In this document: positions 1 to 39,644 of the stretch, piece by piece
Layout: each line of letters starts with the position of its first letter
How positions within the stretch are numbered: the stretch's first letter is position 1
Notes under the pieces: generated by a model
What the model was told of the DNA's origin: nothing
What the model saw: only the letters and a program-made list of their open reading frames with translations
Databases searched by the model: none
Position numbers and translations under genes: made by a program
Origin: a virus
Lineage: Duplodnaviria > Caudoviricetes
IMG/VR virus record: IMGVR_UViG_3300009550_000529
Location: 1 to 39,644 of that record
Direction: 5' to 3' (one strand)
Length of the DNA: 39,644 nucleotides

Positions 1-1
1 A

Positions 2-727
2 TCAGTTGATTGGTCAGAAGACTTAGATGTTATAGTATCGGAAGAGGCAACTCTTTCAGATGGATTCCGTGATAAGGCTTCAGCAATATTTGAAGCAGCA
101 TACCAATCTAAAGTTGGTGCTGAGATAGATAGGCTGGAATCAGAATATGCGCAAAACCTTGAAAACGAAGTTTCTGAAATTCAAAATGACTTAGTAGAGA
201 AAGTAGATTCTTACTTGAACTACGTAGTTGAAGGATGGATGAAAGAGAACGAATTAGCTGTTCAAACAGGTCTTAGAACTGAGATCGCTGAAGAGTTCAT
301 GAATTCTTTACAGAGCGTTTTCAAAGAGCATTATATTGAAGTTCCAGAAGGTAAAGCAGACTTAATCGACGACTTAGCCGATCAAGTAGCTGAACTAGAA
401 GAGCAACTCAATAAAACCACAGAAGATAATATACGTTTATACGAATCAGCTCAATCATTTGAGAAAGCAGATATCGTACGTAAGGCATCTTCAGGCTTAG
501 CAGTAACTGAAGCTGAGAAATTAGCATCTTTAGTAGAAGATGTAGAATTCGAAGATAGCGAAACTTTTGAAACAAAAGTAAAAACTATTAAAGAATCTTA
601 CTTCAAACAGGATGTTAGTGAATCAACTGACGAAGCTGATGCAGTCGTAGGTGAAGATAATTCTCCAGTAGAAATATCAGAAGCTATGAGCGCATACACT
701 AATGCCATAACTAAATTTAATAAATAA
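2..727 (+). CDS. gp22: Prohead core scaffolding protein (T4 gp22-like), 5'-truncated by window edge
   Basis: The frame of ORF 215..727 is open back to position 2 (SVDWSEDLDVIVSEEATLSDGFRDKASAIFEAA...VDSYLNYVVEGWMKENELA). Acidic, helical, directly upstream of gp23. Confidence 0.9.
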   Translation, partial: SVDWSEDLDVIVSEEATLSDGFRDKASAIFEAAYQSKVGAEIDRLESEYAQNLENEVSEIQNDLVEKVDSYLNYVVEGWMKENELAVQTGLRTEIAEEFMNSLQSVFKEHYIEVPEGKADLIDDLADQVAELEEQLNKTTEDNIRLYESAQSFEKADIVRKASSGLAVTEAEKLASLVEDVEFEDSETFETKVKTIKESYFKQDVSESTDEADAVVGEDNSPVEISEAMSAYTNAITKFNK

Positions 728-752
728 TTTGCAAACCTTAAAGGGGAAAAAA

Positions 753-2072
753 ATGTTTAACGCAGATAAAAACTTAATCGAAAAATGGGAACCAGTCCTA
801 GGTCACGAAAGTGCTCCTGAGATCAAAGACCATTATAAGAAAGCGGTTACTGCACGTCTTCTTGAAAACCAAGAAGTAGCCCTTAGAGAAGAAAGAGCAA
901 AAAGATCATTCGATTTAACAGAAGCAGCTCCAGCTAACGCTACTGGTTCTAATATCGATAACTTTGATCCGGTTCTTATTTCTTTAGTTAGACGTGCTAT
1001 GCCTAACTTGATTGCTTATGACATTGCTGGCGTTCAGCCAATGAGTGGACCAACAGGTCTTATCTTCGCAATGAAATCTAAGTATTCAACACAAGGCGGA
1101 ACAGAAGCTCTATTCGACGAAGCGGATACAGACTTCTCAGGTACTGGTACACATCAAGCTGATCCAACTGGTTTAGCAGGTGTAGTAGACGCCGACACAG
1201 ACGGATCCATCGCAGACACAGCAGACGTTGTATCTACATTTGGTTCTGGTCTTTCAACAACAGCTGCAGAGAGACTCGGAAGAGGCGGATCTGGAGACGG
1301 TTCTTTTGGTGAAATGGCTTTCTCAATTGAGAAATCAACTGTTACAGCTAAATCAAGAGCACTTAAAGCTGAATACACAATGGAATTAGCACAAGACCTT
1401 AAAGCAATTCATGGTCTTGACGCTGAAGGCGAACTTGCTAATATCCTATCAGCTGAGATCTTAGCTGAAATCAACCGTGAAGTTGTTAGAACAATTTTAA
1501 CAAAAGCTAAAATTGGTGCTTTACAATCTTCAACTGCAGTTTCTGGTATCTTTGACGTTGCCACTGACTCAGACGGTAGATGGATGGCAGAGAAATTTAA
1601 AGGCCTAATTATGCAACTCGAAAGAGAGGCAAACGTTATCGCTAAAGAAACAAGACGTGGAAAAGGTAACTTTGTTATCGTTTCTTCAGACGTTGCTTCA
1701 GCTTTAGCAGCTTCAGGCATGTTAGATTACTCTCCAGCTCTTTCAACTAACTTAAACGTTGATGACACAGGTAATACATTTGCTGGTGTTCTTAACGGAA
1801 GATTGAAAGTGTATATTGATCCTTATTCAACTACAGACTTCGCGTGTGTAGGTTATAGAGGTAACAACCCTTATGACGCTGGTATGTTCTACTGCCCATA
1901 CGTTCCTTTAACTATGGTTAAAGCCGTTGGTGAGAACGATTTCCAACCAAGGATCGGATTCAAAACAAGATATGGAATGGTTGCTAACCCATTCGTCGCA
2001 GCAGACGGAGTAGGTACTGATAGAGCTAACCCATACTTTAGAATCTTCAGAGTTGATGACATAATGGTGTAA
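753..2072 (+). CDS. gp23: Major capsid protein (T4 gp23-like)
   Basis: Motifs LLENQE, FDPVLISLVRRAMPNLIAYDIAGVQPMSGPTGLIFAM, AKSRALKAEYTMELAQDLKAIHG, YCPYVPL, FQPRIGFKTRYG. ATG 753 follows AAGGGG SD. Probable gp21 cleavage site LTE|AAPAN. Confidence 0.98.
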   Translation: MFNADKNLIEKWEPVLGHESAPEIKDHYKKAVTARLLENQEVALREERAKRSFDLTEAAPANATGSNIDNFDPVLISLVRRAMPNLIAYDIAGVQPMSGPTGLIFAMKSKYSTQGGTEALFDEADTDFSGTGTHQADPTGLAGVVDADTDGSIADTADVVSTFGSGLSTTAAERLGRGGSGDGSFGEMAFSIEKSTVTAKSRALKAEYTMELAQDLKAIHGLDAEGELANILSAEILAEINREVVRTILTKAKIGALQSSTAVSGIFDVATDSDGRWMAEKFKGLIMQLEREANVIAKETRRGKGNFVIVSSDVASALAASGMLDYSPALSTNLNVDDTGNTFAGVLNGRLKVYIDPYSTTDFACVGYRGNNPYDAGMFYCPYVPLTMVKAVGENDFQPRIGFKTRYGMVANPFVAADGVGTDRANPYFRIFRVDDIMV

Positions 2073-2095
2073 ACCGTTTTTCGAAACAACTATTT

Positions 2096-2120
2096 AAAGA
2101 GGGACTTCGGTCCCTCTTTT
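2096..2120 (+). terminator. Rho-independent terminator after gp23
   Basis: AAAGAGGGAC-TTCG-GTCCCTCTTTT: perfect stem, C(UUCG)G tetraloop, U tract. Confidence 0.9.
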
Positions 2121-2144
2121 CTTGTAGACTGCCTTTTTAAGTTG

Positions 2145-2152
2145 TATAAATA
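2145..2152 (+). promoter_or_regulatory. T4-type late (gp55) promoter
   Basis: TATAAATA, intergenic, upstream of gp3. Confidence 0.8.
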
Positions 2153-2157
2153 GATGT

Positions 2158-2241
2158 ATGATAAAAAAATATATAAACACAATTCATAAGTTTATGAAAA
2201 AGGGTAGAATACATAAAATTTGGAAAATCTCAATCGGATAA
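2158..2241 (+). CDS. Small basic hypothetical peptide (27 aa)
   Basis: MIKKYINTIHKFMKKGRIHKIWKISIG*. Starts 5 nt after the late promoter and fills the gap to gp3. Not in the ORF track. Confidence 0.4.
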   Translation: MIKKYINTIHKFMKKGRIHKIWKISIG

Positions 2242-2245
2242 TTAA

Positions 2246-2707
2246 ATGGCATTAACTTCTAATAAAAACTTTTTAAGTCCAATAGGATTTAATTTTAAGA
2301 TAGACGCAAACTTCGCGAATACAGAATATTTCTGTACCCAGGCCAACTTGCCTGGTATATCGCTATCGGCAATTGAGCAACCTTATAAAGGTGTTAACTT
2401 AGGTCTAACCGGTGATCGTATGACCTTTGACCAATTAACTATAACATTTAACGTGACAGAGAACCTAGAAAACTATATCGAAATATATAACTGGATGCAT
2501 GATATAATCCAGAAGAAAGATGATAAACAAAAGTATGATGCAAGACTCATGATACTATCATCACATAATAACGTATCAAAAGTTATTAAGTTTCAGGAAC
2601 TCTTTCCAACAAGTTTATCCTCAATAGAATTTAATGCACAACAATCAGACATTGAATATGTACAAGCTAGTGTGAGCTTTAAGTATACATACTTTGAATT
2701 TGAATAA
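2246..2707 (+). CDS. gp3: Tail completion / tail-tube terminator (gp3-like)
   Basis: NFLSPIGFNF..EYFCTQANLPGISL..FNVTENLENY.EIY.W..FPTSLSSIEF; gp23-gp3-uvsY-uvsW synteny of marine T4-like phages. Confidence 0.8.
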   Translation: MALTSNKNFLSPIGFNFKIDANFANTEYFCTQANLPGISLSAIEQPYKGVNLGLTGDRMTFDQLTITFNVTENLENYIEIYNWMHDIIQKKDDKQKYDARLMILSSHNNVSKVIKFQELFPTSLSSIEFNAQQSDIEYVQASVSFKYTYFEFE

Positions 2708-2710
2708 TTA

Positions 2711-2743
2711 GGGATTTACAAATACCATAAACTATGGTATAAT
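2711..2743 (+). promoter_or_regulatory. sigma70-type early/middle promoter
   Basis: GGGA-TTTACA(2715-2720)-N17-TATAAT(2738-2743), extended -10 (TGG). ATG of uvsY only 7 nt downstream. Confidence 0.8.
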
Positions 2744-2750
2744 AGACATT

Positions 2751-3194
2751 ATGAATATAGAATCTTTACTTGAAATGTGGCAGAAAGACTGTCATATAGA
2801 CGAAATGGCATTGGATGAAGCTACACGCGAATCCGCTAAATTACATTCTAAATACCTAGATCTTTACTCTAGATCTAAACTTAAATTAAAGAAATTGGAA
2901 TTTGATTTCAAACCACTCCTGCGCGATAAACAATTGCATTACTCTGGTAAACTATCACAGGAAGAGTTAGACCAAAAAGGATGGGAATACGATCCATTAA
3001 ATGGTTTAACTGTTTTAAAAAGTGATTTAGATAAATGGTATGATGCAGATCCTGTAATACAAGAACATCAATTAAAGATAGCTATGCAAGAAGAAATAGT
3101 AGCTACTTTAAAAGAGATAATGGATACGATAAGATGGAGACATCAATCTATTAAGAATATGATTGAGTGGAGAAAGTTTACTAGTGGAATATAA
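2751..3194 (+). CDS. uvsY: Recombination mediator UvsY
   Basis: W.KD..ID...LD......AKLHSKYL..., YSGK, D.DP, I.WRHQSIKNMIEWRKF.SG; position before uvsW. Confidence 0.9.
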   Translation: MNIESLLEMWQKDCHIDEMALDEATRESAKLHSKYLDLYSRSKLKLKKLEFDFKPLLRDKQLHYSGKLSQEELDQKGWEYDPLNGLTVLKSDLDKWYDADPVIQEHQLKIAMQEEIVATLKEIMDTIRWRHQSIKNMIEWRKFTSGI

Positions 3195-4077
3195 GATACA
3201 CCAATATCGTTTTGACAACTTTACTAAACACGAAGAAATAATTAGACAAGCGTTTAATGAACTTGGTCATACTGAAGTAGATAATCCTATACATGGATTA
3301 GTAGAATGGAATGTATATAACCATTGTCATATAAATGAAGTATATACCGCTAACAATATTATATTTAAACCTACTGCACCAACATCTAATCATTTTGTTT
3401 TAGATACTATAGGTTATGCAAATAGTTCTTCTTTAGCATTTAATAAACCACTACAAGTTGAAATGAGGAATTGGCCTAAAACAGATTATAATGTAATTAA
3501 TGCTTTTATTGAAACCAAATCTAATAAATGGGATGATTCTATATTATTGAAATGGCGTAAACCTAAAATAAAAATTCCAAATGACCATGTATTAATTATA
3601 GGACAACAACCACATGATGAAACTGTAAATGGTTTTGGGTTTGGTGACCATTGGAAAAAGATTTGCCAAATAGTAAATGCAATACCTAAAGACAATATAG
3701 TAATTAAATTACATCCAGCTATGAAAGGTAAGAAAGAACAAATAGCCAAATGGAGAAAAGAAGGAATAACTGTTATAGATGGATTTATTAGTATACATGA
3801 CGTGCTCCCGCGCACCCGCGTCGCGATCATAGATAATAGTACTGCAGGAATAGAATGTTTAATGCACCAAGTACCTATTATATCTTACGGATGGCCAGAA
3901 TACCATTGGGCAACAAAGAAATTACAAACACTAACAGAATTACCTAATTTGGTTAAAGATTTAGATTGGTATGATAAAGAATATGCAAACAATTTTATAT
4001 TATGGTATATACACGAATACCTTTGTTATGATGTTGAAAGCACTAAAGAAAGAATAAATGGAATCATTAATAGTTAA
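3184..4077 (+). CDS. Capsule polysaccharide synthesis KpsS/KpsC-like GT-B glycosyltransferase
   Basis: LIIGQQPHDETV, IVIKLHP, SIHDVL, IIDNSTAGIECLMHQVPIISYG.PEY match the Capsule_synth pattern (Q..D, K.HP, NST.G.EA). Start uncertain (GTG 3184 vs track 3163). Confidence 0.7.
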   Translation: MEYKIHQYRFDNFTKHEEIIRQAFNELGHTEVDNPIHGLVEWNVYNHCHINEVYTANNIIFKPTAPTSNHFVLDTIGYANSSSLAFNKPLQVEMRNWPKTDYNVINAFIETKSNKWDDSILLKWRKPKIKIPNDHVLIIGQQPHDETVNGFGFGDHWKKICQIVNAIPKDNIVIKLHPAMKGKKEQIAKWRKEGITVIDGFISIHDVLPRTRVAIIDNSTAGIECLMHQVPIISYGWPEYHWATKKLQTLTELPNLVKDLDWYDKEYANNFILWYIHEYLCYDVESTKERINGIINS

Positions 4078-5551
4078 AAAAGTAAACGAATCATTCTTAC
4101 ATATAGAATGTGAGCCGAGTACTGAAAGAGAACTTAGTGAACATTTTTGTTTCTATGTACCTGGTTATAAGTTTATGCCAGCATATAAAAATCGTATGTG
4201 GGATGGTAAAATACGTTTATTTGATATGCGTAAGAAAACATTATACTGTGGACTATACAAATATTTAGAACAATTCTGTGAAGAAAGAGACTATACAATT
4301 GTTAACGATGGACCAATTACAGAAGAGTTTGACCAAGATATATTGGACGCAACATTGGAAGAAACAACGTTACCAAGCCATATATCACCAAGGGATTACC
4401 AATTAAATGCTCTTAAACACGCGCTACGTGCGTCTAAAAGCCTATTATTATCACCTACTGCATCAGGTAAGTCATTAATCATTTATTTATTGGTCAGATA
4501 TTACCTATTAAAAAATCCAACAAAAAAGATATTAATCATTGTACCAACTACATCTTTGGTTGAACAAATGTATTCTGACTTTGAAGAATATTCTAAGAAT
4601 GATCCGTCTTTTAACACTGACGAATTCTGTCATAGAATATATGGTGGTGCAGAAAAAACTACATTGTTAAGATGTAAAATATCTACATGGCAATCACAAC
4701 ATAAACTGCCGGCAAAAGCTTTTGAAAATATTGGTATGGTTATTGGTGATGAAGCACACCAATTTAAAGCCAAATCATTAACATCGATTATGGAAAAATG
4801 TATTAATGCAGAATATAAAATTGGAACAACCGGAACATTAGATGGAACACAAACACACCAATTAGTATTAGAAGGTTTATTTGGACCTGTTCATAGAGTA
4901 ACAACAACTAAAGCATTAATGGATAACGAACAATTAGCACAATTAGATATACAGATATTACTCTTAAAATATAAAGAAGAATACTGTAAAGTTATATCTA
5001 AATTAAAATACCAACAGGAATTAGACTTTCTTGTTGGATACGACCCGCGCAATAATTTTATAAGTAACTTGGCAATAGACCAAAAAGGTAATACATTAAT
5101 ATTATTTAATTACGTAGAAAAACATGGTAAGCCATTATATGATATGTTAAAAGATAAATTAGATAAACATAAAGTATTTAAAGATAGAAAACTATTCTAT
5201 GTAAGTGGTGAAACCCCAGTTGATGACAGAGAACAAATAAGAGCCATTACAGAAAAAGAGGGTAATGCAATTATCGTAGCATCACTAGGTACGTTCTCAA
5301 CTGGTATAAATATAAAGAGATTACATAATTTAATATTCGCTTCGCCCTCTAAGTCTCAGATTCGTGTATTACAATCGATTGGAAGAGGGCTTAGGGTTTC
5401 TGGGGATAATATAAATACCACAGTATATGATATCGCAGATGATTTACATTATAAATCTAAGAAGAATTATACCCTAAATCACGCGGCCGAAAGAATTAAA
5501 ATATATTCAAAAGAAAAGTTTAAATACAAAATTTACGAGATAAATATATAA
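4058..5551 (+). CDS. uvsW: UvsW SF2 DNA helicase
   Basis: PRDYQ, SPTASGKS (Walker A), IIVPTTSLVEQM, GDEAH, GTTGT, FSTGINI, QSIGRGLR. Confidence 0.96.
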   Translation: MESLIVKKVNESFLHIECEPSTERELSEHFCFYVPGYKFMPAYKNRMWDGKIRLFDMRKKTLYCGLYKYLEQFCEERDYTIVNDGPITEEFDQDILDATLEETTLPSHISPRDYQLNALKHALRASKSLLLSPTASGKSLIIYLLVRYYLLKNPTKKILIIVPTTSLVEQMYSDFEEYSKNDPSFNTDEFCHRIYGGAEKTTLLRCKISTWQSQHKLPAKAFENIGMVIGDEAHQFKAKSLTSIMEKCINAEYKIGTTGTLDGTQTHQLVLEGLFGPVHRVTTTKALMDNEQLAQLDIQILLLKYKEEYCKVISKLKYQQELDFLVGYDPRNNFISNLAIDQKGNTLILFNYVEKHGKPLYDMLKDKLDKHKVFKDRKLFYVSGETPVDDREQIRAITEKEGNAIIVASLGTFSTGINIKRLHNLIFASPSKSQIRVLQSIGRGLRVSGDNINTTVYDIADDLHYKSKKNYTLNHAAERIKIYSKEKFKYKIYEINI

Positions 5552-5552
5552 T

Positions 5553-5936
5553 ATGGACACATTACTTTTATCCATTAGACATTTTAAGCTAGTATCTGGC
5601 GAAGAGATAGTAGCACTAATAAAAGAAAAAGATGATGGAACAATCACAATAGAAAGACCATACCTAGTAAAGAATAACCTAATTGGTGGCTTTGCTTTTA
5701 TACCTTGGTTTCCTTTCTCATCTCAAAAGATATTTAAAATACAAAGATCTAATATTGTACACCACGTTGAGATAGATCCAGATATGAAACAAGAGTATAT
5801 AAAGTTGGCGACTAGCTACATGAAGCCTAGAGCCAATCCACCTTCAATGAAAACCGAAGAGGAAATACTTGACGCCCTCGAGGAAGAATTATATGATGAA
5901 ATTAAAGAACCTGAAGAGATTAAAACTATTCACTAA
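5553..5936 (+). CDS. Sm/LSm-like fold conserved T4-like protein
   Basis: HFKLVSGEEIVA...IERPY...FIPWFPFS; usual gene between uvsW and gp55. Late-promoter variant GATAAATA at 5539-5546. Confidence 0.6.
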   Translation: MDTLLLSIRHFKLVSGEEIVALIKEKDDGTITIERPYLVKNNLIGGFAFIPWFPFSSQKIFKIQRSNIVHHVEIDPDMKQEYIKLATSYMKPRANPPSMKTEEEILDALEEELYDEIKEPEEIKTIH

Positions 5937-5965
5937 TCTCTCTCTGTCCCTGAGGACGACAATAT

Positions 5966-5999
5966 ATTATATCATAAAAAACGAGTTTTGTAAACCCCC
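5966..5999 (-). promoter_or_regulatory. Antisense sigma70-type promoter of the same family
   Basis: Reverse complement reads GGGGG-TTTACA(5994-5989)-N17-TATAAT(5971-5966) with TGA extended -10. Confidence 0.75.
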
Positions 6000-6004
6000 A
6001 AATT

Positions 6005-6038
6005 GGGGATTTACTTTTCTTTTAAACTATGGTATAAT
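6005..6038 (+). promoter_or_regulatory. sigma70-type promoter for gp55-47-46
   Basis: GGGGA-TTTACT(6010-6015)-N17-TATAAT(6033-6038); GGAG SD downstream. Confidence 0.8.
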
Positions 6039-6061
6039 GGACAACATTATGGAGATAAACT

Positions 6062-6637
6062 ATGGCCGCTAAAATACCTGCGAAGAAAAAACCTCACTAC
6101 ATAAACAACAAAGAATTTTCTTTAGCTGTTGTTGAATATGTAAAAACTGTTAATGAAGCTAAAGAAAAAGATAAAAGCACACCTAAAGTTACTGACTATA
6201 TTGCCACATGTTTTATAAAGATAGCTGAAGGGTTAAGTCATAGACCAAACTTTGTTCGGTATACCTATCGGGAAGAGATGGTTATGGATGCTGTGGAAAA
6301 CTGTTTAAGAGCAATTAATAATTATAAGATTGAAACTGCTACAAGAACGGGTAATCCTAACGCATTCTCTTACTTTACCCAAATATGTTATTTTGCATTT
6401 ATACGTAGAATAGCAAAAGAAAAGAAACAACAAGATATTAAATTCAGATTTATTGAAAAGATGGGTATAGAAGACTTTACTCAAATGGGTATGGATGAAG
6501 CTGGCGCAGCAGAAACCATGGCTTATGTAGATACACTAAGACAAAGAATTAGTCAAGTCAGAACAAAAGACGAAGCTATTAAAACCTTTGCTAAAAAAGA
6601 AAAAGAAAAGAAGAAGTTAGAACTCTTCATGGGATAA
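6062..6637 (+). CDS. gp55: Late transcription sigma factor
   Basis: HYINNKEF, IAEGLSHRPNFVRYTYREEMVMDAVENC, NAFSYFTQICYFAFIRRIAKEKKQ. Confidence 0.96.
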   Translation: MAAKIPAKKKPHYINNKEFSLAVVEYVKTVNEAKEKDKSTPKVTDYIATCFIKIAEGLSHRPNFVRYTYREEMVMDAVENCLRAINNYKIETATRTGNPNAFSYFTQICYFAFIRRIAKEKKQQDIKFRFIEKMGIEDFTQMGMDEAGAAETMAYVDTLRQRISQVRTKDEAIKTFAKKEKEKKKLELFMG

Positions 6638-6640
6638 TAT

Positions 6641-7702
6641 ATGAAAGTAGCTATACTAAACGACACTCACTGTGGTGTCAGAAATTCATCAGATATATTC
6701 TTACAATACCAAGGAAGATTTTACGAAGAGATATTCTTTCCGTATTTAAAAGAACATAACATAAAACACATTTTACATTTAGGTGATTACTATGAACATC
6801 GTAAGTTCGTTAACTTCAAAGCTCTTAACACGAATCGAAAACATTTCTTGGAACCCTTACGGGATGCTGGGATTACTATGGATATTATTCCTGGCAACCA
6901 CGATGTTTATTTTAAGAACACAAACGAACTTTGCAGTTTAAAAGAACTACTAGGTTACTTTACATCAAACATTAATATTGTAATGAAACCCACAGTATTA
7001 GATTATGATGGGTTAGGTGTAGCAGTTATACCTTGGATTAATAATAGTAATTATGCAGAGTATACAAAGTTTGCTATGAACTGCGAAGCTGATATACTTG
7101 GTGCACACTTAGAACTAAAAGGGTTTGATCTAATGGCTGGTGTACCAAATCCACATGGTATGAATGCAGATATATTCTCTAGATTCGAAACAGTACTATC
7201 TGGGCATTTCCATACAAAATCTAGTAGAGATAATATACACTATCTTGGTTCACAAATGGAATTTACTTGGGCAGACGTTGACGATCCAAAGTACTTTCAC
7301 GTGTTGGACACCGATACAAGAGAAATAGAAGCTGTTAGGAACCCGATAACGATTTTTAAAAAGTTTGTTTATGATGATGAAACCAGAGATTATAGTGATA
7401 TAGATATAAGTGAGTTTGAAAAAAAGTTTGTAAAGATTATTGTACTAAACAAAAACGATCTTTACATGTTTGACAAATTCATAGATAAGTTACAATCGGT
7501 CGAAACCTATGAACTTAAGATTGCAGAAAACTTCGAAGAGTTCCTAGGTGATAGCGTACAGGATGATAAAGTTTCTTTGGAAGATACTACTGAGATGTTA
7601 GACTCCTATGTTGAAGCAGTAGATACAGATCTAGACAAAGAACATATAAAAGTGAAATTAAGAGAGCTATATACTGAGGCTCAGAACTTAGAGGTATTAT
7701 GA
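6641..7702 (+). CDS. gp47: Recombination endonuclease subunit (Mre11/SbcD-like)
   Basis: Metallophosphoesterase motifs DTH, HLGD, GNHD, AHLE, SGHFH. Confidence 0.96.
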   Translation: MKVAILNDTHCGVRNSSDIFLQYQGRFYEEIFFPYLKEHNIKHILHLGDYYEHRKFVNFKALNTNRKHFLEPLRDAGITMDIIPGNHDVYFKNTNELCSLKELLGYFTSNINIVMKPTVLDYDGLGVAVIPWINNSNYAEYTKFAMNCEADILGAHLELKGFDLMAGVPNPHGMNADIFSRFETVLSGHFHTKSSRDNIHYLGSQMEFTWADVDDPKYFHVLDTDTREIEAVRNPITIFKKFVYDDETRDYSDIDISEFEKKFVKIIVLNKNDLYMFDKFIDKLQSVETYELKIAENFEEFLGDSVQDDKVSLEDTTEMLDSYVEAVDTDLDKEHIKVKLRELYTEAQNLEVL

Positions 7703-9414
7703 TAACATTTAAATCATGTTCGTGGAAAAATTTCTTATCCACGGGAAACGAAACTATTCAAATTGACTTACACAGATCACCAACAACATTAATCGTAGGA
7801 CAAAACGGGTCCGGTAAATCCACATTACTAGATGCACTCTCGTTTGGTTTATTTGGTAAACCCCATAGGGATATTAAGAAAGACCAATTAATCAATTCAG
7901 TAAATGGTAAAGGTACAATTGTAGAAGTAGAGTTTGATATTGGTGGTAAAGGATTTAAAATAATAAGGGGTATAAAACCAAGTAAGTTTGAAATATATAA
8001 AGATGATAAGTTAATTAACCAGGCATCGAATGCAAGAGATTACCAAAAGTTTTTAGAACAGAATATATTAAAACTAAACCATAAATCGTTTCACCAAATA
8101 GTAGTATTAGGGTCTAGTTCTTTTATACCGTTTATGCAGCTTCCCGCGTGGTCGCGACGTGAAGTTATAGAAGACTTATTAGATATTAACATCTTTAGTA
8201 AGATGAACCAATTACTAAAAGAACGTAATGCGTTAATAAGAAATCAGTTAGTAGATATTGGTCATCAATTAGATCTTGTTAAAAGTAAAATGCAGGGTCA
8301 AGAGAAATATATAAAAGATCTACAATCTATAAATAAAGATCAGATAGACCAAAAGCGTAATTCAATTAAAACGCATAAATCAGATATAAACAAACTATTC
8401 GATGAATCTAAAACATTAGGAAAGAATTTGTCCGCAAGTATGAAATCAGAAGAGGATTCATACCAAAGACAAATGGACCAGATAGCTAATATCAAGTCCC
8501 ACAATCTGCAACTAAATACACAGATTAAAACATTAGTTAAAGAAGCTAAGTTTTATGAAGATAATGATAGTTGCCCAACATGCGATCAGGCTATAGGACA
8601 AGATCTAAAGAGTGAAAAGATTGCATTTGTCAAAGTAAGTGCAGCGGAGGTACAATCTGAAAAAGAAGATTTACAAAGGAAACTTTCGGTCCTCAGTTCT
8701 ACAACGACTGAGATTAATCAAAACCTTGATAAGCTTAGAGCTAAACAGAATAAGATTAATAGTAATAACGATCAGATCTCTTTACTCCAAAAAGAGATTG
8801 ACAAGATACAGAAAGAAATTAATTCTTTATCAGGGCAAACCGGTGATGTTAAAGTTGCTAAGAAAGAGTTAACACAATTAAGATCTGATAAGGATGACTT
8901 AACAGAGGATAAGTTAGCCTACACAGAAGAAAGAACTTATAATGAAGTAATTGGGGAAATGCTTAAAGATACAGGTATTAAAACTAAAGTAGTTAAACAA
9001 TACTTACCTGTTATGAATAGGTTAATAAACGAATATCTACAAGTGTTAGATTTCTTTGTAGCTTTCCATTTAGATGAAAACTTTAATGAAACAATTAGGT
9101 CAAGACACAGGGACACATTTAACTATGCATCCTTCTCGGAAGGTGAAAAACAAAGGATTGATTTGTCCCTGCTGTTTACTTGGAGACAAATAGCCAAGAT
9201 GAAAAACAGTGCAGCAACCAATCTATTAGTTCTAGATGAAACCTTTGACTCCAGTCTAGATGTAGATGGTATAGAATGTCTAACCAAGATATTAAGTACA
9301 TTGGACCAAGACTCAAATGTGTTTATTATATCCCACAAAGGTGATGTACTAGAAAACAAATTTAGGTCCAAAATAGAGTTCTACAAAGATAGAAACTTCA
9401 GTAAAATCAAATAG
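7699..9414 (+). CDS. gp46: Recombination endonuclease ATPase subunit (Rad50/SbcC-like)
   Basis: KNFLSTGN, GQNGSGKST, zinc hook CPTC, FSEGEK signature, LVLDETFDSSLD, IISHK. Confidence 0.97.
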   Translation: MITFKSCSWKNFLSTGNETIQIDLHRSPTTLIVGQNGSGKSTLLDALSFGLFGKPHRDIKKDQLINSVNGKGTIVEVEFDIGGKGFKIIRGIKPSKFEIYKDDKLINQASNARDYQKFLEQNILKLNHKSFHQIVVLGSSSFIPFMQLPAWSRREVIEDLLDINIFSKMNQLLKERNALIRNQLVDIGHQLDLVKSKMQGQEKYIKDLQSINKDQIDQKRNSIKTHKSDINKLFDESKTLGKNLSASMKSEEDSYQRQMDQIANIKSHNLQLNTQIKTLVKEAKFYEDNDSCPTCDQAIGQDLKSEKIAFVKVSAAEVQSEKEDLQRKLSVLSSTTTEINQNLDKLRAKQNKINSNNDQISLLQKEIDKIQKEINSLSGQTGDVKVAKKELTQLRSDKDDLTEDKLAYTEERTYNEVIGEMLKDTGIKTKVVKQYLPVMNRLINEYLQVLDFFVAFHLDENFNETIRSRHRDTFNYASFSEGEKQRIDLSLLFTWRQIAKMKNSAATNLLVLDETFDSSLDVDGIECLTKILSTLDQDSNVFIISHKGDVLENKFRSKIEFYKDRNFSKIK

Positions 9415-9447
9415 TTTCGTGACGTTTTCGTGAACTTTCGGGGGGAC

Positions 9448-9481
9448 GGGGGTTCTCAAGGCCCCAAAAATTCGGTATAAT
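9448..9481 (+). promoter_or_regulatory. sigma70-type promoter (variant -35)
   Basis: GGGGG-TTCTCA(9453-9458)-N17-TATAAT(9476-9481); AAGGAG SD before 9512. Confidence 0.65.
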
Positions 9482-9511
9482 AGCCTCGTATATTTTAAAA
9501 AAGGAGTCAAT

Positions 9512-9805
9512 ATGAATTATACCGCAATATCAAAATCCCCAGATGGATTCGCTCACGTTAACCAAGATGCTGTTATTAAAGCAGTTAAAGAATTAGGATA
9601 TAGATTAAATCCTGTACAAGGATCAGATTCTAAATTCTGGATTACTGGTCAAGAGATTAAAGGCAAACTTTATGATCTTATCGATGGTCCAAAATACTAT
9701 CAGTTAGTTATAGAGAGATTTGATTTCGGTATTCAAGCTAGAGGAGATCTTAACGCTTGGCAAATGGCTGGACAAATTAAAGACGAATTGAAAAAAAGTT
9801 CATAA
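9512..9805 (+). CDS. Hypothetical early protein
   Basis: 97 aa ORF with its own promoter and strong AAGGAG SD; no recognisable motif. Confidence 0.7.
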   Translation: MNYTAISKSPDGFAHVNQDAVIKAVKELGYRLNPVQGSDSKFWITGQEIKGKLYDLIDGPKYYQLVIERFDFGIQARGDLNAWQMAGQIKDELKKSS

Positions 9806-9847
9806 AGGGGGTTTACATTATACTAAGAATACGGTATAATGGTCCCT
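9789..9847 (+). promoter_or_regulatory. sigma70-type promoter with upstream TGA-N8-TCA box (copy 1)
   Basis: TGAAAAAAAGTTCA..GGGGG-TTTACA(9812-9817)-N17-TATAAT(9835-9840)GGTCCCT; closely similar to 12078-12136. Confidence 0.8.
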
Positions 9848-9872
9848 GTATTTAAAAATTAAGGAGTTTAAA

Positions 9873-12077
9873 TTGCACAATAAAACAATCGCTAAATTAC
9901 TAAGTAAAGAGAATATCTCTATACAACATGGTAATTACCAAACTGCTTGGTTCGATGTTAAGAATAGAGTACTTGGTCTTCCAGCATGGAAGGAAATGCC
10001 AAAAGATACTTACGATCTTTTTATCGGTCACGAAGTTGGTCACGCACTCTATACACCTTATGAAGGTTGGCATGACAGTCCAGAAAAAATCGAAGGTGTA
10101 CCTAGATCCTATATGAATGTTATAGAAGACGCACGTATAGAAAGGTTCGTACAAAAAGATTACCCAGGTTTAGTTGGTCCTTTCAAAAGAGGATATAAAA
10201 ATTTATTAGAACAAGGCTTCTTTTCCGACCTAACAAATATCAATTGGAACGAAGTTAAACTTATTGATAAGATAAATATAAAGGCAAAACTTGGTGACCT
10301 ATCCAACGTACCTTTCACTAAAGAAGAAATGGTATTCTTTAAACGTGCTATGTCAAATTCTACATTCGATGAAGTTGTTCAACTCTGTAGAGACATATTG
10401 GCTTGGACTCAGGAAAACCAAGAAGAATTATTAACACAGCCTGAACAAGAAGAAGGCGACATCAAAATACCTGAGGGAGAAGACGAAGGTCCTTCTATGG
10501 GTCATGATGATTATTTGGAGAATGGCAATGAAGAAGAAAAATCAGAAAAAGCTGAGTCGTCTTCAAGCGAAGATGATACTGAGACAACAGAGACAGAAAA
10601 GGGAACAGAGGGAACAGATCAATCAGATGATAGAGAACCAGAAGAAGAATCTAACTCTGAAAAAGCTGTTAACGGCGATCCAGACCAATCTATCACAGAC
10701 AATATCTTTCGTGAAGCAGAAAAGAGTATAATAGACCAAGACGAAAGAGGTTATCAAACTGTTTACATGAGAGAACCTAGCAAAAAGGTTCGTGCACAAA
10801 TTATTAAATCTTTTAAACAACTAGAACAAGATAGAGCTAAGTCAAGAAAATATTGGGATGATATGGAAAGAGATGACCAAGATAAAGCTTACGCCCACTT
10901 TGAAAACCAATTACCATCTTACTTAACACAAGTTAAGAAATCTACTAACTTTGCAGTTAAAGAATTCGAAATGAGAAAGGCAGCTTACCAATGGCAAAGA
11001 GCAACAACTGCTAAATCTGGTTCTTTGGACGTAAATAAAGTACACGCTTATAAGTACAGCGAAGACATATTTGCTAAGGTCACACAATTAGCAGATGCCA
11101 AAAACCATGGTATGATATTACTTGTAGACTATTCAGGTTCAATGGCTGGTACATTACACAATGTTATAGACCAAGTTATTCATTTAGTTACATTCTGCAA
11201 AACAGTTAATATACCTTTCGAGGTTTATGCTTTCACTACTGGCAACCGTGTTAGAAATCAAATAGATGGTGAAATCGATATGAGTGACGTACATCTTACA
11301 CAATTAATTGGTTCTAGTCTAAACAAAAAAGATTATGACTCTGCTATCAAAGGTCTTTTCTTAAGAAAGTGTGCAAACGAAAACAGAAACAAAAACAACT
11401 ATTGGGACAAAGATTACGATCCAGATCTTCCAACCTTAAATGAATATTCAGTTACTGGTAAATGCGAAGAGTATGGTTCTACACCACTAAACGATGCTTT
11501 GGTCTTATCGCATAAACTAATCAAAGAATTTAAAAACAAGAACGCAATTCAGAAAATGAATTTGGTCGTTCTTTCAGATGGGGATTCAAACGGTATGAAC
11601 TCATACAAAGATTATGATATGAACATTAAACGTGCAGACGAATCACGTTGGTCTGGTATTAGTATCGAAGTTGATGGGAAAATTATAAAACAAAAAGACG
11701 TTTATGGAAGTCGTAGAGGTATGACTACAATGTTATTAGACAACATAAGAAAAAGATATGGCGTTAGAACACTTTGCTTCTTTGTTTCAAATGACCATCA
11801 CCAATGGAAACATAAGCTTCAAGATTGTGAACAGTATGATATGAAAGAAGCAAACAAAGAATATAGAAAACATAAATGTGTTACATTTAAAAATAAACTT
11901 GGATATGATGAGTTCTACTGTGTAAAAGGTGGATCCCAATTATCAGCACAAGAAGATGAATTCGAGGTAGGTGAGGACGCTTCAACCGCTAAAATAAGAA
12001 CAGCGTTTAAGAAGTTTGCTTCATCTAAGAAGAATAACAAAACCCTTCTAAGTAACTTTGGAAAGGCGGTAGCTTAA
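9873..12077 (+). CDS. CobT-like protein: N-terminal HEXXH metallopeptidase-like domain, acidic linker, C-terminal vWA domain
   Basis: HEVGHAL..NVIEDARIE; long E/D/S-rich linker; vWA MIDAS DYSGSM, STPL, LSDGD; adjacent MoxR ATPase; TTG start after AAGGAG. Confidence 0.85.
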   Translation: MHNKTIAKLLSKENISIQHGNYQTAWFDVKNRVLGLPAWKEMPKDTYDLFIGHEVGHALYTPYEGWHDSPEKIEGVPRSYMNVIEDARIERFVQKDYPGLVGPFKRGYKNLLEQGFFSDLTNINWNEVKLIDKINIKAKLGDLSNVPFTKEEMVFFKRAMSNSTFDEVVQLCRDILAWTQENQEELLTQPEQEEGDIKIPEGEDEGPSMGHDDYLENGNEEEKSEKAESSSSEDDTETTETEKGTEGTDQSDDREPEEESNSEKAVNGDPDQSITDNIFREAEKSIIDQDERGYQTVYMREPSKKVRAQIIKSFKQLEQDRAKSRKYWDDMERDDQDKAYAHFENQLPSYLTQVKKSTNFAVKEFEMRKAAYQWQRATTAKSGSLDVNKVHAYKYSEDIFAKVTQLADAKNHGMILLVDYSGSMAGTLHNVIDQVIHLVTFCKTVNIPFEVYAFTTGNRVRNQIDGEIDMSDVHLTQLIGSSLNKKDYDSAIKGLFLRKCANENRNKNNYWDKDYDPDLPTLNEYSVTGKCEEYGSTPLNDALVLSHKLIKEFKNKNAIQKMNLVVLSDGDSNGMNSYKDYDMNIKRADESRWSGISIEVDGKIIKQKDVYGSRRGMTTMLLDNIRKRYGVRTLCFFVSNDHHQWKHKLQDCEQYDMKEANKEYRKHKCVTFKNKLGYDEFYCVKGGSQLSAQEDEFEVGEDASTAKIRTAFKKFASSKKNNKTLLSNFGKAVA

Positions 12078-12136
12078 TGAAAAAAGTTTCATTTAGGGGG
12101 TTTACAAATGGTCTATTATACGGTATAATGGTCCCT
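12078..12136 (+). promoter_or_regulatory. sigma70-type promoter with upstream TGA-N8-TCA box (copy 2)
   Basis: TGAAAAAAGTTTCA..GGGGG-TTTACA(12101-12106)-N17-TATAAT(12124-12129)GGTCCCT. Confidence 0.8.
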
Positions 12137-12166
12137 ATAATAAATTAATAAGGAGTTAAATATATT

Positions 12167-13312
12167 ATGAATGATTTGAAAAGATCCACACAAGTTATCC
12201 TGGAAGAACTTGTAAAACAATATCCAGACAACACTGAGTTCAAAACTCAAATGATAGAAACCACTGCTAAAAATCTTGGCTATAAAAAGTCAGATTACAC
12301 ACCTTTGTGTGATGGCCAATACAGATCTAGGATCGGTTGGTACAATCTTGCACATTTGGTCGAACCAATAAGAAAGGCTAACGTCGTAGACTTACCTTCT
12401 GCAAGAGTTGGTATGGCACCACAATCAGTGGTTAACAAAGAAAGAACATTTGCAGAGGTCGATCCAACATTCGTACCTTGGGGTTCTTATACAGATATAA
12501 TGAAAGTTATTAAATCTGAAATGTTTTATCCAGTTTACGTATCTGGTTTATCAGGTAATGGTAAAACGTTTATGGTCGAACAAGCTGCTGCTAAACTCAA
12601 TAGAGAATTTATCAGAGTCCAAATTAATCCTGAAACCGACGAAGATGATTTGTTAGGTGGATTTAGATTAGTAGATGGTGAAACAGTATTCGCCAAAGGT
12701 CCTGTACTAAAAGCTATGGAGAACGGAGCTATTCTACTCTTAGACGAAATCGATAGAGCTACAAACAAGATTATGTGTTTACAAGGTATACTAGAAGGCA
12801 AACCAGTCCTAGTTAAAAAGACCGGCGAAGTTGTTAAACCAGCAAAAGGTTTCAATGTTATCGCAACTGCAAACACTAAAGGTAAAGGTTCAGAAGATGG
12901 AAGATTTACCGCAGCTACTATTATCGACGAAGCTTTCTTAGAAAGGTTTACTATTTCAATAGATCAAAAATTTGCTTCACCTTCAATCGAAAAGAAAATC
13001 CTAAACAAACACATGGATAAATTCGGTGCTGAAGATAGTGAATTCGTAGATAGACTTATTGATTGGGCTGATATTATCAGAAAGACTTTTTATGATGATG
13101 GTGTAGATGAAGTTATATCTACAAGAAGGCTTTGCCACATTGTACAAACATTCTCTATCTTTCAAGACAGAATGAAAGCTATTGACCTTTGTATTGCTAG
13201 ATTCGATGATGATACAAAAGAGGCTTTCTTAGATCTCTATTCCAAAGTGGATGCGGGTGTAAACTTTGACCAAGAAGATGGGGATTTACATTCCGATGAA
13301 AATACGGTATAA
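12167..13312 (+). CDS. cobS: CobS-like MoxR-family AAA+ ATPase
   Basis: GLSGNGKT (Walker A), ETDEDDLLGG, LLLDEID (Walker B), IATANTKGKG, DEAFLERF, STRRL. Confidence 0.88.
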   Translation: MNDLKRSTQVILEELVKQYPDNTEFKTQMIETTAKNLGYKKSDYTPLCDGQYRSRIGWYNLAHLVEPIRKANVVDLPSARVGMAPQSVVNKERTFAEVDPTFVPWGSYTDIMKVIKSEMFYPVYVSGLSGNGKTFMVEQAAAKLNREFIRVQINPETDEDDLLGGFRLVDGETVFAKGPVLKAMENGAILLLDEIDRATNKIMCLQGILEGKPVLVKKTGEVVKPAKGFNVIATANTKGKGSEDGRFTAATIIDEAFLERFTISIDQKFASPSIEKKILNKHMDKFGAEDSEFVDRLIDWADIIRKTFYDDGVDEVISTRRLCHIVQTFSIFQDRMKAIDLCIARFDDDTKEAFLDLYSKVDAGVNFDQEDGDLHSDENTV

Positions 13313-13313
13313 T
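13280..13313 (+). promoter_or_regulatory. sigma70-type promoter inside the 3' end of cobS
   Basis: GGGGA-TTTACA(13285-13290)-N17-TATAAT(13308-13313); ATG 13321 7 nt downstream. Confidence 0.75.
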
Positions 13314-13320
13314 GGGGGAT

Positions 13321-13614
13321 ATGAAAAAAATTAATTATAAGTTTAATGAAGGCGAGCTTGTTCAAGAGCTCGCTGATTATATTAATAAAACCTATGGTTC
13401 GCACTACAGCAAAAACAAGTTTCAGTCTACTGAATTTATTGTTGACTGCGGTCATGGTACGGGTTTTGCAATAGGAAACATATTGAAATACGCACAGAGA
13501 TACGGACGCAAGGGCACGCACGCCGACGCGCGAAAGGATCTTATGAAAGTATTACATTATGCAATCATTGCACTATCCATTCACGATACGGAGAATAATG
13601 ATGCAAGTGAGTAA
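13321..13614 (+). CDS. DUF3310 / SaV-like protein (T7 gp1.7-like nucleotide kinase family)
   Basis: TYGSHY..., GFAIGNILKYAQRYGRKG...DLMKVLHYA; start 13321 preferred to 13312. Confidence 0.7.
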   Translation: MKKINYKFNEGELVQELADYINKTYGSHYSKNKFQSTEFIVDCGHGTGFAIGNILKYAQRYGRKGTHADARKDLMKVLHYAIIALSIHDTENNDASE

Positions 13615-14272
13615 TGAAACAATCGAGGTTTTAAAGAACTTCGCAGGGATTAATCCTAATATAGTTATTAGTCCTGGACAAAAACTAAAGACAATATCTG
13701 AAGCCAAAAACATTATGGCCCAAGCAGATATTACAGAGGACTTTCCATTAGAATTTGGAATCTATGATTTAAACGAATTCTTATCAGTCCTAACATTAGT
13801 GGATAACCCACAATTAGACTTTGATGAAAGCTTTGTCAAAGTAACAAATGGTGGATTAAATGTTAAATACTTTTATTCAGAAAAAGAGATATTAACTACA
13901 CCACAAAAAGATATTAATATGCCAGATTGTGAGGTTGGTGTTAACATTCCTTTAACACAAATAGATCAAATCAAAAAAGCCGCAGCGGTTCTTGGACATG
14001 CAGAATTAGTTATCAAAGGTGATAATGGAAGAGTAACTGCAGAGGTTTATGATACACAAGATAGCACATCTAACACATTTAGTTTATTATTAGATGAAGA
14101 TAATGAATGCAAAGAAACATTTAGCTTTATATTTAACATACCAAATCTAAAACTTATGGGTGGTGATTACTATGTTAACATCAGCTCTAAATTAATATCA
14201 CATTGGACAAACTCCGATTATCCTATAAATTATTTTATAGCTTTAGAGAAAGGATCGAGTTTTGGCGTATAA
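13598..14272 (+). CDS. gp45: DNA polymerase sliding clamp
   Basis: SNETIEVLKNFAGINPNI, FGIYDLNEFLSVL, NLKLMGGDY.V.IS, YFIALE; GGAG SD before ATG 13598/13601. Confidence 0.94.
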   Translation: MMQVSNETIEVLKNFAGINPNIVISPGQKLKTISEAKNIMAQADITEDFPLEFGIYDLNEFLSVLTLVDNPQLDFDESFVKVTNGGLNVKYFYSEKEILTTPQKDINMPDCEVGVNIPLTQIDQIKKAAAVLGHAELVIKGDNGRVTAEVYDTQDSTSNTFSLLLDEDNECKETFSFIFNIPNLKLMGGDYYVNISSKLISHWTNSDYPINYFIALEKGSSFGV

Positions 14273-14275
14273 ATA
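14268..14275 (+). promoter_or_regulatory. T4-type late promoter
   Basis: TATAAATA overlapping the gp45 stop. Confidence 0.7.
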
Positions 14276-14374
14276 CTATATGCTAGAAAATTCTCATTTA
14301 TATAATGGGGATATAGGTGGAGATGCCGGATGGTCCGGGTCTCTTAATTATAGTCTACTTGCAAGGAGAAAACT

Positions 14375-14629
14375 ATGACAGAAGAAGTAAAAGCAGCTAC
14401 TGACGAGCAAGCTGGAGTCAATCTTTCCCTACAAGACATTGCAACGTGTGTACAGATTATCGACATCTGTTCAAGGCGTGGTGGTTTTGAAGGACAAGAA
14501 TTGGAAACAGTCGGCGGTTTAAGAAACAGAATTGTTACTTTCTTAAACGAAAACGCTAAGCAATCAGGTCAAGAAGTACCAGAAGGTTCTGTACCTGAAG
14601 TTGAAGAAGCTAGTTCAGACGATAGCTAA
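14375..14629 (+). CDS. Hypothetical acidic protein
   Basis: 84 aa, AAGGAG SD; core LSLQDIATCVQIIDICSRRGGFEGQELETVGGLRNRIVTFL. Confidence 0.75.
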   Translation: MTEEVKAATDEQAGVNLSLQDIATCVQIIDICSRRGGFEGQELETVGGLRNRIVTFLNENAKQSGQEVPEGSVPEVEEASSDDS

Positions 14630-14633
14630 AACT

Positions 14634-14661
14634 AGAGGGGTGAAATTCCCCTCTTATTATT
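14634..14661 (+). terminator. Hairpin / probable terminator
   Basis: AGAGGGG-TGAAATT-CCCCTCT followed by TATTATT. Confidence 0.55.
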
Positions 14662-14674
14662 ATGGAGCACGTGA

Positions 14675-15610
14675 ATGCAAGAATTTCTATGGGTCGAAAA
14701 GTACAGACCAACAACAATCAACAATTGTATATTACCTAAAAATATTAAATCAACTTTCGAAGATATTGTTAACGGAGGTGAACTACACAATATGCTTCTC
14801 ACCGGAACACCCGGTACAGGTAAAACAACAATTGCAAAAGCTTTATGCAATGAATTAGGTTTAGATTACCTACTAATCAACGGTTCAGAAGAATCCGGAA
14901 TTGATACACTAAGAACAAAGATAAAACAATTTGCTTCAAGCATATCTCTTTCGGGTGGGTACAAGGTGGTTATACTAGATGAGGCAGATTATCTAAACCC
15001 CCAATCCACCCAACCTGCTCTTAGAGCATTTATAGAAGAGTTTAGTGCTAATTGCAGATTTATCTTAACCTGTAATTTTAGAAATAGAATTATAGAACCT
15101 TTACATTCCAGATGTGCGGTCGTAGAGTTTAACATTCCTAAAAAGGATATGCCAACTCTATGCGAACAATTCATGGTTAGATGTAAAACCATCTTAGATA
15201 GTGAAGGTATCTCTTATGAGGAACCAGTTCTTGCCGAACTAATTATGAAACACATGCCAGATTGGCGTAGGGTGTTAAACGAATTACAAAGGTATGGAAC
15301 TTCAGGTAATATAGATACTGGTATACTTGTTCAAATATCTGATATATCATTATTAGATCTAATGGAACATCTTAAGACTAAAAACTTTAGGCTTATGAGA
15401 CAATGGGTTACAGATAATATGGATAGCGAACCAGCTGCCATATTTAGAAAGATATATGACTCTATGGGTGAATATGTAGAGCCATCTAGTATACCACAGG
15501 TTGTTCTAATCTTGGCGGATTATCAATATAAGAATGCGTTCGCCGCAGATCATGAACTAAATTTAGTAGCATGTTTAACAGAACTAATGACACAGGTAAA
15601 GTTTAAATGA
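14675..15610 (+). CDS. gp44: Clamp loader large subunit
   Basis: LWVEKYRP, GTPGTGKTT, INGSEE.GID, ILDEAD, QPALRAFIEEFS, IIEPLHSRC. Confidence 0.97.
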   Translation: MQEFLWVEKYRPTTINNCILPKNIKSTFEDIVNGGELHNMLLTGTPGTGKTTIAKALCNELGLDYLLINGSEESGIDTLRTKIKQFASSISLSGGYKVVILDEADYLNPQSTQPALRAFIEEFSANCRFILTCNFRNRIIEPLHSRCAVVEFNIPKKDMPTLCEQFMVRCKTILDSEGISYEEPVLAELIMKHMPDWRRVLNELQRYGTSGNIDTGILVQISDISLLDLMEHLKTKNFRLMRQWVTDNMDSEPAAIFRKIYDSMGEYVEPSSIPQVVLILADYQYKNAFAADHELNLVACLTELMTQVKFK

Positions 15611-15756
15611 AACAAGACGACAAAACAATATACGAACACAATGTGAAAGAGCTTCAAGGACAATTAGTCGAAGCTCATAAAAGGATTGCTGAACTAAACG
15701 ATATAATCAATAAACAGCAAGCCCAGTTAAGTTATTATAAAAATGAATCCATTTGA
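15607..15756 (+). CDS. Small coiled-coil hypothetical protein (49 aa)
   Basis: MKQDDKTIYEHNVKELQGQLVEAHKRIAELNDIINKQQAQLSYYKNESI*; ATGA overlap with gp44 stop; not in the ORF track. Confidence 0.6.
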   Translation: MKQDDKTIYEHNVKELQGQLVEAHKRIAELNDIINKQQAQLSYYKNESI

Positions 15757-16129
15757 ATATGTAAAAGCAATCAATAACACCAAGAAAGACATAATGGTGG
15801 ATGATATTGCAGAGAAAGAATATAATGCCTTTATGGTAAATAGATCTTTATCCAATTTTCAGGATACAGTGCTATACGCTAATCTAATGAACGTAAATCA
15901 TCATGTAGATGCGCGTCTTCAATTCGATTTTTTTATAAATACTATTAGAAAGAAAAATAGATTTTCTAAATGGCTTAAGCCGTTAAATTATGAGAATCTA
16001 GATGTTATAAAAGAATATTATGGATATAGCGATGAAAAAGCTAAATCCGTTTTATCATTATTGAGCAATAAACAGATTGAAGAATTGAAAAAAAGGATTT
16101 ATAAAGGTGGAAGAACAAAAAACATATAA
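15743..16129 (+). CDS. gp62: Clamp loader small subunit
   Basis: NPFEYVKAIN.TK, YNAFMVNRSLS, QFDFFINTIRKKNRFSKW, KEYYGYS.EKA, KGG. Confidence 0.93.
   Translation: MNPFEYVKAINNTKKDIMVDDIAEKEYNAFMVNRSLSNFQDTVLYANLMNVNHHVDARLQFDFFINTIRKKNRFSKWLKPLNYENLDVIKEYYGYSDEKAKSVLSLLSNKQIEELKKRIYKGGRTKNI
15934..15941 (+). promoter_or_regulatory. Possible late promoter inside gp62, upstream of regA
   Basis: TATAAATA; could be chance in AT-rich DNA. Confidence 0.4.
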
Positions 16130-16532
16130 CGATTGGTCACCAGATTCAATGTTAGAGATAACACTGAGTGAACCAGATGACTTTTTAAAAGTCAGGGAAA
16201 CGCTAACACGAATAGGTGTAGCGTCACGAAAGGACAATAAACTATTTCAGTCTTGTCATATCTTACATAAACAAGGCAGATATTTTATAGTACATTTTAA
16301 AGAATTATTTCTCTTAGATGGTAAACCAAGCAATCTATTAGAAAATGATATACAGCGTAGGAATACAATTGCTACTCTGTTAGCTGATTGGGGATTAATA
16401 AGTATATTAAAACCTGAGTCCGCGAAGGATGTAGCCCCACTACGTCAGATTAAGGTAATACCTTATAAAGACAAACACATGTGGGAATTATGTCCAAAAT
16501 ATAATATTGGAAATAGTCAAACTAAAGACTAG
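16107..16532 (+). CDS. regA: Translational repressor RegA
   Basis: EPDDFLKVRETLTRIGVAS, QSCHILHKQGRYFIVHFKELF.LDG, RRNTIA.LL.DWGL, WEL.PKYNIG. Confidence 0.97.
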   Translation: MEEQKTYNDWSPDSMLEITLSEPDDFLKVRETLTRIGVASRKDNKLFQSCHILHKQGRYFIVHFKELFLLDGKPSNLLENDIQRRNTIATLLADWGLISILKPESAKDVAPLRQIKVIPYKDKHMWELCPKYNIGNSQTKD

Positions 16533-16537
16533 TCCGG

Positions 16538-16545
16538 TATAAATA
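16538..16545 (+). promoter_or_regulatory. T4-type late promoter for hsp20
   Basis: TATAAATA intergenic. Confidence 0.8.
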
Positions 16546-16551
16546 TAATAA

Positions 16552-16609
16552 GGTACGCCGATGGTCGGGTACCAATAACCTTGCTATTTAATAGGAGGAA
16601 ATAAAAATG
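16552..16609 (+). ncRNA. ROSE-like RNA thermometer in the hsp20 5' UTR
   Basis: Hairpin 1 GGTAC-G-CCGA-TGG-TCGG-GTACC; hairpin 2 CCTTGCTAT-TTA-ATAGGAGG pairs the UUGCU motif (bulged G) with the SD. Confidence 0.7.
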
Positions 16610-17062
16610 GTAAGAAATACTTTGAACGTTCCACGTTCACTTTTTGTAGGCTTTGAAGGCCTTTTTGATGAGTTAGAAAGAATTCATTCTTCTGCTCGAT
16701 CCGGTACGGATAACTATCCACCCCACAACATAGTCAAAATTGATGATGAGAAATTTCTCATTGAGATGGCTTTAGCGGGATTCAAAAGAGATGCAGTTTC
16801 TGTTGAAGTCAAGGATGGAATCCTAAAGGTAAAAGGCGAAATGCCAAAAGATGATGAACGCCAATATGCGTATAAAGGGATTTCATCCCGCAAATTCGAG
16901 AAGAGCTTCCGACTCTCTGAATTTGTCGTAATAGATGGTGCTGACTTCGAGGATGGTATATTAGTAGTGTATGCTAGAGTAGAACTCCCTGAAGAAAGGC
17001 GTCCGAGGAAGATCGACATTGGATCTGCTGGGGCATCAACGAAGAAGTCTTATAAACTATAA
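16607..17062 (+). CDS. hsp20: Small heat-shock protein (IbpA/Hsp20)
   Basis: FVGFE.LFD, NYPPHNIVK, IEMALAGF, YKGISSRKFEKSFRL, A.FEDGIL, PEERRPRKIDI. Confidence 0.95.
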   Translation: MVRNTLNVPRSLFVGFEGLFDELERIHSSARSGTDNYPPHNIVKIDDEKFLIEMALAGFKRDAVSVEVKDGILKVKGEMPKDDERQYAYKGISSRKFEKSFRLSEFVVIDGADFEDGILVVYARVELPEERRPRKIDIGSAGASTKKSYKL

Positions 17063-17115
17063 GAGCAATTAGCGAAACCCAGTAGGTAAGTTAATTTACA
17101 GACTGGGAGATTGTA

Positions 17116-17238
17116 ATGGGCTATTTAAGAAAGCACAAACAAGATATCAGATCCGCTGCCGAATTTGCCTTAGTGATAGGCCTCACCCTCGGGTGTGCAC
17201 CTGCACTAATGTGGTTGGCCGGATTAAGTTATCTTTAA
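17116..17238 (+). CDS. Small membrane protein (40 aa)
   Basis: MGYLRKHKQDIRSAAEFALVIGLTLGCAPALMWLAGLSYL*; GGGAG SD; basic N-terminus plus hydrophobic helix; not in the ORF track. Confidence 0.6.
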   Translation: MGYLRKHKQDIRSAAEFALVIGLTLGCAPALMWLAGLSYL

Positions 17239-17244
17239 CAAAGT

Positions 17245-17279
17245 AACCCTCTAAGCAATTAGGGGGTTTACTTTCCTTT
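17245..17279 (+). terminator. Terminator-like hairpin overlapping the gp43 promoter
   Basis: AACCCTCTAA-GCAA-TTAGGGGGTT then TACTTTCCTTT; GNRA loop. Confidence 0.5.
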
Positions 17280-17295
17280 AATATTATGGTATAAT
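17262..17295 (+). promoter_or_regulatory. sigma70-type promoter for gp43
   Basis: GGGGG-TTTACT(17267-17272)-N17-TATAAT(17290-17295); ATG 6 nt downstream, no SD. Confidence 0.8.
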
Positions 17296-17301
17296 GAACC
17301 T

Positions 17302-19863
17302 ATGAATTTTTACACAAATGTATCTCGTTATGGCAATATGCTACTATATCGTGGCGTAGAAAATGGCAAACGTGTACAAAAGAAAATCAAATACAAACCT
17401 ACACTTTTCGTAGGTACAAACAAAGCAACCAAATGGAAATCTCTCGATGGGGTTCCAGTTGCTCCTGTCCAGTTCGAATCTATGCGTGATGCTAAGAATT
17501 GGATTCAGGAAAACCAACACGTTGCAGGCAGATACATCTTTGGTAATACTAGATACCAATCCTGTCTTATCAACGATTTGTTTCCTGGGCATATACAGTT
17601 CGATAGAAACCTAATCAACGTAACCACTATCGATATAGAAGTCCAGTCAGACGATGGCTTCCCAGAACCTGGCGAAGCACTTAAACAGGTTACGGCAATC
17701 ACAATCAAAAACAATATTGACAATACATATTACGTTTGGGGGTTAGGCGACTACGATGTAGAAAAATCATATATGAAAACTAATCGTGTGGTCTATAAAA
17801 ATTGTCCCACCGAAAAAGATCTATTAGTATCTTTCATAGACCACTGGTCAACCCCGTCTAATACCCCAGACATCGTTACTGGATGGAACTCTAAGTTCTT
17901 CGATATACCTTATTTGGTCAATCGTATACGCAGAGTGTTCGGTCCAGATCTTGGCGAAGAGAACATTAAAAAGCTTTCCCCTTGGGGCATGGTCGAACGA
18001 AGAGAAGCTCGCATCGCATATAAATCTATGAACCGCGATGAAACGTATGAATTCCAGGGTATAACCCAAATGGATTATATGGAAGTATTCAAAAAGTTTG
18101 GCTATGCCTACGGTCAACAAGAATCATATTCCCTTAATAATATTGCTCACGTTGTACTAGACGAAGCTAAACTATCTTACGAAGAACACGGTTCTTTATT
18201 CAACCTATACAAAAACGACTTCCAAAAGTTTATTGACTATAACATAAAAGACGTAGAACTTGTAGATAGGTTCGAAGATAAAATGGGTCTAATTACTTTG
18301 GCCCTAACTATAGCTTACAAAGGTGGTGTTAACTATCAAGACGTATTTGGTACTACTGCAATATGGGACACAATCATTTACAGGGATTTGTATTCAGATA
18401 ACGTTGTGGTTCCGTTTCCAAAAGACCAAGAGAAAGGTGATTACCCAGGTGGTTATGTAAAAGAACCCCAAGTTGGTATGCATGACCACGTAGTTAGTTT
18501 CGATCTTAATTCACTATATCCTTCTTTGATTATGCAATACAATATGTCACCAGAGACTATTGCTAACGGAGAAATGGTTAATGTTAATGTAGATAGTATG
18601 CTAGAAGGTAATCAAAACGTGTACAAAGATGGTATGGGTCTTTGTGCAAATGGCCAATACTTCCATACAACCAAACAAGGTGTACTTCCTAAGATCATCG
18701 AAGAAATGTACGGTGAAAGAGTTGGTGTTAAGAAGGACATGTTAAAGTCACAGAAAGAATTGCAGAAGGTTGATAGCAATGACAAACAAGAAACGTACCG
18801 TATACAACGTGATATATCAATCGCGGAGAATAGGCAAATGGCAATTAAGATTCTTCTTAATAGTTTATATGGTGCTTTGGGTAATCGTTATTTTAGATTC
18901 TTCGACCAAAGAGTTGCAGAAGCCATTACCCTATCCGGGCAGCTCATCATCAGATGGGGAGAGAACGCAATTAATCAATACCTAAATAACCTACTTAAGA
19001 CTGACAAAGACTACGTATTAGCAATCGATACAGATTCTTTATATATTGGATTAGGTCCATTAGTAGAAAAGTTCGGTCCAGCTAATCCTATAGACTTCTT
19101 GGATAATGTTTGTAAAGAACTAGAAAATGTATTTGTAGAATCCTATGAAACATTGTTCCAAAGATATGGTGGAATAGAAAACAAAATGGTTATGGGCAGA
19201 GAGGTTATTGCAGATAGAGGGATATACCTAGCTAAGAAAAGATATATTCTAAATGTTGTAGACAACGAAGGTGTTAGGTACAAAGTTCCAAAGATTAAAA
19301 CAACTGGCGTAGAAGCCAACAAAAGTTCTACACCCGAAGTTTGCAGAGAGGCACTAAAAGAAATCTTTAAAGTTATTATTGCTTCAGACGAAGAAACAGT
19401 ACAGAAAGCAATCAAACAATTCAAAGAACATTTCTTTAGTCTTCCCCCGCACGAGGTCGCGTTCCCGCGTGGCGCGAACAATATAACTGGTTTCCAAGAC
19501 GTAGTCACATGGAAGAACCAAGCAGGAGATACGGTCAAGAACTACACATACAAGAAAGGTACACCGATCCATGTTCGTGGTGCATTACTTTACAATTGGC
19601 GTAGAAAAGAATTAGCTCTTAAGAATTATCCAGAACTAAGAAATGGTGACAAACTAAAATTTGTTTACCTACGTATGCCAAACCCAGTCAAAGAAAATGT
19701 AATTGCATTTCCAGATTACTTACCGCAAGAATTTGGTATACATAACTATGTAGATTATGAAATGCAATTCCAAAAAACATTCCTAGATGCAATTAAACCG
19801 ATATTGGATTCTATAGGTTGGAACGCAGAACCAGTTAGTACATTGGAGGATTTCTTTGGATAG
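17302..19863 (+). CDS. gp43: Family B DNA polymerase
   Basis: Exo motifs IDIE, TGWNSKFFDIPY, YNIKD; pol motifs SFDLNSLYPS, KILLNSLYG, AIDTDS; C-terminal clamp-binding LEDFF. Confidence 0.98.
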   Translation: MNFYTNVSRYGNMLLYRGVENGKRVQKKIKYKPTLFVGTNKATKWKSLDGVPVAPVQFESMRDAKNWIQENQHVAGRYIFGNTRYQSCLINDLFPGHIQFDRNLINVTTIDIEVQSDDGFPEPGEALKQVTAITIKNNIDNTYYVWGLGDYDVEKSYMKTNRVVYKNCPTEKDLLVSFIDHWSTPSNTPDIVTGWNSKFFDIPYLVNRIRRVFGPDLGEENIKKLSPWGMVERREARIAYKSMNRDETYEFQGITQMDYMEVFKKFGYAYGQQESYSLNNIAHVVLDEAKLSYEEHGSLFNLYKNDFQKFIDYNIKDVELVDRFEDKMGLITLALTIAYKGGVNYQDVFGTTAIWDTIIYRDLYSDNVVVPFPKDQEKGDYPGGYVKEPQVGMHDHVVSFDLNSLYPSLIMQYNMSPETIANGEMVNVNVDSMLEGNQNVYKDGMGLCANGQYFHTTKQGVLPKIIEEMYGERVGVKKDMLKSQKELQKVDSNDKQETYRIQRDISIAENRQMAIKILLNSLYGALGNRYFRFFDQRVAEAITLSGQLIIRWGENAINQYLNNLLKTDKDYVLAIDTDSLYIGLGPLVEKFGPANPIDFLDNVCKELENVFVESYETLFQRYGGIENKMVMGREVIADRGIYLAKKRYILNVVDNEGVRYKVPKIKTTGVEANKSSTPEVCREALKEIFKVIIASDEETVQKAIKQFKEHFFSLPPHEVAFPRGANNITGFQDVVTWKNQAGDTVKNYTYKKGTPIHVRGALLYNWRRKELALKNYPELRNGDKLKFVYLRMPNPVKENVIAFPDYLPQEFGIHNYVDYEMQFQKTFLDAIKPILDSIGWNAEPVSTLEDFFG

Positions 19864-19867
19864 AGTA

Positions 19868-20197
19868 ATGACCACATTGAGAAAGGTAATCTACGTTGGC
19901 ACTGAGCCAGGTAACTTTCCACCTAGTAAATCACCAACTATTAAAAGAATAACTAAATGGTCAGATAGAGCTGGTTTATTAAATTGGTCCTGGACTAATA
20001 TGTCGGATCCCGAACATTTAGAGAAGATAAAAGGGTGTAAGGTTATTGCAATGGGAAATGATGTTGCAAAACACTTTACTAAATATAATATAGAACATTT
20101 AAAAGTTCCACACCCCAGCGGACTTAACCGTATGTGGAACGATCCTGAACTTGAGCCTAAGGTGATAGAGGAAATTAGGGGATTTACAAACTCATGA
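19868..20197 (+). CDS. Minimal uracil-DNA-glycosylase-superfamily protein
   Basis: IYVGTEPG (motif A-like), VIAMGNDVA, VPHPSGLNR (motif B); about 110 aa; start 19868 or 19856. Confidence 0.6.
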   Translation: MTTLRKVIYVGTEPGNFPPSKSPTIKRITKWSDRAGLLNWSWTNMSDPEHLEKIKGCKVIAMGNDVAKHFTKYNIEHLKVPHPSGLNRMWNDPELEPKVIEEIRGFTNS

Positions 20198-20211
20198 AAC
20201 TATGGTATAAT
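20178..20211 (+). promoter_or_regulatory. sigma70-type promoter
   Basis: GGGGA-TTTACA(20183-20188)-N17-TATAAT(20206-20211). Confidence 0.78.
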
Positions 20212-20222
20212 GGAGACCAATT

Positions 20223-20510
20223 ATGAAAATTAAATTGCTTAGATTAGTGTCCGGCGAAGAAATCATTGCTGAGATTACTAATTCAACCGAAGATAGTTAT
20301 CAAATAAAAGATGCTATTGTTATGATACCAGCTGGAGAAGGTAAACTAGGATTTATGCCTTGGATGCCTTACACAAAAGCTGCGGACGGGGTATCAGTCA
20401 GAAAACAAGATGTTATGTTTACGATTGACCCAATAGAAGATTTAGTAGATCAATTTAGAACTGCTAGGTCTGGAATAGAAACACCACCAAAAGGAATCAT
20501 TACAGGATGA
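20223..20510 (+). CDS. Sm/LSm-like fold conserved T4-like protein
   Basis: KLLRLVSGEEIIAEI...LGFMPWMPYT; resembles 5553..5936. Confidence 0.65.
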   Translation: MKIKLLRLVSGEEIIAEITNSTEDSYQIKDAIVMIPAGEGKLGFMPWMPYTKAADGVSVRKQDVMFTIDPIEDLVDQFRTARSGIETPPKGIITG

Positions 20511-20923
20511 GAAACTATAATAACTGGGTGAGAGATATAGAAGCCATGCAGGATAAGTATGGTATTAAAGATTGGATGGAAGATCCTGCAAATAAGGATA
20601 AGCTAAAAGACTTTATGGCATTTCGAATAGAATTCCTAAAAGAAGAATTCGAAGAAACAATCCAGGCTTTCAAAGATAAAGACCCAGAAGAGTTAATAGA
20701 TGGACACATTGATTTATGTGTTATTGCTATTGGAACGCTATTGGCGTTCGGTGTTGATGCCCAAGAAGCTTGGGACAGAGTACACAAAGCTAATATGGCC
20801 AAAGAGGTTGGTGTCAAACCTGGCAGACCAAACCCACTTGGATTACCAGATTTAGTTAAACCAGAAGGTTGGGAATCACCTTCACATTCGGGACTATATG
20901 GAAATCTCACTGACAATATTTGA
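20507..20923 (+). CDS. MazG-like/PRA-PH-type all-alpha NTP pyrophosphohydrolase
   Basis: FLKEEFEET...ELIDGHIDL (EE..E / E..D..D), AWDRVHKANMAK, DLVKPEGW..P. Confidence 0.82.
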   Translation: MRNYNNWVRDIEAMQDKYGIKDWMEDPANKDKLKDFMAFRIEFLKEEFEETIQAFKDKDPEELIDGHIDLCVIAIGTLLAFGVDAQEAWDRVHKANMAKEVGVKPGRPNPLGLPDLVKPEGWESPSHSGLYGNLTDNI

Positions 20924-21815
20924 TTCGATATACGATAATAAAACCGCAAAAAGAATGAACTATGATTCTTTCGAAGAGTTTGAAACAGTGCTCTATAGAT
21001 TAGCTGATTCTAAAAAGTATCTAAAAAAACAAGATGCACCATTAATTAGTCCTGCGGTTTATAAACCAGATACAACTCGCGCTAACGATAACGTTGTCGC
21101 ATGGGGTGGTTTCGGTATATTAAATGTTGATGATTTTAAAGGTGATATAAAAGATATAGAAAAAAAATATGAAGCTTATAAGTACATTTGTTATAGCACT
21201 GCAAGTTCTACTACTGATAACCCTAAGTTCAGGCTTGTGTTTCCTCTTACTGAATGGGTTAATGCTGATTCTATCAAGCATTTTTGGTACGCATTAAATA
21301 AAGAGATTGGTGATATAGCCGATGCACAAACAAAAGATTTGTCCCGTATGTATTATGTTCCTTCATCATATCAAAATTCATTTAACTTTATATTCTCCCA
21401 TGATGGTGATATAATGGATCCAAATGAACTTATGAAGAAACATAGATATGTAGTTCCACAACAAAGTTTCTATGAACGATTACCCGATGCAATTAAAAAA
21501 GGTTTAATGGAACACCGTAAATCCCAATTAACAAATACTAATATATCTTGGACAGGATATAAAGATTGTCCGTTTGTAAATCAAAAGAAAGTAGAAGATT
21601 ATAAAGGATTAACTGAAGGTTGGTATTATGCAATGTATCAATTAATGGTTAGTATAGCTGGAAATGCTATTGGTCAAGGTTATCCTATAACTGCAAAAGA
21701 AATAGAATATCTTATTAGAGATTTAGATTCTGAAACTGGTAATTGGTATTTAAAACGTCCAATTGATAAAGAAGCAGAACGTGCTATTGAATTTGTATAC
21801 AGGAAAAATATATGA
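20898..21815 (+). CDS. AEP/PrimPol-like primase domain plus C-terminal helical domain
   Basis: ISPAVY, RANDNV, ILNVDD (motif I), YSTASS...PKFRLVFPL (motif II), D.QTKDLSRMYYVP (motif III). Confidence 0.7.
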   Translation: MEISLTIFDSIYDNKTAKRMNYDSFEEFETVLYRLADSKKYLKKQDAPLISPAVYKPDTTRANDNVVAWGGFGILNVDDFKGDIKDIEKKYEAYKYICYSTASSTTDNPKFRLVFPLTEWVNADSIKHFWYALNKEIGDIADAQTKDLSRMYYVPSSYQNSFNFIFSHDGDIMDPNELMKKHRYVVPQQSFYERLPDAIKKGLMEHRKSQLTNTNISWTGYKDCPFVNQKKVEDYKGLTEGWYYAMYQLMVSIAGNAIGQGYPITAKEIEYLIRDLDSETGNWYLKRPIDKEAERAIEFVYRKNI

Positions 21816-22345
21816 CAAAAAATAAATACATGAATAAAGAATACAAATCATTTTTAATGGGAATGCTTTTTGGTGCATTTCTTATGTTTGTATTACTATT
21901 ACCAACCAATGCGTATGGATACGACGAAAACAATGATAGGTTTTGTTTAGCACAAAACATATACTTTGAAGCGGGAAACCAACCATTTGCTGGGAGGTAT
22001 GCAGTAGGAAATGTAACTATGAATCGTGTAGAAGATTTACAATTCCCTAACACAGTATGTGATGTGGTTTATCAAGCCAAAGAATATAAATTATCTTGGA
22101 CTGGAGAAACTATTCCAGCAAGAGGTATGTGCCAATTTAGTTGGTATTGTGACGGAAAGAGTGACGAACCAAAAGATAGTAAAACATGGATAGAGTCAAT
22201 ACGTATAGCAGATATGATATTAAATGAACCAACAATTGATGTGACATCTGGAGCTTTATGGTATCATGCAGATTACATACGACCATATTGGGCAGATCAT
22301 TTAAAGTATGTTATCACAATCGAAGATCATATCTTCTATAAATAG
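21812..22345 (+). CDS. SleB-like cell wall hydrolase (Hydrolase_2) with N-terminal membrane anchor
   Basis: CLAQNIYFEAGNQP..G..AV..VTMNRV, FPNTVCDVVYQ, CQFSWYCDGKSD, GALWYHADY..PYW, IEDHIFY. Confidence 0.9.
   Translation: MTKNKYMNKEYKSFLMGMLFGAFLMFVLLLPTNAYGYDENNDRFCLAQNIYFEAGNQPFAGRYAVGNVTMNRVEDLQFPNTVCDVVYQAKEYKLSWTGETIPARGMCQFSWYCDGKSDEPKDSKTWIESIRIADMILNEPTIDVTSGALWYHADYIRPYWADHLKYVITIEDHIFYK
22337..22344 (+). promoter_or_regulatory. T4-type late promoter
   Basis: TATAAATA at the SleB stop; GAGG SD follows. Confidence 0.7.
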
Positions 22346-22362
22346 AATTAGAGGAAATAAAT

Positions 22363-22863
22363 ATGCCAAGAAAAAAGAAAAGTGTTAAAGTAGCAAAGAC
22401 CAAAGATGCGGTAATACCACAATCAGAAACAACTACAGTCACAAAGGTTAAAAGCATTCCTGATAAACAAGATGAGCTTGAATTTTTAGGTGAATGGTTA
22501 GCAAAAGAATATTTGTCTATTGAATTGAATTACGATCCTTTAGAAGAACACCACATAACAAGAAATAATAAACTACAATCTTGCGATGGAAAAGATCCAA
22601 ATGGAAGAACAGTAGAGGTTAGAACTAAGAAAAGATCTAATACTAATTTCGTATTAACTAAAGATGATTTAGAATCATTTAATAATGCAGAAAGATGTAT
22701 TATATGTGAATATGGAGATTCTAATACCATTGGAATGTGGGAGATTTTAGATAGAGAAGTTGTAGAGAAGAACAAACAAATTAGACTTCCTATTAAACAA
22801 TTACAATTATTGCTCTCCTTCGATAACGAAGAATTTGCAAACAAGATGAGAGCTAAGGGGTAA
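22363..22863 (+). CDS. Hypothetical protein, possible degenerate PD-(D/E)XK fold
   Basis: LGE helix, CDG....G.TVEVRT (R at the K position); basic N-terminus. Confidence 0.45.
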   Translation: MPRKKKSVKVAKTKDAVIPQSETTTVTKVKSIPDKQDELEFLGEWLAKEYLSIELNYDPLEEHHITRNNKLQSCDGKDPNGRTVEVRTKKRSNTNFVLTKDDLESFNNAERCIICEYGDSNTIGMWEILDREVVEKNKQIRLPIKQLQLLLSFDNEEFANKMRAKG

Positions 22864-22865
22864 AC

Positions 22866-23291
22866 ATGTACGAATATATGGCAACAATAACAAGAGTAGT
22901 TGATGGAGATACAGCTAAGGTAGATATAGATCTAGGGTTTGGTATGTCTTACAAAAATCAAACTGTAAGATTTTATGGTATTGATACAGAAGAATCCAGA
23001 ACAAGAGACCTTACAGAAAAATGGTATGGAAAGTTAGCTGCACAATATGTGAAAGATAGATTGATTGTAGGAGAGAAATATAAAATGACTACATCAATTA
23101 GTAAAGGAAAGTTCGGAAGAATATTAGGAACTTTCTATTGTGAAGATGAAAATGGTGAATATAACCTTAATGAAAGAATGGTCGAAATGAGTCATGCAGT
23201 TGCATATCACGGTCAATCTAAAGAAGAAATCCAGGAAGGACATATCGCTAATAGACAAAGATTAGCACAAAGGGGTTTACAACCAGACTAA
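22866..23291 (+). CDS. Thermonuclease (SNase-like)
   Basis: RVVDGDT...IDLGF, VRFYGIDTEESRT, GKFGRILG, LNERMVE..HAV.Y. Confidence 0.88.
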   Translation: MYEYMATITRVVDGDTAKVDIDLGFGMSYKNQTVRFYGIDTEESRTRDLTEKWYGKLAAQYVKDRLIVGEKYKMTTSISKGKFGRILGTFYCEDENGEYNLNERMVEMSHAVAYHGQSKEEIQEGHIANRQRLAQRGLQPD

Positions 23292-23304
23292 ACTATGATA
23301 TAAT
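23272..23304 (+). promoter_or_regulatory. sigma70-type promoter
   Basis: GGGG-TTTACA(23276-23281)-N17-TATAAT(23299-23304); ATG 7 nt downstream. Confidence 0.75.
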
Positions 23305-23311
23305 ATACATT

Positions 23312-23800
23312 ATGAATTTAATTGAAACCTTTGGAATAAATATAGAAACAACTTTTACAATAGATGACTTAAACCAAGAAAGCTTAGATTGGGTTGAGTC
23401 TGAAGCTTCCCGATTCGCATCAGACGTAATCGACAATGAAGCAAGTCGCTATTCATTAACAGGAAAACCTAGATCCTACGATGAAATCAAAAGAGACGCA
23501 ACGCACGGTTTAGTCGCAGAAGCCTATCTTATGGAACACTGCGGTTATACCAACAACCCTAGAAAGTGGCATGACCTTATTACTCAGGCAGGTATAGAAA
23601 CTGAAATAAAAACCTATAATGGATATAGCGAAGTTACAAGGTTTAATCAGATCCTAAAACTTGAAAGAAGAAAAACTAAATACCCACATGTTCTTATGTT
23701 TAAAAGACTTGATGGTGTATATACGTTTGACTCTTATTGGACACATAATGATGATAAAAAAGTATATGATGCAATCATTGAAACCGGTACTACACACTAA
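23312..23800 (+). CDS. Hypothetical protein, probable PD-(D/E)XK nuclease fold
   Basis: GLVAEAYL helix, HDLI....IETEIKT gives an E / D / ExK pattern. Confidence 0.55.
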   Translation: MNLIETFGINIETTFTIDDLNQESLDWVESEASRFASDVIDNEASRYSLTGKPRSYDEIKRDATHGLVAEAYLMEHCGYTNNPRKWHDLITQAGIETEIKTYNGYSEVTRFNQILKLERRKTKYPHVLMFKRLDGVYTFDSYWTHNDDKKVYDAIIETGTTH

Positions 23801-23892
23801 TGAACCACGAAGACTACTTACCTCTTTCACTCTTATTAATTTTATTAATGGTATTGATTTACGGACCATTAATAAGATCTATAATTTATTAA
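23800..23892 (+). CDS. Small single-TM protein (30 aa)
   Basis: MNHEDYLPLSLLLILLMVLIYGPLIRSIIY*; TAATG overlap with the upstream stop; not in the ORF track. Confidence 0.5.
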   Translation: MNHEDYLPLSLLLILLMVLIYGPLIRSIIY

Positions 23893-23898
23893 GCCCTA

Positions 23899-23931
23899 GG
23901 GGTTTACTTTTATTTAAAACTACGGTATAAT
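23899..23931 (+). promoter_or_regulatory. sigma70-type promoter for the modification operon
   Basis: GGGG-TTTACT(23903-23908)-N17-TATAAT(23926-23931). Confidence 0.78.
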
Positions 23932-23940
23932 GGAGATATT

Positions 23941-24276
23941 ATGAAACCTTTAAATATATTAAAAACAGCTGCCGATCTTATTGTTAAGAAAGGCAATGAC
24001 TATCAGAATCCTAAATCTAGGATCAAACAAGCAGACTACTATCCAAATGGTGCACAAACTATTTTAGATATTATGACTGGTAAAGTTAATCGTATGCACT
24101 CTGTATTAGATGCTATGAAAGACGATGAAAACTATGTAGAAAATTTCGAATCACTTCATGATTCAGCTATCGACCTAATTAACTATGCTGCTTTCTTTTC
24201 AGCGTATTTAGACCACGATATAGATGGCCAAGATTCAAGTCGTGATATATTCAATCGGGTGAAAGATGAATCTTAA
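23941..24276 (+). CDS. Nucleotide-modification-associated (Nmad1/DUF1599-like, MazG-superfamily) protein
   Basis: AADLIVKKGNDY...K..R...ESLHDSAIDLINYAAF pattern (K..DY / K..R / DS..DL.NY). Confidence 0.65.
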   Translation: MKPLNILKTAADLIVKKGNDYQNPKSRIKQADYYPNGAQTILDIMTGKVNRMHSVLDAMKDDENYVENFESLHDSAIDLINYAAFFSAYLDHDIDGQDSSRDIFNRVKDES

Positions 24277-24985
24277 AGAAGGCTTATATAAATTACGTAA
24301 AGACCTTTTAGAAAAAGGTTATGAAATAGATACCGAAAGGTGGCAAGGTGCTACAGAACATCCCACGTTCTTAGAAATATTACATGCAGATATGCAAGCA
24401 GAAATGTACAATGATCCACAAGAAGCTAGTACAGAATTAGGTGCAGCACAACCTTGGGCAGACGAACACTTTGAAGAACGTGTTGGGGGTATACCTTGTA
24501 ACCCACCACCAAGTCATGTACACTGGTTAAAAGATACAGACAAATATCTAATGGATGAAGCATTCTCTCATTCATATCCAGAACGTATGTGGCAAGATAC
24601 AGAACAAATGGGTGTTAGATTTAATATAGCTAATCTAAATACCGCAGTAGAATTACTAAAGAAAGAACCAACAACAAGACAATGTTATATTCCTATTTGG
24701 TTTCCTGAAGATGGTACGGCCGCTCTCGCGGGCGAACGCGTTCCGTGCACGTTCGGGTGGCACTTTATGATTAGACATGGAAAACTACATTGTGCTTATC
24801 ACATGCGTTCTTGCGACGTTATGCGACATCTACATAATGACTTATACTTTGCTAATTGTTTGGCCTTATGGTTAATAGAACAAGCAGATCTAGATGTAGT
24901 ACCAGGAACAATACACTTTAGTGCTAGCTCTCTACATTGTTTTGTAGTAGATAAATATTCTTTAAATCAATTTGTAAACGGATAA
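24266..24985 (+). CDS. Thymidylate-synthase-fold enzyme, dCMP-hydroxymethylase-like
   Basis: SYPER, LLKKEPTTRQ..IPIW, RVPCT (catalytic Cys), YHMRSCD, HNDL (Asp at the E. coli N177 position), SLH. Confidence 0.82.
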   Translation: MNLKEGLYKLRKDLLEKGYEIDTERWQGATEHPTFLEILHADMQAEMYNDPQEASTELGAAQPWADEHFEERVGGIPCNPPPSHVHWLKDTDKYLMDEAFSHSYPERMWQDTEQMGVRFNIANLNTAVELLKKEPTTRQCYIPIWFPEDGTAALAGERVPCTFGWHFMIRHGKLHCAYHMRSCDVMRHLHNDLYFANCLALWLIEQADLDVVPGTIHFSASSLHCFVVDKYSLNQFVNG

Positions 24986-26310
24986 TGTGCGGATTTTTAA
25001 TACATAAACATAATACACCTAACAAGGAATTAACAGAACAAATCATGGAAGGAATGGCCTATCGCGGTCTTCCTGGATATTCTAATTATAAACATTGGAA
25101 AGGTTATGACATGGCTCATACATCTTTACCAATGGTCTGTAAAGACAAAGAAAAATCTATTCAACCAATACAAAATCATAGGTGGGAATCTCCATCAATG
25201 TTTGTTGGTGAAATATTTAATTGGGAAGACTTTGGTGAAGATTTCGATCACGACGGTCACATGTTACATTCACTATATAAAGAAATGGAAGACGATGATC
25301 TATTCCATCACTTCGATGGGTTCTGGTCCTTTATTACTTTTGTAGAAGATAAACCAATAGTCTATACAGATTTCTTAGGTATTAAACCTGTATATTATAG
25401 AACAGATGTAGAAGCTATTGCATCAGAACCAAACGCACTGATGGGTCTTGGTACTATTACACCTGATTACCTATATCTTTCTAATGTTATGAAATGGGGT
25501 TATGATTATACTGGTGCTACACCGTGGAACGAAATTAAACAATTAAAACCTGGCCATTATTTGTATGAGGGTCAAGAAGTAAGATACTATGATTGGACAA
25601 AGGTTCCTTGTCATAATCTAAGAGATGATTTAAGTCAAGCAGTTATTAATCGTTTAGGTGGATTTAGAGAGGCAGCTATATTACTTAGTGGTGGTTTAGA
25701 TTCTACAATCATACATGGATTAATCAAAGAACAAGGTTTGGATATAACACCAATACATGTTAGTAATCACGAAAAAGATTTCGCGTCCTTAGTCTGTAAA
25801 GATGTCGTAGAGGTTTCATTAGATTCTATTACAGATAGGGACGCAATCTCTATACACCAAACTCCTGTTGACCTTGGTTCAGTTAAACCACAAATAGCTA
25901 TGGGAGAACAGTTAAAAGAATTGGGATTTCATAATGTTCTAACAGGAGATGGCGCAGACGAATTATTTGGTGGTTATCGAAGAGCAAAAGAATACGATAG
26001 CCAATATTCAGATGTGTTTTGTGAATTGCCATATTATCATTTACCAAAACTAGATAGAACTATGATGTGGTCTACAGTGGAACTACGTGCTCCATTCTTA
26101 GCACCATCAGTTATATGTCATGGATTAAATACACCTTATTCAGAAAGACAAGGTGAAAAGAAAAGATTAAAAGAAGTATTTGCAGATCTAGTACCAAGTA
26201 AGATATTGGAAAGAGATAAGCATCCACTTAAAACTGATTCAATTAGGTATGAACCAATGAGACAAAGACAAATCAATAATACACTATGGAGAGACATGTA
26301 TGGGTTCTAA
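24985..26310 (+). CDS. Asparagine-synthetase-B-like amidotransferase (Ntn GATase plus PP-loop synthetase)
   Basis: N-terminal MCGF, GEIFN, DFLGIKPVYY, ASE, LLSGGLDST, LTGDGADELFGGY, LDR.MM...VELRAPFL. Confidence 0.9.
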   Translation: MCGFLIHKHNTPNKELTEQIMEGMAYRGLPGYSNYKHWKGYDMAHTSLPMVCKDKEKSIQPIQNHRWESPSMFVGEIFNWEDFGEDFDHDGHMLHSLYKEMEDDDLFHHFDGFWSFITFVEDKPIVYTDFLGIKPVYYRTDVEAIASEPNALMGLGTITPDYLYLSNVMKWGYDYTGATPWNEIKQLKPGHYLYEGQEVRYYDWTKVPCHNLRDDLSQAVINRLGGFREAAILLSGGLDSTIIHGLIKEQGLDITPIHVSNHEKDFASLVCKDVVEVSLDSITDRDAISIHQTPVDLGSVKPQIAMGEQLKELGFHNVLTGDGADELFGGYRRAKEYDSQYSDVFCELPYYHLPKLDRTMMWSTVELRAPFLAPSVICHGLNTPYSERQGEKKRLKEVFADLVPSKILERDKHPLKTDSIRYEPMRQRQINNTLWRDMYGF

Positions 26311-26740
26311 AAAGTATGACCACAGATATTTAGAGTTAGCTAAGTTCTTTTCTACTTGGTCTAAAGACCCTAGCACACAAATAGGTGCAGTAGCTATAGG
26401 ATCAAAAGGTCAAGTATTGGCACAAGGTTATAATGGGTTTCCTAGAAAGGTAAATGAATCAGATGAACGTTATACTAATAGAGAAACAAAATACAAATAT
26501 GTAGTTCATGCAGAAATGAATTGCATATACAACGCATCTTATAATGGTGCTAAGTTAGATGGTGCAACTATGTACGTATATGGATTACCAGTTTGTCACG
26601 AATGTGCAAAAGCTATTATCCAAGTAGGAATTACACGTGTGGTTGTACCAATTATAGATTTACCAGAAAGGTGGAAAGAATCCACCGACCTAACAATGAC
26701 AATGTTTGAAGAAGCAGGGGTCGAATATGAATTCATTTAG
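26300..26740 (+). CDS. cd: dCMP deaminase
   Basis: SKDPSTQIGA, GYNGFP, HAEMN, PVCHECAKAIIQ.GI. Confidence 0.92.
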   Translation: MGSKKYDHRYLELAKFFSTWSKDPSTQIGAVAIGSKGQVLAQGYNGFPRKVNESDERYTNRETKYKYVVHAEMNCIYNASYNGAKLDGATMYVYGLPVCHECAKAIIQVGITRVVVPIIDLPERWKESTDLTMTMFEEAGVEYEFI

Positions 26741-26773
26741 GGGGTTTACTTTTATTAAGTTTTATGGTATAAT
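26740..26773 (+). promoter_or_regulatory. sigma70-type promoter
   Basis: GGGGG-TTTACT(26745-26750)-N17-TATAAT(26768-26773). Confidence 0.8.
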
Positions 26774-26805
26774 AGGCCTTGCAAAAACAATTATGGAGAA
26801 AATAA

Positions 26806-27318
26806 ATGTATGGAATAAATGATGTATTTCCTGGCTTTGCTATGAATATAGTTAAACCTCATGGAAATGAAATGACAAGTATGACAGAAGAAGATCTTTT
26901 TGGAGAATGGTCTGTCGTATACTTTTATCCAAAAGACTTTACTTTTATTTGTCCTACAGAAATAGCTGCAATGGATATTGTAGAAAAAGAATGTGATGTT
27001 CTAGGTATATCTGGAGACAATGAATTTTGTAAAGCCGCTTGGAAAGAGGTTAATGGATTAATAAGAGATATTAATCATCCACTTGGTGCAGACTGTGGAC
27101 TACTATTAGCTTCTGAATTAGGTATTGTAGATATAGATGAACAAGTTGCTTTAAGAGCTACATTCATTCTAGACCCTGATAATATTATAAAACATGTGAG
27201 TGTAAATGCTTTGGACACAGGAAGAAACGCTGATGAGATCCTTAGAACATTACAAGCACTTAAAGCTGGTGGGCTAACTGGATGCAGTTGGAACCCAGGG
27301 GAGGAGTTCGTTGCCTAG
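26806..27318 (+). CDS. ahpC: Peroxiredoxin (AhpC/TSA)
   Basis: [37 protein letters not shown]-terminal GCSW. Confidence 0.92.
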
Positions 27319-27562
27319 TGTAGATCTAAGACCAAGGAAACGTCATCCCAAAGATAAGCGTCCGGCTAAACCAATGCCTTTCGATGTTGCATTACGTAAG
27401 TTTAAAAAGCAATGTGAAAAAGCTGGTATCGTGCAAGAAGTAAGACGTAGAGAGTATTACGAAAAGCCAAACCAGAAAAGGAAAAGAAAGAAAGCTGAAG
27501 GAATAGCACGCTGGAAAAAGAAAGAAAGATCAATGCAACTCAGACCAGAAAGGAGGTACTAA
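27311..27562 (+). CDS. rpsU: Phage-encoded ribosomal protein bS21
   Basis: [37 protein letters not shown]; TTG start after GGAGGAG. Confidence 0.9.
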
Positions 27563-28623
27563 TGGCTAGTTTAATGTCTAAATTACATAAGAATTCTAAG
27601 ATTAAAATGTCTAACACTTTAGATAAATCAGAATTCTTTACAGATAAAAATGCAACCACCACATCCGTTCCAATGATAAACGTAGCTTTGTCAGGAGATA
27701 TGGAAGGTGGATTATACTCCGGACTTACAGTTCTAGCTGGTCCGAGTAAACACTTTAAAACTTCTTTTGCCTTATTAATGGCATCAGATTATTTAAAAGA
27801 AAACGAAGATGCAGTCTTAATGTTTTATGATTCAGAGTTTGGTTCACCACAATCATACTTTGAAGCATTTGACATTGACACATCTAGAGTTTTACATACT
27901 CCTATAACTGATGTAGAACAACTTAAGTTCGATTTAGTTAGTCAACTAGATAATCTAGAGAAAGGAGATAAAGTCGTGATTATTATAGATTCGATTGGTA
28001 ACTTAGCATCTAAGAAAGAATTAGAAGATGCACTAAGTGAAAAATCGGTCGCTGATATGTCACGTGCAAAGGCGCTAAAAGGTTTATTCAGAATGGTAAC
28101 ACCATATCTGAAAATGAAAGATATTCCTCTTTTAGCTGTTAACCATACCTATCAAGAGATGGGTTTATTCCCTAAAGCTATTGTTTCAGGTGGTACTGGA
28201 ATATATTACTCTGCCGATAATATTTGGATTATTGGAAGACAACAACAGAAACAGGGAACACAAATAAAAGGATATAATTTTGTTATTAACGTCGAAAAAT
28301 CAAGATTTGTTAAAGAAAAGTCTAAAGTCCCTATCTCAGTTTCTTGGGATGGTGGCATCGAAAAGTACAGCGGTCTTCTGGATGTTGCTCTTGCTGGTGG
28401 GTATGTTGCTAAGCCTAATGTTGGTTGGTACTCTAAAGTTGATAAGTCTACTGGGGAACTCTTGGATCCTAAAGTCAGAGAAAAAGATACTCTCAACAAA
28501 GAATTCTGGGACTCGATTTTTGAAGGAACAGACTTTAAAGAATTTGTCAAAGGCCACTACCAAATTGGATCAGTACCCTTATTAGATGTAGAACTAGATA
28601 TAGAGACTGAAGATGGAAGTTAG
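27562..28623 (+). CDS. uvsX: RecA-like recombinase UvsX
   Basis: MINVALSG, AGPSKHFKT, FYDSEFG, IIDSIGNLASKKE, ADMSRAK, VNHTY, SGGTGIYYSAD. Confidence 0.97.
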   Translation: MASLMSKLHKNSKIKMSNTLDKSEFFTDKNATTTSVPMINVALSGDMEGGLYSGLTVLAGPSKHFKTSFALLMASDYLKENEDAVLMFYDSEFGSPQSYFEAFDIDTSRVLHTPITDVEQLKFDLVSQLDNLEKGDKVVIIIDSIGNLASKKELEDALSEKSVADMSRAKALKGLFRMVTPYLKMKDIPLLAVNHTYQEMGLFPKAIVSGGTGIYYSADNIWIIGRQQQKQGTQIKGYNFVINVEKSRFVKEKSKVPISVSWDGGIEKYSGLLDVALAGGYVAKPNVGWYSKVDKSTGELLDPKVREKDTLNKEFWDSIFEGTDFKEFVKGHYQIGSVPLLDVELDIETEDGS

Positions 28624-28948
28624 TCACGCAGATTATCAACTCGTAGAATCTAATAACGTAGAATTTTATGGGGTCAAACTTCTTACAGGTAAGTGGAAAA
28701 ATGTTACATACATATATGGTAAGGTTCAAATAAAAGAGTCTAAAGAACTAGACATAGCAACACTTTCATTTACTTACAACATTCAGGAATCAGCTGAATA
28801 CGAAGAAGACGATCTCATAAATGATATTAACTTCCGTAATTATATAGGTGGAATCCTCCAACATATTATAGAGGATTCTTTAGATAATGGAGCACAGGTT
28901 GGAACAATCAAATCAAATACAGACACACATACTGAATCATCTAATTAA
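28613..28948 (+). CDS. Conserved hypothetical protein at the T4 gp40 position
   Basis: Between uvsX and gp41; YGKVQIKE...LSFTYNI...F.NYIG.IL. Confidence 0.55.
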   Translation: MEVSHADYQLVESNNVEFYGVKLLTGKWKNVTYIYGKVQIKESKELDIATLSFTYNIQESAEYEEDDLINDINFRNYIGGILQHIIEDSLDNGAQVGTIKSNTDTHTESSN

Positions 28949-30290
28949 TAACGAAGATTACTGTAGAAGAGTAATACCGTTTTTAAAGAAAGATTATTTT
29001 GAAGGCACACATAAAGTTGTGTTTGATCTTATTGTGGACTTTGTAGTTACACATAATAAGATACCTTCAGGTAAAGTTTTAGAAATGGAATTATCTAAGG
29101 TCGGTGCACCAGAAGATGTGCTAACCCAAGCCAATAATCTTATACAAGAAGTTAAAACTAAGTCTGATATAGATACAGACTATCTTATAAAAGAGTCTGA
29201 AAGCTGGTGTAAAGAGAGGGCAGTTTACAATGCAATTATGGAATCAATTCAAATTATTGATGGAAAAGATAAAGAGCGAGGAGATGGAGCTATTCCGGAC
29301 ATACTCAGTAATGCTCTTGGGGTTAGTTTTGATCCTAATATTGGACACGATTATATAGACAATTCTGATAAGAGATTTGATTTCTATAATACAGAAGAGT
29401 CAAGAATACCATTTGATTTAGATTACTTTAACAAAATAACGAAAGGCGGTTTACCGAACAAAACCTTGAATATAGCCATGGCAGGTACCGGTGTAGGTAA
29501 ATCGCTTTTCATGTGCCATTGCGCAGCTTCTAATCTTTCTTTAGGAAACAACGTCCTATACATTACCATGGAAATGGCGGAAGAAAGAATCGCAGAAAGA
29601 ATAGATGCTAACCTTATGGACTTGCCTATACAACAATTAGAAACATTACCTAAAAACGTATTTGATTCTAAGATACAAAACATTGCGCAAGGTTCGATTG
29701 GGAAACTTATAGTAAAAGAATACCCAACAGGCGCAGCGCATACAGGACATTTCAGGGCATTACTAAATGAACTGAAACTTAAAAAGAACTTTAAACCCGA
29801 TATAATTTATATCGATTATTTAAACATTTGTGCTTCTAGTCGCGTCCGTGGGCTCGGCGGAAGTATAAATACTTACTCGTATGTTAAATCAATAGCTGAA
29901 GAGTTACGTGGTTTGGCAGTCGAGTTTAATCTTCCAATCGTGAGTGCAACGCAAACGACTAGATCTGGTTATTCTAACACTGATGTAGGATTGGAAGATA
30001 CTTCGGAATCGTTTGGCTTACCTGCGACCGCCGACCTTATGTTCGCTCTGATTAGTACAGAAGAACTTGAGGAACTTGGTCAAATGTTAGTTAAGCAATT
30101 GAAGAATCGTTACAACGATCCAACCAAATATAAGCGTTTTGTAATTGGAGTGGATCGTAGTAGGATGAAACTTTATGATGTAGAAGAGTCAGCCCAAACA
30201 GACATAATGTCTGACTTGGTACCTGACAAAGCAATAAATAAATTTGGTGAGGGTGAATCCGAAGACCCTTACGCTGAATTTAAAATATAG
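28887..30290 (+). CDS. gp41: Replicative DnaB-like helicase
   Basis: TKGGLPNKTLNI, AGTGVGKS, YITMEMAEE, IDYLNI, SATQTTRSG, ESFGLPATAD, QLKNRY; start may be TTG 28899 after GGAG. Confidence 0.97.
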   Translation: MEHRLEQSNQIQTHILNHLINNEDYCRRVIPFLKKDYFEGTHKVVFDLIVDFVVTHNKIPSGKVLEMELSKVGAPEDVLTQANNLIQEVKTKSDIDTDYLIKESESWCKERAVYNAIMESIQIIDGKDKERGDGAIPDILSNALGVSFDPNIGHDYIDNSDKRFDFYNTEESRIPFDLDYFNKITKGGLPNKTLNIAMAGTGVGKSLFMCHCAASNLSLGNNVLYITMEMAEERIAERIDANLMDLPIQQLETLPKNVFDSKIQNIAQGSIGKLIVKEYPTGAAHTGHFRALLNELKLKKNFKPDIIYIDYLNICASSRVRGLGGSINTYSYVKSIAEELRGLAVEFNLPIVSATQTTRSGYSNTDVGLEDTSESFGLPATADLMFALISTEELEELGQMLVKQLKNRYNDPTKYKRFVIGVDRSRMKLYDVEESAQTDIMSDLVPDKAINKFGEGESEDPYAEFKI

Positions 30291-30300
30291 AGGAAAATAT

Positions 30301-30477
30301 ATGTTAGTAAAAGCAAAAGATTGGATAATGGCGCGTGTCACTGAAAGAACTTCTTATGACGGCCTACTGCTTCTTGCAGTTGGTGGTTCAGTTCTTTTAT
30401 TTGGCGGTTTGGCCAAGCTTCTAGCTTGGGTCGCTGTAGTATGGGGTGTTTACACACTCATAAGGGCAGAGGCGTAA
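30301..30477 (+). CDS. Small two-TM membrane protein (58 aa)
   Basis: ATG 30301 after GAGGA; WIMARVTERTSYDG then two hydrophobic segments. Confidence 0.7.
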   Translation: MLVKAKDWIMARVTERTSYDGLLLLAVGGSVLLFGGLAKLLAWVAVVWGVYTLIRAEA

Positions 30478-30479
30478 TT

Positions 30480-31070
30480 ATGAATAAGCTATTTGCAACG
30501 GCAGCTTTATTTGCCGCAATATTAATCTCTCCTATGGCTTCGGCCGGTGGATCTGTTGGGGTTGACTCTGACAAATTCTGGAGAGGAGTGAATATGAGCA
30601 ACGGTCTAGCAACTAACCTAAGTCTGGATTACGGACATAAAGGTTGGTTTGTAGGATTAGAAGCTTTCAATGGTGATGAACTTAATTCTATGGTTCATGC
30701 AGGTTATTCAGTAGATTTAACTGATAGCATGTCAGTCCGAGGAGGTATCGTATCTTATGATATGGAAATGCTCGGTGATAGATTTGAGGAAGCTGTTATC
30801 GGCGGTTCATATAAAGGTCTAGATGTAGACTATTTTATAAACGTTGATGAAACAGATTCAACTTATTTAGAGGTTGGATATACTTTACCATTAATATCCA
30901 TTGTTGACCTTGAACTAAATTACGGAAGGTTTGACGACGGTGAAGACGTATTAGGATTTACCGTATCTAAAGATGTAGGACAGATGGTCTTATCACTTAT
31001 GGTTCTAGAAGAATCTAGACATGGTGAGTTTATGGACCACGCTTCTGTTGGATTACATTATCGATTTTAA
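30480..31070 (+). CDS. TorF-like putative outer-membrane beta-barrel/porin
   Basis: Signal peptide MNKLFATAALFAAILISPMASA; SDKFWRGV (family SDY.FRG. motif); alternating beta strands; C-terminal HYRF beta-signal. Confidence 0.75.
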   Translation: MNKLFATAALFAAILISPMASAGGSVGVDSDKFWRGVNMSNGLATNLSLDYGHKGWFVGLEAFNGDELNSMVHAGYSVDLTDSMSVRGGIVSYDMEMLGDRFEEAVIGGSYKGLDVDYFINVDETDSTYLEVGYTLPLISIVDLELNYGRFDDGEDVLGFTVSKDVGQMVLSLMVLEESRHGEFMDHASVGLHYRF

Positions 31071-31100
31071 GTGAATTAATTGTCACGAAAAAGTCACGAA

Positions 31101-31128
31101 AGGGGGGTTTACAAACCCCTCTTTTTTT
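31101..31128 (+). terminator. Terminator hairpin enclosing a -35 box
   Basis: AGGGGGGTT-TACA-AACCCCTCT followed by a T run. Confidence 0.65.
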
Positions 31129-31136
31129 GGTATAAT
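31102..31136 (+). promoter_or_regulatory. sigma70-type promoter
   Basis: GGGGGG-TTTACA(31108-31113)-N17-TATAAT(31131-31136); AAGGAG SD before 31169. Confidence 0.8.
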
Positions 31137-31168
31137 ACTCTTATAAAATAAAAAAGTAAGGAGATTTT

Positions 31169-31513
31169 ATGACAAAAGAACAAGCAACACAAAAAGCTAC
31201 TTTATTAGTAGATGCTTTAGATAAACTATGTAAAGATATAGTTAACGCCCATGATATGAGACACCCAGGATTAGCTGGTGATATGTCATGTGATTGGAAA
31301 AAAGGTCAAAAGTTTATCAAGGTTATTAGAACTACAGGTTCTGGTGATTCTGTATGGGGATTTATTAACCTTAAACATGAAGACTTTGAATTAGGTGATG
31401 TTCTTATGGCAAAAAGCTGGAAGGCTCCTGCTCTAAACCACCCAAGAGGAAATATCCTAGAAGGTTATACAATTACTGGAATGAGACAATACGGACCGGA
31501 TTATATTAGATAA
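31169..31513 (+). CDS. Conserved phage hypothetical protein
   Basis: KGQKFIKVI...SVWGFI...GDVLMAKSWKAPA...RGNI; own promoter and SD. Confidence 0.7.
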   Translation: MTKEQATQKATLLVDALDKLCKDIVNAHDMRHPGLAGDMSCDWKKGQKFIKVIRTTGSGDSVWGFINLKHEDFELGDVLMAKSWKAPALNHPRGNILEGYTITGMRQYGPDYIR

Positions 31514-31806
31514 TGACAAAGTTTGATAAAAAAGAATTAGAGAATTCAAAAAGAATCTTTAAATCTGCAACGCCAAAGTACACTGCAGATTGGGTAGTTA
31601 AATGGATAGCTTCAGTATTTGTTTTAATGGCTATCTCAATTCGTGGAATCCCAGAATTGGCATTCTACGATTTATGCTTATCCTTAATCGGAATTAGTTT
31701 ATGGTTATGGGTTAGTATAGTATGGAAAGACCGAGCACTTATAATGCTAAATGGTGCTGGTCTATTATTCTTAATTAAAAATTTAGCAGAGCAATTAATA
31801 AGATGA
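31513..31806 (+). CDS. Small multi-TM membrane protein (DUF6552-like)
   Basis: KWIASVFVL..., GISLWLWVSIVWKDRALIMLN; three hydrophobic helices. Confidence 0.65.
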   Translation: MTKFDKKELENSKRIFKSATPKYTADWVVKWIASVFVLMAISIRGIPELAFYDLCLSLIGISLWLWVSIVWKDRALIMLNGAGLLFLIKNLAEQLIR

Positions 31807-32237
31807 AAGACGCAATTATAGTAGACATAGATGGAACTATCGCTTCGCATTACGATGCAGATGGTAACCAAATAAGAGAACACCACGATTATAGCCAAGT
31901 TCATAACGATTTACCAATACCAGAAGTTATTGAATTGGTACAATTATATGAAGACCAAGGTTATACAATCTTAGTGGTAACTGGAAGAATGGGTAATGAT
32001 GTATGCAGAGAACTTACTGCAGAGTGGTTAAGAACACATCACATAAACTATGACCAATTACTAATGAGAGCAGATAGAGATTTTAGAGAAGACAGCGTTG
32101 TTAAATTTGAAATCTATCGTGACCATATTTTAGATAATTATAACATTAAGTTTGTTCTTGATGATAGACAACGTGTAGTTGATATGTGGAGAGGACAAGG
32201 CTTAAGAGTTTTACAGGTTGATAAAGGAGACTTTTAA
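31803..32237 (+). CDS. HAD phosphatase, like the 3'-phosphatase domain of T4 PseT (stand-alone)
   Basis: DIDGTIA, VTGR, LLMR..D.R.D..VK, LDDR..VVDMWR..GL. Confidence 0.88.
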   Translation: MKDAIIVDIDGTIASHYDADGNQIREHHDYSQVHNDLPIPEVIELVQLYEDQGYTILVVTGRMGNDVCRELTAEWLRTHHINYDQLLMRADRDFREDSVVKFEIYRDHILDNYNIKFVLDDRQRVVDMWRGQGLRVLQVDKGDF

Positions 32238-32238
32238 T

Positions 32239-32418
32239 ATGAAAGAGTACAATGTGACGGAAGGTCCGTTTCAAACAGAGTATGAATGTATACACAGAAT
32301 GCGCGAAATATCTGACTTCTTACTTAAGTGGCATTCTAAGAAAGAAGTCTCCTTTTCTACTAAATTGAAAGAAACATCTAATTGGTTTTTAGATTATACA
32401 ATTTATGATAGAGCTTAA
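32239..32418 (+). CDS. Hypothetical protein
   Basis: ATG 32239 after AAGGAG; 59 aa. Confidence 0.55.
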   Translation: MKEYNVTEGPFQTEYECIHRMREISDFLLKWHSKKEVSFSTKLKETSNWFLDYTIYDRA

Positions 32419-32608
32419 CATATATCAAGTTTTTATATTACTCATATTCTCAGTTCTAATAGGAAGAGAGATATGGATTAAAGGTCTAAGAGTTGGCGCA
32501 GAACGCGCGGTGGAACAACTACATAGAATAAAAGTTATTGCATTTGATAACAAAGGTAATATAAAACCTAATCCTTTTTTTGACGGTTACGAAGAAACAG
32601 AAAAATAA
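32405..32608 (+). CDS. Small membrane-anchored hypothetical protein
   Basis: N-terminal TM IYQVFILLIFSVLIG; overlaps the upstream ORF. Confidence 0.6.
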   Translation: MIELNIYQVFILLIFSVLIGREIWIKGLRVGAERAVEQLHRIKVIAFDNKGNIKPNPFFDGYEETEK

Positions 32609-32612
32609 ATTG

Positions 32613-32620
32613 CATAAATA
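32613..32620 (+). promoter_or_regulatory. Late promoter variant
   Basis: CATAAATA, intergenic, heading the internal-head-protein cluster. Confidence 0.55.
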
Positions 32621-32654
32621 GACATGTAATTTTATTTAAATGGGAAACATGTTT

Positions 32655-34058
32655 ATGCGTTTTAAAACTTTCACTATACAAGAAGCAGTCAAGCTAACCC
32701 CACAACAATTGGAAAAAAATAATTCCAAAACGGGTGAAGCCAGAATCGATATTCTTATGCGTCTTATTCAAGACAAAGTTCCTTTGGAACTTGCAAAAGG
32801 TGGAACGTTTAAAGTTGGTGATGAATACATTGATGACGCCATAGCACATTGTCAAAATTTTAAAAAAAATTCAGACCATTACGGCAAATCTGGATTTCCT
32901 CTTACAGATAAAACTGGAAAGGAAATTAAATCAAACGATCTTGCTAAATCTAAAGTAATGGGTGGTGGAACCGGTGGCGCTGGTTCTGGTTCAAAAGATA
33001 CCGCAAGGAACGAATCTCATAACGCATGTATGATGCGTGCAATGGTCGATGATGGTTGGAGTAATGATTTAGATCATTTTGACGAAGCACGTATAGCAAA
33101 AGCGTATAAAGATAATGGTTCCAAACACATTGACATTAATACAGATCAAATATTAGAAGCACCAGATAACTGGGTTATGTCTTCGTATGTTATATCTAAA
33201 TGGTTAGCAAAAGAAGGATATATCCATAAAGGTCAAGTCTTCGACCGCGCGGGTCCGTACATGACTTTAATATATCAATTAAAGAATATGGCTTATAAGA
33301 ATAATGGATTTAAACCATTAAAAGATGATAAGTGGAACCCAGGTGATGTTTGGGCCGTAGAAAAAGGTATGGATGTAAAAAAAGAACTAGATGTTAGTTC
33401 TGTTGGCGCACTAAACGCTTCCATTATGAAATTGTTTAATGAAAGAAGATTAGTTGCTATCTCATTAAAGGGTCCAGAGAAAAGCGATCCTCCACCAAAT
33501 AAAGAATATAATAACAAAGTACCACCAGAAACCCCAAGACATAAATTAAAAGCAATTGAACTAGAATCCAAAGGTGGAAACTTTTGGTCATCAAAAGGTA
33601 TGACAATTGTTTATGATACTGGGGCTATGACATTTAAGGATAACTCTCCAGGTGATTCAAACAAAGCTGAAATAAAAGGTAAGAAAGCCAGAGGTGGTGG
33701 ATTATCTTGGGGTATTATGCTAGACTTTATAAAAAGAACTGTTGGTAAAGCTCCTCCCGCACACGCGAAGGGTATTAAACCTAAAGCCAAGCAAATAGCA
33801 AAAGGTAATAGAAGAGCTACTAAATTAATGTTTGATTTATATAGTGAATTCTATAGGGGTACAAAATTTAAAGACTTTGAAGAAGAACTAAAGAAGAAAG
33901 ATTGGACATGGATCTCTGCTAAACTTGGTGCTTTATATGTTGCATATTTCTTACAAAAGAATATAGGGCAAAAGGCAGATAACATTATGACAAACTTTGT
34001 TAACTATGCAGGTTCAAATATGACCGATTCTTCAACTTACATAAAGGTAGGAAAATGA
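32655..34058 (+). CDS. Probable capsid-packaged protein with PD-(D/E)XK-like nuclease motifs
   Basis: N-terminal MRFKTFTIQE|A; NES helix, KWNPGDVWAV, LVAISLKG; start 32640/32649/32655 uncertain. Confidence 0.55.
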   Translation: MRFKTFTIQEAVKLTPQQLEKNNSKTGEARIDILMRLIQDKVPLELAKGGTFKVGDEYIDDAIAHCQNFKKNSDHYGKSGFPLTDKTGKEIKSNDLAKSKVMGGGTGGAGSGSKDTARNESHNACMMRAMVDDGWSNDLDHFDEARIAKAYKDNGSKHIDINTDQILEAPDNWVMSSYVISKWLAKEGYIHKGQVFDRAGPYMTLIYQLKNMAYKNNGFKPLKDDKWNPGDVWAVEKGMDVKKELDVSSVGALNASIMKLFNERRLVAISLKGPEKSDPPPNKEYNNKVPPETPRHKLKAIELESKGGNFWSSKGMTIVYDTGAMTFKDNSPGDSNKAEIKGKKARGGGLSWGIMLDFIKRTVGKAPPAHAKGIKPKAKQIAKGNRRATKLMFDLYSEFYRGTKFKDFEEELKKKDWTWISAKLGALYVAYFLQKNIGQKADNIMTNFVNYAGSNMTDSSTYIKVGK

Positions 34059-34432
34059 AATCATTTAAAGATAGACATTTTGGATTACATGAGGGTAAAA
34101 TGGTTCCTTTGGAACAACCTATGGTCGAGGCAGAATACCAAGGCGATAATGTTGAACTAAATAAACCAAGAAGAAGTTCAGGTCCAAAAAAATTCGTAGT
34201 ATACGTAAAAGACCCTTCATCAGGAAACGTTAAGAAAGTTAATTTTGGAAACGCAAAAGATGTAGAAGGTGGAGACGTAAAAATTAATGACAAAGAAAGA
34301 GCTAAAGCTTTTTCGGATAGACATGATTGTCCGAATAAGAAAGATAAATTAGCTCCTGGATATTGGGCATGTAATTTGCCTAGATATGCTAAACAGTTAG
34401 GATTAAAAGGTGGCGGAAATTATTTCTGGTAA
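34055..34432 (+). CDS. Conserved hypothetical (DUF6321-like) head-associated protein
   Basis: MKSFKD...LHE|G; AEYQG..VELNKP, KKFVVYVK, VKKVNFG, F..RH.C, GYWAC. Confidence 0.6.
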   Translation: MKSFKDRHFGLHEGKMVPLEQPMVEAEYQGDNVELNKPRRSSGPKKFVVYVKDPSSGNVKKVNFGNAKDVEGGDVKINDKERAKAFSDRHDCPNKKDKLAPGYWACNLPRYAKQLGLKGGGNYFW

Positions 34433-34682
34433 ACCTTATACCGAACAAGACGGTATCAGGACATTTAATGTTCAGGCACCTGATAGTGAATATGTTTGGC
34501 ATAGAGATAATTCAGATCGTGAAGTAGAAATACTAGAAGGAGAAGGTTGGCAATTACAAATAGAAGATTGTTTACCTATGTTATTAAACGATGTTAAAAA
34601 GGTATTTATTCCAAAAGGGGTTTACCATAGACTAATAAAAGGATATAATACTTTAAAGGTACAAATAAATGAAATCACTTAA
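34410..34682 (+). CDS. Small cupin-fold protein
   Basis: WHRD..DREVEILEGEGW.LQ...VFIPKGVYHRLIKG. Confidence 0.7.
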   Translation: MAEIISGKPYTEQDGIRTFNVQAPDSEYVWHRDNSDREVEILEGEGWQLQIEDCLPMLLNDVKKVFIPKGVYHRLIKGYNTLKVQINEIT

Positions 34683-35904
34683 ACAATACATTCCGGAATC
34701 TAAGAATACTCACATGACACATATTGAGGATTTAGTTCTGGATGGTGGAGTTAAGGGAGCCAGACAGGCAATACTTGCCCTTCGATCACTAAGGGATATG
34801 CTTGCTGGGAATTCACCCACAACGGTAGACGTCACTGTGAAGTGGGACGGTGCTCCCGCCGTATTCGCGGGAATTGATCCAAGCGATGGTCAATTCTTCG
34901 TTGCAAAGAAAGGGATCTTTGCAAAAACTGGGGCTAAGGTGTATAAGAATCATGATGACATTGATGCAGATACATCTGGCGATTTAAATAAAAAACTTAA
35001 GCTCGCATTTAACGAACTAAAAGATCTTGGGATAACAGGAGTTATACAAGGTGACTTTATGTTTGAAAAGAAAGATCTTAAGATAGAAAAAATAAATGGT
35101 ATTAAACATTTAGTCTTTCACCCAAATACAATCGCTTATGCCGTACCGGTAAACACACCTTTAGCAAAAGAAATAGCTAAAGCAAAAGTAGGAATAGTAT
35201 GGCATACATCTTACTCAGGCGCAAACTTTCAATCCATGAAGGCAGAGTTTGGTGGTAATATAACTAAAAAATTAAAACAATCTAAATCTGTTTGGATGCA
35301 GGACGCAACATTACCTGGTACACAAGAAGCAGTATTAGATTCCAAAACAACAAAAGAAGTTACATTGGCATTATCAAATGCTGGTAAAATGTTTCAAAAG
35401 ATTAAGTCAGGTGTATTAAAAGAGATAGAAAGTAATAAAGAATTAAATATGGTTCTGAATATATTTAACAATACAAAGGTTAGAGAAGGAACTAGAATAA
35501 CAGATACATCTAAACATGTTGACGAATTAATCGATTGGGTTAATAATCGTTACACAAAACAAGCAGATAAAATGAAATCAGACAAAGGTAAAGCTGGCGT
35601 TGAAGCTAAAAAATCTGCAGTATTATCATTTTTCAGTAAAGAAAATAAGAAAAATCTGAAAAATGTCTTTGATTTACAGAATTTTATTGTTGATAGTAAA
35701 TTAATTATTATAAATAAACTAAACAGTCTCAGTAATATTGGGACGTTTGTAAAAACAAAATCCGGATTTAAGGTAACCAACGCGGAAGGTTTTGTTGCCA
35801 TAGATCGTACGGAAGGTGGAGCTGTTAAGCTTGTTGATAGATTAGAATTTTCTTTTAACAACTTTAGCAAAGATATAATTAAAGGCTGGGATAATCCAGG
35901 CTAA
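34669..35904 (+). CDS. DUF6267-like protein with ligase/capping-enzyme nucleotidyltransferase motifs
   Basis: TVKWDGAP (KxDG, motif I), IQGDFMF (III), EGFVAI (IV), VKLVDR (V); N-terminal MKSLKQYIPE|S. Confidence 0.65.
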   Translation: MKSLKQYIPESKNTHMTHIEDLVLDGGVKGARQAILALRSLRDMLAGNSPTTVDVTVKWDGAPAVFAGIDPSDGQFFVAKKGIFAKTGAKVYKNHDDIDADTSGDLNKKLKLAFNELKDLGITGVIQGDFMFEKKDLKIEKINGIKHLVFHPNTIAYAVPVNTPLAKEIAKAKVGIVWHTSYSGANFQSMKAEFGGNITKKLKQSKSVWMQDATLPGTQEAVLDSKTTKEVTLALSNAGKMFQKIKSGVLKEIESNKELNMVLNIFNNTKVREGTRITDTSKHVDELIDWVNNRYTKQADKMKSDKGKAGVEAKKSAVLSFFSKENKKNLKNVFDLQNFIVDSKLIIINKLNSLSNIGTFVKTKSGFKVTNAEGFVAIDRTEGGAVKLVDRLEFSFNNFSKDIIKGWDNPG

Positions 35905-35922
35905 ATGGGAATAACCGAGGAT

Positions 35923-36273
35923 ATGAAATCATTTAAAGAGTTTCATCAAACAGACGAGGCCTTGTCAATGGCAACTCGTATGAAGATGAAGGCAGCATTT
36001 AGAAAGAATAAAGCCAAGATCGCAATTGGTAGAAAGAAAGCTGCAAAAAAACTCGCATCCCCAGAAAAGCTCAAGTCAAGAGCAGTTAAGCAAGCCCGTA
36101 ATTTAATTATAAAGAAGATGTTAAAAGGAAGAGATAAGTCTGAACTTTCTTTTGCCGCAAGAGGTGATTTAGAAAAGAAAGTATCAAAGAAGAAAGGTAA
36201 GATAATGAAACTTGCTAAGAAACTTCTCCCTGCCGTAAAAAAAGCTGATAAAGCAAAATTGAGAAAAGATTGA
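35923..36273 (+). CDS. Very basic hypothetical internal-head-like protein
   Basis: MKSFKEFHQTDE|AL then K/R/A-rich helices; start 35905 or 35923. Confidence 0.65.
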   Translation: MKSFKEFHQTDEALSMATRMKMKAAFRKNKAKIAIGRKKAAKKLASPEKLKSRAVKQARNLIIKKMLKGRDKSELSFAARGDLEKKVSKKKGKIMKLAKKLLPAVKKADKAKLRKD

Positions 36274-36274
36274 T

Positions 36275-37483
36275 ATGAAAGAATTTAAATCATTTAGTAA
36301 TTATTTAAAAGAAAACACGAACGACGTAGTATTTGCATTTGGTCGATTTAATCCACCAACTATTGGTCATGAAAAATTAATGGAAGCAGTAAAGAAATTA
36401 GCAAGAGGTGGAACATATAGAATATATCCAAGTCAATCTCAAGATGCTAAAAAGAATCCATTAGACTTTAAATTAAAAGTAAAGTTTATGAGAAAGATGT
36501 TTCCTAAACATGCTAGAAACATTATGGCTGATAAAGGAATGAGAACAGCATTTGATGTTATTGTTGCTCTATATGACCAAGGATATACAAAGGTTACATT
36601 TGTAGCTGGTGAAGATAGAATCATAGAATTTAATAAACTCTTTAACAAATATAATGGTGTTAAAGGAAGACATGGCTTTTACCAATTTGAGAATGGGGTA
36701 AAGGTCGTAAGCGCGGGCGAACGCGATCCGGATGCCGAAGGCGCTACTGGTATGTCAGCTTCTAAATTAAGAGCGGCAGCCTCTGACAATAATTTAAAAT
36801 TATTTGCTAAAGGTATGCCAAAAGGATTTAAAGAAGTAGAAAGCCTATTCAATGCAGTAAGAGCTGGTATGGGTTTAAAAGAATCCAAAGACTTTAGAAA
36901 ACATGTACAGTTAGAAAAAGTTTCCGACAGAAGAGAAGATTATGTAAACGGAAAACTATTTAGAACTGGTGACGAAGTTATAATAAAAGAAACCCAAGAG
37001 GTTGGAAAGATTACAGTTCTTGGAGCTAACTATGTTATGGTTGATTTTGGAAATAGCAAAAGAAGGTGTTGGCTCGAAGATATAGAACTATTTGAATATT
37101 TAGAAACAATGGCTGGGGAAGATGGAACAAAGAAATTAGTTAAGAACTATAAGAAGATGACCCCAGGCGAAGGTATGAAAGAAACTAAAAAGTCTTTTAG
37201 GAGTTTCTTAGAAAAGAAAAAGAAAAGAGATACACATGGGGATAAGCTAAGAAAAGACTTTGAAGCTAATCCAGGTAAGGGAGATGATTCCACAGACGCT
37301 AAAAGAAGAGCACAGTTTAATAAGCAGGCAGAGATGGATGATGATAACCCAAGGGCATATAAAGATGCACCAGGGGACAAAAAAGCTAGATCTAAACCTA
37401 TGAAAAAGTCACAATATACAACTGCTTACCATAGAATGTATGGTGATAAGGAAAAAGAATTGGAGAAAAAGAAAAAGAAATGA
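36275..37483 (+). CDS. Cytidylyltransferase/NMNAT-like (HIGH superfamily) protein with C-terminal modules
   Basis: FGRFNPPTIGHEKL, KNPL, VAGEDR, VSAGERDPD, MSASKLR; then an SH3-like segment (GDEV..G.ITVLGANYV) and a basic tail. Confidence 0.8.
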   Translation: MKEFKSFSNYLKENTNDVVFAFGRFNPPTIGHEKLMEAVKKLARGGTYRIYPSQSQDAKKNPLDFKLKVKFMRKMFPKHARNIMADKGMRTAFDVIVALYDQGYTKVTFVAGEDRIIEFNKLFNKYNGVKGRHGFYQFENGVKVVSAGERDPDAEGATGMSASKLRAAASDNNLKLFAKGMPKGFKEVESLFNAVRAGMGLKESKDFRKHVQLEKVSDRREDYVNGKLFRTGDEVIIKETQEVGKITVLGANYVMVDFGNSKRRCWLEDIELFEYLETMAGEDGTKKLVKNYKKMTPGEGMKETKKSFRSFLEKKKKRDTHGDKLRKDFEANPGKGDDSTDAKRRAQFNKQAEMDDDNPRAYKDAPGDKKARSKPMKKSQYTTAYHRMYGDKEKELEKKKKK

Positions 37484-38310
37484 AACAATTTAAACAACTA
37501 AGAGAAGGACTTTGGGCTAACATTCATAAGAAAAGAAAAGAAGGTCGTCCAATGAGAAAGAAAGGTGAGAAAGGCGCACCAACAGCAGCTGCTATGGCTA
37601 AAGCAAAAGCTGGTTCCAAGAATGGAAGTACATCGATGGAAGCTGTTGAACAAGCTCTAACACAATTAGAAAAAGCATACGATGCAAAAGATATAGCAAA
37701 GGTTAAAGTTTTAGAAAAGAAATTAGAAAAAATGCTTAAAGAAGTAGATAAGACTATGAAAGGTTCAGGTTTATCTGCACCGGCATTCTCAATGGTTCGT
37801 GGTGGTATCGTAAAAGGTCTTGAAGCTATAAAGAAATTCTATAGAATTGCAGACAAAAATGAAAGTGTTAATGAAGACGGTATGATGTCAGTAAGAAAAC
37901 AGAATATGTCTAAAGTTAAACCCATGTTATCTAAACTTGCACAGAAACATAAAGGTGTTACTTTAGATTTCGAAAAAGATGGTATTACCGTAAACTTTAA
38001 AGGAAAAGATAAAGACATTGATAATCTAATGAGAGATATGGAAAAAGACAAAAAGCTTATGAAGCTTATGGAGTTAACAGAAGGAAAAGGTACAGATGCA
38101 GCTTTACAGAAAAAAGCTGATGCATCTGGTATTTCAAAAAGTATTTTAAAAAAGGTATATGATAGAGGATTAGCTGCTTGGAAGGTTGGACACAAACCAG
38201 GTACAACTCCACAACAATGGGGAATGGCTAGAGTAAACTCCTTCATAACAAAAGGTAAAGTTTGGCACAAGTATGACAGTGACTTACGTAAACAACACCA
38301 AGGTAAATAG
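37480..38310 (+). CDS. Modular basic head-associated protein (C-terminal DUF5824-like)
   Basis: MKQFKQLRE|GLWANIHKKR; C-terminal KKADASGISKSILKKVYDRGLAAW..GH.PG.TPQQW.MARVNSF. Confidence 0.65.
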   Translation: MKQFKQLREGLWANIHKKRKEGRPMRKKGEKGAPTAAAMAKAKAGSKNGSTSMEAVEQALTQLEKAYDAKDIAKVKVLEKKLEKMLKEVDKTMKGSGLSAPAFSMVRGGIVKGLEAIKKFYRIADKNESVNEDGMMSVRKQNMSKVKPMLSKLAQKHKGVTLDFEKDGITVNFKGKDKDIDNLMRDMEKDKKLMKLMELTEGKGTDAALQKKADASGISKSILKKVYDRGLAAWKVGHKPGTTPQQWGMARVNSFITKGKVWHKYDSDLRKQHQGK

Positions 38311-39123
38311 GTGAACGAAAAGTTAAAAGTTTCTGACGGTATAGGTGCTTGGATTAAAGACTTCATGAAGTCTGATGCTCCACAATTTGATGGTAAGAGT
38401 ATGGACAGAAGAAGAAAAATGGCAATTGCGGCGTTTGTAGATGCCGGAGGAAAATTAAAAGAGGGTAAAATGAATAACGAAGGTAAAATGGATGGATCAA
38501 AGTTAACTGGTCAAGAGATCAGTGTATACTTTCGAAAGAATCCAATAAAAGCGACAGATAAGAAATACGGCAAAATGTTAAAGAAAGCCGTTGAATTTGC
38601 ACTAGACCACGGCGGAGCAATGAGCTACGCTATTAAAGGTATAGAGAAAATGGCGAGGGGTTTATCTAAACATCCCGAAGTTAAAAAAGCTTTAAGATAT
38701 GCAAACGAAAGTGTACACCACGAATCAGTTTGGACTGTTAAGAATATTATACAGGAAAACTATACACGTAACTTTGAAACACTATGTCAAAGCTTAAAGT
38801 TAAATGGTATACAACAAAAGATCTTAGATGACTTTATTCACAAAGGAAGAATTAGAGATCAATACGTTGGACGTGTAGCTGGATCTAAAAAAGAATCTAG
38901 AGTATTTGCAGGTAAAAAGAAATTTACTGGGAGTATCGAAAATAGAAACGAAGCTTTAACTCAAGCCCTCAAAGTTAATGCTAAACAAAAATCTATTCTT
39001 GATGCTTATCTAAAAACAGGTAAAGTGATCGGTAAGTACACAGGTTCAATGGCTGGATCAACAAAGACAACTAAAGAATATAAAGGCTTTAGAGGATTTA
39101 AAGAACATTTCGAGAAAGGATAA
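38311..39123 (+). CDS. Modular hypothetical protein with internal repeat
   Basis: GTG start directly after the upstream TAG; IGAWIKDFMKSDAPQFDGKS...MAIAA module; duplicated LK.N..Q..ILD.....G.....Y.G..AGS. Confidence 0.65.
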   Translation: MNEKLKVSDGIGAWIKDFMKSDAPQFDGKSMDRRRKMAIAAFVDAGGKLKEGKMNNEGKMDGSKLTGQEISVYFRKNPIKATDKKYGKMLKKAVEFALDHGGAMSYAIKGIEKMARGLSKHPEVKKALRYANESVHHESVWTVKNIIQENYTRNFETLCQSLKLNGIQQKILDDFIHKGRIRDQYVGRVAGSKKESRVFAGKKKFTGSIENRNEALTQALKVNAKQKSILDAYLKTGKVIGKYTGSMAGSTKTTKEYKGFRGFKEHFEKG

Positions 39124-39127
39124 TAAT

Positions 39128-39644
39128 ATGGGATATAAAAGATTAACAGATTTATACATTGACATAGTCGAAGGTAAAACCGATATGACTGCTATATCCT
39201 CTTGGAAAAAGAAATTGAAGGATGTAAAAGGTTTAACTAAACAACAAATACAAATGTTAAGTACTTTACCAACACCAGTCATTACTTCTCTTATAAACCA
39301 AGTTGGTATGATTGTTGCTGATATGAGTGAAGATATAAGTGAAGGTAAAAGAACAGATGGTGGAACATCTTTTATGTTTAAGAATGGTCCAGATTCTAAA
39401 AAGTTCTTAGCCTTTGCAAAAAATTATAGAAAGGCAGAAAGATGGACAATGAATGGTTTATGGTTTGTAGATGTATACGATGTTAATACCAAAGTCGCTC
39501 GTCACTTAGTTAAGTATCACCAACAGTTTTGGAAAGAAGATGTTAATGAAGGTATGAACATGAAACAGATCATGCGTAAACATGGAAGAGAGTTAAAGAA
39601 GGCCGTAAAAACTGGTAACTTAGAATTATCTGACAAAGCAGAAG
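39128..39644 (+). CDS. Hypothetical modular protein, 3'-truncated by window edge
   Basis: MGYKRLTDLYIDIVEGKTDM... is open to the window end; not in the ORF track. Confidence 0.7.
   Translation, partial: MGYKRLTDLYIDIVEGKTDMTAISSWKKKLKDVKGLTKQQIQMLSTLPTPVITSLINQVGMIVADMSEDISEGKRTDGGTSFMFKNGPDSKKFLAFAKNYRKAERWTMNGLWFVDVYDVNTKVARHLVKYHQQFWKEDVNEGMNMKQIMRKHGRELKKAVKTGNLELSDKAE

Follow-up and report, generated by a model that had tools for sequence, protein, structure and literature searches.

What do a TS-fold enzyme and an AsnB-like enzyme make together when their genes overlap in a phage genome? The question is raised by a block of four genes located between gp43 and gp41 of an uncultured marine T4-like phage, within an analysed stretch of 39,644 nucleotides (the window), which is a 22% fragment of the genome (Table 1). 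An earlier note, made from the sequence alone, interpreted the block as a cytosine-modification operon composed of an Nmad1-like gene, a dCMP-type TS homologue (here TS1), an AsnB homologue that does not make asparagine, and a dCMP deaminase. This interpretation is partly supported: the dCMP-type TS, the apparently non-ordinary AsnB and a conserved TS-AsnB link stand, but the four genes as a fixed unit do not. TS1 and AsnB likely build a nitrogen-bearing cytosine, so far undescribed, for phage DNA.

Table 1. Features of the block and its surroundings, in positions of the window.
Feature	Position	Strand	Basis
MazG/PRA-PH pyrophosphohydrolase	20507..20923	+	PF01503 E 4.5e-11
Promoter-like motif TTTACT-N17-TATAAT, heads block	23903..23931	+	motif scan
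Nmad1/DUF1599-like small protein, 111 aa	23941..24276	+	PHROG + Atlas feature match
TS-fold enzyme (TS1), predicted dCMP-specific, 239 aa	24266..24985	+	PF00303, residues, fold
AsnB-like Ntn + PP-loop enzyme, 441 aa, TS-linked family	24985..26310	+	PF00733 + GATase_7, model
dCMP deaminase-family protein (HAE / PCxxC), 146 aa, accessory	26300..26740	+	PF00383
Following promoter-like motif, block end	26745..26773	+	motif scan

The layout is as first described, with four open reading frames overlapping by 11 nt (Nmad1-like/TS), 1 nt (TS/AsnB, TAATG) and 11 nt (AsnB/deaminase) between two promoter-like motifs and no further copy in between. The window holds 12 copies of the motif TTTAC[AT]-N16-18-TATAAT, where shuffles give an expectation of 0.33. 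Contigs 90–95% alike occur in three RNA libraries, a comparison that has no silent-stretch control; one of them, of 1669 nt, spans AsnB and the deaminase.

TS1 matches PF00303 (E 1.3e-8), with Cys161 as the catalytic cysteine, Arg181 and Asp184 as the equivalents of R166 and D169, and Asp192 at the position of Asn177 in E. coli ThyA. Asp at N177 is the rule for dCMP among TS homologues (PMC8670742 and PMC13326640, each in part). Cys161, Arg181 and Asp192 are invariant in 31 + 38 TS1 sequences, the pattern of a dCMP-specific TS homologue, which supports the dCMP-type assignment. Two residues are specific to the family, Arg158 (ThyA position 143) and His188 (ThyA Gly173); Arg158 and Asp184 are each kept in 31/31 TS1 sequences of the AsnB class. 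Position 143 is Leu in ThyA and Asp or Glu in hydroxymethylases (PMC13326640, in part), and we find Asp in MilA, Glu in AfhB and Asn in Xp12. Hydroxymethylases carry Asp/Glu at Cys-3 and Ser two before Tyr, according to an excerpt of PMC6400193; this signature is absent from TS1, which has Arg158 at Cys-3 and His102-Ser-Tyr104, with His102 mapped by motif. TS1 also fails the D169N rule that, in the part of PMC13326640 drawn on here, holds for all tested 5-hydroxy-dCMP synthases, because it retains the Asp. Judged by its C5-proximal positions, TS1 fits no characterised product class. By analogy, Arg158 may parallel the carboxylate-binding Arg that marks CmoX (PMC12783734, in part).

In a structural comparison with VIA-align, the TS1 model matched AfhB (9IQC) best (Z 17.6, rmsd 3.1, 208 aligned), with the next-best match at Z 16.3, MilA at Z 16.1 and T4 dCH at Z 13.6. 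Because residues 88-120 were modelled at pLDDT < 50 and an HMM alignment of the N-terminal half to solved TS was not obtained, claims on the folate pocket in that half are made by eye. An estimate from one motif places the TS1 family in ~690 IMG/VR stretches, and our literature search found no paper on its product.

The AsnB-like enzyme contains PF00733 and GATase_7, that is, a two-domain fold of Ntn glutaminase with an N-terminal Cys and PP-loop synthetase with an intact PP-loop (motifs Cys2, SGGLDS, GDGADE, PVDLGS, YDSQxSD and YHLPKLD). Its structure model (pLDDT 88.5) has a TM of 0.79 to 1CT9. The enzyme scores below the asparagine synthetase cut-offs (TIGR01536, 157 vs 267 bits; NF006949, 101 vs 499 bits), and its family forms a compact clade of its own in a quick tree (20/20 rows, SH-aLRT 100). 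The clade lies apart from other AsnBs and from CmoX-linked AsnBs, the latter represented by three C5-MTase + AsnB loci (a CmoA-like MTase confirmed in one) and not by SpCmoY. The missed cut-offs and the separate clade suggest that, as the earlier note had it, this is not an ordinary asparagine synthetase. The solved relatives retrieved, AS-B, ASNS, TsnB9, beta-lactam synthetase and CarA, are presumably all carboxylate-activating amide formers. At R49 and N74, which we take to be glutamine-site positions of asparagine synthetase B, alignment to 1CT9 places Ser47 and Val74 in the window's enzyme. All 131 of 131 parsed close rows have Ser or Ala for R49 and Val for N74, and R49 is retained in 101 of 137 wider representatives. 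Since both positions are replaced in the window's clade, glutamine is perhaps not the nitrogen donor there, and from these residues we regard it as doubtful in that role.

The AsnB-like family comprises at least 150 clusters at 50% identity. A tblastn search of 50,697 phage records found no cultured carrier (best matches 22–31% identity), and the best 80 GTDB loci were 23–30% identical in the 9 of 64 parts scanned, so that cellular members may still exist. Among modified-cytosine contigs of MetaGPA, in the part of that source used, Asn_synthase was not significantly enriched in a domain-level count (6 vs 255, p 0.059, corrected 1), a null result that counts against the model favoured below.

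A neighbourhood search of the kind suggested in the earlier note recovered the TS-AsnB association across phages. AsnB lies within three genes of TS for 55 of the 57 distinct close TS (the exceptions being L091 and L094), adjoins TS also in unrelated PolA-type phages and, in a jumbo clade, directly follows a dNMP-kinase-like gene. Among 120 TS1 loci picked by motif, 80 of them with full flanks, AsnB was inside the retrieved locus in only 3, which, like the two exceptions, counts against the model favoured below. The complete AsnB genomes G006 and G007 carry ThyX, with neither DHFR nor a match to CmoA (TIGR00740) found in them; TS1 is therefore unneeded for dTMP, and a Cx-SAM route to the C5 acid was rejected. 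In the 36-kb terminal-repeat genome G080, the block consists of DUF6378, a dimeric dNTPase-like gene, TS, AsnB and dUTPase only. We found no paper on a phage TS + asparagine-synthetase pair in a literature search outside which Iyer et al. 2013, the likeliest computational mention, lay; for the candidate bases by name in a phage context it likewise returned none.

The TS1 family is paired with one of two partners, AsnB or a second TS-fold protein. Of 23 near-complete TS1 records, 19 have the second TS, three have AsnB, one has neither and none has both; the two occurred together in 0/49 records and, in another count, 0/37. The TS1 active site is identical in the two classes, which together with the lack of co-occurrence agrees with a single TS1 product that can undergo either of two second steps. 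The second family keeps the Cys, an R166-like Arg and an Asp at the N177 position and, at the IMG/VR loci, is weakly TS-like (hhalign E 0.0012, prob 19%). Cultured phages of this class (Mycobacterium phage Muddy, Curtobacterium phage Shrew, Pseudomonas phage PMBT14 and Gordonia phages) have the TS1 family in common with the AsnB phages at 35–45% identity and also encode a kinase, a dNTPase and a deaminase. Unlike the window, they have no AsnB and bear an unannotated 260–340 aa gene before TS, in the slot that the weakly TS-like family occupies at the IMG/VR loci. A literature search returned no paper giving the DNA base of these cassette phages.

The remaining genes vary more. The Nmad1 label comes from PHROG 1485/18404 and an Atlas match of 0.97 to a cluster of which 48% carry PF07659/DUF1599; it is the weaker label in the block, with no Pfam match at E 0.01. 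We take PF07659 to be Nmad1, of MazG-type fold, and the small protein is predicted to be a dispensable accessory of nucleotide pyrophosphatase type. Its gene lies at most two genes upstream of TS in 41 of the 51 close loci that offer room for it, and gave no BLAST match in the complete G006/G007. The deaminase follows AsnB in 48/48 close loci with room and has no match in G080. A dNMP kinase was not detected in the window, G001, G006, G007 or G080, an absence that sits uneasily with a bulky base made before replication. Because deaminase, Nmad1 and kinase are each missing from some complete genomes, the block is not a fixed unit. An N4/N6-methyltransferase-like gene upstream of Nmad1 was rejected as a required part, being present in just 24 of the 42 close loci that have space for it and absent here. 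That AsnB replaces the dNMP kinase, as a kinase filling the AsnB slot in L090-L092 might suggest, is contradicted by L338, G023 and the jumbo clade, in which the two genes coexist, and was rejected. A MazG/PRA-PH gene 3 kb upstream of the block, overlooked at first and conserved upstream in relatives, is a candidate dCTP purge enzyme.

We propose, with about even confidence, that TS1 and AsnB make a nitrogen-bearing C5-modified dC by exchanging oxygen for nitrogen, with an amide as the most probable product; we assign the amide itself more tentatively, with confidence well below even. Before DNA synthesis, TS1 would attach to C5 of dCMP a group that bears oxygen and is probably carboxylated, and AsnB would adenylate this group with ATP and swap the oxygen for ammonia, yielding a C5 carboxamide-type dCMP. 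MazG/Nmad1-type hydrolases would deplete dCTP, host or phage kinases would supply the triphosphate of the modified dCMP, and the deaminase may be an optional helper feeding dUMP/dTMP. Evasion of host nucleases is the likely purpose of such a base. We infer the substrate, donor, product and incorporation into DNA; gene anatomy, folds, residues and co-occurrence are observed. We know of no C5-carboxylating TS-fold enzyme, which counts against the model, as does the continued avoidance of C-containing palindromes (CTAG 0.06 in G080; CGCG 0.12 in the second-TS genome G057), since full protective substitution would not need it. Palindrome avoidance as a substitution test was set aside, having mixed results and no unmodified control. 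A bolder version, which we hold unlikely, makes TS1 a folate-independent C5-carboxylating or carboxyalkylating enzyme that with AsnB gives a cytosine-5-carboxamide-type base in place of cytosine across many uncultured phages; its pairing with the second TS, in Muddy and other cultured phages, would give a sibling base.

The best-surviving alternative, to which we give a low but appreciable probability, regards TS1 as an atypical dCMP hydroxymethylase, with AsnB adenylating the 5-hydroxymethyl oxygen for displacement by ammonia to 5-aminomethyl-dC, and the second TS making the same swap via a C6 adduct and exocyclic methylene. To our knowledge, no AsnB-family enzyme adenylates an alcohol, which speaks against it. 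The either/or pattern would then be non-orthologous displacement of one step, in keeping with the Cys, Arg and Asp retained by the second TS-fold family, and folate used non-reductively would accord with the absence of DHFR from G006/G007. In thymidine hypermodification, activated 5-hydroxymethyl groups do accept amines (PMC8989533, in part), but TS1 has Arg158 and His102 in place of the hydroxymethylase signature described in the excerpt of PMC6400193.

Two further readings are improbable to a similar degree. AsnB could aminate C4 of a uracil-type nucleotide (dUMP/dUTP or C5-modified), either rescuing the dCTP pool or serving a detour via deaminase and host thymidylate kinase. GuaA, TilS and ThiI are PP-loop enzymes that adenylate nucleobase carbonyls, which favours this reading, as do the several complete genomes with no dedicated kinase and the constant AsnB-deaminase order (48/48). 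However, G080 has AsnB with no deaminase, L338, G023 and the jumbo clade combine kinase and AsnB, and this reading would not account for why AsnB and a cytosine-type second TS exclude each other. Alternatively, the block might be an ordinary Xp12-type 5-methylcytosine cassette (TS + deaminase + MazG) with an inserted unrelated AsnB, e.g., one that truly makes asparagine or that serves as a glycan amidotransferase. Some loci are flanked by sugar-nucleotide genes, and the neighbourhood published for 5mC/5hmC pairs an Asp177-type TS with an adjacent dCMP deaminase; 5/7 such TS made 5mdCMP (bioRxiv 2024.12.05.627091, in part). Against this, the Xp12 TS matches only residues 119-226 of TS1, at 34%, and has DHFR adjacent, whereas AsnB lies below the cut-offs in its own clade and is kept with TS1 in unrelated phage types and excluded by the second TS. 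Least probable is a flavin- or O2-dependent dCMP 5-hydroxylase like AfhB whose product AsnB turns into 5-amino-dC: AfhB is the top structural match and TS1 seems remodelled on its cofactor side, but the lead in Z is small, the TS1 model is partly of low confidence, and Asp is kept in 31/31 where the tested synthases have D169N (PMC13326640, in part). Of the options listed in the earlier note, C4 re-amination and 5-amino-dC have the least in their favour.

New phage bases have each brought new chemistry, a route of restriction/CRISPR evasion and often a sequencing tool. The either/or pattern connects the uncultured AsnB phages to cultured phages sharing TS1, and because the latter carry the same TS1, its first step is testable now. 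A C5-carboxylating TS1, if true, would mean one new reaction for the TS fold and two undescribed DNA bases. The base is possibly new; what is new here is a TS1 that takes AsnB or a second TS-fold protein as alternatives.

Among characterised systems, the T4 gp42 and 5-carbamoyloxymethyl-dC cassettes share with the window an Asp177-type TS with pyrophosphohydrolase and dCMP deaminase neighbours (PMC6400193 and PMC8670742, in part), as well as a site in a T4-like genome flanked by gp43 and gp41, but a glucosyl- or carbamoyltransferase would be expected where the window carries AsnB. The Xp12/PaMx74 5mC cassette likewise has an Asp177-type TS, an in-cis dCMP-family deaminase and PRA-PH/MazG, and the selectivity of its 5mC-selective deaminase (mSCD) is described as polyphyletic (bioRxiv 10.1101/2024.12.05.627091, in part); its TS belongs to another family (34% over 108 residues), whereas the window's relatives have ThyX, an extra AsnB and no DHFR in the complete carriers. 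AfhB and the RB69-type flavin-dependent 5-hydroxy-dCMP synthases provide a short TS fold and a precedent for non-folate chemistry (PDB 9IQC; PMC13326640, in part), but TS1 lacks D169N and the window's block a glycosyltransferase. Closest in its second step is the CmoA/CmoX/CmoY system, in which CmoY of Synechococcus phage S-B43, an asparagine-synthetase homologue, forms an amide on a cytosine C5 group in DNA, a phage AsnB acting as is proposed for the window (PMC12783734, in part). The same excerpt predicts a second cluster with a glutamine amidase domain that uses ammonia. The earlier note's remark that no characterised phage base is known from this enzyme pair must be qualified accordingly, although the first enzyme differs. 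CmoX is a DNA C5-carboxymethyltransferase acting with Cx-SAM after replication (PMC12783734, in part), whereas the window has no C5-MTase in its block, an AsnB in a clade apart from the CmoX-linked ones and, as the first enzyme, a TS-fold protein predicted to act on the nucleotide.

Sequence comparison indicates that the block pairing TS1, the thymidylate synthase homologue, with the asparagine synthetase-like AsnB is real and conserved; its product is a prediction. The 39.6-kb window is a fragment (CheckV completeness 22%) with a T4-like gene set, including gp23, UvsW, gp55, gp46/47, clamp and loader, RegA, and PolB, as well as UvsX- and gp41-like genes downstream, labeled by eye. Public runs in which the block occurs come from marine metagenomes (20 rows across 9 studies). 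Re-checking of the ORFs confirmed the four genes, the overlaps, and the TAATG junction described in the earlier note. The promoter-to-promoter layout was also borne out, as motif copies flank the block (23903-23931 on one side, 26745-26773 on the other), none falls within it, and the window holds 12 copies against 0.33 expected. Two of the copies form a divergent pair (5966-6038). A MazG/PRA-PH gene is located 3 kb upstream of the block, and the Nmad1-like assignment of the first block gene has only indirect support. The UDG-superfamily gene, kept in many relatives, overlaps the end of PolB, and phages with a second TS, an alternative TS-fold neighbor of TS1, often carry a PolA with a UDG-like-looking N-terminus; these features may reflect pressure for uracil removal. 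The 304-aa gene is conserved in three further phage records (G001-G003).

Features located in the window and in the compared loci (L numbers)
Feature	Location	Remarks
Variant C5-methyltransferase homologues	L342:2264-3382, L310:2862-4367, L500:3359-4480, L499:3808-4785	PEC, PDC or PKC for usual PPC
Variant C5-methyltransferase homologue	L091:6648-7850	CPC for usual PPC
N4/N6-methyltransferase-like gene	L005:3953-4894 and 23 other close loci	PF01555, motif G[ST]PYP
S-adenosylhomocysteine hydrolase and N4/N6-methyltransferase-like gene	L157:2079-3350	inserted between TS1 and AsnB
Promoter motif TTTAC[AT]-N17-TATAAT, extended, 12 copies	window 2715-31136	in most copies, [CT]G[GA] precedes the -10 box
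Small UDG-superfamily gene	window 19856-20197	PF03167, weak match
304-aa gene between UvsY and UvsW	window 3163-4077	Capsule_synth (PF05159) glycosyltransferase-like match

The association of TS, AsnB, and Nmad1 pointed out in the earlier note recurs among relatives. AsnB lies within three genes of TS1 in 55 of 57 distinct close TS1 sequences and directly follows it in 53, part of this set having been retrieved with AsnB as query. The deaminase follows AsnB in 48/48 close loci, and Nmad1 lies upstream in 41/51. The N4/N6-methyltransferase-like gene, which the window lacks, immediately precedes Nmad1 in 24 of 42 close loci. It also adjoins distant AsnBs (L275, L280, L289, L310, L312), and in some lineages its product may add a methyl group to the modified base. 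Distant AsnBs adjoin TS1 in PolA-type phages of 36–68 kb. In a jumbo clade, AsnB sits behind a dNMP-kinase-like gene with TS1 elsewhere in the genome, found in G011 (the one complete genome) and G010 and not in the remaining fragments (6/22 records matched; near-complete 2/2). The complete genomes G006 and G007 contain ThyX and gave no DHFR, CmoA, or DNMK match. G080 (36 kb, terminal repeats, CheckV 73%) encodes DUF6378, a dimeric dNTPase-like gene, TS1, AsnB, and dUTPase, with no deaminase or kinase match. The core set is thus TS1, AsnB, and a pyrophosphatase.

Several records show further arrangements. The 49.6-kb fragment G009 (L177-L179) carries three thymidylate synthase-type genes: TS1, ThyX, and canonical ThyA with DHFR. 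A lambda-type portal/terminase phage (L094, G086) encodes Nmad1 and TS1 about 60% identical to those of the window, plus a deaminase, with no AsnB in this 13-kb fragment; the cassette likely moved between phage types. Long radical-SAM/SPASM, 2OG-Fe(II) oxygenase, carbamoyltransferase, and glycosyltransferase arrays in G006 (L161-L162) and G007 (L169-L171) lie among tail genes, distant from the TS block.

A TS1 motif scan blind to AsnB (24/64 parts) retrieved 120 loci, 80 with full flanks. AsnB lies inside the locus in 3/120, and a family of 250–360 aa, the second TS, adjoins TS1 in 36/120. The second TS retains a Cys, an R166-like Arg, and an Asp at the N177 position, matching the TS1 profile weakly (E 0.0012, probability 19%). 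Partners were counted in 50 of the 80 loci, mostly the longest contigs. The 49 searchable records contain AsnB in 6, the second TS in 22, and both in none; among the 23 records with a completeness of 90% or more, 19 contain the second TS, 3 AsnB, and 1 neither. The second-TS presences are circular because the profile derived from these loci, leaving only absences informative; the complete records with AsnB, three in number, all belong to a single jumbo type, and the counts ignore phylogeny. The "neither" record, G038, has a weakly matching ORF directly upstream of TS1 (E 1.6e-5), and G039 and G076 (75–79% complete) also lack both. In 37 AsnB-bearing records, the second-TS profile matched only TS1 itself. 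The variant C5-methyltransferases, possibly a third partner type, adjoin TS1 in loci that contain AsnB, the second TS, or neither of them.

The TS1 fold was confirmed by VIA-align (Z 17.6 to the flavin 5-hydroxy-dCMP synthase AfhB, 16.1 to MilA, 13.6 to T4 dCH; unrelated rows <4). Aligning its C-terminal half with E. coli ThyA equates C146, H147, R166, D169, and N177 with C161, T162, R181, D184, and D192. Enzymes of the Asp177 type of TS introduce modifications at C5 of dCMP ahead of replication. Asp at position 177 is the published dCMP rule (PMC8670742, PMC13326640), and 12 residues are listed within 6 Å of C5 (PMC13326640, section 28), two of which are basic in TS1 (L143 = R158, G173 = H188). 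At position 143, ThyA has Leu and hydroxymethylases have an acidic residue (PMC13326640); our alignments show Asp there in MilA, Glu in AfhB, and Asn in Xp12. Further replacements are L172 to R187, F176 to N191, and Y209 to F226. The N-terminal half gave no HMM alignment; by eye, E58 pairs with H68, with Glu in 3/31 AsnB-class sequences. TS1 is therefore outside every tested product class, and its folate site appears rebuilt. The flavin hydroxylase rule is excluded since D169 is retained. Catalytic and family residues are identical between the AsnB class (31) and the second-TS class (38 sequences; 80% redundancy), R158 being circular as an invariant of the latter because the search motif fixed it; R158 also occurs in Muddy, Shrew, and PMBT14 TS1, found by tblastn.

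The AsnB model predicts a two-domain AS-B fold (pLDDT 88.5, TM 0.79 to 1CT9). The matches listed by a profile search form 150 clusters at 50% identity, mostly 430–470 aa, and share the motifs PVDLGS, GYxR-YDSQxSD, and ELxxYHLPRLD (137 rows). Among the compared loci, full-length members score at least 365 bits and other full-length AsnBs at most 267, with a profile made from the family itself. A quick tree built from 46 rows groups the 20 belonging to the family in a single clade (SH-aLRT 100), separate from 3 CmoX-linked and 23 other AsnBs. AsnB scores under both asparagine-synthase cut-offs, which together with its clustering supports the proposal that it is not an ordinary asparagine synthetase. 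The nucleophilic Cys is invariant (30/30 close sequences), R49 is replaced by Ser/Ala and N74 by Val in 131/131 parsed close rows (not de-duplicated), and many distant members retain Arg and Asn there. Given the AS-B roles of both positions, the nitrogen donor of the window's AsnB may be ammonia instead of glutamine.

AsnB's solved relatives adenylate a carboxylate, forming an amide. TS1 would provide the acceptor group, because CmoA and CmoX are absent and the minimal genome holds no other candidate enzyme, and Arg and His beside C5 would suit an anionic group. Conversion of a C5 acid on dCMP to the carboxamide is therefore favored. The main rival is an aminomethyl route, since it would explain the either/or pattern as a single step performed two ways. 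Against both routes alike, no kinase was found in several complete genomes, the Asn_synthase domain is not significantly enriched in MetaGPA, and avoidance of C-containing palindromes persists in G080 and G057 (strong single-site avoidance: CTAG 0.06 and CGCG 0.12 of expectation, respectively).

Systems combining a TS-made modified dCMP with a tailoring enzyme, dCTP purge, and deaminase are already known. We found no paper on the TS and AsnB pair or its product in a search not reaching Iyer 2013 and preprint supplements, and there is a fair chance that the block makes a new base. AsnB-type amidation of DNA cytosine is known from CmoY of Synechococcus phage S-B43, for which carboxylate adenylation and amide formation are reported (PMC12783734). 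Three IMG/VR loci with C5-methyltransferase, AsnB, and CmoA-like genes (L319, L320, L323) resemble the predicted glutamine-amidase CmoY cluster.
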